Shown: positions 1 to 64,000 of the stretch, piece after piece
Layout: the number at the start of each line of letters is the position of its first letter
How positions within the stretch are numbered: the first letter of the stretch is position 1
Source of the DNA: Octopus vulgaris
Lineage: Eukaryota
Reading direction: 5' to 3'
DNA length: 64,000 bases
Assembly (NCBI GenBank): GCA_951406725.2
Contig: OX597843.1
Coordinates: forward strand, 6,138,001-6,202,000
Translations under genes and position numbers: made by a program
Notes under the pieces: model-generated
Told to the model about the DNA's origin: nothing
The model's database searches: none
Seen by the model: the letters and a program-made list of their open reading frames with translations, nothing else

Positions 1-129
1 CCATCACTTGACAACCGATGCTGGTGTGTTTATGTTCCCGCAACTTAGCAGTTTGGCAAAAAGAGAATGATAGAATAAGCACCAGGCTTACATGAATAAC
101 TTCTCCTATATCTTTACCCCGCGGAAATT

Positions 130-740
130 ACTGTGTGTGCTTGTGTATGAGTGTGCGTCCATATGTGTACGCATATACATGTGTGTGCGTGTGTATGCAT
201 ATACGTGTGTTTGCATTGCGTGCGCCCATGTGTATTTGTGTGTTTGTGTATGCATGTGTTTGTGTGTGTCTGCATATACATGTGTGTGTATACGCATATA
301 CATATGTGTGTGTGTCTGCATATACATGTGTGTGTACACATATACATGTGTGTGCGTGTGTGTGTATGAATATAGATGTGTGTGTGTGTGCATATGAATA
401 TACATATGTGTGTGTGTGTGTACACATATATATGTGTGTGTACACATATACATGTGTGTGTGTGTATGCATATACATGTGTGTGTGTGTGCATATGAATA
501 TACATGTGTGTGCGTATGAATATACATATGTGTGTGTGTCTGCACATACATGTGTGTGTGTGTGTCTGCACATACATGTGTGTGTGTGTGTGTCTGCACA
601 TACATGTGTGTGTGTGTGTACACATATACATGTGTGTGTGTGTATGAATATACATGTGTGTGCGTGTGTGCGTGTATGAATATACATATAAGTGTGTGTG
701 TGTGTGTGTATGCATATACATGTGTGTGTGTGTCCGTGTG
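130..740. repeat. compound (TG)n/CATATA microsatellite
   Basis: Directly visible; explains the His/Thr/Tyr/Cys/Val-rich ORFs in all frames. Confidence 0.95.
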
Positions 741-2186
741 TCCAGACAGAACAATAGGCCACAGCGATGACTGAACATCACCAACCTGGAACCTATTATA
801 ACATAACTTTAAAGAATGCGCTAGAAGCGGGTATGTATATTTATAATAAATATATACCCGTTTAGTATATAAACACACCTGCGTAGTATAGGGCTGCGTA
901 TAAACACGCCGGAGATATATGATATACGGGTATTAACGGAAGGGAGAGGTATTGAACGAACCGCTTCAAAGCCATGGTGTAAATAAATAAATACACCTGC
1001 CGGGTGTATATATATATATATATATATATATATCAAAATAAGCAACAAGGATATCCAGAAGTAATGCAGTACGATCGTTTCATGCAACTCCATTTTAACT
1101 GAAAAATGCAATCATTTCATTACATCAATTTAAAATGTAGAGCAATCTTCAGCTGCACACAGAGATATAGAATTTATACTAATGTGTCCTTCTAATTCTC
1201 AACCATATTTATCTATGGACCCCTTTGATTACTGTTTCATTCTGGTCATCTCCCAAAGCCATTTGATGTTTAAAAAACTAGTTTTCTAGAAACTCCTTTC
1301 GAAATTCCTGTTTTGTTTTTCACACATTCCCTCGTGTAGGTTGAACTATGTAAAATGTGGTTCTCAACCATTTAAAAAAAAATTATTAACCCCTTTGATT
1401 ATCATTTTATTCTGGTGGACGTCCATAGCCATTTGATGTTGAAAAAACTAGTCTTTATATATAAAAATGATGTTGTGTGAGTGTCTGTCTCCTCCGATTT
1501 AGATTTCTAACTACTCCCACATTTTGCGGTGCAGACTCGCGGTTTCGATTCCCAGACCGGACCTTGTGAGAATTTATTGAGCGCAAATCACCTAAAAGCT
1601 CCACGAGCAGGCTGTTCCGTTGATCGGATCAACTGGGACCCTCGTCGTCGTAACCGACGGAGTGTCAGTGTTGCTTGTACTTAATAACTAAGTAGTAGTA
1701 TTAGTAGTAGTACGACCCTACTTATCAACGCTGCTGGCGACGGTGGTGTTATCTAATGCCGACATCATATATAATGTTTTATATTAGCCAGATAATTACC
1801 GTGTAATGGCTGTCATTATAGAAAGATATACATTACAGAGAGAAAGAGAGGAAAAAAAGAAAGAAAGAGAGAGAGATTAAGGGGTCTCGCTGGGGTAAGA
1901 AGAAGCGATGACGGGATTGGCGCAGCGGAAGGGGATTTAGTAGACGGTGGCGCGTGGACGGGGGGTGAGGGGATTGCCAAGTAATTAGGAAGGTAATTTA
2001 GTGATGGCATTGCTAATTAGACGATACGATATGGTAATGGCGATTGGTGACAGCTGTACGTGGTTGGGTGGTAAAGACGTTTGTTTGCCAACCCCATGGT
2101 CCCAGGTTCGGTGGCACCTTGGGCAAGTTTCTTTTTTATCCTCAGACCGACCAACGTCTCTCTCTCTCTCTATATATATATATATA

Positions 2187-2580
2187 GGCTTAGGAGTGGC
2201 TGTGTGGTAAGTAGCTTGCTTACCAACCACATTATTCCGGGTTCAGTCCCACTGCGTGGCATCTTGGGCAAGTGTCTTCTACTATAGCCTCAAGCTGACC
2301 AAAGCCTTGTGAGTGGATTTGGTAGAAGGAAACTGAAAGAAGCCCGTCGTATATATGTATATATATATATATGTGTGTGTGTCAGTGTTTGTCCCCCTAA
2401 CATCGCTTGACAACCGATGCTGGTGTGTTTACGTCCTCGTAACCTAGGAGTTCGGCAAAAGAGACCGATAGAATAAGTACTAGGCTTACAAAGAATAAGT
2501 CCTGGGGGTCGATTCGCTCGACTAAAAAAAGGCGGTGCTCCAGTATGGCCACAGTCAAACGACTTGAAATAAGTAAAAGA
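2187..2580 (+). mobile_element. SINE family A (tRNA-like head, internal (TA)n/(TG)n)
   Basis: Head GGAGTGGCTGTGTGGTAAG with B-box-like GGGTTCAGTCCC; more than 10 similar copies or fragments in the window (e.g. 9226-9620, 12615-12875, 13275-13812, 22140-22400, 24112-24400, 38650-38942). Confidence 0.85.
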
Positions 2581-3007
2581 GAGTAAAATAGAAAATAGGT
2601 ATCAGGATTAACAAAAAAAAAATAAAAAGAAGATAAACCCTGGGGTCGATTTGTTCAACTAAACAAACCCCTTCAAGGCGGTGCTCCAGTATGGCCGCAG
2701 TCTAGAGAAACCGCGAGACCGAAAAAGGCGTGGATGATCCGAGGCTTCGTACAGCACGGAACGAATAAAGGACAGATTATCTCTAATCCTTCTCGTCTAC
2801 TGTTAATAAACCATACCCCCATAATGATAGTTATTAGTAGCGTTTAAGCTAATCCCAGATCGCTAATCCTTAATCCAAATATCGGTTTCCTTAAAAGCGC
2901 TCTTGAAGTTTCCTTATAACGAAAAGGGTTAAAAGGAAGCTACGTGCTGCGTTCGGAATTGCTAGAAATAGCAGCTAAGTCTCTCTCAATCATACTCCAC
3001 TGTCTAA

Positions 3008-3589
3008 GGTATGTATGTATACATGTATACATGTGTGTATGTATGGATGTATATATGTGTGCATGCATCTATGTATATATGTATGTATATATGTATGTAT
3101 TATATATGTATGTATGTATTATGTATGTATATATATATATATGTATGTATTATATATGTATGTATGTATATATATATATATGTATGTATTATATATGTAT
3201 GTATGTATATATATATGTATGTATTATATATGTATGTATGTATTATGTATGTATATATATATATATATGTATGTATTATATATGTTTGTATGTATGTATG
3301 TATATATATATATGTATGTATGTATATATATATACATAAATGTATGTATGAGCCAATGAGGGAGACCTCTACATGGTAGCTTGAGCTAGTAGGAATAGCA
3401 GCCAAATTCCCCTCAAATCACATCCTACTGTCATTTATATACGTATGAGGAGCCAAGGAGGAGACACTCCCACATGTATGTATGTACGTACATACATACA
3501 TACATACACACGCATACATACATATATATATATACATACATACATACACACACATACATACATATATATATACATACATACATACACAC

Positions 3590-3620
<31 letters not shown>

Positions 3621-3857
3621 TACATACATACATATATATATATACATACATACATACATACATATATACATACATACATATATACACACACATATATATA
3701 TACATACATATATACACACACATACATACATATATATACATACACACACATACATACATACATACATACATACATACATACACACACATACATACATATA
3801 TATACATACATACATATATACATACATACATACACATACATACATACATACATACAT
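3008..3857. repeat. (TATG)n array followed by (CATA)n array
   Basis: 3008-3350 is TATG-rich and 3474-3857 is TACA-rich, separated by about 125 bp. Confidence 0.95.
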
Positions 3858-3914
3858 GTAGTGCCACTGAAAGGGTTGTATATACATTATACGTTATACA
3901 CGCCGTAAGTTTCA

Positions 3915-5080
3915 AGCGGTGGTGGTGGTCGTGGCAGAGTTGTCCGTAGAAATCGTTGACTTTGAAGCTGTCGTCTGGTTCCTTCCAAATTCTTTCCGTG
4001 TGTCGTCGGCGTCCATGCTCGCACCTGCACTTTCCCCTCCCCTTCTTTCCCTCCCTCGTGAAGCAGTGGGGAAGGGGAGGGTAGAAGAGAAATCAACGTC
4101 GTACGCGTTGCCAAGGAAACCACCGTTCTTCTCGAAGGACGACTTCATGGCTTTGAAGTCGCCATGCTCAAAGCAGAAAATGGCTGGGAAAGCCGAAGAC
4201 GAATTTACAAAATGGGGAAACACGCCACACAAAGGCAGGTTTCCCGTGCAAGGAATTTGCACAACCGAATGTATTTATTAGTTGTTGCGCAATAGACGTC
4301 ATTGATTGGTTGAAATTGCAGAAATTGAAGAAGAAAAACCAGCAAATATCTTAGAAACTCTAGAATTTTCTCAATAAAGCCAAGAGAAAGAATACGAAGA
4401 ACGGTGGTCTCCATGACAACGCTTCACAGGTGCAGGTGTGAGACTTGGACGCCGACACACGGAAAATTGGTGGTGGTGGTCGTGATGGTGGTGGTGATTG
4501 TGGAGTTGGTGGTAGTGGTGGTGGTGGCGGTCGTCGTAGTCGTGGTGGTGGGGGGGATGATGGTGGTAGTGGCGGGGGTGATGGTTGTTGTGGTGGTGGC
4601 GGGGTGGTCGTAGTCGTGGTGGTGGTGGTAGTGGCGGGGATGGTGGTGGTGGTTGCGGGGGGGATGGTGGTGATGGTGGTGGTCGTGGTCGTGGTGATGG
4701 TGGTCGTGGTGGTCGTGGCAGAGGTGTCCGTAGTAGTGGTTGACCTTGAAGCTGTCGTCTGGTTCCTTCCAAATTCTTTCTGTGTGTCGTCGGCGTCCAT
4801 ACTCGCACCTGTGCCGCTCCTCCTCCCCTTCTTTCCCTCCCTCGTGAAGCTGTGGGGAAGGGGAGGGTAGAAGGGAAATCAACGTCGTAAGCGTTGCCAA
4901 GGAGACCACCGTTCTTCTCGAAGAACGACTTCACGGCTTTGAAGTCGCCAAAGCAGAAAATGGCTGGGAAAGCCGAAGACGAATTTACAAAATGGGGAAA
5001 CACGCCACACAAAGGCAGGTTTCCCGTGCAAGGAATTTGCACAACCGAATGTATTTTGTATTTATTAGTTGTTGCACAAC
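3915..5080. repeat. tandem duplication of a ~370-bp GC-rich segment with a (GGT)n tract
   Basis: 3915-4290 closely matches 4705-5078; a short inverted remnant lies at 4396-4465. Confidence 0.85.
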
Positions 5081-5171
5081 TTTTACATAAAAAATATTAT
5101 CCAAACACAAACTTTTAAAGGCAATAAAAAGGCGAACTTACTCAGAGTCGATGTGACTATCGTCCGTCCAT

Positions 5172-5432
5172 AAGATAGATAGAGAGAGAGATATATAGAT
5201 AGATAGAGAGAGAGAGCGATAAAGAGAGAGAGCGATAGAGAGAGAGAGAGATAGATAGATATATATAGAGAGAGAGAGCGATAGAGAGAGAGAGAGAGAG
5301 CGAGCGATAGAGAGGGAGAGAGAGAGCGAGCGATAGAGAGGGAGAGAGAGAGCGATAGAGAGAAAGAGAGAGAGCGATAGAGAGAAAGAGAGAGAGAGAG
5401 AGAGAGATAGAGAGATAGAGAGAGAGAGAGAC
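5172..5432. repeat. (AG)n/(ATAG)n microsatellite
   Basis: Directly visible. Confidence 0.95.
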
Positions 5433-5995
5433 AGCAGTTGTTCGACATAAGCCCACAGATCGGAAATGGTTGGACACCACACGAGAGCGTGCAGAACGGT
5501 TTCGTCGCTCTGACCGCATCTCGGGCAGGTCGGCCCCGTGTTTCTCGAGCCGTGTAGAGCTTATATATATATATATATATATGAATAATAACAAAGGGTA
5601 AAATTAATTAATTGAGAAGTAATCAATAATTTCACCAAGTAGAATTCGGGATGAAAAAAGGACCATTTCACGGTAAACTTAAGTAATACTTAATAATTAG
5701 GGTTCAGCAAAGATTTGCTTCACCAGATACCGAAGTTTAGAAATAGCAACCAAAAAATCTTAGCTATTTCTTCTACTTTAAAAAGGGATGACCAGATATT
5801 GATTGATTTTCGTTGCTTTTACTCTCTGCCTGTGTGAATTATGTTCAAGTATTTTGGTTTCTCTAGGGGTCCCTTTTTAATGTAGAAGAAATAGCTAAGA
5901 TTTTTTTTTGGCTGCTATTTCTAAACTTCGGTATGTGGTAAAGCAAATCTTTGCTGAACCCTTATTAATAAGTATATATATATATATATATATAC

Positions 5996-6396
5996 TCTTT
6001 TCTCTTTTACTTGTTTCAGTCATTTGACTGCGGCCATGCTGGAGCACCGCCTTTAGTCGAACAAATCGACCCCGGGACTTATTCGTTATAAGCCCAGTAC
6101 TTATTCTATCGGTCTCTTTTGCCGAACCGCTATGTGACGGGGACGTAAACACACCAGCATCGGTTGTCAAGCAATGCTAGGGGGACAAACACAGACACAC
6201 ACACACACGCATATATATATATATACATATATACGACGGGCTTCTTTCAGTTTCCGTCTACCAAATCCACTGACAAGGCTTTGGTCGGTCCGAGGCTATA
6301 GTAGAAGACACTTGCCCAAGATGCCACGCAGTGGGACTGAACCCGGAACCATGTGGTTGGTAAACAAGCTACTTACCACGCAGCCACTCCTGCGCC
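5996..6396 (-). mobile_element. SINE family A, full length
   Basis: Reverse complement of the 2187-2580 family, flanked by (TA)n. Confidence 0.85.
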
Positions 6397-7452
6397 TATG
6401 CATATATATATATATATATATATATGGTGGATGGGATATACACGGCCATCTTAAGGCACGCGTATATTTCTTCAATTACATCTCCGGTGTTGCTGCTGGG
6501 AGTCAGCTCATCCGGCGCAGACTCGATCCTATGTACGTGTTTCTACATTGATGTTGATGCTGTTATACCTATTGTGCTCACTTTTGCTACACGCGTTGTT
6601 GCTGTTCCCCCCTCTTCCTTCTTCTCCTGCTGCCCCCTCCTCCATCTTCTCCATCTTTTCCTCCTCCTCCTTCTTCTTCTTGCTGCCATTTCTTGATAAA
6701 TGGCAGACATTCCAAAGAAGAGAATGGCTTTGTCTTCGACTGCTTTTAGAGAAATGTGGAGGCGGGGTGGTGCGTGTGTGTGTGGGGAGAGGATAGTGAT
6801 GGTGGTGGCGGCGTGGTGGTGGTCGCGGTAGTAACGGCAATATCATTGTTGTTGGTGCTGGTGGTGGCGGCGGCAATATTTTGCTGCTAGTGTCTGAGTT
6901 GCTGTTATTTATTGCCACAGTTGTTGTTGCTGCTGTTACTCTTTAACCCAAGGTCAGTCCTTTCCTGGTCCTTTACTGTCATGATCAAACTCGATCCGGC
7001 CGTGACCTTTTGTTTAAATGTGAACTGCAAACTACATTGTCGCGCATACGTCGCTCCTGTACTAACACAGCTGAGTGAGCATTGAAGGATATCTCAGCTG
7101 CTATTTCTAGCAATATTTCATATTACATGCTGACGGTAACTGACGGCAGTGGTAGGGGAGTAAGAGGAGAAAAGGATGGTTGTGGTGACAGTGGAGGCGG
7201 CAGCGGCGGTCCGGTGGCGAAGGCGGAAACTGCGATCGAATTGATGGTTCTGCTGACGATGGTGACAGTGTTAGTGTCTTGTAATGATGATAGTGGTGGT
7301 GATGATGGTGTTGGCGGTGGTGGTATTAGAATATTTATTTGTTTCAACCAATTCTCGCTCTCTCCACCCCCGCCATATATTCTGCCTTTCTTCTGTGGCA
7401 GGAAGAACATCCGGTCATTAAACACACCGCTGGCTTGTGTATATATGAGTGC

Positions 7453-7488
<36 letters not shown>

Positions 7489-7629
7489 ATGTGTAAACAA
7501 ACACACACTCACAATATATACTCAAACGTGTTTACATGTGTGTGAATATATTCCGTCAGAGACAGTGCATATCTACCTATTTTTTAAATCTTTGTTTTCC
7601 TATCTCTATGTATCTCACTCACTCCCTGC

Positions 7630-7690
7630 CTATCTATCCAGCCTAATCTATCTATCTATCTGTCTGTCTGTCTATCTATCTATATATCTG

Positions 7691-7735
<45 letters not shown>

Positions 7736-7796
7736 TTATCTATCTATCTATATATCTGTCTATATAACTGTCTATATCTATATATCTATCTATCTG

Positions 7797-7895
<99 letters not shown>

Positions 7896-7920
7896 GTTTA
7901 TCTATCTATCTGTTTATCTA
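7630..7920. repeat. (TATC)n microsatellite
   Basis: Directly visible. Confidence 0.95.
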
Positions 7921-8460
7921 CCTGTGTGTGTGTCTTCTAGGATCTCGGGCATCTCTCCCCTGCTCTTTTATATCTAGTCCTTACGCTGTGTTTCCTCAGC
8001 GCCTTGCAGGGGGAGAGGAGGGGAATGAAGTCCCGACCTGTTACCATTCTTGTGGCCAGTATAGAATATATTTTACCAGAACCGGTAGAGCATTGAATGG
8101 AATTGCCTTGTGTCAATTGTAATTATGATCCCTTTTTTTGTTGATGTTCTGCTTTCAAACCCCAACCAAGGTGGACTTTGTCCTGTTTTTTTTTCCCTTT
8201 TAATTCTTTATATTTTCTTTTATGTGGAATCGGTGGAGCGTTGGAGAAAAATGCCATGTGGTATTTCTTCCGGCTGTTTCCATTCTGGTTTCACATCCCA
8301 CCGAAGTCAACTTTGTCTTTAATCCCCTCCAGGGTCCTCAAAATAAAGTACCAGTCGAATACAGGGGTCGAAATAATCAACTGTGGCCCCTGCCACCCAC
8401 TAATCGCTGGCCTTATGCCAAAATTTCAGGGTCAATAAACTATCTGTGAAATATTAGGGT

Positions 8461-8502
8461 CACTTGACTAAACATAACTTCACTCATACTCAACCTGAGT
8501 GA
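8461..8502 (+). pseudogene. orphan 3' tip of a C2H2-ZnF gene ([13 protein letters not shown])
   Basis: Exact reverse complement of 28041-28082, the end of the minus-strand ZnF ORF; marks the duplication breakpoint. Confidence 0.9.
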
Positions 8503-8556
8503 CTCTGCCCTGTTCATCACTCATCTGCCAATTGACTCTCACACTCCTGCAAACCT

Positions 8557-8927
8557 ATTTCTTTACTACCCACAAGGGGCTAAACACAGAGAGGACAGAC
8601 AAAGGGATTAAGCCGATTACATCGACCCCAGTGCGTAACTGGTACTTATTTAATCGACACCGAAAGGATAAGTCGACCTCGGAGGAATTTGAACTCAGAA
8701 CGTAGCGGCAGACGAAATAGATATTTCTTTACTACCTACAAGGGGCTAAATACAAAGGTGACAAATAAGGATAGGCAAACGGATTAAGTCGATTACATCG
8801 ACTCCAGTGCGTTACTGGTACTTATTTAATCGACCTCGGCGGAATTTGAACCCAGAACGTAGCACCAGACGAAATACTGCTAAGCATTTCGCCCAGCGTG
8901 CTAACGTTTCTGCCAGCTTGCCGCCTT
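8557..8927 (-). mobile_element. SINE family B copies
   Basis: Reverse complement of the GGCGGCGAGCTGGCAGAAACGTTAGC family at 57947; partly tandem. Confidence 0.8.
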
Positions 8928-9993
8928 AATTCTTTCTCAATATTCAAAGGGCTGGGGGTGGCAAGCTGGGGTCAATGTAATCCCTTTTCTGCTCTAGGTA
9001 CAATGCCTGAAATTTCGGCGTAGGAGGCCATTCGGGTACTATTAGTGAAGACTGGACCTGGTGCGCACAGTCGCACGTAAGTAGCCGATCCTACAACGAC
9101 TTGTGCGTATGCAAATGAGTTGATTTTACAGAATAAAATAAAAGAATTTTTTAAAGAAAGTAAATAAAGTATTGTCCTCTTTTTGTTTAGCCTCTTGTGG
9201 GCAATAAAGGAATATATATTAAACAGAAGTGGCTGTGTGGTAAGTAGCTTGCTTACCAACCACATGGTTCCGGGTTCAGTCCCACTGCGTGGCATCTTGG
9301 GCAGCTGTCTTCTACTATAGCCCTGGGCCGACCAAAGCCTTGTGAGTGGATTTGGTAGACGACCAAAGCCTTGTGAGTGGATTTGGTAGACGACCAAAGC
9401 CTTGTGAGTGGATTTGGTAGACGGAAACTGAAAGAAGCCTGCTGCATGTGTGACGCAGGCATGGCTGTATGGTAAGAAGGCTGTCGTGTGTGTGGTGCAG
9501 GCGTGACTGTATGGTAAAGAAGCTTGCCTCCCAACCACATGGTTCTAGGTTCAGTCCCATTGCATGGCACCAAAATCTTGTGAATGGATTTGGTAGATGG
9601 AAACTCAAAGAAGCCCGTCGTATATCTGTATTTTTTTTGTTGTTGCCCCCCCCGTATACAAAAAAGTTCGTTTCTCGTTGTGTTCAATGTTTTTTTTTAT
9701 GTCTTGTACCCATACATGCATGTATATGTACATATTTACGTAGGTATGTATGTATATATTTATATTATATATGTGTGGTTTTTAGGGGAGTCTGGATGCA
9801 AAAGTATTCTGCTTTGAATAGAAGCGAAAGCAAAACTGAGTTGAAGAAAAAAACCCATTTTGAGAGAAAAAGTTCTAGGATGTTGTGGGAATAATGGTAG
9901 AATGTCTCTTATGTCTAATTCCACGGGCAGCCTTCAATTTTTCTTCTTTTTTTTTTAAACTTAAATATGTCATTTTTTACACAGTTTTTCAGT

Positions 9994-10158
9994 GGCGGCA
10001 AGCTGGCCCGGTCGTTTAGCGCGTCGGACGGAATTGCTTAGTTGTATTTCGTCCGCCGTGACGTCCTGGGGAGGTTCGCTTCCCCGGGACGTCTTTGCGG
10101 TCGGAGTACTTCTGAGCATTTTCGTTTGGCGCGCTAATTGGCAAGCTCGTCGCCTTTT
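9994..10158 (+). ncRNA. candidate Pol III-type 161-nt hairpin RNA
   Basis: GGCGGC...GTCGCC ends pair; near-continuous stem with many G-U pairs; TTCG apical loop within B-box-like GGTTCGCTTCC; TTTT immediately downstream; AT-rich TTAAATAT at about -33. Confidence 0.6.
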
Positions 10159-10205
10159 CGATCCCCTTTTGCATTTGACCTAGTTTAATCTGACCCCCCG
10201 TTTAT

Positions 10206-10329
10206 CGACCCCCAAATCGATAATGACTAAGAGGAAGTGACGTCAGGGACAGTGCCGAAAACTGAAACGACCCCCAAATCGATAATGACTAAGAGGAAGT
10301 GACGTCAGGGTCAGTGCCGAAAACTGAGA
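10206..10329 (+). promoter_or_regulatory. 2x62-bp tandem repeat, each unit carrying an overlapping ETS-CRE motif GGAAGTGACGTCA
   Basis: Units start at 10206 and 10268; candidate donor GAG|GTAAGG downstream at 10559/10560. Confidence 0.5.
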
Positions 10330-10609
10330 CAAACATTTATTGGAAGGAAGTCTGTTGCTCGCAGAACTTCGTGTTTGGTACACCCTCATGGAACTTTACC
10401 TTTTAATTATGTTTTTAAGTAGAAGTCTGTCTTGTATTGATGTCAGGTGGCAGAGACGGAGCCAGAGAGTTTAACAAATAGTGAAGAAAGGAAAATATAT
10501 ATTTGGTTGTCAATGGGCAACCTGTGGCCTGACGAGGACTCCCAACGAAAAGTTACGAGGTAAGGCCATTACGTTTTATTGCGCATACATACACATATAT
10601 ATAATAATT

Positions 10610-10935
10610 ATATTAATGAAATTGTTGTATACAGTGCTCAGGTGCCCCACAACTTGTTAAAAGTGCGTATAAAGCATCTGCAGTAATGTAGAAATGTCTG
10701 GGAAGTGAACAGTGTATGAGTTAGATAGATGCTTGCTTGTGTATGGAGGGGAGGAGAAGATCAGGTGTAGTGTTGGCGAATCTCAGGAAATTTTCAAGGA
10801 TGCAGTGCTCCAACAACTGATGCCGACAGTTTGTTCCATGCTTCAGCAAGTCTTAGCATGAAAAAATGTTTGCGAAGGTCATGGAAGGAGCTGTGCTGTT
10901 TTCTTACTTTGTAAACATGTCCACAGGTGTGGACA
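10610..10935 (-). mobile_element. CR1-clade LINE 3' fragment
   Basis: Partner copy 26452-26770 translates as RGHVYKVRKQH..FRKHFFTLRLAEAWNNLP, the typical CR1 ORF2 C-terminus. Confidence 0.75.
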
Positions 10936-10952
10936 TATACGTGTGTGTATAT

Positions 10953-11153
10953 CAGTGCTTTTCAACCTTTTTGCTGGAGCGGAACCCCAAGGAAACATTC
11001 CACTGGCTCGAGGAACCCCTGTGCAATAATTTAATACACTTGTGCACACATATCTGCACAGGAGACTTAAAAATTACTGCCGATTTTAGCAGTTTTGTAA
11101 CTTCTTGCGGAACCCCTGGACTTTACTGGTGGGACCCTGGTTGAAAACCACTG
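10953..11153. mobile_element. hAT-type MITE
   Basis: TIRs CAGTGCTTTTCAACC / GGTTGAAAACCACTG with a perfect 8-bp TSD GTGTATAT; related copies at 20804-20940, 26232-26432 and 36428-36575. Confidence 0.9.
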
Positions 11154-11485
11154 GTGTATATATATATATACACAAACATATACACTAATAAGGTTTATTT
11201 ATATGAATATGTGGAGGTGTATGTATAAATATCCAATTATACCAGTTTATCATTGGGGTGTTACTCCATAGCAATAATCTCTATTCATTCTAAACACTAA
11301 TTGAAGCACCCATAAGGAACCTACACGTGTGTCTGGATATTTATAACTACCTGTACGTGTATATCTTGGTGGATTAAAATTTATCTAAACATTAACACGA
11401 CATGTCTGTCCCATAAGAGCCAGAATAACACCCATTGTAACTTTTAATAAACTCATGGTTTTTAGGTTAAAATTTCACAACTTAA

Positions 11486-11685
11486 TCTCTCTCTCTATAT
11501 AAAGCTGAAGTTGTCTGTGTATGGCAGCCTTCAACTAACACTATCTCCTCCGAGACCCTGTGGGGCAAGTTGACCAAAATTGAGAGTATGATAGAAGAAG
11601 GCTTGCTCTTCCTTCCGTAGAAGAAAAAAATTCAAATCAAACCATGTTAACACAAAAAACTATTTACATCAAAAAGGTGCTTTTT
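11486..11685 (+). mobile_element. non-autonomous Helitron-like element, 5' part
   Basis: Starts TCTCTC..TATATAAAG; the same family shows a ...CCCGAGCAATACTACTAG|T 3' end at 23234 and at 16730 (minus); also 25650-25915. Confidence 0.6.
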
Positions 11686-11980
11686 GGCAATCTTTCATCT
11701 CTAGTTGACCTTTCCGTCGACTTCCGTAAAAAAATTTTTTTTATACATATGGGTTTGCAGGAACATTTGAAGTAATGAGAGCGAAAGAGACTAAGAGAAA
11801 GCGATTGTATGACGAGGGAAGTTCTTTTGAAGTTACCGTGCATGTGAAGCATTGATGTACATGTGTGTGTTTGATGTGGTGTGGGAGACAGACAGTATGT
11901 TGTGTAAGTGAAGTGCTTCGTTAGTGTGTGTGAAGAGACAGAGTAATGTGTGAAAGAAAGAGATAACTGAAATTTTGTAC
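11686..11980. mobile_element. Merlin-like MITE, truncated
   Basis: Begins GGCAAT; body matches 24895-25130 in the same orientation. Confidence 0.6.
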
Positions 11981-12884
11981 TCGGTGTATGTATGCATGTG
12001 TGTGTGTGTATGTATATTACTTCCAAAGGTTAATTGCTTATGGTTATGTATATTTGTGTAAGTACTGTATATGAATGTGTATACACAAAAATAGATACAG
12101 CCACATAAACAGGATCTTTTCGGTTTGAACAGCAGTTTTTAAAATAATTTCCACTTTTAAACTTCGTCCGCTAAGTGGTCACTGGACGTGCTAGAAATAG
12201 CAGCCGAATATCTCGAATTACCATATTTTAACGTATATAAGGAACCCCCAAATTTTGGGAAAAAGGTTCTGTAAGAGATTATAATACTACGTTCTTTTCG
12301 GTTTGACCGGCAGTTTTTTTAAAAATAATTTCCTCGTAACTAAACACTTTTAAACTTCGTATCCTGGTAGAATGTGTTTATAAAACATCTTTTTCTCTTG
12401 GCTTTATTGAGAAAATTCTAGAGTTTGTAAGATATTTGTTGGGTTTTTTTTCTTCAATTTCAACCAATCAATGGCGTCTATTGAGGTGAATTCAATTTCT
12501 ATACATATACTTACATACATACAAGCACACATATATATAAACTACAATCTGAAAACAAAATCAAGAAATGCATACACACACATAATATTGTCATAGCAAC
12601 CGTTACACAAATATCTCTCTTTTACTTCTTTCAGTCATTTGACTGCGGCCATGCTGGAGCACCGCCTTTAGTCGAACAAATCGACCCCAGGACTTATTCT
12701 TTGTAAACCCAGTACTTATTCTATCGGTCTCTTTTGCCGAACCGCTAAGTGACGGGGACACAAACACGCTAGCATCGGTTGTCAAGCAATGCTAGGGGGA
12801 CAAACACAGAAACACACATATATACGACAGGCTTCTTTCAGTTTCCGTCTACTAAATCCACTCACAAGGCATTGGTGACGTTGA

Positions 12885-13120
12885 TATCATTGGCTGAAAT
12901 GGAAAAGCGGTAGTGACGTCAGGCGACCAGTGACCGAGCATGCGCCTGTAAAACATTCTTTTCTTCGGCGGTCGGAAACCTTCGGGGTTCGATCCCAGTC
13001 TCCCGTACCCACCGAGGGACCTAATTTTTTTCTGTTTGTCTGAATAAGGAACAAGTTGTCCTTTCTCTTCTTCTCTATCGATGTCCTGACACAGCCAAGA
13101 GGCATTTTCTCTAGGTGAGG
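12885..13120 (+). promoter_or_regulatory. candidate promoter and non-coding first exon of the downstream ZnF gene
   Basis: CpG-rich; reverse CCAAT (ATTGG), CRE TGACGTCA and NRF1-like GCATGCGC; donor-like CTAG|GTGAGG near 13114; retained in the inverted arm at about 24580-24780. Confidence 0.5.
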
Positions 13121-14689
13121 GGGCCTTAACATTATTATTCATCTCTTCCCAACGCAAGTTATTTTGGCGAGGAATAAAACATGTCCCGGGGCGATCCTTC
13201 GGTATAGGTACCGGAAAGTGGCTTTGTTTACATTTCTGAAGATAACAGAAACCCTTTTCTCCCACTCCCTTATATACTCTTTTACTTGTTTCAGTCATTT
13301 GACTGCGGCCATGCTGGAGCACCGCCTTTAATCGAGCAACTCGACCCCGGGACTTATTCTTTGTAAGCCCAGTACTTATTCCATCGATCTCTTTTTTCCG
13401 AACCGCTAAGTAACGGAGACATAAACACACCAGCATCGGTTGTCAAGCAATGCTAGGGGGACAAACACACACACGCATATATATGGTGAAATGCCTAGCA
13501 GTATTTCGTCTGTCGTTACGTTCTGAGTTCGAATTCCGCCGAGGTTGACTTTGTCTTTCATCCTTTCGGGGTCGATGTAATCGACTTAATCCGTTTGTCT
13601 GTCCTTGTTTGTCCCCTCTATGTTTAGCCCCTTGTGGGTAGTAAAGAAATATATACGACAGGCTTCTTTCAGTTTCCGTCTACCAAATCTATTCACAAGG
13701 CTTTGGTCGGCCCGAGGCTATAGTAGAAGACACTTTCCCAAGGTGCCACGCAGTGGGACTGAACCATGTGGTTGGTAAACAAGCTACTTACCACACAGCC
13801 ACTCCTGCGCCTATATATATAAAAAAAAAGCACTTTCTTGAAATGTATCCGGTACTTATACCGAAGTCACGCCCATCTTTTATTTGTTTCGGTTATTAGA
13901 TTGCGGTCATGCTGGTCCACCATCTTGGAGAAGTTTTAAGTTGAATAAATTGATCCTTTTACTTCTTTTTTTTAAAGCCTAGTATTTATTCTATCGCTCT
14001 CTTTGCTGAACTGCTAATCTTCAGGGACATAAACACACCAACACCGGTGGATAAGCGATAGTAAGACACACACATGTATATACGACGGGCTGAATCAAGT
14101 AGAAGATACACTGAACATCATTTCTATTCATTCAGCTACACGTATTTTTAAGAGTCCATCCTTGCCCCTCCTTTATAAAATACGAAGGATGTGGTGTAGT
14201 CTGGAGACTTCATTTAAAGTTGTACTAAGTAATATTGCTTTCAAATTTTGGCACAAGGCCAGCAATTTCGGTGGGGTGGGAGCTAGTTGATTAAACTGAC
14301 CCCTCCCCCTTCTGTTTTAAGTATCCCCTCTAGTTTACACTGTTTGTCTGCTATTTCAGAATCCCAGATGGTATGGTGTTAAAGGATATTTTTACCCTAA
14401 CCATTTTTCCAAGCTTAAAGGAAAATTTTACACAAAACAGACTTCCCCTTGTTTAAATATGTTTTTGGTAGAATTCCTGTGGAATATTTCTTCTGGCTGA
14501 GACTATTTGCAAAATTCCTCTACTTCTGTTCTATATATTTTAGGGAGAAGGAAATCTGTACCTTATTTACATTGGATGGATATGTGTCGACAAACAATAT
14601 GAGGACACGTATCTGTCCAATATAAATCATTTCTCTACTTCGCTGTCTGGAATATGTTGGATATTTTATTCTGATTACAAAGGAAAATT

Positions 14690-15445
<756 letters not shown>

Positions 15446-17079
15446 TGAATATCTACGAAAGTTTTGATATTTCATAGTAAGTCTAGATAATTACCGACAT
15501 ACTTTTTGTGAACAGCCCTTCTAGAGACAGGTTCTTTCTGGGCTTTCTTTCTTTCAAAATCAAACGCCATTACTAGAGATAGCATTCTAAAATCATGGGG
15601 GAAATATATTTGATACATGAAAAGAATTGTATGTCTTGCTTTTCTTCTGACAACCTGGACATTACTTCACCTTCAAGGGTACAAATCTATTATATAAAAT
15701 CCGTGTGTGTCTTCTAGGATCTCGGGCATCCTCCATCTGATTGCGCTCAAATTTGATATATAGATACCTATTTCTTTATTACCCACACGGGGACAGACAT
15801 AGGTATTAAGTCTATTCTTATCGACCCTGAAGTTGACCTCGGCGGAATTTGAACTCACAACGTAACGCAGATGAAATACCGCTAAGCATTTCGCCCGGCG
15901 TGCTAATGTTTCTGCCAGTCCGCCGCCTTTGATATATAGATACCAGGTGAGAATGCAATCGATAAAGCCGTTTTTGTCCTGCTTTTCTTCCGTCAACCTG
16001 TACATAGCTGCACCTTCCATTTTTTGTTGTTTTTGTACCGCTTAAAGGCACGTTTCTTTCCTTCTAAGCTTACTGGTTAATCCATGTTTGTGTTCTCCCA
16101 GTCAACAGCCTTATCCATTACTGGTACTTTAAACTCTTCGGTTGCATATTTGTGTGAATAAAATCGTTTTTCTTTGGAATATATAAAACAAAAGTCTATC
16201 TTTATTTCTTCTTTTGCTGGTGTCTCAAATTTAGGTTAAATCAGTGTTTCTCAAAGGGGAGGCCTATCGGACAAGTTGTTTTGAGAAAATTTGGTTTAAA
16301 TGTCTGGCAACCCAGCACTGTCCATTGGATGGAGGGGGGCGTTTTGCTCGTATATATATATGTTATAATTTAGAAGAAACAGTAAGAAGTTGTCATAGTA
16401 TTCGGAGTTTCAAATGTCAAAGCTAAGAGATATGATGCATTCTTGAATACTATAACAACCTTTCCCTGTTTGTTCTAAATTATAACATACATAAATATTC
16501 CTCTATTTATTGTTGTTACTTTTTAATATATATATATATAGAGAGAGAGGTGTGCATTCAAAGCAACGATTAGTAAATTTACAAAACCAGTATGCTCTTG
16601 AATCTCTTTAACAATTCACAATAATGACTTTTATTCCTACCCCAGTTCATGTAATTGTATATATATCGTTACTGTGCATTTTTTTTTCTTACTTCCCCTT
16701 ACATTTCCACGTGTAGTTTCTATAAATACTAGTAGTATCACTCGGGTTTGTTTCGACCCTTTAGAATTGGAATTCTTGAAAAGTAAAAATTTTGCATTAT
16801 GTAGCTTGTTATTCTCTTTAAGTGATCAGTTTTCTGGTTGAAATATACCAAAAAATGGTGACACAGCAGTCAAAAAATAGGGATTTTCACAGAAAAAACA
16901 GCACCTTTTTGATGTTAACATGGTCCGATATCAATTTTGTCTTCTATGGAAGGAAGAGCAAGCCTTCTTCTATCATACTCTGAATTTTGGTCAACTTGTG
17001 CCACAGGGTATATATTGTTATATTTCGGAATGGTCATTTTGCCAATAAAAACACACGCACTATATATTTGGTGTTACTA

Positions 17080-17915
17080 TTCAGGCTAGGTTTATTTTCT
17101 ATTATGTGTGTAGCTTCTGTAATTTGTCTAATTGTTGCATCTGATCTATGTGTGGACAATATTTTAATTTCTATGTTATTGGTTCAGCATGTTGGTACAG
17201 ATTCGGTGAGCTTTTACCTGCTCTCCTATGCTTCTTGCCGTTTCCCCTATGTATGTCGTTGTTTTGTAACTGCATCGTTCCTCTATAGACTACATTTCTG
17301 GCTTTACAGTTTGTTTGTGGGCTAAATCTACATACAGTATAGTACTTATCCGTACAGGGGACTCTACCTATTATAGGGTTGCCTGGCTTTTTAACAACCT
17401 TAATGCTTAGGTTTGTGTAGGATCCTTCTAAAGCGGTACGCTAGTTTATCCACAGGGGTGGTGTCAACGAACATGACACTCTGGTATTTATGGCAATCAT
17501 ACCAAGAGGTGGCCTTCCCCATTTTCTTTTTTGTCCTTTCTATAGAGTGGGCAATTCCTATCATCAAATTTCTTTATGGCTGAGAACTGCATGCAGTGAA
17601 TGAAATGTTATGTGTGTCTCTCTAACTCGCACGACACAGAGTTCGGTGTCTAGTACTGGTAGTCTATTGTGGCGTTAATACTCTGGTGGATGGAGTTGGC
17701 TATTTGCTCTCCATATTAATAGTTTCTATATCAACAGTACTCTCTTGTGGGGGTGCCTTTACCACTATTTTGATATCATCAACATAGCGATAGTAGATGT
17801 TCACTTTCTTTGCCTGATGGTCATTTGTGGGGGTCCGTCCGCGCCATATATATTTGCTGATCCCAGAAGACTGATGGGAGGAATGCTTGCAACAATCCAG
17901 ACTCTGCTAAAGGGA
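17080..17915 (-). mobile_element. Penelope-like element, degraded copy
   Basis: Paralogous to 29960-31190. Confidence 0.7.
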
Positions 17916-18886
17916 AAATTAATCAAGGTGGACATAGTAAATGTAAAAACAACAACACAATATTTCCTCTATATCTCTTTCATATATTTGTTTTATTCAT
18001 TTCAAAATCATTCAATCTGTCACATAGCATGTTTTAGTGGACAATGATGCTGTCAGTCTGCAATATCTTCTCCTCCACACTCAGGCACTAAAGAAATGGA
18101 ACAGTGGCAGAGATGAATTTCGATGGTAGTTATTTGTAGAAATGACTTGTGGGAGGTGTTAGAGAAATAGATCCAAAGACCAAGTATTCAGCAGTGAATC
18201 AAAGGCTAATTAACTAACATTATATAATAATTATGGCAGGGGATGAGCTGATTACATCAACCCCAGTTCTTGACTGGTACTTAATTTATTGAACTTAAAG
18301 ATGGACGAATTGACACTTCTGTCTGGTTCCCATCTTAATGATAATAATCCTTTGTAATATAGGTACAGGGCCTGAAATTTGGGGAGGGAGAGTTGATTAA
18401 ATCAACCCTAGTGTTTCATTAGTACTTAATTTGGTGGTATTGGAACACCACTGAGCATTTTGTCTGTTAGCTTGTCGCTTTTTTGATGATAACAACTTAT
18501 AAGGAATATTTTGCAAAGAGAATTAAGGACAAACAATCATTATAGGATGATGTGAGGTAGAAAATGTGCCGTGTGTGTCTTTGAAGACATGTAGAAGTTT
18601 ATGCACCTTTCATCAACAACCCAGCCCTGTACTACAAATGTCTTGTCTTCAAGAGTTCCGAGTATAAAATCTTCCACTAAGCTTTAGTCACCATTTGTGT
18701 TCCTGACACTAGCTGAAATTCTTTGCTATATTTGAAATAAACACAGTGCATCTTAAACCTTCTAAGATATATATTAGAGAAGTAATTGTTAACCCTTTTG
18801 ATACCACCTGTGGCTCAGTAGTACAAGTGTCTTGTTTTGAATTAAAATCATAGATACATGGAAATTTTAAAGTGTGTGTGTATGTA

Positions 18887-19336
18887 TTAGGCTGTCAAGA
18901 AAGTTCTTGAGGAATTTTTGACTTTGTTTATCGTTTTCGAATAGTGAGGCCATTTTTTTTTATTCCAGTTAGGCCAAGAAACAGCTCGCGATCTCAACAA
19001 TGCGTTTGGCCCGATTTCCACCACACGACTTGAATAATAACCAAAACAAAATGCTGTTTTGAAGTGTTGTCTTCCCTTCTTTTATGTAACAAGAATGACC
19101 GGATTGTGACAGTCAGCTCAGTGGTTGGATGCTGACGAAGGTCCCGGTCTCATGCACCACAGCCTTTTGGAGAAGTACTGTCAGCAAATGGATGAATTGC
19201 ATTAGAAACTCTGACAACAACAGCCAGCATTGGTCAATAGAAAGGGACCATGGCAAAACTGTGGTGTTTATTTCTAAAGTTTTGTGTGCATCTGAATTTA
19301 AAGGTTCAAAATCACAAGAACTTTCTTGACAACCTT
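18887..19336 (+). mobile_element. Tc1/mariner relic
   Basis: TIRs TTAGGCTGTCAAGAAAGTTCTTG / CAAGAACTTTCTTGACAAC following TA; paralog of 32372-32978. Confidence 0.8.
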
Positions 19337-20059
19337 GTTTGTATTTGGTTTGCAAGATTATTTGTGTGTTGAAGCGTACTTTATGGTCTGGCAAGTGTTT
19401 TCTACTATAGCCTTGTGTGTGTATATATATGTTTACGTCCCGGTAACTTAGCGTTTTGGCAAAAGAGACCAATAGAATAAGTTCTGGGGTCGACTAAACA
19501 CGGTGCTCCAGCATAGTCAAAGAGATTTAGCTATTTATACATTTGGGATTTTTATAAATGAATATATGTATTTGAGTGTGATCATTAACTATGTTCCTCT
19601 TGCATTGCCTTCATACAGAATTTGGGGCACTAAAATTCCTGTCTGTATTTTATAATATATAAATGTATTTCTGTATATATATATGTTCATATACAGACTA
19701 GTGCACTATTAAGCTAGCAGCACAAAGTCATGAAACATGTCTGTAATACAATGATGTTCTTACCTGTTATATGGGAATTTAAATTGTTTTTATAAATGTT
19801 GCTACAAGTTATGGATGATTTTTTTTTTTAATGACTTCATTGCTGAATAAACGAATACAGACTTGGACATTGCTTAGAAAGTATATGGTTTACCTTTTAA
19901 AACACCTGCTGCTGTCTACCTTATAACAAGGATCATACTGACTGGGAGTGCCTTTGTATACGTCTCTCCCTTGCAGGGTTTAAACATCTCTGACATATAT
20001 TATTATTATAAAATGTAATACACTGGTTATCCCCGCAGATGGCAATATGTGGCCAAGCA

Positions 20060-20703
20060 GTGTTTACTCAACAAGAGATGTGTTTTACCAGGATTTAAAT
20101 CTCTAGTCAACACATTTGAAATTCTTCCCTGCCTTGTTCCTCCTCGACTTTGAAATCCGCAGAAGTGACTATCGGCGCCTCTTCGTCACCCTGCTCGCTG
20201 TCAACATCCCGACGGTCGTGTAGCTCTTTCCTCGGCTGTCATTGATATCCGCCTCTTCTGTCCTGTGTTTGTTTGCATTAAAACCTGGCACGACACCACT
20301 TATCAGTAAGAGTGCTGAATACTTGAAAGAATATGGTGAAGGGATCTTTAAACAGTTCTGTTTTTTACCTGAGAATCGCTGCCCCTGTTTTCTTTCGTGT
20401 TCACTTCTTATCAAATGCGATTGGTTCATTTTATTTGATACAGTTTCTCTCATTTTTGTTGTAGGTATTGCTGTTGTTCTCGTCGAAGTCAACAAACTTT
20501 GGTCAGGTTCCAGAGAGTCGCGGCTCGGAAGATTTGAATTTGTTAGCGAATTGCGAAGAACCCCAGTATAAAACTGGTCAGGCGCTGTTGAGACGATCAC
20601 AAAAGCTTCCATATTATCTTCAGAAAGTTTTACAGCATCCTTCACAAAAGAAGGAATTTGTCAGTGGAATGAGTCCAGCCGATGCAATGGTTTCGCTTGT
20701 CTG
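20060..20703 (-). pseudogene. deletion-riddled copy of the large orphan exon at 34049-35275
   Basis: Shares KDAVKLSED.MEAFVIVSTAPDQF and NKMNQSHLIRSEHERKQGQ; keeps the acceptor TAATTACAG but has many internal deletions and frameshifts. Confidence 0.85.
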
Positions 20704-22453
20704 TAATTAAATAAAAATGAATAAAAGAATTTTATTGATATAAAAAAAATGTTGATGAAATTATTGTATCCAGTGCTCAGGTGCGTATAGAACATATGTA
20801 GAGCAGTGCTTTTCAAACTTATTGCGGGAGCGGAACCCCTGTGCAATAAGTTAATAGTCTTATGCACAGCTGAATTGAAAATTACTGCCGATTTTAGCAG
20901 TGTTGTAACTTCCTGCGGAACCCTGGTTGAAGACCCACTGATATAGGAGAAGAAGGTCAATACAGTAAAATTTATAGCACCACTGCTGAGGTCAGTAGTG
21001 TGGTAAAGATAAGACTACTGAATGTAGAGCCTAAATACATAAACAATTACAGTAGGAACATTAGGTATGATAAAAAAGAACTTCAGACAGAGACTAGCAC
21101 TGCACACATCCTACGCAAAACACGATGAGCTTCGCTCAGTAGTATAGTGGAAGCACGCTATAAGGCTACTGAATAATAGTTTTAAATAAGGTGGGTGAGG
21201 TTACTATGTCAGACAATGATTAGCATCATTTCTTCCAATTTTACATTCGGAGTTCAAATTCTACCGAGGTCGTCTTTACCCTTCTCCCAGAATTGCTGGC
21301 CTTGTACCATAATTTGAAACCGGTAATTTTATTGGGGGAAAGTCGGTTATGTTGACCCTAGAACAAGGAAAGGAAAGGAAACTCAAACTTATCCAAAATG
21401 CCAACAGTTCTGCCTTGATGATGAGAATAATAATCTATTTCTTTATTGCCCACAGGGGACATACAAAGAAATTAAGTTGATTACGTCGACCTCTGCGGAA
21501 TTTGATGACTGGCATCTGTGCTTGTGGAGTGCGATCGTTACTAGTGGCACCATTTGAGCATTGCCAATGGCACATAAAAGCGCCCACTACATTTTCAGAG
21601 TGGTGGGCATCCAGCTGTAGAAACGACAGGGTCTAGTCAATTACATCAACCCCAGCGTTTCACTGGTATTCATTTTCATCAACTCTGTAAGGATAAAATG
21701 CAAAGTCAACCTCAGCAGTCTCTGAACTTGCTGCCTTAATAATAATTAATTCGTTTATTGGCTACAAGGGCTTATTTAAGATTACATTAAGACAATAATA
21801 TTGTTATAATCCTTTCTACTCTAGGTACAAGGCCTGGATTTTATGGTGAGTGGGACAGTCAATAACATCAACCCCAGCACTTAATTTATGAATGGCTGAA
21901 ATTGGACATAAAGGCAGACGAAATACCATTTCGCCTGGTGCGTTATCGATTCTGCCAGCTTGCTGCTATAATAATGACTTCTACTCTAAGCACAAGGCCC
22001 TGAAAATTTTGGGGGATAATTCGACCCCACTGGTACTTTATTTATCACCCCCGAAGTGATGAAAGCCATAAAAAAAACCTGCCAAAACAACAGTGGAACT
22101 TGGGGCAGTTCTCTGACTTGCCAAGTGTGTGTGTATATATATAGGAGTGGTAAGTAGCTTGTTTACCAACAACAAGGTTCAGTCCCACTGCGTGGCACCT
22201 TGCGCAAGTGTCTTCTACTATAGCCTTGTGATTGGATTTGCTAGATGGAAACTGAAAGAAGCCCATCGCATATATATGTGTTTATGTCCCCGTCACTTAG
22301 CGGTTCGGCAAAAGAGACCGATAGAATAAGTACTGGGCTTACAAAGAATAAGTCCCAGGGTAGTGGCGCTCCAGCATGACCGAGACAAGTAAGAGTATAT
22401 AGGTTTTGGGTAAGTATTACTAAATGTCTATTTATGATGTTAGTTCTTTGTAA

Positions 22454-22892
22454 ATGTTCATAGGAGAGCGGGTAAGTGAGCATTGGAGACAACTCAAGGA
22501 AGGTAAAAGCTCATCGATTCTGTACCAACACGGGGGATCGGTCAACAACATAGAACTCAAAATATTGTCCACAGATGCAACAGTCAGACAAATTACAGAA
22601 GCTACACACATAATAGAAGATGAACCTAGCCTGGAATGGAACACTAGCACCCACCACAACATATGATGGTAGAGGATCCCCACAAACTGCTTACAATATA
22701 AACAAATATATAATTTTTTTTTTGATTTATTATTACTAGTATTGTTGTTATACACACGGATGTAAACACACGAACGGGAGATATAAGCATGCGCAAATGA
22801 AGAAATACAAAATGGCTGACGGTTAGTAAGGAGAGACACAAATAAGAAAACAAAGGACCACTGATGCGGTCACAGGAGTGTGACGAAAGAAC
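22454..22892 (+). mobile_element. Penelope-like GIY-YIG endonuclease C-terminal fragment plus 3' region with a partial hammerhead
   Basis: IGERVSEH..SSILYQH..KILST..RQITEATHI..DEPSL; CTGATGCG-GTCAC-AGGAGT-GTGAC-GAAAGAAC at 22861-22892. Confidence 0.7.
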
Positions 22893-23466
22893 CAAATATA
22901 TAGTGCGTATGTTTTTATTGGCAAAATGACCATTCCGAAATATAGCAATATATACCCTGTGGCACAAGTTGGCCAAAATTGAGAGTATGATAGAAGGCTT
23001 GCTCTACCTTCCATAGGAGAAAAAAATTCATATCGGACCATGTTAACATCAAAAAGGTGCTTTTTTTTTCTATTAAAAATTCCTATTTTTTGACTGCTGT
23101 GTCGCCATTTCTCAGTGTATTTCAACCAGAAAAATGTTCACTTAAAGAGAATAACAAGCTACATGAGGCAAAATTTTTACTTTTCAAAAATACCAATTCT
23201 AAAGGGTGGAAACAAACCCGAGCAATACTACTAGTATATACAGAAAATTGAAACTACATGTGGAAATGTAAGGGGAAGAAAATGCACAGTAACAATAGAT
23301 ATATACAATTAGATGACGTTTGATTTATAAAGAAAAAAAACCTGTCTCTAGAAGGGCTGTTCACAAAAAGTACGTCAGTAATTATCTAGACTTACAATGA
23401 AATATCAAAACTTTCACAGATATTCATTGTTATACAAAGTGTTTCATCCAATGACTTCTGATATCG

Positions 23467-23780
23467 TTATTCTCCTGTATGATTGGATATGTGTGCAGCC
23501 AATTGTGCTTTTTGAGAGAATGATATATCACACTGATAGGGCTTTTCCCCTGTATGAATACGTTTGTGCCTAGATAAGGTACCTCCATCGGAGAAGGATT
23601 TTCCACAGGCATCACAGTGATATTGTTTCTCTCCTGAGTGAGTGTGTTTAACCAAGGAATTGCTTCGAGAGAAGAATTTAGCACAAATGTTACATCGATA
23701 CGGCTTTTCACCTGTATGGAGGTGTTTGTGACTGTTAACAGAGAATGATTTACTACAGATCTCACAGTGATACGTGTAGC
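23467..23780 (-). pseudogene. truncated C2H2-ZnF paralog of the 14690 gene
   Basis: Shares FSRSNSLVKHTHSGEKQY and [13 protein letters not shown]; 5' part lost, fingers fused or deleted. Confidence 0.85.
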
Positions 23781-24861
23781 TGAATGAATAGAAATAATGT
23801 TCAGTGTGTCTCCTACTTGATTCAGCCCGTCGTATATACATGTGTGTGTGTCTTACTATCGCTTGTCAACCGGTGTTGGTGTGTTTACGTCACTGAGGCT
23901 TAGCAGTTCAGCAAAGAGAGCGATAGAATAAATACTAGGCTTTAAAAAAAAGAAGTAAAAGGATCAATTTATTCAACTTAAAACTTCTCCAAGATGGTGG
24001 ACCAGCATGACCGCAATCTAATACCCGAAACAAATAAAAGATGGGCGTGACTTCGGTATAGGTACCGGATACATTTCAAGAAAGTGTGTTTTTTTTTTAT
24101 ATACATATTTAGGCGCAGGAGTGGCTGTGTGGTAAGTAGCTTGTTTACCAACCACATGATTCCGGGTTCAGTCCCAGTGCGTGGCACCTTGGGCAAGTGT
24201 CTTCTACCAGAGCCCTGTGAGTGGATTTGGTAGACGGAAACTGAAAGAAGCCCGTCGTATATGTGTGTTTGTCCCTCTAGCATTGCTTGACAACCGATGC
24301 TGGTGTGTGTACGTCCCCGTAACTTAGCGGTTCGGAAAAAAGAGACCGATTAAAGGCGATGCTCCAGCATGGCCGCAGTCAAATGACTGAAACAAGTGAA
24401 TAAGGGTGGGAGAAAAGGGTTTCTGTTATCTTCAGAAATGTAAACAAAGCCACTTTCCGGTACCTATACCGAAGGATCGCCAATAGAGGAATTATAAAAT
24501 GCGAATTTCATGCTTTGGAGTGTAGGATCTTTATAAAATGGGGAAAGAAACCGGGACAGGTTCTTGAATAACAATGCGATGGCCTCACCTAGTAAAAATG
24601 CCTCCTGGCTGTGTCAGGACATCAACAGAGAAAGGACAACTTGTTCCTTATTGAAAAAATCAGGTCCCTCGGTGGGTACGGGAGGCTAGGATCGAAGGAA
24701 AGAATGGTTTTTCAGGCGCAGGCTCGGTCACTGGTCGCCTGACGTCACTACCGCTTTTCCATTTCAGCCAATGATATCGATGTCTGTGTAAACGGTTGCT
24801 ATGACAATATTGTGTGTGTTGATGTGCATGTATGTATATTTGTGTATGTATTTCTTCATTT

Positions 24862-25176
24862 GGCAACGTTTCGTTTGTAGTAGCACACGTTTCCGTAAAA
24901 TACTTATATTTTTTTACATATGGCTTTGCGGGAATATTTGAAGTAATGAGAGCGAAAGAGACTAAGAGGAAGCGATTTTATGACGAGGGAATTTCTTTTT
25001 GAAGTCCCCGTGTGTGTGTTTGATGGGGTGTGGGAGACAGACAGTATGTTGTGTAAGTGAAGTGCTTCTGTTAGTGTGTGTGAAGAGACAGAATAATGTG
25101 TGAAAGAGAGAGATAACTGGAATGTTTTACGGACGAATTCTACGGAAACGTGTGCTACTACAAACGAAACATTGCC
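24862..25176. mobile_element. MITE with ~36-bp TIRs, Merlin-like
   Basis: GGCAACGTTTCGTTTGTAGTAGCACACGTTTCCGTA with its inverse at 25141-25176; 8-bp TSD CTTCATTT/CTTGATTT; empty site in the other arm at about 12558-12565. Confidence 0.8.
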
Positions 25177-27213
25177 CTTGATTTTGTTTTCAGTTTGTTT
25201 GTATGTATGTATAGAAATTGAATTCACCTCAATAGACGTCATTGATTGGTTGAAATTGAAGAAGAAAAACCCAACAAATATCTTACAAACTCTAGAATTT
25301 TCTCAATAAAGCCAAGAGAAAAAGATGTTTTATAAACACATTCTACCAGTATACGAAGTTTAAAAGTGTTTAGTTACGAGGAAATTATTTTTAAAAACTG
25401 TCGGTCAAACCGAAAAGAACGTAGTATTATAATCTCTTACAGAACCTTTTTCTCAAATTTGAAGCCCCCAAAATTTGGGGGTTCCTTATATACGTTAAAA
25501 TAGGGTAATTCGAGATATTCGGCTGCTATTTCTAGCACGTGCAGTGACCACTTAGCGGCTATATCGTTGCCTTGTTGCTGTCAATTATAGAATTTTCTCA
25601 ATAAAGCCAAGAGAAAAAGATGTTTTATTTTGACACATTCTACCACTCTTTAAGTGAACATTTTTCTGGTTAATGTATGACGACACAGCAGGCAAAAAAT
25701 AGGGATTTTCAAAGGAAAAAACCCCACCTTTTTATGTAAATAGTTTTTGGTGTTAACATGGTCCGATTTGAATTTTTTCTTCTACGGAAGGAAGAGCAAG
25801 CCTTCTTCTATCATACTCTCAATTTTGGTCAACTTGTGCCACAGGGTCTCGGAGGAGATAGTGTTAGTTGAAGGCTGCCATACACAGACAACTTCAGCTT
25901 TATATAGAGAGAGATTAAGTTGTGAAATTTTAACCTAAAAACCATGAGTTTATTAAAGTTACAATGGGTGTTATTCTGGCTCTTATGGGACAGACATGTC
26001 GTGTTAATGTTTAGATAAATTTTAATCCACCAAGATATACACGTACAGGTAGTTATAAATATCCAGACACACGTGTAGGTTCCTTATGGGTGCTTCAATT
26101 AGTATTTAGAATGAATGAATAGAGATTATTGCTATGAAGTAACACCCCAATGATAAACTGGTATAATCGGATATTTATACATACACCTCCACATATTCAT
26201 ATAAATAAACCTTATTAGTGTATATATATACCAGTGGTTTTCAACCAGGGTTCCGCCAGTACAGTCCAGGGGTTCCGCAAGAAGTTACAAAACTGCTAAA
26301 ATCGACAGTAATTTTTAATTCTCCTGAGCAGATATGTGTGCATAAGACTATTAAATTATTGCACAGGGGTTCCTCGAGCCAGTGGAATGTTTCCTTGGGG
26401 TTCCGCTCCAGCAAAAAGTTTGAAAAGCACTGATACACACACATATGTCCACATCCGTGGACATGTTTACAAAGTCAGAAAACAGCACAGCTCCTTCCAT
26501 GACTTTCGCAAACATTTTTTTACGCTAAGACTTGCTGAAGCATGGAACAATCTGCCGGCATCAGTTGTCGGAGCACTGCATCCTTCAAAACTTCCTGAGA
26601 TTCGCCAACACTACACCTGATTTTCTCCTCCCCTCCATACACAAGCAAGCATCTATCTGACTCGTACACTGTTTACTTCCCAGACATTTCTACACCACTG
26701 CAGATGCTTTATACGAACTTTGGACAAGTTGTGGGGCACCTGTTCACTGTATACAATCATTTCATTAATATTATATATATGGGTATGTATGCGCAATAAA
26801 ACGTAATGGCCTTACCTCGTAACTTTCCGTCGGGAGTCCTCGTTAGGTTGCCCATTGACAACCAAATATACATATATATTTTCCTTTCTTCACTATTTGT
26901 TAAACTCTCTGGCTCCGTCTCTGCCACCTGACATCAATACAAGACAGACTTCTACTTAAAAACATAATTAAAAGGTAAAGTTCCATGAGGGTGTACCAAA
27001 CACGAAGTTCTGCGAGCAACAGACTTCCTTCCAATAAATGTTTGTTTCAGTTTCCGGCACTGTCCCTGACGTCACTTCCTCTTAGTCATTATCGATTTGG
27101 GGGTCGTTTCAGTTTTCGGCACTGTCCCTGGCGTCACTTCCTCTTAGTCATTATCGATTTGGGGGTGGATAAACTGGGTCAGATTAAACTAGGTCAAATG
27201 CAAAAGGGGATCG

Positions 27214-27378
27214 AAAAGGCGACGAGCTTGCCAATTAGCGCGCCAAACGAAAATGCTCAGAAGTACTCCGACCGCAAAGACGTCCCGGGGAAGCGAACCT
27301 CCCCAGGACGTCACGGCGGACGAAATACAACTAAGCAATTCCGTCCGACGCGCTAAACGACCGGGCCAGCTTGCCGCC
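27214..27378 (-). ncRNA. second copy of the candidate 161-nt hairpin RNA
   Basis: Base-for-base reverse complement of 9994-10158. Confidence 0.6.
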
Positions 27379-28040
27379 ACTGAAAAATTGTGTAAAAAAT
27401 GACATATTTAAGTTTAAAAAAAAAAAAGAAGAAAAATTGAAGGCTGTCCGTGGAACTAGACATAAGAAATATTCTACCATTATCGTCACAACATTCTTTA
27501 ACTTTTTCTCTCAAAATGGGTTCTTTTTCTTCAACCCAGTTTTGCTTTCACTTCTATTTAAAGCAGAATGCTTTGGCATCCAGACTCCCCTAAAATCCAC
27601 ACATATATAATATAAATGTATACATACCCACGTAAATATGTACATATATGTGTACAAGGCATCAAAAAAACGTTGGACACAACGAGAAACGAACTTTTGG
27701 GGTGGGACAACATAACAAAAATACAGATATACATATACGACGGGCTTCTTTGAGTTTCCATCTACCAAATTACATTGTCCCCAGCCCTTTGAATATTTCA
27801 AATAATTAAGGCTGCGAGCTGGCAGAAACGTTAGCATGCCGGGCGAAATGCTTAACAGTATTTCGTCTGGTGCTACGTTCTGGGTTCAAATTCCGCCGAG
27901 GTCGATTTTGCCTTTCATCGTTTTGGGGTCGATGTAATCGACTTAATCCGTTTATCTGTCCCCTTGTGGGTAGTAAAGAAATAGGTTTGCAGGAGTGTGA
28001 GAGTCAATTGGCAGATGAGTGAGTGATGAACAGGGCAGAG

Positions 28041-28788
28041 TCACTCAGGTTGAGTATGAGTGAAGTTATGTTTAGTCAAGTGTGCTCTTTGAGAGAACGA
28101 TTTGCCACAGGTATGACAAACATAGGGTTTTTCTCCTGTGTGAACACGTTGGTGAGTAGTTAACTGATCGTGGAGAGAGAAAGATTTTCCACAGGTGTCA
28201 CAGTGGTATGGCTTCTCACCTGTATGAATACGTATGTGAATGGTCAAGCTACCTGCCTGAGTGAAGGACTTGCCACAGATGTCACAACGATATTGTTTCT
28301 CTCCAGCATGAATGTGTTTGTGCTTCGTCAGAGCGCTTCCATTCGAGAATGCTTTTGCACAGGTAGGGTTTCTCGTCGCTGTGAATTCGGCTGTGGGTCG
28401 TCAGGTTGCCACTCCGCGAAAAAGATTTTCCACAGATGTCACAGTCGTACGGCCTCTCTCCTGTATGAATGCGCCTGTGAGCCGTTAAGTTACCACTTAG
28501 AGTGAACGACTTACCACAGATGTCACAGTGATAGGGCTTCTCTCCTGTATGAATACGTTTGTGATTATTTTGAAAGAACGAAGTACCACAAATATCACAG
28601 CGATATGGTTTCTCTCCTGTATGAGTACGTTTGTGAATAGAGAGGCTATCTTTGCGAGAAAATGTCTTTTTGCAAACATCACAAGGATATGCTGTTTTCC
28701 TTATATCTTTCGGCATCTCGTCAACAAAATTAATCCTTTTAGGCTCTGATTTACATTTAATATTGTCCTCACACAATTCAGTTTCCGT
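28041..28788 (-). pseudogene. C2H2 zinc-finger array gene (about 8 fingers), disrupted
   Basis: TGEKPY-linked fingers; probable start codon now ACG (28788-28786, in frame: (M)ETELCEDNIK); deleted helix in finger 2; frameshift near 28355; upstream 29000-29310 resembles 14315-14680. Confidence 0.85.
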
Positions 28789-29719
28789 CTCTCACCGAAA
28801 TATAAAGATGCTTTTCTATTTCTCGGAGTGGTCGGCGTTAGGAAGGGCATCCAGCTGTAGAAACTCTGCCAGATCAATATTGGAACCTGGTGCAGCCATC
28901 AGGTTCGCCAGCCCTCGGTTGAATCGTCCAACCCAAGCTAGCATGGAAAGCGGACATTAAACGACGATGATGATTCCTAAAGTGATTCTGTGTTATTTTC
29001 ATCAACTGTGATCTTCGTCAATATCCGAAGATGCTGCAAGCTCCGTCATTATCCAAGTTTCATGAGAACACGATATCATCTTCAGCGCATTCAAGACAGT
29101 GAAGTAGAGAAGTTTTACTAAACAATGTCAGTTAAATGAAATATTCCATTGCAATTTACCAAAGATTAATACAAACAGGGTAAAATTTGTTCTGTGTACA
29201 ATTTTCCTTTAGACTTGGTAAATGGTCGATGGATCCAGAGTAAAAATGTCCTTTAATGCCAAGCCATCTGGAATAGCAGAGAAACAGTATATACTAGAGA
29301 GGATACTTAAAATGTTGTGTGTGTGTCTTTTGTTTCAGTCATTGAAAAGTGTGCATTTTATGAAGAAAGGCAAGAACGGTTACCAAGGAAATCCAAGTTT
29401 ACCTTTCGATTTCGTATTAAGGTTATGTCATACAACCTCATGTAATCCCCATATTTCCAGACTACACATGTATCTTCCGTTTTGGAATTTGGCTTACAAG
29501 ATTCTTTATAATATAAAGTTTATATGAATTCGTGTGTTGAAGCATATTATTGGAAGGAAGAGCAAGCCTTCTTCTATCATACTCTGAATTTTGGTCAACT
29601 TGTGCCACAGGGTATATATTTCGGAATGGTCATTTTGCCAGTTTAGCCCATAAAAACACATGCACGATATATTTGGTGTTACTTTGCTTCAGTGTTATTT
29701 TTTACATTAATCTTATTTC

Positions 29720-31190
29720 GGCCAGAGTTCTTTCGTCACACTCCTGTGACCGCATCGGTGGTCCTTTGTTTTCTTATTTGTGTCTCTCCTTTCTAACCGT
29801 CAGCCATTTTGTATTTCTATTGTATGTCTTCATTTGCGCATGCTTATATCTCTCGTTCATGTGTTTACATCCGTATGTATAACAACAATACTAGTAATAA
29901 TAATAAATCAAAAAAATTATATATTTGTCTATATTGTAACCAGTTTGTGGGGATCCTCTACCATCATATGTTGTGGTGGGTGCTAGTGTTCCATTCCAGT
30001 TTCCTATTCAGGCTAGGTTCATCTTCTATTATGTGTGTAGCTTCTGTAATTTGTCTGATTGTTGCATCTGTTCTATGTGTGGAGAATATTTTAATTTCTA
30101 TGTTGTTGACTGATCCCCCGTGTTGGTACAGAATCGATGAGCTTTTACCTTCCTTGAGTTGTCTCCAATGTTCATTTACCCGCTCTCCTATGCTTCTTGC
30201 CTGGCTTTTCAACAACCTTAATCCTTAGCTTAAGTTTGTCTAGGGTCCTTCTAAAGCGGTATGCCAGTTCACCTCCAGGGGTGGTGTCAACGAACATGAC
30301 ACTCTGGTATTTATGGCGATCATACCAAGAGGTGGCCTCCCCTATTTTCTTTTTTTGTCCTTTCTATAGTGTTCCATGACTTGTACCTATAGAGTGGGCA
30401 AATCCCATTCCTATCATTACATGATATATTATCAAATTTCTTTATGGCTGTAACCTGAGAACTGCATGCGGTGAATGAAATAATGTATGTGTCTCTTTAA
30501 TTCTGTAAGCTCGCATATGCGTGACACATTTCTCATTATTCTGACGAGGTCTGCCATAAAAATATTGAATTTGGCTGAGTTCCGGTGGATCAAGTATTTT
30601 GAGGCCATAGTATGAATAAAGGATCTGGGTTTTATTATTCACAATTTCTAGCGAGAGTTCAGTGTCTAGTACTGGTAGTCTATTGTTACCTTAATACTCT
30701 GGTGGATGGAGTTAGCTATTTGCTGGAATGCTCTCCATAGTATTAGTTTCTATTATTATATCAACAGTACTCTCTTGTGGGGGTGCCTTTACCACTATGT
30801 TGATATCATCAACATAGCGAGAGTACATGTTAACAAGTATGGAGTTCTGTGTTAGGCGTTCTTTAAGCCTTCTGTCCCACCATACCATGAAAAGGTTGGC
30901 CACATCACCAGCGATACTAACGCCGATGGCTGCCCCCTCGTCCTGGGCATATATTTTATTGTTAAACTTAAACGTGTGGCCTTTTAGGGTAACTCTTATA
31001 CTAGCTCCTAATGCATGTGCGATCATTTTCTTTACCTGATGGACATTTGCGGGGCTCTGGTCCATCCGCGCCATATATATTTGCTAATCCTAGAAGATTG
31101 ATGCGAAGAAGTGAATAAATTATCCGCAAGTCAAAGATGTGTCCTTAATGCTTGCAACAATCCAGACTCTGCTAAATTCACACTAAGGGA
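29720..31190 (-). mobile_element. Penelope-like retroelement relic (RT + GIY-YIG + hammerhead relic)
   Basis: RT FKFNNKIYAQDEGAAIGVSIAGDVANLFM...YSRYVDDI (30712-31074); endonuclease tail (29964-30215); minimal hammerhead-like fold at 29720-29763. Confidence 0.88.
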
Positions 31191-32371
31191 ATATTAACCA
31201 AGGTGGACATAGCAAATGTAAATACAACAACAAAATATTTCCTCTTTTATTTTTTTTGTTTTATTCATTTCAAAATCATTCAATCTGTCACAGTGGACAA
31301 TGATGCTGTCAGTCTGCAATATCTTCTCCTCCTCCACACTCAGGCACTAAAGAAACGGAACAGGGGCTGATGTGGCAGAGATGAATTTCAATGGCTTGTG
31401 AGAGGTCGTATTGATGGCAGGGGTGGAGTGGGGGGAGAACTGAGAGATATTGTTGACAGGGAGGTGTTAGAGAAATAGATCCAAAGACCTAGTCTTCAGT
31501 AGTGAATCAAAGGCTAATTAACTAATAATAATTATGGCAGGAGAATTGCTGATGTGATAATGTTTCCCGTCTTAATGATAATAATCCTTTCTAATATAGG
31601 CACAAGGCCTGGAATTTGTGGAGGGGAGGGTAGTCGATCACATTGATCCCTGTTCTTGGCTGGTACCTAATTTATCGGGATGAAAGGCAATGTTGACCTT
31701 TGGGGAATTTGAACTCAGAATTTAAAGTAAGGAAGAAATGCCACTTAGCATTCACCTGGTGTGCTAATTATTTTGCCACCTTAATAGTAGTAATAATAAT
31801 CCTTTCTAATATAGGCACAAGGCCTGGAATTTGTAGAGGGGAGTGGATTGCGCCGACTCTAGTGTTTCATTACTACTTAATTTATTGCAGAACATAGCAA
31901 CAGATGGAACACCAGGAAGCATTTTGTCTGCTAGCTCGCCGCTTTATTGACGATATTAGCAACTTGTAATGTTTTGTAAAGATAAATAAAGGACAAACAA
32001 TCATTATAGTATGGTGTGAGGTAGAAAATGTGCTGTGTGTGTATAAAGTCATGTACAAGTCTATGCACCCTTTCATTACCAGCCTGGATCTGCAGTACAA
32101 ATGTCTTGTTTTGAATTAAAATCTTCCACTAAGCTTTAGTCACAATTTGTGTTCCTAACACTAGCTGAAATTCTTTGTTATATTTAAAATTAATTGAAAG
32201 AAACACAGAGCATCTTAGAAGGTTTAAGATATATATTAGAGAAATAATTCTTAACCCTTTTGATACCACCTCTGGCTCAGTAGTACAAGTGTCTTGTTTT
32301 GAATTAACATCATAGATACATGGAAATTTTAAAATGTGTGTGATTGTATATATGCAATGTGTGTGAATGTA

Positions 32372-32978
32372 TTAGGCTGTCAAGAAAGTTCTTGTGGAAT
32401 TTTTGACTTTATTTATCATTTTAAAACCCGTTTTCCATTCTATCTAATCGTGTTACTCTTTTCGAATAACGAGGCCGTTTTTTTCCGGAATGTTGTGGAC
32501 AAGAAGCAAATTTGCACAATTTTCTTATTCCAGTTCTAGCTTGGCCAAGAAGCTGCTGAGAACAGCTCGCGATATCAACGATGCGTTTGGCCCAGTTTCC
32601 ACCACACAAATTGATTAACAACCAAAACAAAATGCTGTTTTGAAGTGTTGTCTTCCCTTCTTTTATGTAACAAGAACGACCGGATTGTGACAGTCAGCTC
32701 AGTGGTTGGATGCTGACGAAGCTCCACGGCACTTCCCGAAGCCAAAGTCGCCCCAAAAGAAGGCCATGGGTTACTGTTTGGTGGTCTCATGGATCACAGC
32801 TTTTTGGATCCAGGTGGAGAGGTACTGTCAGCAAATGGATGAATTGCATAGGAAACTCTGACAACAACAGCCAGCATTGGTCAATAGAAAGGGACCATGG
32901 CTACACTGTTTATTTCTAAAGTTTTGTGTGCATCTGAATTTAAAGGTCCAAAATCACAAGAACTTTCTTGACAACATA
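32372..32978 (+). mobile_element. Tc1/mariner relic
   Basis: TIRs plus transposase remnant ..VTVWWS. Confidence 0.82.
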
Positions 32979-33622
32979 GTGTGTGTGTATTTGGTTTGCA
33001 AGATTCTTTTTGTGTGTTGAAGCGTATTTTATGGTCCGGCAAGTGTCTTCTACTATAGCCTTGAGTGTGGATTTGGTAGACAGAAACAGTAAGAAGCCTG
33101 TTGTGTGTGTATATATGTTTACATCCCGGCAAAAGAGACCGATAGAATAAGTCCTGGGGTCGACTAAACGCGGTGCCACAGTCAAATGATTGAGAAGATT
33201 TAGCTATTTATGATGAAGAAGAATGTGTGGTTATTAAGCTGAAAATACCTCACTTGGGGCACTAAAACTCCTGACTGTATTTTATTTGCAAATGTTGGTA
33301 ATCTCAAAGTAAATCCGTGTATTTTATAATAATATATATATATATAGGTACACACATACATATATATATGTTCATATACAGACATAATTTATATAAGTAC
33401 AATTTGTGCGCAATTAAGCTAGCAGCACCGAGTCGAACAAACCTATCCGTAATACAATAATGGTGATGTTCTTAACTGTTATATGGGAATGTAAATATGC
33501 TTGCAAATTTTTGTTACTGTGTTCTGAATACTTTTATTTTAATAAAAGTTGCTTACTGCAAGTTATGGATGCCTCTGTATACATCTCTCCCTTACAGGGT
33601 TTAAACACCTCTGACATATATA

Positions 33623-33977
33623 TCTCTCTATATATAAACGGCAGTTTGTCTGTCAGTTTGTACCCTCACCCTGACCACGGCTTTCAACCGATTCTGATGA
33701 AACTTGACACACACATAGCCCAATGTCATAATTCAAAACTAACGCAGTGAAAATTTTGAAAAGTTCCCCCAGTTCTGAAAAAGATCGATAAATTCGACAT
33801 GGGGTCGACAATCAGAAACACAAACCACAGGTGGTCTAGGGGACGCAACTCGACCTTTTTAACTATCAAAAAAAAAATTTACCATAATTTTTTTCCCCAT
33901 TTTTTGCTATAGCTCTCTAAAAATGCTTTATAGTTGTTTCCCTTACAAACCCGAGCAACGCCGGGCGATACTGCTAG
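33623..33977 (+). mobile_element. non-autonomous Helitron
   Basis: A|TC...CCGAGCAACGCCGGG..CTAG|T with no TSD; empty site in the paralog at about 20000. Confidence 0.88.
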
Positions 33978-34048
33978 TATTATTATAAGATGTAATACAT
34001 ATACACACAGGTTATCCCTGCAGATGACAACATGTGGCCAAGCAGTGT

Positions 34049-35275
34049 TTAGTCAACAAGAGATGTATTTTTAATTTTACCAGGATTTACATCTCTGGTC
34101 AACCCATTTTGCACACTTGCTCCAAATTTGAAATTCTTCCCTGCCTTGTTCCTCCTCGACTTTAAAATCCGCAGAAGTGCCTGGCTGCGCTCTTTCTGCA
34201 TGAGAGTGATGACAACGTTCTCCTTCGGCGCCTCTTCATCACCCTCCTCGCTGTCAACATCCCGATGGTCGTGAAGCTCTTCCCCGTTGCATTTAGACGT
34301 AACCTTTTTTCGGCTGTCATTGATGTCCGTGTCTTGGGTGGACAGCTTCCTTTTGAAGGCTTTCGTCCTGTGTTTGTTTGGATTCTTTGTTGCATTAAAG
34401 CCTGGGACTTGTACGACAGCACCTGCAGTTGTTGCGTTCCGTTTGTGAAGTAAATTTGTCAGGAACAGTGCTGAATGCTTGAAAGAATATGGCGAAGGGA
34501 TCTTTAAACAGTTCTGCTTTTTACCTGAGAATTGCTGCCCCTGTTTTCTTTCATGTTCACTTCTTATCAAATGCGATTGGTTCATTTTATTTGATACAGT
34601 TTCTCTCATCATTTTTGTTGTAGGTATTGCTGCTGTTGTTGTTGTTCTCGTCGAAGTCAACAAACTTTGGTCGGCTTCCAGAGAGTCGCGGCACTTTACT
34701 GGGTGGTATGGAACTAAAGGCTCGGAAGATTTGAATTTATTAACGATTTGCGAAGAACCCCAGAATGAAAACTGGTCCGGCGCTGTTGAAACGATCACAA
34801 AAGCTTCCATATCGTCTTCAGAAAGTTTTACAGCATCCTTCACAAAAGAAGGAATTTCGTTCGCTTTCTCTGAGCGACCTTCGTTTGACAATTCTGTCTG
34901 TTCAACTTTTGAAATAACAGGAAATTGTTTATTGTTAAGGAATTTGTCAGCAGAGAGAAGAGATTCTTTGGTAGATCCGTTGCCAGGCATAAAGTTTAAG
35001 TTTCTGTGGTTCTGTGTAAGGTCCAAAGCTTGGTCCTCGACTTGATGGAATTGGTTGAGATTAGGGACGGCAATGATTGATGCAGTACCATACAGAGATG
35101 GAAAAGCATGATTATTATTGTTGTTAGTGGAATAAGTCCAGCCGATGCAATTTGGGGAATTTTTATCATCGTAGCTTTTGTCTCTGTCAGCAAACCCGCC
35201 AGTGTGGTCGATGGTTTTGGAAGATGCAATGGTGTCGCACTGGGATGGCTTGTCATTCTTTCTCGTTGTGCTTGT
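34049..35275 (-). CDS. large, probably terminal coding exon (408 codons) of an uncharacterised protein
   Basis: Frame open from a polypyrimidine/TTACAG acceptor (phase 0, TSTTRKNDK...) to the stop at 34049; an in-frame stop lies just upstream of the acceptor; basic C-terminal patch. Confidence 0.72.
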   Translation of the reverse strand, partial: TSTTRKNDKPSQCDTIASSKTIDHTGGFADRDKSYDDKNSPNCIGWTYSTNNNNNHAFPSLYGTASIIAVPNLNQFHQVEDQALDLTQNHRNLNFMPGNGSTKESLLSADKFLNNKQFPVISKVEQTELSNEGRSEKANEIPSFVKDAVKLSEDDMEAFVIVSTAPDQFSFWGSSQIVNKFKSSEPLVPYHPVKCRDSLEADQSLLTSTRTTTTAAIPTTKMMRETVSNKMNQSHLIRSEHERKQGQQFSGKKQNCLKIPSPYSFKHSALFLTNLLHKRNATTAGAVVQVPGFNATKNPNKHRTKAFKRKLSTQDTDINDSRKKVTSKCNGEELHDHRDVDSEEGDEEAPKENVVITLMQKERSQALLRILKSRRNKAGKNFKFGASVQNGLTRDVNPGKIKNTSLVD

Positions 35276-35384
35276 CTGTAATTAAGGAAAAAGGAATAAA
35301 ACAATTTTACTGATATGAAAAAAAATGATGATGATGAAATTGTGTTCAGGTGCGTATAAAACTTATGTAGAGAGACAGATATGT

Positions 35385-35835
35385 TAGTTAGTTAATTTGG
35401 CTCAAAAGCAAATAGCAAGGACATGGAGTTAAGTACAGGGTGGTGTTCAGGCCACTTGAGGTCAAGGGAGACTTTGAACAAAGCGGTCATCGGCATCTTC
35501 ACTATCTCGACCGGCAGCTTATTCCACTGATCCGCAACCCGGACGGAGAAAGCCCCTCTCCTTCGATTGAGATGAAATCGTCGCAGATAGAGCTTTTCGG
35601 AATGACCTCGCAGCCGACGCTCTGGAGCAGGAGTGAAGAACAGCTCTTTCGAGAGGTTACACTTTCCGCTTATGATGTTGTGAGCAAGAATGAGATCACC
35701 ACAGCGTCGTCGTTTTTCTAGAGAATAAAGGTCGAGCGTCTTCAGCCTTTCTTCATAAGACAAATTCTTGAGGCCAAGAACCATGCGGGTAGCCAGCTTC
35801 TGGACTCTTTCGAGATGCTGTATGTCTTTGAGGAT
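35385..35835 (-). mobile_element. CR1-clade LINE 3' end
   Basis: KDIQHLERVQKLATRMV.GL..LSYEERL..LDLYSLEKRR..GDLI...RGHS.KL...FSVRV...WNKLP; (TAAC)n tail. Confidence 0.92.
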
Positions 35836-35998
35836 ATATGTATATAGAGAAGGAAAGGGAGACAAAAAGATATATGTATATAGAAAGAGCAACATAAAAT
35901 GAAGTGTTTTGCTCAAGAACACAATGTGTTGTCCAGGAATCGAAACCACGATCATGAGTTCAACACCCTAACCACGTGCCTCCACTTATATATATATA

Positions 35999-36364
35999 CT
36001 AGCAGTATCGCCCGGCGTTGCTCAGGTTTATAAGGGAAATAACTATAAAGCGTTTTTAGAGAGTTATAGCCAAAAAAATGGAAAAAACTGATGGTAAATT
36101 TTTTTTGAGAGTAAAAAAAGGTGGAGTTGCGTCCCCTAGACAGTTTGCGGTTTGTGTTTCTGATTCTCGACCCCATGTCGAATTTATCGATTTTTTTCAG
36201 AACTGGGGAACTTTTCAAAATTTTCGCTGCGTTAGTTTTGAATTATGACATTGGGCTATGTGTGTGTCAAGTTTCATCAGAATCGGTTGAAAGCCGTGGT
36301 CAGGGTGAGGGTACAAGCAAACAGACACACAGACAAACTGCCGTTTATATATAGAGAGAAGAGA
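35999..36364 (-). mobile_element. non-autonomous Helitron, same family as 33623
   Basis: Reverse complement with CTAG end at 35999-36002. Confidence 0.85.
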
Positions 36365-36649
36365 TAATAAGGATGAAAAATTTAATGTTAATTTTATTAA
36401 TATCAATTTAGAACCAGTGGTCTAGCACAGTGCTTTTCAAACTTTTTGCTAGAGCGGAGCCCCTGTGCAATAGTCTTATCTGCACAGGAGAATTAAAAAT
36501 TACTGCCGATTTTAGCAATTTTGTAACTTCTTGTGGAACCCTAACGTTCCGCAGAACCCTGGTTGAAAACCACTGATATAGAGAAAGGAAGAGAAGGTCA
36601 ATACAGTAAAATTTATAGCACACAGAGCTGGGGGTCAGTAGTGTAGTGA

Positions 36650-36900
36650 AAGCATGTGATAAAGATAAGACTACTGAATGATGAGGGAACTCGAATGTAG
36701 AGCCTAAAAACAGAAACAATTCCCATTATAGTAAGAACATTAGGTGTGATAACAAAGAACTTCAGACAAATACGTGACAGAAACTAGCACTGCCCACATC
36801 CTACGCAAAACACTTTCAATACAGTAACCAAAAGAACATCACAGAGCTGCGCTCGGTAGTTATGTGAAAGCAAGCTATAAAACTATTGAATAATAATAAT
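36650..36900 (+). mobile_element. R4/Dong-like (RLE-type) LINE 3' relic
   Basis: PII..TLGVI and TAHILRKTLSIQ* remnants ending in (TAA)n; paralog at about 21000-21180. Confidence 0.6.
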
Positions 36901-37894
36901 AGTTTTAAATAAGGTGGGTGAGCTGACAGAGTCGTTACTATGTCAGACAAAATGCTTAGCATCATTTCTTCCAATTTTACATTCAGAGTTCAAATTCTAC
37001 CGAGGTCGTCTTTGCCGTTCATCCTTTTGGAATCGACAAATTAAGGGCCAGTGAAATACTGGGGGGGAGGGTTGTAATCAACTTTGCCCTTCTCCCAGAG
37101 TTGCTGGCCTTGTGCCATAATTTGAAACTGATAATAGTTTCAAAGTTTGAAACAAGGCCAACAAGTTTTAGGGGAGAGTCGGTTATGTTGACCCTAGAAC
37201 AAGGAAAGGAAACTCAAACTTATCCAAAATGCCAACAGTTCTGTCTGTTTGCTGCCTTGATGATGAGAATAATAATTTATTTCTTTATTACCCACAGGGG
37301 ACATACAAAGAAATTAAGTTGATTACATCGACTCCAGTCTGTAACTGGTACTTATTTAATTGACCCACGAAGGGATGAAAGGCAAAGTCGACCTCTGCGG
37401 GATTTGAAATCAAATTCAATGGGTGGCATCTGTGCTAGTGGAGCGCTGAGAGCACCATCCGAGCGTGATCGTTGCCAGAGCAACAAACTGGCTTCCGTGC
37501 TGGTGGCAAGTAAAAAGCACCATTCAAGCGTTATCGTTGCCAGTACCACCTGACTGGCCCTCATGCCAGTGGCACGTAAAAGCACCCACTACACTCTCAG
37601 AGTGGTTGGCATTAGGAAGGGCATCCAGGTGTAGAAAGTCTGCCAGATCAGATTGGAGCCTGGTTCGCCAGACCTCAGTCAAATCTTCCAGCATGGAAAG
37701 CGGACGTTGATGATAATGATTATAATTCATTTATTGGCCACAAGGGCTTACATTAAAACAATAATTATAATCTTTTCTACTCTAGGTACAAGGCCTGGAT
37801 TTTGTGGGGAGTGAGACAGCCAATCACTTCGACCACAATACTCAACTGGAACTTAATTTATGTAAGGGGCAAAGGTGAACTCAGAACATAAAAG

Positions 37895-38212
37895 ACTCCG
37901 CCGGTTACGACGACGAGGGTCCCAGCTGATACGATCAACGGAACAGCTTGCTTGTGAAATTAACGTGCAAATGGCTGAGCATTCCACAGATACGTGTACC
38001 CTTAACGTAGTTCTCGGGGATAATCAGCGTGACACAGAGAGTGACAAGGCTGACCCTTTGAAATACAAGTACAACTCATTTTTGCCAGCTGAGTGGACTG
38101 GAGCAACGTGAAATAAAGTGTCTTGCTCAAGGACACAACGCGTCGCCGGGAATAGAACTCACAACCTTACGATCATGAGCCGAATGCCCTAACCACTAAG
38201 CCACGCGCCCTC
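37895..38212 (-). mobile_element. SINE family D-related copy
   Basis: Shares the GAGAACTACGTTAAGGGTACACGT..CCCTCGTCGTCGTAACC tail with the 50367 element; tRNA-like head. Confidence 0.8.
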
Positions 38213-39794
38213 ACTAACTCAGAACATAAAGGTAGACGAAATACCACAAAGCATTTCGTCAGGTGTGCTAACGATTCTGCCATAATAGTAATTTCTACTC
38301 TAGGTACAAGGCCCTGAAAATTTTTGGGGAAAGGGTATGGTCGGATACATTGACACCAGTGCTTATTTCGACCCCGAAAGGCAAAGCTGACCTTGGCGGA
38401 ATTTGAACTCAGAATACTGCTAACCAGTTTACCTGGCATGCTAATGATTCTGCCAGCTTGCTTGCCTATAATGGTTTCAAATTTTGGCACAAGGGCAGCT
38501 ATTTTGGGGAAGGGGATAAGTCGATTACTTCAACCCCAGTGTTTCACTGGTGCTTAATTTATCACCCCCTCGAAAGGATGATAGCCATAAAAAAAAACAG
38601 CAGAACTTGGGGTAGTTCTCTGGCTTGCCAGCTCTTGTTAAGTGTATATATAGGAGTGGTAAGTAGCTTGCTTACCAACCACATGGTTCCAGGTTCAGTC
38701 CCACTGCGTGGCACCTTGGGCAAGTGTCTTCTACTATAGCCTCGGGCCGACCAAAGCCTTGTGAGTGGATTTGGTAGACGGAGACTGAAAGAAGCCCGTC
38801 GTATGTGTGTTTATGTCCCCATTACTTAGTGGTTCGGCAAAAGAGACCGATAGAATAAGTACCAGGCTTACAAAGAATAAGTCCTGGGGTCGAGTTGCTC
38901 GATTAAAGGCGGTACTCCAGCATGACTGAAACAAGTAAAAGAGTTTATAGGATTTGGGTAAGTATTTCTTTAAATATAAGAAAGAATTTAGTAAAATAAC
39001 TTAGTTATCATTCAGCTAATGTTAGGAACATAAATTTGTGACTAAGGTTTGGTGGAAGATTTTAATTCAAAACTTATGGAAACAAGACATTTGTACTACA
39101 GAGCCAGAGGTGGTTTCAACCAGGTTAGTATCAAAAGGGTTAAGAATTGTTTCTCTATTATATATCTTAACCCTTCTGTTACCATATTTCTGTTGAGATG
39201 CTCTGTGTTTCTTTCAATTAATTTTAAATATAACAAAGAATTTAGTAAAATAACTTAGTTATCATTCAGCTAGTGTTAGGAACATAAATTGTGACTAAGG
39301 TTTGGTGGAAGATTTTAATTCAAAACTTATGCAAACAAGACATTTGTAGCCAGATCCGGTTTCAGCCAGGTTGGTATCAAAAAGATGAAAGGTAACGTGA
39401 AACTCTAAGTAACAGTTTTTGTAATGTCTTTGCAGCTTTTTAATAAAATATATCTGTAAAGTGTGTCTTTGTGTTTATACCACTTGACAACTGATGTTAG
39501 TGTCTTTACATCCCTATAACTTAGTAGTTCGGCAAAAGTGACTGATAGAATAGGCGTTTAAAAAACCATAAGCCCTGGGGTAGATTTTATTCAACTAAAA
39601 ACCCTTGAAGGTGGTGCTCCAGCATGGCCACCGACTAATGACTGAAACGAGTAATAGATTACTACACGTGACCCTCCCTTAAGGCAACAGAGTTCGATTT
39701 GAGGGAGACGTGGCTGTGATTTCTAGAGGTCTGAGCGAATTGGACATACTGAAAGTTGGAGTTTTCTTGATTATGTAATTTAAGTGTGACTTAC

Positions 39795-39970
39795 CTTGAC
39801 CCTGTTGACGAGGTTCTTTTGGGGCGGGACCCAATTGACATTTGGGGGTACGTGCCTTCCCGTCACGTCGACCTCCCAGTTGCCAATGTTGTGGAGGTAC
39901 ATCCGCATGTTGACACGGAACGAACAACGATGGCCACTTTTCGCTCGTTTCTCATCTTTCTTCAGGCAAT
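39795..39970 (-). CDS. internal coding exon (176 bp)
   Basis: Acceptor TTTCTCTTTTCCACAG and donor AAG|GTAAGT; open frame CLKKDEKRAKSGHRCSFRVNMRMYLHNIGNWEVDVTGRHVPPNVNWVPPQKNLVNRVK; ends in phase 0, compatible with the 35275 exon. Confidence 0.75.
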
Positions 39971-40276
39971 CTGTGGAAAAGAGAAAAACAGAAATGAATA
40001 GAAATATACAAGAAGGGCAGGTCTGGTTGTATATTTATATACATCCAGATCATAGTGGTGCAGTCTCCTGGCTTACCAGCCCTCGGTTGAACCGTCCAAC
40101 CTATGCCAGCATGGAAAGCAAACATTAAACTATGAGGATCGACGAGATGAGATCTTTTGCTCAAGAACATAAGACACTGCCTGCTCCATGATTTTGCGAT
40201 CATGTGGATGTACACATGTTACAAGTATACATGTATGGCCGTTTGCCAGCCCTGTCTGGCACATAATAAGGACTCA

Positions 40277-40735
40277 TGGAGTGGTTGGCGTTAGGAAGGG
40301 CATCCAGCCGTAGAAACATTGCCTGATCAGACTGGGCCTGGTGCAGCCTTCTGGCCTCCCAGACCCCAGTTGAACCGTCCAACCCATGCCAGCATGGAAA
40401 GCGGACATTAAACGACGATGATGATGATGTGTGTGTGTGTATACATATATATGTGGCACGTAAAAAGCACCATCCGAAGCCAGTGCCGCCTCGACTGGCT
40501 TCCATAAAATGCACCAATCCGACTGTGGCCGTTGCCAGCCTCGCCTGGCACCAGTGCAGGTGGCACGTAAAAAGCACCCACTACACTCACGGAGTGGTTG
40601 GCGTTAGGAAGGGCATCCAGCTGTAGAAACACTGCCAGATCAGACTGGAGCCTGGTGCAGCCTTCTGGCCTCCCAGACCCCAGTTGAACCGTCCAACCCA
40701 TGCCAGCATGGGAAGCAAACATTACATGATGATCC
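40277..40735 (+). mobile_element. SINE family C copies with (GAT)n tail
   Basis: GGAGTGGTTGGCGTTAGGAAGGGCATCCAG...CATGGAAAGCGGACATTAAACGACGATGATG; also at 28822-28975 and 37420-37715. Confidence 0.8.
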
Positions 40736-41741
40736 AGCCAGCAAACGGTAACAGGTATGCTGAGGTAGACCTCACAGGTACTGATACCATGCGAAAAGCA
40801 CTCAGATCACTCTGCAAAAAAAGGTTCATCTTAGAAAAGGTGTTCAGCCTTAAAAGCTATGCCAAAGCAGACCTCACCAGTGCTGCTGCCACATAAAAAG
40901 ACCCAGTCGGCGCAGGAGTGGCTGTGTGGTAAGTAGCTTGCTTCCCAACCACATGGTTCTGGGCAGGTCTGGTGAGGCGGTTGTATATCTATATACATCC
41001 AGATCATATTGGCACGTGGTCGAACTGTCCAACCCATGCCAGAATGGAAAGCAAACATTAACCCTTTTGTTACCATATTTCTGCTGAGATGCTCTGTGTT
41101 TCTTTCAATTATAACAAAGAATTTAGTAAAATAACTTAGTTATCATTAAGTTAGTGTTAGGAACATAAATTGTGACTAAGGTTTTAATTCAAAACTTATG
41201 AAAACAAGACATTTGTACTCAGAGCTGGTTTCAGTCGGGTTGGTATCAAAAGGGTTAAACAACGACAATAATGATGATCCAGCCTGCCAATGGTAACAGG
41301 CAGACCACATGGGTACAGACACCATGCAAAAAGCACCCAGATCGCTCTGCAAAAAAGGGTTCATCTTAGAAAAGGTGTTCAGCCTTAAAAGCTATGCCAA
41401 AGCAGACCTCACCAGTGCTGGTTCCACATAAAAAGCACCCAGTCCTCTCTGTAAAAGTGCCAGCATTAGGAAGGGCATCCAGCTGTAAAAGCCCTAAAGT
41501 AGACCTCTTTGGTGCTGGTACCATGTAAGAAGTAACCAGTCCACTCTGGATGGCATTAGGAAGGGTATCCAGTTATAGAAGCCATGCCAAAGCAGACCTC
41601 TCTGGTGCCATGTAAAAAAGCACCCAGTCCACTTTGTAATGTGGGCACCCAGCCCTAAAAAAAGAGCTGGCAAGAGAACTGCCCCAAATTCCCCTGTTGT
41701 TTTGGCATGTTTTTTCTTTTTTTATGGCTGGGTGCCCTTCC

Positions 41742-41829
41742 TGATATTTCTGCTTGAGCACCTCCATGCTGAATCTGTCTGATACGTAATGGAAAATAGG
41801 CCTCAGTTTCAAAACATTGATGTCAAGGT
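41742..41829 (-). other. possible coding exon fragment (LDINVLKLRPIFHYVSDRFSMEVLKQKYQ) running into a repeat
   Basis: Acceptor TTCCTTTCAG and an open frame; no clear donor before SINE-like sequence begins. Confidence 0.35.
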
Positions 41830-42344
41830 CTGAAAGGAATTATTATCATTTCTGTTGATTACTCGAAAAAAGCCAATAGGAAATAACACTTACTAAACAA
41901 AACTTTAAAACTTGTTACAGTGGTAGCGGTGACAGGCGCAAACATTGTTTTTGCCTTTGATTTAATCTACAAAACCACTTTCCCCACATCCTTGTGTCTG
42001 GAATTTCCGTCCAGGAAGAAATATACGACCTGCATAAATTCCCTTACTACAGAAATAAAGTTAATTAAAAGCCTAAATATCTGATGCGTATTATAATTAT
42101 TATTATTTTTCACTTTAGCACTTTCATCATGAGACCAAATAACATTGGGTTTTCTAAAAATATTTACTGTTATAAACCCAAACTCGAATATAAAAGTTTA
42201 AAAGGTTTTAAGCAACTACTAAATTGTAAGCAAAACCAAACTTCAACGCAATAACATTTTTATGCAGTTGCTACATTTCTAGACTAATTAAAATCAACAT
42301 GAGGAATATTTAAAGGAGAATTCATCTACGAAGCAATTGCCCCA

Positions 42345-42570
42345 GCTCCCCTTCGGGGTTCGCAAAGGCCATGTGGTGGACAACGAAAAACCTGGCTGAT
42401 CTGGAACCCAACCTAGGCCTACCCATGTCTACGGCGTTCGCCGCTGGAATAAGGAGTGGTTGGAGATCACACGGTCGTTGGCCTTAAATCGCCAGGCCTG
42501 GTCGGCGTTTGTGAGAGATGCAGCATTGAGGATGAATGAAGCCAGCTCAACCCACCCCGGGTGGATGCTG
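42345..42570 (+). mobile_element. RTE-clade LINE 3' relic
   Basis: GGQRKTW..DLEP...VYGVRRWNKEWL...SLALNRQAWSA. Confidence 0.7.
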
Positions 42571-42697
42571 TCTCAAAACAAGAACTAAAATCAACTCTGA
42601 ACATGTCGTGCCGCAAACAGATCAGAACTCCACAAAATGACACTGCAAGCATAGAACAGCAATCAAAATCATGTAAACAAAACAAAATTCACAACAA

Positions 42698-44220
42698 CGT
42701 AGTCCTAGGTACACTATGTATGAATAAAAGACGGGATGGTCACAACTGGAACATGTTTTAAATCATAGGTCTGCTGGATCAGGACTGACCTGGGGCTAAA
42801 CAACAAGGGAGGCACATTAGATAATGTAGTCCTAGATACACTATGTATGAATAAAAGACAGGATGGTCACAGTTGGAACATGTTTTAAATCATAGGTCTG
42901 CTGGATCAGGACTGACCTGGGGCTAAACAACAAGGGAGGCACATTAGATAATGTAGTCCTAGATACACTATGTATGAATAAAAGACAGGATGGTCACAGT
43001 TGGAACATCCTTTAAATTATAGCTCTGCTGGATCAGGACTGACCTGGGGCTAAACAACAAGGGAGGCACATTAGATAATGTAGTCCTAGGTACACTATGT
43101 ATGAATAAAAGACAGGATGGTCACAGTTGGAACATCCTTTAAATTATAGCTCTGCTGGATCTAAGCTGACCAGGGGCTAAACAACAATAAGGGAGAACAC
43201 GTTAGATAATGTAGTCCTAGATGCACTATGCCTAAATAAAAAACAGGATGGTCACAATTGGAACATCCTTTAAATTATAGCTCTGCTGGATCAGGACTGA
43301 CCTGGGGCTAAACAACAAGGGAGGCACATTAGATAATGTAGTCCTAGGTACACTATGTATGAATAAAAGACAGGATGGTCACAGTTGGAACATCCTTTAA
43401 ATTATAGCTCTGCTGGATCTAAGCTGACCAGGGGCTAAACAACAATAAGGGAGAACACGTTAGATAATGTAGTCCTAGATGCACTATGCCTAAATAAAAA
43501 ACAGGATGGTCACAATTGGAACATCCTTTAAATTATAGCTCTGCTGGATCAGGACTGACCTGGGGCTAAACAACAAGGGAGGCACATTAGATAATGTAGT
43601 CCTAGGTACACTATGTATGAATAAAAGACAGGATGATCACAGTTGGAACATCCTTTAAATTATAGCTCTGCTGGATCTAAGCTGACCAGGGGCTAAACAA
43701 CAATAAGGGAGAACACGTTAGATAATGTAGTCCTAGATGCACTATGCCTGAATAAAAAACAGGATGGTCACAATTGGAACATCCTTTAAATTATAGCTCT
43801 GCTGGATCAGGACTGACCTGGGGCTAAACAACAAGGGAGGCACATTAGATAATGTAGTCCTAGGTACACTATGTATGAATAAAAGACAGGATGGTCACAG
43901 TTGGAACATCCTTTAAATTATAGCTCTGCTGGATCTAAGCTGACCAGGGGCTAAACAACAATAAGGGAGAACACGTTAGATAATGTAGTCCTAGATGCAC
44001 TATGCCTGAATAAAAAACAGGATGGTCACAGTTGGAACATCTCTGATCATAGGTCTGTCTGGATCAGGACTGACCTGGGGCTAAACAACAAGGGAGGCAC
44101 ATTAGATAATGTAGCCCTAGATACACTGTGCCTGAATAAAAGACGGGATGGTCACAACTGGAACATGTTTTAAATCATGGCTCTGCTGGATCTAAGCTGA
44201 CCAGGGGCTAAACATCAACA
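42698..44220. repeat. 127/131-bp satellite, about 12 units, with a 258-bp dimeric higher-order repeat
   Basis: GGATC anchors at 42776, 42903, 43030, 43157, 43288, 43415, 43546, 43673, 43804, 43931, 44061 and 44188. Confidence 0.95.
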
Positions 44221-45263
44221 AAGGGGGTCGACCTTGAGTGACTTCAACACAACCAAAGCATTCTATAGGGGATTAGTGGAGGGGAGGTACGACGACGATC
44301 TCGGGGCAAACCTGGGCGTCGACGAGGAATACCTGACCCGCCTGTTTCAAACGACTTTCGGCCCGGGACCTATGGACAACTTCCAGAGATCCCTGGCCTG
44401 GCGGTGCTACCGAGAAGCGCTACCCGTTCGGGATAAGCTCTATAGGCATGGCTCGAGAAACACGGGGCCGACCTGCCCGAGATGCGGGCAGAGCGACGAA
44501 ACCGCTCTGCACGCAATCGTGCAGTGTCCAGCAATTTCCCACCTGTGGGCTTATGTCGAACGACTGCTGTCACGTGTGGGACGTGTCGGTTTATCAGCCG
44601 AGTCTATCGTTAATATCGTCACGCCTCCTTCGTTCAAACGGGAAGGAAGAGCTATTTTTATCATACTTGTGGCTATGGCGAAAGAATGTATCTGGTGGAT
44701 GCGCCTGAAAGGATTAGAGACAAACACTTTCCTCTCTGGTCAATCTCTCATCAACTTCTTCAAGTATCACTTGAAGAGGAAAGTGAGAGTAGAGAGGCAA
44801 GTGTTGTCTAGTGAATGTTTTAAAAAAAGATGGGTGAATGTAGCAAGGATGGCACGTATGAATGACGAAGCCACCTTGACTATGATTCTATGAACCATAA
44901 AAATTAATACAGAGAGTTGCTTATTTGCAAAAAAAAAAAAAAGAAATATAACATGTGACTTCATTGACCGAGGTTACCGTGGTCTTTTCCGTAGGCTTTT
45001 CTTTCCACGAGTAAACCTCACCTGTCCTCCCCTTTACACTTCATATTGACATTTCTGTGATAACGATCCCTACTGATCAATTTTTTTTCCTCTCCCCCTT
45101 TTTTTTAACCCACCCCCTTTTTTTGTCCTCTTTCTCTCCTTTTACGATCCCTTTTGATCGAAACTCCCCCCTCATTTTTTTTTTTTCCTTTAACCTTCAA
45201 AAGAAAAGCTCTACCTTGTAATTTGTTCTATCTGTGTGCAGCCCTGTGTGGCTAATAAAGAAA
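44221..45263 (+). mobile_element. L1/Tx1-clade LINE, 5'-truncated (zf-RVT domain + 3' UTR)
   Basis: ORF 44234-44893: LAWR...ALPVRDKL...CPRCGQSDETALHAIVQCP....LW; pyrimidine-rich UTR; AATAAA at the end. Confidence 0.88.
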
Positions 45264-45303
45264 CATATCTATCTATCTCTATGTTATCTTATCTACCAAC
45301 CAA

Positions 45304-45339
<36 letters not shown>

Positions 45340-45867
45340 GTATGTGTGTGGGTGTGTGCGTACGTGTATATATATATATGTGTGTGAGTGTGTGTGTATA
45401 CATATGTGCGTATAAGTATGTCTAGATGAAGACAATAACATCGCCCCCACCCTCTGCTCCCCACAAGAACGGTAATGGCATTCTGAAGACTGGAGAACAG
45501 TAAAAACAGTGGCACAGGATGGGGGAGCGGATGGAGGGCGCGGGGGTGTTACAGAAGGGTGGGGGGAGCGGATGGAGGGCGCGGGGGTGTTACAGAAGGG
45601 TGGGGGGAGCCGTGGTAGACGTGGGGTGGCGACTATGTGGAGGGTGAGGGGTGAATCCATTTAAAGAACACATGTATGAGTGGTGCTCTGACGTTTGAAA
45701 CCTAATTATATACACTTCGAGACATATATACACACGTATATACATACATACATACATACATACTTGTATGTATAAACATTCGCTGGTGCACGCGCACTTA
45801 TACACACACACATATACAGACGTATATACATGCTGACGTATCTAGACGCATGTATGTATGCATGTAT

Positions 45868-46545
<678 letters not shown>

Positions 46546-46812
46546 TATACACACATATATATATATATATATGTATGTATATATATGTATTTATACACAC
46601 ACACAAAAGGGGGGCTGCAAAGTTCCTTGCTTTAAGGGTGTCGCGAAAGGCCTGGTTGGAGGCTCAACCTTCTGAGTTCTTTTAGAAGGTTTACAAAAAC
46701 TGAAGGACCGCTTGTGTGTGTGAATCTGAGAGGAGAATATGTTGAATAAAATCATAACTGATCCTCCTCTATTTTCTTTTACCCAAAGCGAAGAACTTTT
46801 CAGCATCCACTC

Positions 46813-46858
<46 letters not shown>

Positions 46859-46965
46859 TATATAAAGTTAATCCAAACAAGAAAGCACAAAAAAAACACA
46901 ACAACGCGAGGACGTGGAACAAATAAAGTATTATTGGACGCTCAGGAAAGAAGGGAAGAAGGAGA

Positions 46966-47002
46966 GTTTAACGTTTCAAGCGGAGAGCTCTTCGTCGGAA
47001 AC
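46966..47002 (-). ncRNA. minimal type I hammerhead-like motif
   Basis: GUUU CCGACGA A GAGC-UCUCC-GCUU GAAAC GUU AAAC. Confidence 0.6.
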
Positions 47003-47084
47003 ATAGGAGAAGGAAAGATCCAGAGAAGGGAAGACAGAGGGAAAAAAAAATCGCCAACGGTACACACGAGGTCACATTTTGAAA

Positions 47085-47119
<35 letters not shown>

Positions 47120-47209
47120 CATACATATGATTAAAAATGTGACCGCGTGTGTATCGTTGGCGATTTTTTTCCCTCTGTCTTCCCTTCTCTGGATCTTTCC
47201 TTCTCCTAT

Positions 47210-47244
47210 GTTTCCGACGAAGAGCTCCGCTCGAAACGTTAAAC
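47210..47244 (+). ncRNA. minimal type I hammerhead-like motif
   Basis: GUUU CCGACGA A GAGC-UCC-GCUC GAAAC GUU AAAC; predicted cut after 47240. Confidence 0.65.
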
Positions 47245-47341
47245 CCTCCTTCTTCCCTTCTTTCCTGAGCGTCCAATAATACTATATTTGTTCCACGTCC
47301 TCGCGTTGTGTTTTCTCTTTGTGTTTTCATGTTTGGATTAA

Positions 47342-47408
<67 letters not shown>

Positions 47409-47941
47409 TAAATATACACACCTACGGCATATATACACAAACATACATACACACACCCAGCGGACCTCGCTACTACCACCACAATGCCTATCGTCATCTT
47501 ACAGTCACTGTATATATACACACAGCAGTAAGTGGATCCTATGCGTGTATATAAAATTTATAAACAAAATTTTATCTTAACTCTTCAGCCTGCGCCTGAC
47601 ACACGGCGAATGAGAGCTTCAATTAATGGCGGATCGGAGATGAAATTAATGGCGGGGTTGCCTGTGAAAAGTTTTAGCCGTTGTCAGAATATTGTGTAAC
47701 GGAAAACAAACATATTCAAAGAATATTTGTACATAAGTTTCATACTTCCTTTTTCTTCCAAAATTTTCGTTGCTTTTGCGCTGGAGTGGCTGTGTGGTAA
47801 GCAGTTTGCTTACCAACCACATGGTTCCGGGTTCATTCCCACTGCGTGGCATCTTGGGCAAGTGTCTTCTGCTATAGCCCCGGGCTGACCAATGCCTTGT
47901 GAGTGGATTTGGTAGACGGAAACTGAAAGAAGCCTGTCGTA

Positions 47942-48003
<62 letters not shown>

Positions 48004-48685
48004 GTATGTGTGTGTATGTGTTTGTGTCTGTTTGTCTCCTTAGCATTGCTTGACAACCGATGCTGGTGTGTTTACGTCCCCGTGGCACCTTGGGCAAGTG
48101 TCTTCTATTATTGGATTTGGTAGACGGAAACTGAAAGAAGCCCTTCGTATATATGTATATATATATGTGTGTGTGTGTCTGTGTTTGTCCCCCTAGCATT
48201 GCTTGACAACCGATGCTGGTGTGTTTACGTCCCCGTCACTTAGCGGTTCGGCAAATGAGACCGATAGAATAAGTACTGGGCTTACAAAAGAATAAGTCAC
48301 GGGGTCGATTTGTTCGACTAAAGGCGGTGCTCCAGCATGGCCGCAGTCAAATGACTGAAACAAGTAAAAGAGTAGAGAGAGAACACAAACATATTCAAAG
48401 AATATTTCTACATAAGCTTCGTACTTCCTTTTTCTTCCAAAATTTTCGTTGCTTTTGAATGTTGATGGATGTCGATTCTCGTCCAGTGACAAGGATGCAA
48501 AAGCAACGAAAATTTTGGAAGAAGAAATATAAATGAATGGAAATCAAACCGGTGAGTGTGTCTGATAATAAGGCATTAACACAATATGACTCTCCCCAGA
48601 CAAAACAAAATTTGCTACAATACACGAGTTCACATAAAGAATCCTGCAAACCAGATATATATACCAATACTGCTTATATTAATTT

Positions 48686-48744
<59 letters not shown>

Positions 48745-49767
48745 TCTTTTACTCGTTTGCTTGTTTCAGTCATTTTTTACTGTGGCCATGCTGGAGCATC
48801 GCATTTAGTCGAGCAAATCGACTCCAGGACTTATTCTTTGTAAGCCCAGTACTTATTCTATCGGTCTCTTTTGCCGAACCGCTAGGTTACGGGGGACATA
48901 AACGCACCAGCATCGGTTGTCAAGCAATGTTGAGGGTGTGTGACAATCAGACACACCAACATATACACATATATACGACGGGCTTCTTTCAGTTTCCGTC
49001 TACCAAATCCACTCACAAGGCATTGGTCAGCCCGAAGCTATAGTAGACGACACTTGCCCAAGGTGCCACGCAGTGGGACTGAACCCGGAACCTATTATAT
49101 ATATATATACATATATACTCTTTTACTTGTTTCAGTCATTTGACTGTGGCCATGCTGGAGCACTGCCTTTAATCGAGCAACTCGACCCCGGGATTTATTC
49201 TTTGTAAGCCCAGTACTTATTCTATCGGTCTCTTTTGCCGAACCGCTAGCTTACGGGGGACATAAACGCACCAGCATTGGTTGTCAAGCAATGCTAGGGG
49301 GACAAACACACACACTCATATATATATATATACATATATACGACAGGTTTCTTTCAGTTTCCGTCTACCAAATCCACTCACAAGGCTTTGGTCGGCCCGG
49401 GGCTATAGCAGAAGACCATTACCCAAGGTGCCACGCAGTGGGACTGAACCCGGAACCATTTTCATATATGACAGAAAATAATTTTTGTCTCTTTTTATGG
49501 AAACAGAAGGGTTTATAGGTCTGCAGAAAAGAAATGCTTCAATATGAATGAGACGAAGATAAAGGAACATTGATCGTAGAACAGAAATGAAATTCGAGTC
49601 AACAACTTCATATATAATGGTTGTATACTGTCAATCTAACAAGAACGTGACAGTAGGGGGTACACCACCGTTATATAGCCCTAGGAGGCATCGAACGCCT
49701 CCTGACAGCTTCGGCACATTTTATCCTGTGTCCTTATATACACATACGAAGGGGAGACAAACACCCC

Positions 49768-49851
49768 CAACTGCCGGAACTGCATCTAGGGACACCGTGT
49801 TTCAGGATCATTGTCCTTCATCGGCCTAGAGTAGCAGACACCGGTCAGCTG
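49768..49851 (-). ncRNA. full-length type I hammerhead ribozyme (U4C core variant)
   Basis: CUGC-UAC-UCUAGG CCGAUGA AGGA-CAAUGA-UCCU GAAA CACGGU GUC CCUAGA-U-GCAG; stem I extends via CCGG/CCGG and CAGCUG/CAGUUG. Confidence 0.8.
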
Positions 49852-50366
49852 GCGATATCTGTCTGGACTTCGTATCTGTGTATATCTATAGTCAGTGAAG
49901 TCTATTCACTGATTATCAAAATAAGAAATATTGAGTTTCTAAATCTCTCGTAGAGAGGTGTACGGTGGTGGAGCAATATAATGGTTGTATACTGTCAATC
50001 TAACAAGAACGTGACAGTAGGGGGTACACCACAGTTTGAGGTGTTATATATAAAGTTGTTGACACGAATTTGATGTTTGTTCTATGATTAACGTCCCTTT
50101 ATATATGGAGGAGACTCCCTTCGGTAACTTAGAAAGTTACCCCCCGAGGCACAGAGAAAAATAGTTATAGAAAAACTTATCTTAAACTCAGAAATATTAG
50201 ATTTCTAAATATCTCATAGAGATATGTGCGGTGGTGGGGCGATAGAATGGTTGTATACTGTGAACTTAACGTGACAGTAAGGGAATTACATCACCGCTGT
50301 TTAGCCCTAGGAAGCTAGACGCTTCCTGATGGCTTCGACACATTTCCTCTGTCCTTATATATTTAC

Positions 50367-51576
50367 AGGAGGCGCAATGGCCCAGTGGTTAGGGCAGCGG
50401 GCTCGCGGTCGGAGGATCGCGGTTTCGATTCCCAGACCGGGCGTTGTGTGTGTTTATTGAGCGAAAACACCTAAAAGCTCCACGAGGCTCCGGCAGGGGA
50501 TGGTGGTGATCCCTGCTGTACTCTTTCACCACAACTTTCTCTCACTCTTACTTCCTGTTTCTGTTGTACCTGTATTTCAAAGGGCCGGCCTTGTCACTCT
50601 CTGTGTCACGCTGAATATCCCCGAGAACTACGTTAAGGGTACACGTGTCTGTGGAGTGCTCAGCCACTTACATGTTAATTTCTCGAGCAGGCTGTTCCGT
50701 TGATTCGGATCAACCGGAACCCTCGTCGTCGTAACCGACGGAGTGCTTCCATTTCAAAGGGCCGGCCTTGTCACTCTGAATATCCCCGAGAACTACGTTA
50801 AGGGTACACGTGTCTGCGGAGTGCTCAGCCACTTACACGTTAATTTCACGAGCAGGCTGTTCCGTTGATTCGGATCAACCGGAACCCTCGTCGTCGTAAC
50901 CGACGGAGTGCTTCCATTTCAAAGGGCCGGCCTTGTCACTCTGAATATCCCCGAGAACTACGTTAAGGGTACACGTGTCTGCGGAGTGCTCAGCCACTTA
51001 CACGTTAATTTCACGAGCAGGCTGTTCCGTTGATTCGGATCAACCGGAACCCTCGTCGTCGTAACCGACGGAGTGCTTCCATTTCAAAGGGCCGGCCTTG
51101 TCACTCTGAATATCCCCGAGAACTACGTTAAGGGTACACGTGTCTGCGGAGTGCTCAGCCACTTACACGTTAATTTCACGAGCAGGCTGTTCCGTTGATT
51201 CGGATCAACCGGAACCCTCGTCGTCGTAACCGACGGAGTGCTTCCATTTCAAAGGGCCGGCCTTGTCACTCTGAATATCCCCGAGAACTACGTTAAGGGT
51301 ACACGTGTCTGCGGAGTGCTCAGCCACTTACACGTTAATTTCACGAGCAGGCTGTTCCGTTGATTCGGATCAACCGGAACCCTCGTCGTCGTAACCGACG
51401 GAGTGCTTCCATTTCAAAGGGCCGGCCTTGTCACTCTGAATATCCCCGAGAACTACGTTAAGGGTACACGTGTCTGCGGAGTGCTCAGCCACTTACACGT
51501 TAATTTCACGAGCAGGCTGTTCCGTTGATTCGGATCAACCGGAACCCTCGTCGTCGTAACCGACGGAGTGCTTCCC
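50367..51576 (+). mobile_element. SINE family D (tRNA-like head) with five extra tandem 165-bp tail units
   Basis: A box TGGCCCAGTGG and B box GTTTCGATTCC; repeats start at 50751, 50916, 51081, 51246 and 51411; 10-bp TSD ATATATTTAC (50357-50366, 51577-51586). Confidence 0.92.
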
Positions 51577-52128
51577 ATATATTTACGAAAGGGAGACAAA
51601 CTCCCCCAGCAGCCAGGTCTGCATCTAGAGACACGCATGTTTCAGGGTCTTCTCTATATTTCTAAACACTATTTAAATCTATTTATCTCACCACTCTCAC
51701 TATTTGACAAGTATTCACTATATTTTATCTGCTATATATATAGCTCAATATCAAACCTGGGTCCCAAACCGTTAATTCGTTAACCATTGGTTAAACGTAG
51801 TTAACATTTTCGTGAACGGTTTAATTTTCAAGTTAACTTTGGAAATCATTATCGGACTAATTAACTTCCGTTAACTCAAGTCAACTTGAGTTAACTTCCT
51901 TTAACTGAAGAACGGTGACGTGAAACTCTTGGGTTCGAGTTTGTATAGATTCTTTCGGTTTCAATAAAGAGTATTTTACTCTATCTTCGGTATTCGAGCA
52001 CTAATTTTACCAACTTGTTTTGCATTTGTGTGCTTATTTATGTGTATGTGTGCGTGGGTGTGTGTGTGTGTGTGTAAAGATAGATAAATAGATACATATA
52101 CAGATGGAGAGATAGATAGATAGACGGG

Positions 52129-52178
<50 letters not shown>

Positions 52179-52454
52179 GACAGATAGATTAGATAGACAG
52201 ATAGATAAATAGATAGATGGATGGACAGACAGACACACAGACATATCCTCACGCGCACACACTTACACAGACTAACATGTACACGCACACACACCGCAAC
52301 CACTAATCTGTCCTCCTCTCTCTGCACCCTACCCCGAACACACACCCACCTCCCACGCACTGTGAAACCCCTCCTCCTTCTCCACTCCAACTCTCCGTCT
52401 CACACGTCGCGACCGCCCTGTACCACCACGCATCAATACTACGACGGCCAGCAT

Positions 52455-52796
52455 CATCACCACTACCACCACCACCAGCACCACTACCACCACCAGCACC
52501 ACCACCACTACCTCCACTACAATCATCACCACTACCACCCCACCACCACCACCACCACCACTACAACCACCAGCGCCACCACCACCACCACCACAACTAC
52601 CACCACCAGCGCCACCACCACCGCTACCACCACCACCACTACCTCCACTACAATCATCACCACCACCAGCACCAGCACTACTACAACCACCAGCGCCACC
52701 ACCACCACCACCACCACAACTACCACCACCAGCTCCACCACCACCACCACTACCATCACCACCACCTCCACCATCACCACCACCACCACCACCACC
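52455..52796. repeat. (ACC)n trinucleotide tract
   Basis: Directly visible. Confidence 0.95.
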
Positions 52797-53104
52797 TTTC
52801 TGTCATGTTAAATCAGTTCGTTCTGTGTTAACTAGAAAAGAACAGGGATCATTATCGCTCCCGCTGCTGTTGGCTTCTTCTGGGTCCCACGGTGGGAGAA
52901 GAAAGAAGACAGTAGAGAGGGGGCGGCGGACCGCCGGCTCCCTCACGCTCGCTTATCCCCTACCACACCCCACTATTTTCTGCGTCACTTTATACACACC
53001 CTTTATATACACCCCTTCGCGTTCACACACCTTTTACATTCAACACTTTCAGACACGCCACCCCTCACATCCACCCACATGCTCCCTCTCCATCACTCTC
53101 ACAC

Positions 53105-53358
53105 TATATATATATATATATGTATGTATATATATATATATATGACAACGAGGGTGACTGTATATATATATATATACATATATACGTACATATACATACA
53201 TATATATATACATACATACATATATATATACATACATACATATATATATACATACATACATACATACATATACATACATACATATATACATACATACATA
53301 TACATACATACATACATACACATACATACATATACATACATACATACACATACATACA

Positions 53359-53392
<34 letters not shown>

Positions 53393-53551
53393 CATACATA
53401 CATATATACATACATATATATATACATACATATATACATACATATATATATACATACATACATACATATATATATATACATACATACATATACATGCATA
53501 CATACATATATATATATACATACATACATATACATGCATACATACAAACGG

Positions 53552-53585
<34 letters not shown>

Positions 53586-53660
53586 ATATATATATATCCG
53601 TCTGTATATGTATATATGTACATATACAGACGGATATATATAGAGAGAGATAGATCTATA

Positions 53661-53697
<37 letters not shown>

Positions 53698-53820
53698 GCA
53701 TATATACAGAGATATGTATATGCCTATATATTGAGACACAAAAATACACTCTCATACATACATACATATATATTTATATACACACATATGTACACCCACA
53801 CACACACACATATATATATA
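53105..53820. repeat. (TACA)n/(TA)n microsatellite
   Basis: Directly visible; a similar tract lies at 57030-57940. Confidence 0.95.
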
Positions 53821-54194
53821 AACGTTCTCGTCTGCTTTGTCCTACAATTGTCTCAGCCCCCGCCATCGTCGCTCTCCCACATCTCCGCCATTTTGTGTTA
53901 ATATTTTCACTAAATGTAACCAACGAACTTTCTTCCACATCACTTCTTGACGCATCTGTTGTTGTTCCTTGTATCCATTGTGCCGAATTGTGGCGGCGGC
54001 GGTGGTGGTGGTGGTAGTTGTGCTGGCGGTGGTATGTTGGTGATGGTAGCAATGGTAGTGGTGGTGGTGATTGTGGTAGTTGTAATGGTGGCGGTGGCAG
54101 TTGGGGTGGTGGTGGTGGTAGTTGTGGTGTTGGTGGTACAGTGGTTGGGGTTGGCGAGAGTTCCCTGTTGGTGATGCTGTAGTCTTATCCCGGT

Positions 54195-54983
54195 ATCCCA
54201 TATCATCATCTGGAAAAGATTTTCTAACTAGAAAGGGTGTGGCCTGGTCAGCCTGTAATGACATGCATAAGATCTAGTCATCAAATCTAAGTAGAGACTT
54301 CAAACTTAAAATCTTCAAAGCCACAGTCGAACCAATTCTACTATATGGCTCAGAAACCTGGACGTTATCAAAGAAGCTTGAGAGGCGGTTGGATGGAACC
54401 TACACTCGCCTCCTTATGAGAGCTCAAAATCTCTCGTGGAAGCACCATCCAACCAAAATGCAAATATATGGGAAACTACCACCTGTGTCATCTCTTGTGA
54501 AAGGTAGGAGAGTCCAGTTTGCTGAACATTGTTGTAGAGCTGAAAAAGAGGTAATCTCTACTCTTCTCCTCTGGAAGCCATCTACTCGCAATACCAGAGG
54601 GCGCACACTCTTTGAGAGGTGATTGGATGGAACCTACACTCGCCTCCTTATGAGAGCTCAAAATCTCTCGTGGAGGCGCCATCCAACCAAAATGCAAATA
54701 TATGGGAAACTACCACCTGTGTCATCTCTTGTGAAAGGTAGGAGAGTCCAGTTTGCTGGACATTGTTGTAGAGCTGAAAAAGAGGTAATTTCTACTCTTC
54801 TCCTCTGGAAGCCATTTACTCGCAATACCAGAGGGCGAACACTCTCCTACCCTGATGTAATCTCCAGGGATACAGGCATCCAGCAACAGGACCTCCGTAA
54901 TGCCATGATGGACCGTGAAGTCCGGCGTAGCATGGTAAATTCCATTGTCTCGACCACGGTCGAACAATGATGATGATGATGAT
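54195..54983 (+). mobile_element. RTE-like LINE 3' end with a 234-bp internal duplication
   Basis: KLKIFKATVEPILLYGSETWTL...LDGTYTRLL..AQNLSW..H...RRVQFAGHC; (TGA)n tail; 54380-54613 repeated from 54614. Confidence 0.9.
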
Positions 54984-54989
54984 CCCGGT

Positions 54990-55855
54990 AACGTTGTGTC
55001 CTAATCTTGACAATATATAACGTGGTGTCCTAATCTTGACAATATATAACGTGGTGTCCTAATCTTGACAATATATAACGTGGTGTCCTAATCTTGACAA
55101 TATATAACGTGTTGTCCTAATCTTGACAATATATAACGCGTTGTCCTAATCTTGACAATATATAACGCGTTGTCCTAATCTTGACAATATATAACGCGTT
55201 GTCCTAATCTTGACAATATATAACGCGGTGTCCTAATCTTGACAATATATAACGCGGTGTCCTAATCTTGACAATATATAACGCGGTGTCCTAATCTTGA
55301 CAATATATAACGTGGTGTCCTAATCTTGACAATATATAACGTGGTATCCTAATCTTGACAATATATAACGTGGTGTCCTAATCTTGACAATATATAACGT
55401 GGTGTCCTAATCTTGACAATATATAACGTGGTATCCTAATCTTGACAATATATAACGCGGTGTCCTAATCTTGACAATATATAACGTGGTATCCTAAACT
55501 TGACAATATATAACGTGGTATCCTAATCTTGACAATATATAACGTGGTATCCTAATCTTGACAATATATAACGTGGTATCCTAATCTTGACAATATATAA
55601 CGTGGTATCCTAATCTTGACAATATATAACGCGGTGTCCTAATCTTGACAATATATAACGTGGTGTCCTAATCTTGACAATATATAACGTGGTATCCTAA
55701 ACTTGACAATATATAACGTGGTGTCCTAATCTTGACAATATATAACGTGGTATCCTAATCTTGACAATATATAACGTGGTATCCTAATCTTGACAATATA
55801 TAACGCGGTGTCCTAATCTTGACAATATATAATGCGGTGTCCTAATCTTGACAAT
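54990..55855. repeat. 29-bp minisatellite, about 30 units
   Basis: Unit CCTAATCTTGACAATATATAACG(T/C)G(G/T)T(G/A)T. Confidence 0.97.
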
Positions 55856-56854
55856 GTGGAGCACTTGCAGAAAAACGCACAGCTTGGAACCGCTCGAATA
55901 CTCCGGATGGTGTTCGAAAAAATAAGGGGTGTCACCTTAGTTCACTGGTAGTGAACAGCTGACACCGTAGTACATGTCCAGCGTTAGAAGCTGTGCAAAG
56001 GCAATAATAATAATAATAATAATAATAATTAATTCTTTTATTGGCCACAAGGGTTGACAAAAATTAATTATAACAAAAAGGGACAAAACAGGACGAAAGG
56101 TTACAAAGTGTTTTAATGATGATAATAATCCTTTCTACTGGAGGCCTGAAATTTAGGGAGAGGAGACTAGTCGATGACATCAACCCCAGTTTTTTACTGG
56201 TACTTAATTTATTGACCCCCAAGAGGATGAAGGGCAAAGTCGGCTTGGTGGAATTCGACTTTGCCTTTCGATAATAATAATAATAATAATAATAGCCCTT
56301 TCTACTGGAAGCACACGGCCCCAAATTTGGGGAAAGTGATTAAGTCGATTGCATAGACCCCAGTGCGTGACTGGTACTTATTTCATCAACCCCTAAAGGA
56401 TGAAAGGCAAAGTTGACCTCTGTCTCTTTGTGTATCTATCTACCTACCTACCGACCTACCTACCTGTCTGTCAGCCTGTCAGCCTGTCTGTCTGTCTGTC
56501 AGCCTGTCTGTCTGTCTATCACACTCTCTTTCTATCTATTTATCTAACTGTGTGTTGTGTGTGCGGGTATGTTGTGTGTGTGTACGTGTATGTATGTTTG
56601 TCTATCTATAAACAAACACACACACACATGTATATAAAAACGTGCATATGTCTGTGTGTGTGAGTGAATGTGTGTATATGAGTGTGTGTATATGTGTATA
56701 CGTGCGCCGAAGTATGTATTTTGTTTCTGATGAGCAACTCCATTAGCGAAAGCGCAGATTCTTTGCTAATATGCTTCAAATATGTAAACGCCAATTACAC
56801 ACCCATACATACAAACACATACCTACACACACACATATATAGCAGTACATGCCG

Positions 56855-56897
<43 letters not shown>

Positions 56898-57197
56898 TAT
56901 ACATTACGGTATGTATGTAAAAAGAATATACACGCATTTTAGCGTTGCAAACGAGAGGCTTTCATACTCCACCCTAATAAGAATTAAATATACACTCAGT
57001 CGTTAATATCGCTCCTTCCTCACACATACACACACACAGACATACACCTACACACACACACACGCACACACACTCTCATCGCTCCACAGACACATACATA
57101 CACACACATATACATACATACAAATATACAAGTATATATATATATATAAATATATACATATATGTATATCTATATATATGAGTGTGTGTATGTATGC

Positions 57198-57244
<47 letters not shown>

Positions 57245-57946
57245 TATATATGCATATATACATATATATGTGGGTGTATATATATATATGCATATATACT
57301 CACACTCATATATACATATATATATATATATTTATACACGCAGACGTACATTGTACGCACACCATTAAGCGAGTACAATAGCTGTGTGTTTATGAGGTGG
57401 AAAGCTCTCTTTATAAACATCGTCGAAATGTATGGGTAATGACGCGGGTTCGATACCCATCGTAACTTTCACTCACCTCAGTAAACCCGCTAATGTGCAC
57501 CTCGTTTGGTTCGGGGCAACATGGGAGATTGCCGTCTTGATGCGTGTGTGTGTATATGCATACATACATACATATACATACATGCATACATATACATACA
57601 TACATACATACATGCATACATACATACATATATATATACATACATGCATACATACATACATATACATACATACATACACACACACACATCATACATGCAT
57701 ACATACACACATACATACATACACACATACATACATACATAATACATACATGCATACATACATGTATACATACATATACATACGCACATACATACATGCA
57801 TGCATGCATGCATGCATACATACATACATACATACATACATACATCATACACACACATACATACATACATCATACATACATACACACATACATACACACA
57901 TACACACACACATACACACATACATACATACATAGATATATACAAA

Positions 57947-58342
57947 GGCGGCGAGCTGGCAGAAACGTTAGCACGACGGGCTAAATGCTTAGCGGTATTT
58001 CGTCTGCCGCTGCGTTCTGGGTTCAAATTCCGCCGAGGTCGACTTTGCCTTTCATCCTTTCGGTGTCGATTAAATAAGTACCAGTTACGCACTGAAGTAG
58101 ATATAATCGACTTAATCCGTATGTCTGTCCTTGTTTGTCCCCTCTATGTTTAGCCCCTTGTGGGTAGTAAAGAAATAGGTATTTCGTCTGCTGCTACATT
58201 CTGAGTTCAAATTCCGCTGAGGTCGACTTTGCCTTTCAACCTTTCGGGGTCGATAAATTAAGTAACAGTTGCGTACTGGGGTCGATTTAATCGACTGACC
58301 CCCTTCCCAAAACTTTCGGGCCTTGTGTCAAGAGTAGAAAAG
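57947..58342 (+). mobile_element. SINE family B, full copy plus partial tandem copy
   Basis: GGCGGCGAGCTGGCAGAAACGTTAGC head, B-box-like GGTTCAAATTCC, central CCTTTCATCCTTTCGG.GTCGAT domain; other copies at 13485-13650, 15770-15930, 27810-27985 and 59983-60200. Confidence 0.85.
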
Positions 58343-58584
58343 AATGTTTAATATATCTAATATGCGTGACCCCGTAGCTATGGTGTTGTACTTACGATCT
58401 AGCGATTGGGGGGTTCGATTCCCAGACCGGCTGTGCATCGTGTTCTTGAGCAAAACACTTCATTTCACGTTGCTCCACTCCACTTCACTGTACGTGAGTA
58501 ACCCTAGCCTTCCGATCAAGAGGAATGTTGGCCTGCTTGCCTTTCCAACGGGGTGGCCATCATTCGAAAGCTTTTGAGCCATCG

Positions 58585-59010
58585 ATTTATCTTTCTATCT
58601 ACATATCTCGTCTGTCTGTCTGTCTAACTACCTACATACCTATCCATCCATCCATCTATCTATCTATTTATCTATCTACCTACCTATCTATCAATCTATC
58701 TATTTATCTATCCATCCATCCATCCATACCTATCTATCCATCTACATGTCTATCTATCCATCTATCTACATACATACATACATCCATCTATCTACCTATC
58801 TATCCATCTATCTCTCTGTCTGTCTATCTATATCTATCTACCTATCTCTCTGCGTGTCTATCTATCTATCAGTCTACCTGTATGTATCTGTCTGTCTATC
58901 TATGCATTTACTTGTCTATATATCTATCCATCCATTTGTCTATCTTGCCGTGTATCTATCTCTCTACAGACAGACGAACAGATAGATAGATAGATAGATA
59001 GAGATACAGA
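58585..59010. repeat. (TATC)n/(TCCA)n microsatellite
   Basis: Directly visible. Confidence 0.95.
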
Positions 59011-59396
59011 GAAAGAGAGGCTGGTAGACAGATCCAGATCGACAGACATAGAACCAAATTGCAAAAAAAACCGTAGTGTAGAGAGACAGGTGTGCTTTTG
59101 TGTGCAATACAATCGGTGAAGGTGACGGTTGTGATTTTAGGGTGTGGCCTATACCATGTGTGGGGGGTGTAGGGGTTCGTATGTCTGTCTGTCTGTGTGT
59201 CTATGCATTTATCACAAGAAAACCAGCTGCACAAACTGTAATATATATATGTTTGTGTGTGTGTGTATGAAGGAGAGACTATTCTATTGTGTCAACGCTG
59301 TGAATATTAAATGCCTAATTAGGAATAATAATAATAGTAGCAATAATAATAATAATAATAATAATAATTATTATTATTATTATTATTATTATTATT

Positions 59397-59954
59397 GAGT
59401 GAGAGAGCAGTTCATGCCATCAAAGTGACACTGGGGTAAAATATACGAAGCCCAGTATACCCATCATGACTACCCGTCTGATAAGGGTACACCAGGCACA
59501 TGCATCACAACCATATGTGCACCACATGGTGATCTCATATCAAGATAAACAGCACATGACCTTGCAGGTGGGGCCCAGTTAGAATTTTCTTCAGGTTGAG
59601 TAGCCCATCCCGCTCAAAAGGTCCCTGAATAAGGGTTGTTTAAGGATATTGAAAGAACCACCCATGTTTCCAGAGGTGAATTATTCAAACCCCAAAGAAT
59701 CCCTCTCAACACATGGCTATGATGCTCCCCCACTACTTCTGCCCGTGATCAGAGATGCACATATCGTCAGCCACCAAGGGACATGGTCAACTGGTGAAGG
59801 TCAAACAACTGACAAGCAAATCTGTGGTATTGAGCAGAATATTTGCTGTAAAACCCATCTTTTATACCAAAACAAAACAATGTACATGATAACACTTCCA
59901 ATCAGTTCAGATCAGAAGCCATGAGAGCCAGGGCCTGGGACTGCATCAGGGCAT
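59397..59954. mobile_element. ~560-bp non-coding element embedded in (ATT)n
   Basis: Complex sequence sharply bounded by (ATT)n on both sides; single copy in this window. Confidence 0.5.
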
Positions 59955-60321
59955 TTATTATTATTATTATTATTATCGAGGTGGCGGCGGGCTGGGAGAC
60001 ACGTGAGCACGCCGGGCGAAATGCTTAGCGGTATTTTGTCTGCCGTTACGTTCTGAGTTCAAATTCCGCCGAGGTCGACTTTGCCTTTCATCCCTTCGGA
60101 ATCGATAAAATAAGTACCAGTTACGCACTGGAGTCGATGTAATGTAATGGACCCAACCCATCCCCCAAAATGACTGCCAGCGTGGCAAAATTTGAAACCA
60201 CTATGACATGTACCTATTTTTAAATTTTTGTATATATTTATTATTATTTTTTTGCAAAAAAACAATGTAATTTTCTTTTTTTCCCCTCCTCAATTATAAA
60301 AAAATTTTCTTTTCACCTTAC

Positions 60322-60363
60322 AATTCTTGAAAAGTCGCATTGCGACGAAAACCGGTTAGAGTT
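60322..60363 (+). ncRNA. minimal type I hammerhead with U3-A8 covariant core
   Basis: AAUUC UUGAAAA GUCGC-AUU-GCGAC GAAA ACCGGU UA GAGUU. Confidence 0.6.
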
Positions 60364-60423
60364 AATATTAAAAAAAATTTCCATACACCCATTTTCATTC
60401 TGCCTTTTTATAATTTTTCCTTG

Positions 60424-60470
<47 letters not shown>

Positions 60471-60837
60471 CCTTCACCTTCGAAACGCAGAGTAGGTGAA
60501 ACCATGTCGACTGAAGAAGGGTTTTTTCCTTGTGTTATTTGTCCTGTACTCTATCTTTTCGTTGTTTAAGAAAAATGTCCATTTCCTTGGTTTTGTGTTT
60601 ATGTTTTCGTTTCTCATTGAGTTCGACGTTTTTTTGGTGTCCTGTACCCATATATGCGTGTATATATACATGTAGAGGTAGGTACATATATGTATGTATA
60701 TATGCATATGTTTTATTTAATGATTATATATATATATATAAAGGGAAAGTTTACGAAACTAAACAAAAGACGAAGGGAGGTGGAATATAAACAAACAATT
60801 GTATTAGTATGGCGCTCAGGAATAGAAATAAAACAAG

Positions 60838-60875
60838 TCTTTTACGTTTCGAGCCTACGCTCTTCAACAGAAAGA
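60838..60875 (-). ncRNA. minimal type I hammerhead-like motif (A6U core) in a ~195-bp TA-flanked element (60741-60938)
   Basis: UCUUU CUGUUGA A GAGC-GUAG-GCUC GAAAC GUA AAAGA. Confidence 0.6.
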
Positions 60876-60984
60876 TACACAGAAAAATACAAGGAGAGAA
60901 AAAAATGCGTGTATGAGCTAACGATCTATCATGGCGTCCTATATATATACGCGTGTGTGGTTGTACACATGTATGTATGAAGAT

Positions 60985-61516
60985 AGGTATATATGTATAT
61001 GCATATATACATATATATACATATACATATGCATATACATATACATATATATATGCATATACATATATATACATATACATATATATGCATATACATATAT
61101 ATGCATATACATACATATGCATATACATACATATGCATATACATACATATACATATATATACATATACATATATATACATATACATATATATGCATATAC
61201 ATATATATGCATATACATATATATGCATATACATATATATGCATATACATATATATATATACATATATATGCATATACATATATATATGCATATACATAT
61301 ATATATGCATATACATATATATATGCATATACATATATATATGCATATACATATATATATATATGCATATACATATATATACCTATACATATATATACAT
61401 ATATACCTATACATATATATACATATATACCTATACATATATATATACATATATACCTATACATATATATACATATATACCTATACATATATATACATAT
61501 ATATATATATATACCT

Positions 61517-61558
<42 letters not shown>

Positions 61559-61560
61559 AT
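60985..61560. repeat. TATACA/TATGCA compound microsatellite
   Basis: Directly visible. Confidence 0.95.
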
Positions 61561-61866
61561 ATAAATTTGTGTGTGTGCTCATATATCGCTGCATGAATCT
61601 ACCCGTCTGCGGGTACGCCTTTTTCTCATCGCTGTAAATGAAGTAATAAACTAACCACCCTACCCACACCCCACCCCACCCTGCTACTCCCTACCCCCAC
61701 CCATTGCACCCTAGACCCCCACCCCACCCCCGACAGCAGTCACGCCTCGTTAAGCAAGCTTGTTACAGTGTCTGGTTTCACTAAAGTCTCTCTAACCCGC
61801 GTCTGAAGTCATTCAGCCGTGACTTGGGTAGGAGATCCTCTCAGATCATCTCGCCTTTACATTCGC

Positions 61867-62596
61867 ACCACCACCAACACCACCACCAACACCAACGCCC
61901 ACAACTCCTACCATCATCATCATCATCATCATTATGATCATTTTCATCACCACCACCATCACCACCACCACTACCACCACCACCACCACCACCATTACCA
62001 CCACCACCACCACCACGACCACCATTACCATCACTACTACCACCATCACCACCACCACTACCACCACCACCACACAACCATTACCACCACCACAACCACT
62101 ACCACCACCACCACCACCACCACAACCATTACCACCATCACCACCACCACCACCACCACACAACCATTACCACCATCACCACCACACCACCACCACCACC
62201 ACACAACCATTACCACCATCACCACCACCACCACCACCATCACTACCACCACCACCACCACCACCACACAACCATTACCACCACCACCACCACCACAACA
62301 ACCATTACCACCACCATCACCACCACCACCACCATCACTACCACCACAACCACTACCACCACCACCACCACACAACCATTACCACCATCACCACCACCAC
62401 CACCACACAACCATTACCACCACCACCACCACCACCACCACCACCACCACACCACCACCACCACCACCACCACCACCACCACAACAACAACCATCACCAC
62501 CACCACCACCACCACTACCACCACAACCACAACTACCACCACCACCACCACTACCACCACCACTACCACCACTACCACTACCACCACCACCACCAC
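61867..62596. repeat. (CCA)n tract
   Basis: Directly visible; a similar (ACC/ACT)n tract lies at 63475-64000. Confidence 0.95.
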
Positions 62597-62778
62597 TCTC
62601 TAGGCGTCTTCTCGCCTCGTCCTTCTCCTCATTGCCACCACAACCACCAGTAACACAGCTTATAAAGAGGCCGTTCGGTGTGCGCGACATAGCAGCCAGA
62701 ACTTCCTTAATGTCTTCAAAGAACGAAGGACTTATTAGAGTAAGAAACCCATGGGTACACCAAGGGAAAAGAAATAGA

Positions 62779-63472
62779 AAAAGACAGGATGGTCACAGCT
62801 GGAACGTCTTTGATCATAGGTCTGTCTGGATCAGGACTGACCTGGGGCTAAACAACAGCAATAAGGAAGGACACATTAGATAATGTAGTCCTAGATACAC
62901 TATGTCTGAATAAAAGACAGGATGGTCACAGCTGGAACGTCTTTGATCATAGGTCTGTCTGGATCAGGACTGACCTGGGGCTAAACAACAGCAATAAGGA
63001 AGGACACATTAGATAATGTAGTCCTAGATACACTATGTCTGAATAAAAGACAGGATGGTCACAGCTGGAACGTCTTTGATCATAGGTCTGTCTGGATCAG
63101 GACTGACCTGGGGCTAAACAACAGCAATAAGGAAGGACACATTAGATAATGTAGTCCTAGATACACTATGTCTGAATAAAAGACAGGATGGTCACAGCTG
63201 GAACGTCTTTGATCATAGGTCTGTCTGGATCAGGACTGACCTGGGGCTAAACAACAGCAATAAGGAAGGACACATTAGATAATGTAGTCCTAGATACACT
63301 ATGTCTGAATAAAAGACAGGATGGTCACAGCTGGAACATCTTTGATCATAAGTCTGCTGGATCAGGACTGACCTGGGGTTAAACACTATGCCTGAACCAT
63401 AGACGGGATGGTCACAACTGGAGCATCTTTGATCAGAGGTCTGTCTGGATCAGTCTGACCTGGGGCTAAACA
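62779..63472. repeat. 133-bp satellite, same family as 42698-44220
   Basis: AAGACAGGATGGTCACAG at 62781, 62914, 63047 and onward; about 4 near-identical units plus a degenerate end. Confidence 0.95.
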
Positions 63473-63926
63473 CCGTCACCACCAGCACCACCACTACCAC
63501 CATAACCTATACTAGCGCCTATACGATAACCCCTATAAACCACTGTTATTACTTCAGTTGCTATTTTACAACCACCACCACCACCTCTGGAACTACTACT
63601 ACTACTACTATTATTACCACCACCACCACCACAACAACTACTGCTATTACAACCAGCACCACCACTACTATCACCACCACCACTATAACTACTACTACTA
63701 CCACCACAACAACAACAAATACTACTGCTTCTACAGCTATCACCACCACCACCACGACTACAATCACCACCACCACCATCATCACTACTACTACTACTAC
63801 AACTACCTCCACCTCCACTACTACTACCATCGCCACCACGATCACTACTACTACTACTATAACTACAAGTACCACCATCAGTACTACTATTACTACAACG
63901 GCTACCACCACCACCGCCACCACCAT

Positions 63927-63959
<33 letters not shown>

Positions 63960-64000
63960 AACTGCCACCACCACCACTACTACAACGGCTACCACCACCA

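Follow-up and report, generated by a model that had tools for sequence, protein, structure and literature searches.

A SINE-derived rod-like hairpin of Octopus vulgaris as the likely 5' end of a spliced, probably non-coding RNA

The hairpin and its surroundings

We have analyzed a window of 64,000 nucleotides in the genome of Octopus vulgaris (contig OX597843.1, here C30, positions 6,138,001 to 6,202,000 of the forward strand); coordinates below are positions in this window unless a contig is named. A hairpin of 161 nt occupies 9994-10154 on the + strand. It folds into a rod with 65 pairs. In the minimum free energy (MFE) structure 10 of these are G-U, and the MFE of -111.4 kcal/mol (z -11.2) was equalled by 0 of 200 shuffles. 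The - strand of the same stretch reached -73.7 kcal/mol (z -5.4). Folding both strands bore out the pairing over nearly the full length that a preliminary description of this DNA had proposed. When the arms were aligned with each other under symmetric scoring, in which G-U was given no preference over A-C, there were 55 Watson-Crick pairs, 12 G-U, 1 A-C and 8 other oppositions. The imbalance of 12 to 1 (two-sided binomial p = 0.0034) agrees with the approximately ten to one counted earlier by hand.

The 5' arm (9994-10074, +) contains a degenerate A-box-like stretch at 10004-10014 and the 3' arm (10079-10154, +) an internal run of four T (T4) at 10119-10122 (+). Between them is a TTCG loop (10075-10078, +) that lies, as first described, within a B-box-like sequence, GGTTCGCTTCC (10073-10083); however, this sequence is devoid of the adenine A58 and the loop is closed by a G-C pair. 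The extra-stable form of this tetraloop is C(UUCG)G, so the closing pair excludes that form here. Two more T4 tracts are found 3' of the rod at 10155-10158 and 10167-10170 (+), the positions already given for them. Searches of Rfam over the window gave 0 matches at the gathering threshold, miRNA families included, consistent with the initial impression that the sequence belongs to no known family. At E up to 5 there were 6 weak matches around the hairpin, all well under the cut-offs, and ARAGORN detected 0 genes over the 64,000 nt.

The hairpin is not unique. An identical second copy is located at 27218-27378 on the - strand, with its donor at 26815, inside an inverted duplication (9588-11679 versus 27770-25725, 92%), and there are more copies elsewhere. 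Window positions 8461-44224 are largely a rearranged duplicate (mostly 75-94%) of C30:4545000-4597000, 1.6 Mb away, and each of the two regions has an inverted pair of hairpin units. The same duplicated blocks carry C2H2 zinc-finger arrays at 14675-15400 (+), 23525-23772 (-) and 28090-28791 (-), and for three hairpin copies one such array, on the same strand, has its end 0.7-1.5 kb upstream. An octopus-specific gene (P0001, P0003; 84% to an O. bimaculoides protein, no Pfam match) has its exons 2 and 3 at 39971-39783 and 35275-34052 (-), and truncated copies of its last exon are found at ~20700-20000 and at the locus L082. Tandem arrays extend over 42686-44270, 50604-51728, 54873-55984 and 62646-63443, with units of ~127-131, 165, 29 and 133 bases.

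Origin of the arms

To judge by sequence comparison, both arms of the hairpin derive from a tRNA-type SINE that is abundant in the genome, namely from its head. We searched the octopus's own genome (2.8 Gb) and, among the 40 scored of 109 candidates, found 11 long matches on the window's contig and 29 matches to the 5' arm only on other contigs. The latter are the heads of a dispersed tRNA-type SINE, for which a 25-letter pattern with one mismatch permitted had 72,281 matches in the genome. The 5' arm is this head in sense orientation and equals the majority of the dispersed copies at 57 of 72 positions. The 3' arm is the same head in antisense, equals the majority at 47 of 68 positions, and its longest perfect run of complementarity is 9 nt.

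Searches with the upstream flank revealed a long fold-back form of 173-192 nt on contigs C21, C23, C26, C27, C28 and C30. It is centred on the GTCGAC palindrome of the SINE, where it has a GCGA loop, and in each arm up to 58 of 72 positions agree with the SINE majority. The short form, to which the window copy belongs, has lost a portion of the apex. In most copies both arms carry identical variant letters at SINE positions 34 and 59, from which we infer that a single SINE head was copied back onto itself. The perfect fold-back junction has 0 occurrences in the genome, which makes the fold-back a rare event and no routine by-product. Loose inverted pairs of SINE heads were also found (8, in 3 of 30 loci), with small numbers of G-U and A-C both ways. 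Between its arms the element contains no SINE body and no tail, and there is no sign of retrotransposition.

The changes of the window copy relative to the SINE majority, read on the + strand, were A>G 10, C>T 9, T>C 3 and G>A 2. They bear on another possible founder, a folded SINE RNA edited by ADAR and then reverse-transcribed, in which A>G would have been fixed on one strand with no later selection. The excess of A>G over T>C (10 vs 3) fits this scenario, but C>T is equally enriched (9 vs 2), which ADAR does not make, and G-U pairs were still arising after the DNA-level duplication (7 new G-U vs 1 A-C in the short lineage). We consider such an edited retrocopy very unlikely.

Multiplication of the copies

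We have located ~18 hairpin copies, long and short, and these copy counts are lower bounds. The short form was found only on C30, in at least 12 copies. Of these, 8 (including a truncated one) resemble the window copy, and the other 4 make up a second group, ~80% identical. All the copies have in common at least 100-270 bases of upstream flank as well as downstream sequence, indicating that they multiplied as DNA duplications. This bears on the possibility, raised at the outset, that the hairpin is nothing but a MITE or SINE foldback. The origin by fold-back of a SINE stands, whereas dispersal as a mobile repeat does not, since the copies share their flanks and the perfect junction occurs 0 times against 72,281 heads. 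The long inverted arms and the presence of copies on six contigs could suggest a MITE-like or otherwise mobile fold-back element; with the common flanks, just ~18 copies found and the junction absent from the genome, this is extremely improbable. By the shared flanks and the lack of perfect junctions an active SINE or MITE is likewise largely refuted.

The upstream flank at 9875-9940, together with loci L064-L077, represents an older dispersed repeat with 71-83% matches on several contigs. By eye it is tRNA-like, and its B-box-like part is gone in the short forms. At one of these loci, L077, the equivalent position is occupied by an ordinary SINE, which has an apparent target-site duplication.

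Contigs over the hairpin and their probable splicing

At least half of the words searched for were contained in 20 of the 24 listed sequencing runs (7 studies), none of them recorded as RNA. We examined eight runs for cover, five transcriptome-sized (X1, X5, X9, X10 and X15) and three large and DNA-sized; run contigs are unstranded and convey neither expression level nor true end. In the three DNA-sized runs the upstream DNA was covered and the donor at 10560 was crossed unbroken. The picture was different in the small runs. X1, X5, X9 and X10, from four studies, have one contig each, starting at 9996, 9992, 10006 and 10010 without a loose end and extending to 10227-10562. The region 9785-9969 had no cover in X5, X9 and X10 and in X1 just a 4.7-fold paralog contig, a gap that alone is no proof. 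Against a start at the hairpin, the X15 contig begins near 9829, ~165 bases upstream of it. A start of the RNA at the base of the hairpin, as seen in four of the five runs, is a weak hint, and strong duplexes may distort sequencing libraries, as described in passages of PMC10317233. The contigs of X1, X5, X9 and X10 displayed no row of A>G over the hairpin; such contigs drop rare variants and are uninformative about editing.

The contigs of all five small runs pass through both T4 tracts and into the rest of an inferred first exon (10155-10559, +). This exon ends at a splice donor, GAG/GTAAG (10557-10564, +), the point at which X1 and X15 contigs either depart from the genome sequence or stop. 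The X1 contig leaves at 10559, before GTAAG, and the 30 letters that follow match 35261-35232 (-) exactly over the 30 letters shown, directly behind an AG. This match (35232-35261, -) lies within the last exon (35275-34052, -) of the octopus-specific gene. A truncated duplicate of that exon is found 5 kb downstream of the hairpin paralog L004 on the same strand, and there a canonical acceptor precedes nearly identical letters. In X15 three contigs stop at 10559 and one runs on into letters resembling the acceptor at 20465 or 34624 (+). The first of these acceptor-like sites, TTGTAG/GTATTGCTG (20459-20473, +), is preceded by a pyrimidine tract and resembles the start of the joined end, and the second (34618-34632, +) does likewise. 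Just the first bases of the X15 joined end match the window, and no match at up to 3 mismatches was found in 88 loci. A back-spliced circle would be a further explanation of the X1 join, the full exon being located upstream of a hairpin copy, but a linear join to the L082-type exon requires just one base difference.

The GT-AG joins in X1 and X15 indicate that these runs are RNA with + polarity, so that the contigs covering the hairpin very probably represent + strand RNA. The contigs of X1, X5, X9 and X15 do not contain the 63-bp tandem duplication of the window's exon and are nearer to the paralogs L003/L004 than to the window copy. The expression would therefore be that of the hairpin family, the contigs pointing to L003/L004-like paralogs rather than to the window copy. 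With an L004-type join the joined frames end within ~35 codons, and several short upstream frames are present in exon 1, for which reason the spliced RNA is probably non-coding. When the whole inferred exon was folded, 63 bases of the 5' arm kept pairing with the 3' arm.

The 63-bp tandem duplication covers 10206-10330, and each unit contains GGAAGTGACGTCA (10233 and 10295), which we take to be an ETS-CRE-like motif. The same stretch has a sub-threshold match to SNORD49 (17.6 bits vs 37). In loci L006, L010 and L042 an octamer-containing insert takes the place of the duplication 3' of the hairpin.

Polymerase and promoter

The preliminary description had pointed to hallmarks of Pol III and proposed a Pol III RNA, a Dicer substrate or an ADAR substrate. 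A stand-alone Pol III RNA of ~161 nt is not supported. The contigs cross both T4 tracts and, in two runs, continue into spliced exons. Key adenines of the Pol III consensus are A14 (A box) and A58 (B box), the latter invariant. The A14 position is G in every hairpin copy that retains the stretch, and in all short forms A58 has given way to C or T, so that neither box of a type-2 promoter is intact there. As for an upstream promoter, the ATGCAAAT octamer and a TATATA box were present in the clustered U6 genes (4 of the 12 viewed, 48 found), while the 100 bases upstream of the hairpin contain neither, only TAAATA. This U6 cluster (L097-L100, C1:139.42 Mb) is a tandem array of slightly divergent genes; the remaining 8 viewed copies have no octamer/TATATA promoter and may be retrocopies.

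A version of the Pol III proposal deserves separate consideration. In it a snaR-like RNA of ~161-177 nt would run from G9994 to the T4 tracts, and the unstranded contigs would have joined it, or its read-through, to an independent spliced transcript whose promoter lies downstream. Four of the five contigs start within 16 nt of G9994, and the depth of X15 climbs near the donor, as this would predict. The paired ends are directly followed by T4 in 12 of 13 examined copies and by T3 in one. This terminal T4 is not the usual insertion flank of the SINE, since AAAA directly precedes 0 of 32 dispersed heads, and the long forms retain the SINE's B-box. On the other hand, besides the loss of A14 and A58 in all short forms and the absence of the U6-type octamer and TATATA, the internal T4, pointed out before as a possible early terminator, is present in the window copy's group at 10119, ahead of the terminal T4, and single contigs reach from the hairpin to the donor. 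Short non-polyadenylated RNA is, besides, usually missing from such libraries. We regard a present-day Pol III product as rather unlikely. A Pol III phase in the history of the family, maybe in the long ancestor, is conceivable because of the terminal T4.

The long RNA is likely made by Pol II. The TATA-like run noted earlier is present as TAAATA at 9962-9967 (+), and an initiator-like TCAGT follows at 9989-9993 (+); the two would fit a core promoter of Pol II from which transcription begins near 9991.

Probable selection on the pairing

The dispersed SINE heads provided a reference for the G-U excess. We compared pairs within two sets of 32 heads, in the first of which 9 had been chosen for resemblance to the hairpin. 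A G-U minus A-C difference of 11 or more was reached by 0 of 496 pairs in each set (0/992), the largest differences being 10 in the first and 6 in the second. Among pairs with at least 9 transitions none was as lopsided as the hairpin (0/229 and 0/176). Changes of the G-U type and of the A-C type were 34:30 in the flanks and 19:5 in the hairpin (p = 0.03).

The hairpin was also less variable than its surroundings. Among four copies, variable sites were 0 of 161 in the hairpin vs 115 of 1432 in the flanks (p = 6e-6), and among seven copies 8 of 161 vs 94 of 694 (p = 0.002), the invariant stretch coinciding with the hairpin and its short tail. Identity among the four copies is also explicable by gene conversion, which counts against selection. 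Of 30 changes in the short lineage 20 ended paired, vs 13 of 35 private changes in the long copies (p = 0.025), and G-U intermediates between pair states were found at SINE positions 41, 52 and 70. The pair counts were made over 7 short and 6 long copies (the identical L001, L003, L004 and L011 and the truncated L008 left out), and SINE positions 47-48 of the window group, offset by one in the projection, were scored as breaks. Of 380 cells 98.4% were paired, a value that 0 of 500 shuffles reached. Pairs changed on both sides were only 3 of 55, a number attained by 296 of 500 shuffles. The copies are not independent, since ~9 of the G-U pairs come from one long ancestor that already had 9 G-U and 3 A-C.

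Several of these observations would also be expected from a neutral fold-back in a duplication-prone transcribed region, shaped by strand-biased mutation (A>G and C>T on the non-template strand), arm-to-arm repair and gene conversion. The SINE origin of the arms and the scarcity of double changes are in line with it, and the long copies likewise gain G-U over A-C (9:5). The two short groups are 16-20% diverged in the hairpin, as compared with 9-16% in the flank upstream of it. In the flanks, singleton changes were A>G 18, C>T 16, T>C 7 and G>A 23, and the A>G excess (18 vs 7) reveals a partial mutational bias that weakens the case for selection. However, the C>T excess of the hairpin (9 vs 2) has no equivalent in the flanks (16 vs G>A 23), pairs were kept more by the short lineage than by the long copies, and the variation-free stretch corresponds to the hairpin with its short tail. 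An entirely neutral history therefore appears unlikely to us. That selection preserves the pairing is, to go by the sequences, a good deal more plausible, and the original suggestion of a + strand RNA with selected pairing survives as a probable one, given the dispersed heads and the variable sites. Two further organisms, C and D, have 75% and 56% of the words. Since several paralogs are represented in their contigs, each as short pieces, no single ortholog is separable.

Comparison with known systems

Vault, Y and VA RNAs have paired termini and an oligo-U tract. The octopus hairpin shares both, but differs from them in its SINE origin, its degenerate internal promoter and the absence of an Rfam match. 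Closer parallels are found in two other groups. Like the octopus hairpin, the Drosophila hpRNAs described in PMC10317233 are long inverted repeats that lie within spliced transcripts and are both young and confined to a lineage. In that account hp-tHMG-solo has its hairpin near the 5' end, the arms of hp-ODox2 are transposon-derived, and copies have been amplified in clusters. An inverted repeat within a spliced transcript is what the GT-AG joins in two of the five small runs indicate here, on paralog-like contigs. However, the definition of hpRNAs rests on siRNAs that depend on Dicer-2 and have complementary targets (PMC10317233), whereas the octopus arms have drifted from the SINE; and molluscs are reported (PMC12479628) to have no dedicated siRNA Dicer.

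Primate snaR, according to PMC3045588, is also SINE-derived, highly structured, reshaped by deletion and lineage-restricted, was spread by segmental duplication into one-chromosome clusters, and has oligo-U after the structure. It is a discrete Pol III RNA of 117 nt with an intragenic promoter, and it derives from a single Alu monomer (same paper). The octopus hairpin is instead one head folded on itself, with degenerate boxes and longer spliced contigs. By analogy, its anatomy would resemble that of the fly hpRNAs and its history that of primate snaR, and we assign it to neither class.

Among octopus repeats, tRNA-derived SINEs of the OK/OR families are known in Octopus (Ohshima and Okada 1994, cited in PMC4758252). 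We liken the hairpin to tRNA-derived SINEs by homology of the head and place it in no named family. SINE fragments are the retroelements most frequent in octopus lncRNAs, with SINEUP-like pairs, according to PMC9115989, whose main text does not contain the word hairpin; compared with the SINEs in those lncRNAs, the element described here differs in forming a self-complementary rod that bears signs of selection. A microRNA precursor is characterized by a stem of ~35 pairs and by defined mature and star reads. Six short motifs were not found in 24,410 readable characters of the supplements of PMC9699675, on octopus miRNA, and a catalogued miRNA may lie within the stem. In the open-licence literature we found no paper on the hairpin.

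A probable young structured RNA gene

Altogether, we propose that the locus is probably a young structured RNA gene and not a stand-alone small RNA. A SINE head likely folded back at its own GTCGAC palindrome and gave rise to a G-U-rich rod, which would then have been multiplied by segmental duplication. The rod would now be the likely 5' end of a spliced, probably Pol II and probably non-coding RNA. Its G-U pairs would allow drift away from the SINE sequence, the rod remaining paired yet imperfect, and the stem would be a putative substrate for double-strand-RNA enzymes (Drosha/Dicer or ADAR). To the reading as a whole, in which the hairpin begins a spliced, probably non-coding RNA, likely made by Pol II, and its pairing is under likely selection, we give a probability of roughly 45%. 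Cleavage of the stem into putative ~22-nt RNAs is doubtful. Silencing of the SINE itself by the hairpin is unlikely, because molluscs are reportedly without a dedicated siRNA Dicer and the 3' arm offers just 9 nt of perfect complementarity.

A bolder possibility, and quite an improbable one, would be an octopus hpRNA-like family born from one fold-back, with its own Pol II start and donor, two subfamilies that are distinct in sequence yet retain the rod, and putative guides made by the miRNA machinery. If true, a phylum from which endogenous siRNAs are reported to be absent would possess a hairpin-RNA pathway, with the intermediates still in the genome. Should small RNAs or heavy editing be found, the rod would be a defined endogenous dsRNA substrate in an animal whose ADAR is very active and which reportedly has no siRNA Dicer. 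If neither were found, it would be a clear case of strand-biased G-U enrichment mimicking selection. The octopus genome keeps the series from dispersed SINE to long fold-back to two short G-U-rich subfamilies in spliced transcripts, and the way in which a repeat gives rise to a structured RNA gene would thereby be directly testable.

Follow-up and report, generated by a model that had tools for sequence, protein, structure and literature searches.

A protein-free hammerhead repeat of Octopus vulgaris, likely a non-LTR retrozyme moved by Penelope-like elements

A 364-bp repeat in the genome of Octopus vulgaris combines a type I hammerhead ribozyme with the absence of any recognisable protein and with the insertion footprint of Penelope-like elements (PLEs), and it is very probably a non-LTR retrozyme that depends for its copying in trans on an autonomous PLE and its reverse transcriptase/GIY-YIG protein. 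We consider it likely to be a retrozyme moved by PLEs because its dispersed copies carry the PLE insertion footprint. The link between PLEs and retrozymes, previously drawn from co-occurrence and phylogeny, would thereby gain direct genomic evidence from dozens of near-identical young insertions.

The element, referred to as subfamily A, lies in a 64-kb stretch of contig OX597843.1 (positions 6,138,001 to 6,202,000, the window), together with an older relative, subfamily B, and with a repeat family unrelated to A that we call family 3. Unit positions (q) are counted along the reverse complement of window 49612-49975, with q1 at 49975, the hammerhead at q125-208 and its predicted cut at q185/186.

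49612..49975, minus strand: full unit of subfamily A, 364 bp, 97-99% identical to full units on many contigs
49612, minus strand: 3' end of the A unit, a tail-less fixed end abutting ATAT and shared with 63 of 142 A arms
49768..49851, minus strand: type I hammerhead fold with the U4C core CCGAUGA, predicted cut 49791/49790
49921..49975, minus strand: 55-nt "tail" segment (unit positions 1-55) with two small hairpins
49976..50036, minus strand: 5'-truncated partial tandem A copy (unit positions 304-364), same insertion as the full unit, 98% identity
49477..49617, minus strand: family 3 arm flanking the A insertion, 84% to locus L057
50040..50102, plus strand: second, inverted arm of family 3, 94% to locus L057
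50184..50366, minus strand: subfamily B, 3' part and tail, 92% to B copy L041
50367..51576, plus strand: SINE-like insertion of 1.2 kb that splits the B copy
51577..51651, minus strand: subfamily B, 5' remainder, 92% to L041, similarity ending at 51651

The region reads as a set of nested insertions, namely a young A copy enclosed by an unrelated repeat, and an older B copy that a SINE has interrupted. The original prediction had described it as a decayed local array, in which a unit of 364 bp recurred and then appeared a third time in diverged form. Just 61 bases of the unit recur, however (49976-50036, 98%), and TRF lists no array there; they belong to a single continuous arm of 425 bases (50036-49612) that runs from q304 to q364 of the next unit, and the 147 bases following the recurrence (50037-50183) are unrelated to the A unit. 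What had been taken for the third unit inserted separately and earlier; it is SINE-split, with 78-83% identity to A and 92% to intact B. Copies about 99% identical to the main one lie on many other contigs, and the three "units" are separate insertions that differ in age. The half-hammerhead noticed in the third unit is indeed present: the B copy is truncated inside hammerhead stem II, and the 3' half of the ribozyme alone is left (51619-51643).

The SINE-like insertion is bounded by a 10-bp target duplication (50357-50366 and 51577-51586), and its 3' part has a period of 165 bp (5.9 copies, 99% identity) within this one target duplication, which could be due to repeated priming at insertion, local amplification or an assembly artefact. 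Reading by eye, we take it to contain tRNA-type A and B boxes; ARAGORN found no tRNA for it. The A insertion sits between the two inverted arms of family 3, a family that also occurs at L057-L070, apparently has two alternative ends on (TA)n and lies close to a PLE reverse transcriptase (RT) fragment in L058/L059; it is possibly another PLE 3' end. To the left of the element (48775-49469), other short repeats unrelated to the A unit are duplicated at a spacing of 364-365 bp, which looks equal to the A unit length by coincidence. Elsewhere in the window there are two related tandem arrays with units of 127-133 bp (42699-44218, 11.9 copies; 62779-63385, 4.6 copies), an 84-bp repeat resembling coding sequence for C2H2 zinc fingers (14789-14946) and, far from the element, a weak PLE reverse transcriptase match (30796-31011, E 1e-6).

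The hammerhead on the minus strand (49851-49768) has the layout originally claimed for it, with stem I (49830-49825 and 49790-49785) interrupted by a UAC/U bulge, the core at 49824-49818, stem II from 49817-49814, the loop CAAUGA at 49813-49808 and GAAA from 49803, and C17 falls at 49791, in line with the cut site foreseen. None of 200 shuffles folds as well (z -4.39), and no other match to the hammerhead pattern occurs on either strand of the window. The Rfam search put forward as a check did not recover it, with nothing at the gathering threshold across the window and nothing at E≤10 in 49500-51800. In the minimum-energy fold of the A hammerhead the core CCG pairs with CGG of loop III and stem III is not formed; this core-sequestering fold and the U4C core, which is the norm in subfamilies A and B, may cause A to cut poorly. 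The U4C change "considerably decreases activity in vitro", yet suffices in a viroid (PMC3088659). Stem III is palindromic, with no hairpin when alone and a predicted self-duplex of -9.3 kcal/mol in A and -12.5 in B, and would be compatible with dimeric cleavage (PMC4209133). Circular monomers predicted for five units from four subfamilies gave z values of -7.2 (window unit), -9.5, -8.6, -6.9 and -5.0 against 100 shuffles each.

For covariation, 14 hammerheads chosen to span six subfamilies were compared at 11 pairs (stem I and the 3-8 core pair). In this set 93.5% of the cells were paired, a level that none of 500 shuffles attained, and double changes were seen in 10 of the 11 pairs, which is the covariation among genomic copies on which the original prediction had been staked. 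Since related sequences can beat shuffles anyway, the weight is carried by the slid controls, which were 24-47% paired, and by the exchange of the C3-G8 core pair for U3-A8 in three rows of the alignment, U3-A8 being a known natural hammerhead variant (PMC4209133). Stem II stands outside the pair count because the alignment misregisters it in subfamilies C, E and F; by eye its pairs change in step too, and the UAC bulge and the CAA...A loop II are kept across the aligned hammerheads. Judged from sequence, the hammerhead in the 364-bp unit is real and selection acts on the ribozyme. Other motifs resembling a hammerhead, whose stem III loop reads CUCAGA/CUCUGA, occur at L114:2760-2900, L075:178-251, L007:3254-3327 and L045:961-1034, in small repeats unrelated to the A family.

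The genome searched comprises 2.80 Gb in 227 contigs. With the A unit (GC 45%) as query at least 141 matches were obtained, and among the best 40 of 1690 candidates, which were scored, the best full units are 97-99% identical and lie on many contigs. An A-specific 24-mer has 148 exact matches in the genome, 100 of which were listed, and its control none. Full A units differ by 1.4% on average (406 pairs), and copies are spread over most large contigs with a maximum of 2.4 units per copy; by these sequences subfamily A is young. The longest ATG frames in the doubled unit encode 34 aa (sense) and 70 aa (antisense), so the reported lack of a recognisable protein holds. Relatives fall into subfamilies that are about 68-80% alike or less: B (best 40 of 2110 candidates scored), C (354-bp period, about 68% to A, 70 exact matches of the tail motif), D (362 bp, best 40 of 2734 candidates scored) and single examples of E, F and one more. 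Contigs of sequencing runs with three organism labels cover parts of the A unit at ≥90%. The contigs of six runs that cover the unit are blind to strand, ends and circles, a circle junction being identical to a tandem DNA junction, and the depth of the A unit relative to the neighbouring SINE, a poor measure, was not higher in presumed-RNA runs than in two large unlabelled runs.

The manner of insertion was read from 78 A loci, all distinct (29 chosen because they hold a full unit, with a duplicate dropped, 14 from the 24-mer matches, with 16 repeats omitted, and 35 more that were retrieved), in which 142 arms were counted at ≥90% identity. On one of two fixed 3' sites, 55 bases apart, lie the ends of 125 of these arms: 63 stop at q363-364/1 and 62 at q50-57, where the tail segment ends and forms a second fixed 3' terminus, and 17 stop elsewhere. 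A (TA)n flank with at least three AT repeats adjoins 112 of the 125 site-ending arms, and 57 of the 78 loci contain an inverted arm. Where both outer ends fall on a site, one is tailed and the other tail-less in 46 of 48 loci (p 4e-12 against a coin toss); the two exceptions are tail-less at both ends and none is tailed at both, and nine inverted loci have an off-site end. Subfamily D, whose tail measures about 60 nt, follows the one-tail rule in 10 of 13 multi-arm loci (25 loci), and in two B loci both ends appear to carry a tail. The 5' ends of the A arms are scattered, without clear enrichment at the cut site (4 against an expected 1.4, p 0.06-0.07), and a stronger cluster at unit positions 226-236 is TA-rich and lies beside the selecting motif. 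Two-arm junctions overlap by 1-5 bases in 30 of 51 cases, as given by BLAST ends and partly by chance.

PLEs have been described as inserting into microsatellites in the form of partial tandems, together with a truncated copy in inverted orientation and often with a tail of 30-40 bp on one of the ends (Craig et al., 2021, PMC8557442), and the protein of the anole PLE Poseidon cuts and extends both strands of AT-rich DNA, its two start points within the RNA marking the limits of the tail (Frangieh et al., 2024, PMC11167929). To this published footprint the A insertion pattern corresponds in its sequence features. The choice offered by the original prediction, a retrozyme or a Penelope pLTR, turned out to be a false one: a retrozyme-type unit without an ORF stands, but it inserts with the full PLE footprint. 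On sequence grounds the A family has the characters of a non-LTR retrozyme and those of PLE insertion, and lacks the ORF.

Under the proposed mechanism, a tandem copy would be transcribed on the hammerhead strand, and two hammerheads, having a palindromic stem III and a U4C core, would likely cut slowly as a dimer to release a monomer that a host ligase circularises. At a (TA)n site both strands would then be nicked by a PLE protein, and reverse transcription would begin on each strand from its own internal site, the two sites lying 55 nt apart, after which the two cDNAs would run back across the cut site, stop variably and join head to head, giving a tailed and a tail-less arm. The allocation of one site to each strand is unlike the findings of Frangieh et al., where the start site did not differ between strands (PMC11167929). 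A 364-nt RNA with two base-precise start sites would represent a minimal test substrate for PLE reverse transcription, both for circular versus linear template and for one start site per strand.

With respect to the template, 41 of the 142 A arms are longer than one unit, the longest having 857 bases (up to 944 in D), and 85 cross the cut site (78 once, six twice and one three times). Tandem A arms with two or more cut sites number seven of 142, and the window locus has one hammerhead. Arms of the same insertion carry matching lineage alleles in 125 of 136 site comparisons, against 42 mismatches expected between loci, and several of the 11 exceptions fall in poorly aligned pieces; this agreement would be compatible with a circle or with a homogeneous uncleaved multimer. 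A variant that shares the probability of the proposed explanation, and is in itself plausible if short of probable, has the PLE mobilise a linear, uncleaved read-through transcript with no circle, the hammerhead being weak or serving another step. In vitro the anole PLE used mainly uncleaved RNA (PMC11167929), a finding that speaks for the multimer rather than the circle; the U4C core and self-blocking fold of A and the crossing of the cut site by so many arms point the same way. Against it, no A locus is long enough to be an obvious master (three units were found in none of the 78, and the 100 listed 24-mer matches include no three in succession spaced 364 bp apart), core and stems are kept by compensatory change across subfamilies, and abundant circRNA arises from mussel repeats of this size (PMC7229834). 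The absence of three-unit loci leans toward a circle or re-priming, and we judge the circle to be the template by a slight preference over the uncleaved multimer. Carrying the retrozyme explanation further, we tentatively envisage a cephalopod lineage of at least six subfamilies, whose template is a self-cleaved circular RNA of 364 nt and whose copying enzyme, a dimeric Penelope protein, primes on opposite target strands, a single time at each of the two internal sites; the one-tail rule would be the fossil of this process, and U4C might lock the A core and shield the circle from re-cleavage.

Intact PLEs are abundant in the genome. Partners were sought with the GIY-YIG family and one PLE RT fragment, the best 150 of 6136 and 150 of 7826 candidates being scored. 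One PLE encodes a 781-aa ORF with matches to GIY-YIG (E 4e-7) and, just under the cut-off, RVT_1 (E 1e-6), and its pLTR has a U3-A8 minimal hammerhead, a tail of about 37 nt and (TA)n targets; the young 781-aa family at L101:1906-5590 also has a separate upstream ORF of 360-480 aa without convincing Pfam match. A family with an 884-aa ORF (L261-L262, G000:C10:97806000-97826000) forms three head-to-tail copies of 6.2 kb with a CCGACGA minimal hammerhead, and its pLTR also ends on (TA)n; another retrozyme relative lies in (TA)n at the end of this array. Among 79 sampled GIY-YIG/PLE-RT loci from the best-scoring PLE families, no pLTR sequence shared with A-D was found by blastn and a four-unit profile, the only three matches each being a free-standing relative beside (TA)n or beyond the PLE end. 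The genome-wide search originally suggested for cleaner arrays and for linkage to a Penelope RT yielded dispersed copies, but no long array among those examined and, when six PLE ORFs were compared by tblastn with the window and 120 element loci, no ORF adjoining the A unit. In L009 and L010 an apparent ORF linkage was rejected as chance proximity: (TA)n and other repeats separate the tail from the ORF, at a distance of about 690 and 450 bases respectively.

That the A unit is the pLTR or the 3' end of an ORF-bearing PLE whose full-length copies were missed is improbable. The footprint is the same as that of PLEs, PLE pLTRs carry hammerheads (PMC4209133), and PLE copies are mostly 5'-truncated, with the partner search extending to the best candidates given above; but the arms run unit after unit with nothing between, over 857 bases in A and 944 in D, which makes 364 bp the repeating unit, no ORF adjoins it in the loci compared, and its hammerhead is fully canonical where those of the sampled PLEs are minimal. 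Inversions also arise by LINE twin priming. This and the partial tandem layout would suit a satellite-type repeat formed by DNA recombination, or a LINE-carried SINE, with the hammerhead as a passenger, a very improbable reading that is largely refuted by the one-tail rule (46 of 48), the copies being dispersed in no more than 2.4 units and the window A copy having neither poly(A) end nor target duplication. Two alternative 3' ends, one per arm, are in addition a PLE feature (PMC11167929, PMC8557442).

In a search of mostly open-access literature we found no report of a cephalopod or octopus retrozyme, although the supplement of PMC7229834 may list cephalopods, nor of a non-autonomous PLE footprint for retrozymes; in the main text of a paper annotating octopus repeats, neither ribozymes nor retrozymes are mentioned (PMC13282606). 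Metazoan non-LTR retrozymes are non-coding units of 150-450 bp with a GC content below 50%, for which PLEs were named a strong candidate mover (Cervera and de la Pena, 2020, PMC7229834). Subfamily A resembles them, and especially the 350-390-bp repeats of mussels, in unit size, GC content, a canonical type I hammerhead whose stem III is short and palindromic, a self-paired predicted circle and co-occurrence with PLEs (PMC7229834). It differs in having at most 2.4 units, compared to up to 62-mers in coral (PMC7229834), in its frequent inverted arms and two fixed 3' ends, and in the U4C core of A and B. With PLEs it shares partial tandems, an inverted 5'-truncated arm, an optional tail, AT-rich targets and a hammerhead upstream of two start sites, but it is without ORF, and it has a tail of 55-61 nt instead of 30-40 and a full canonical instead of a minimal hammerhead. 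MRC1 and other non-autonomous Chlamys elements of Chlamydomonas are likewise non-autonomous PLEs with pLTR-like and head-to-tail insertions; their 3' end is generally similar to that of the partner, and canonical hammerheads are missing from their clade (PMC8557442). Vertebrate retrozymes have been argued to be non-autonomous PLE derivatives from co-occurrence, phylogeny and pLTR similarity, and eight of nine predicted frog retrozymes failed to cleave in vitro (bioRxiv 10.64898/2026.07.22.740005). The relationship proposed there is the same as ours, which, with no sequence link to a pLTR found, is drawn from the insertion footprint.
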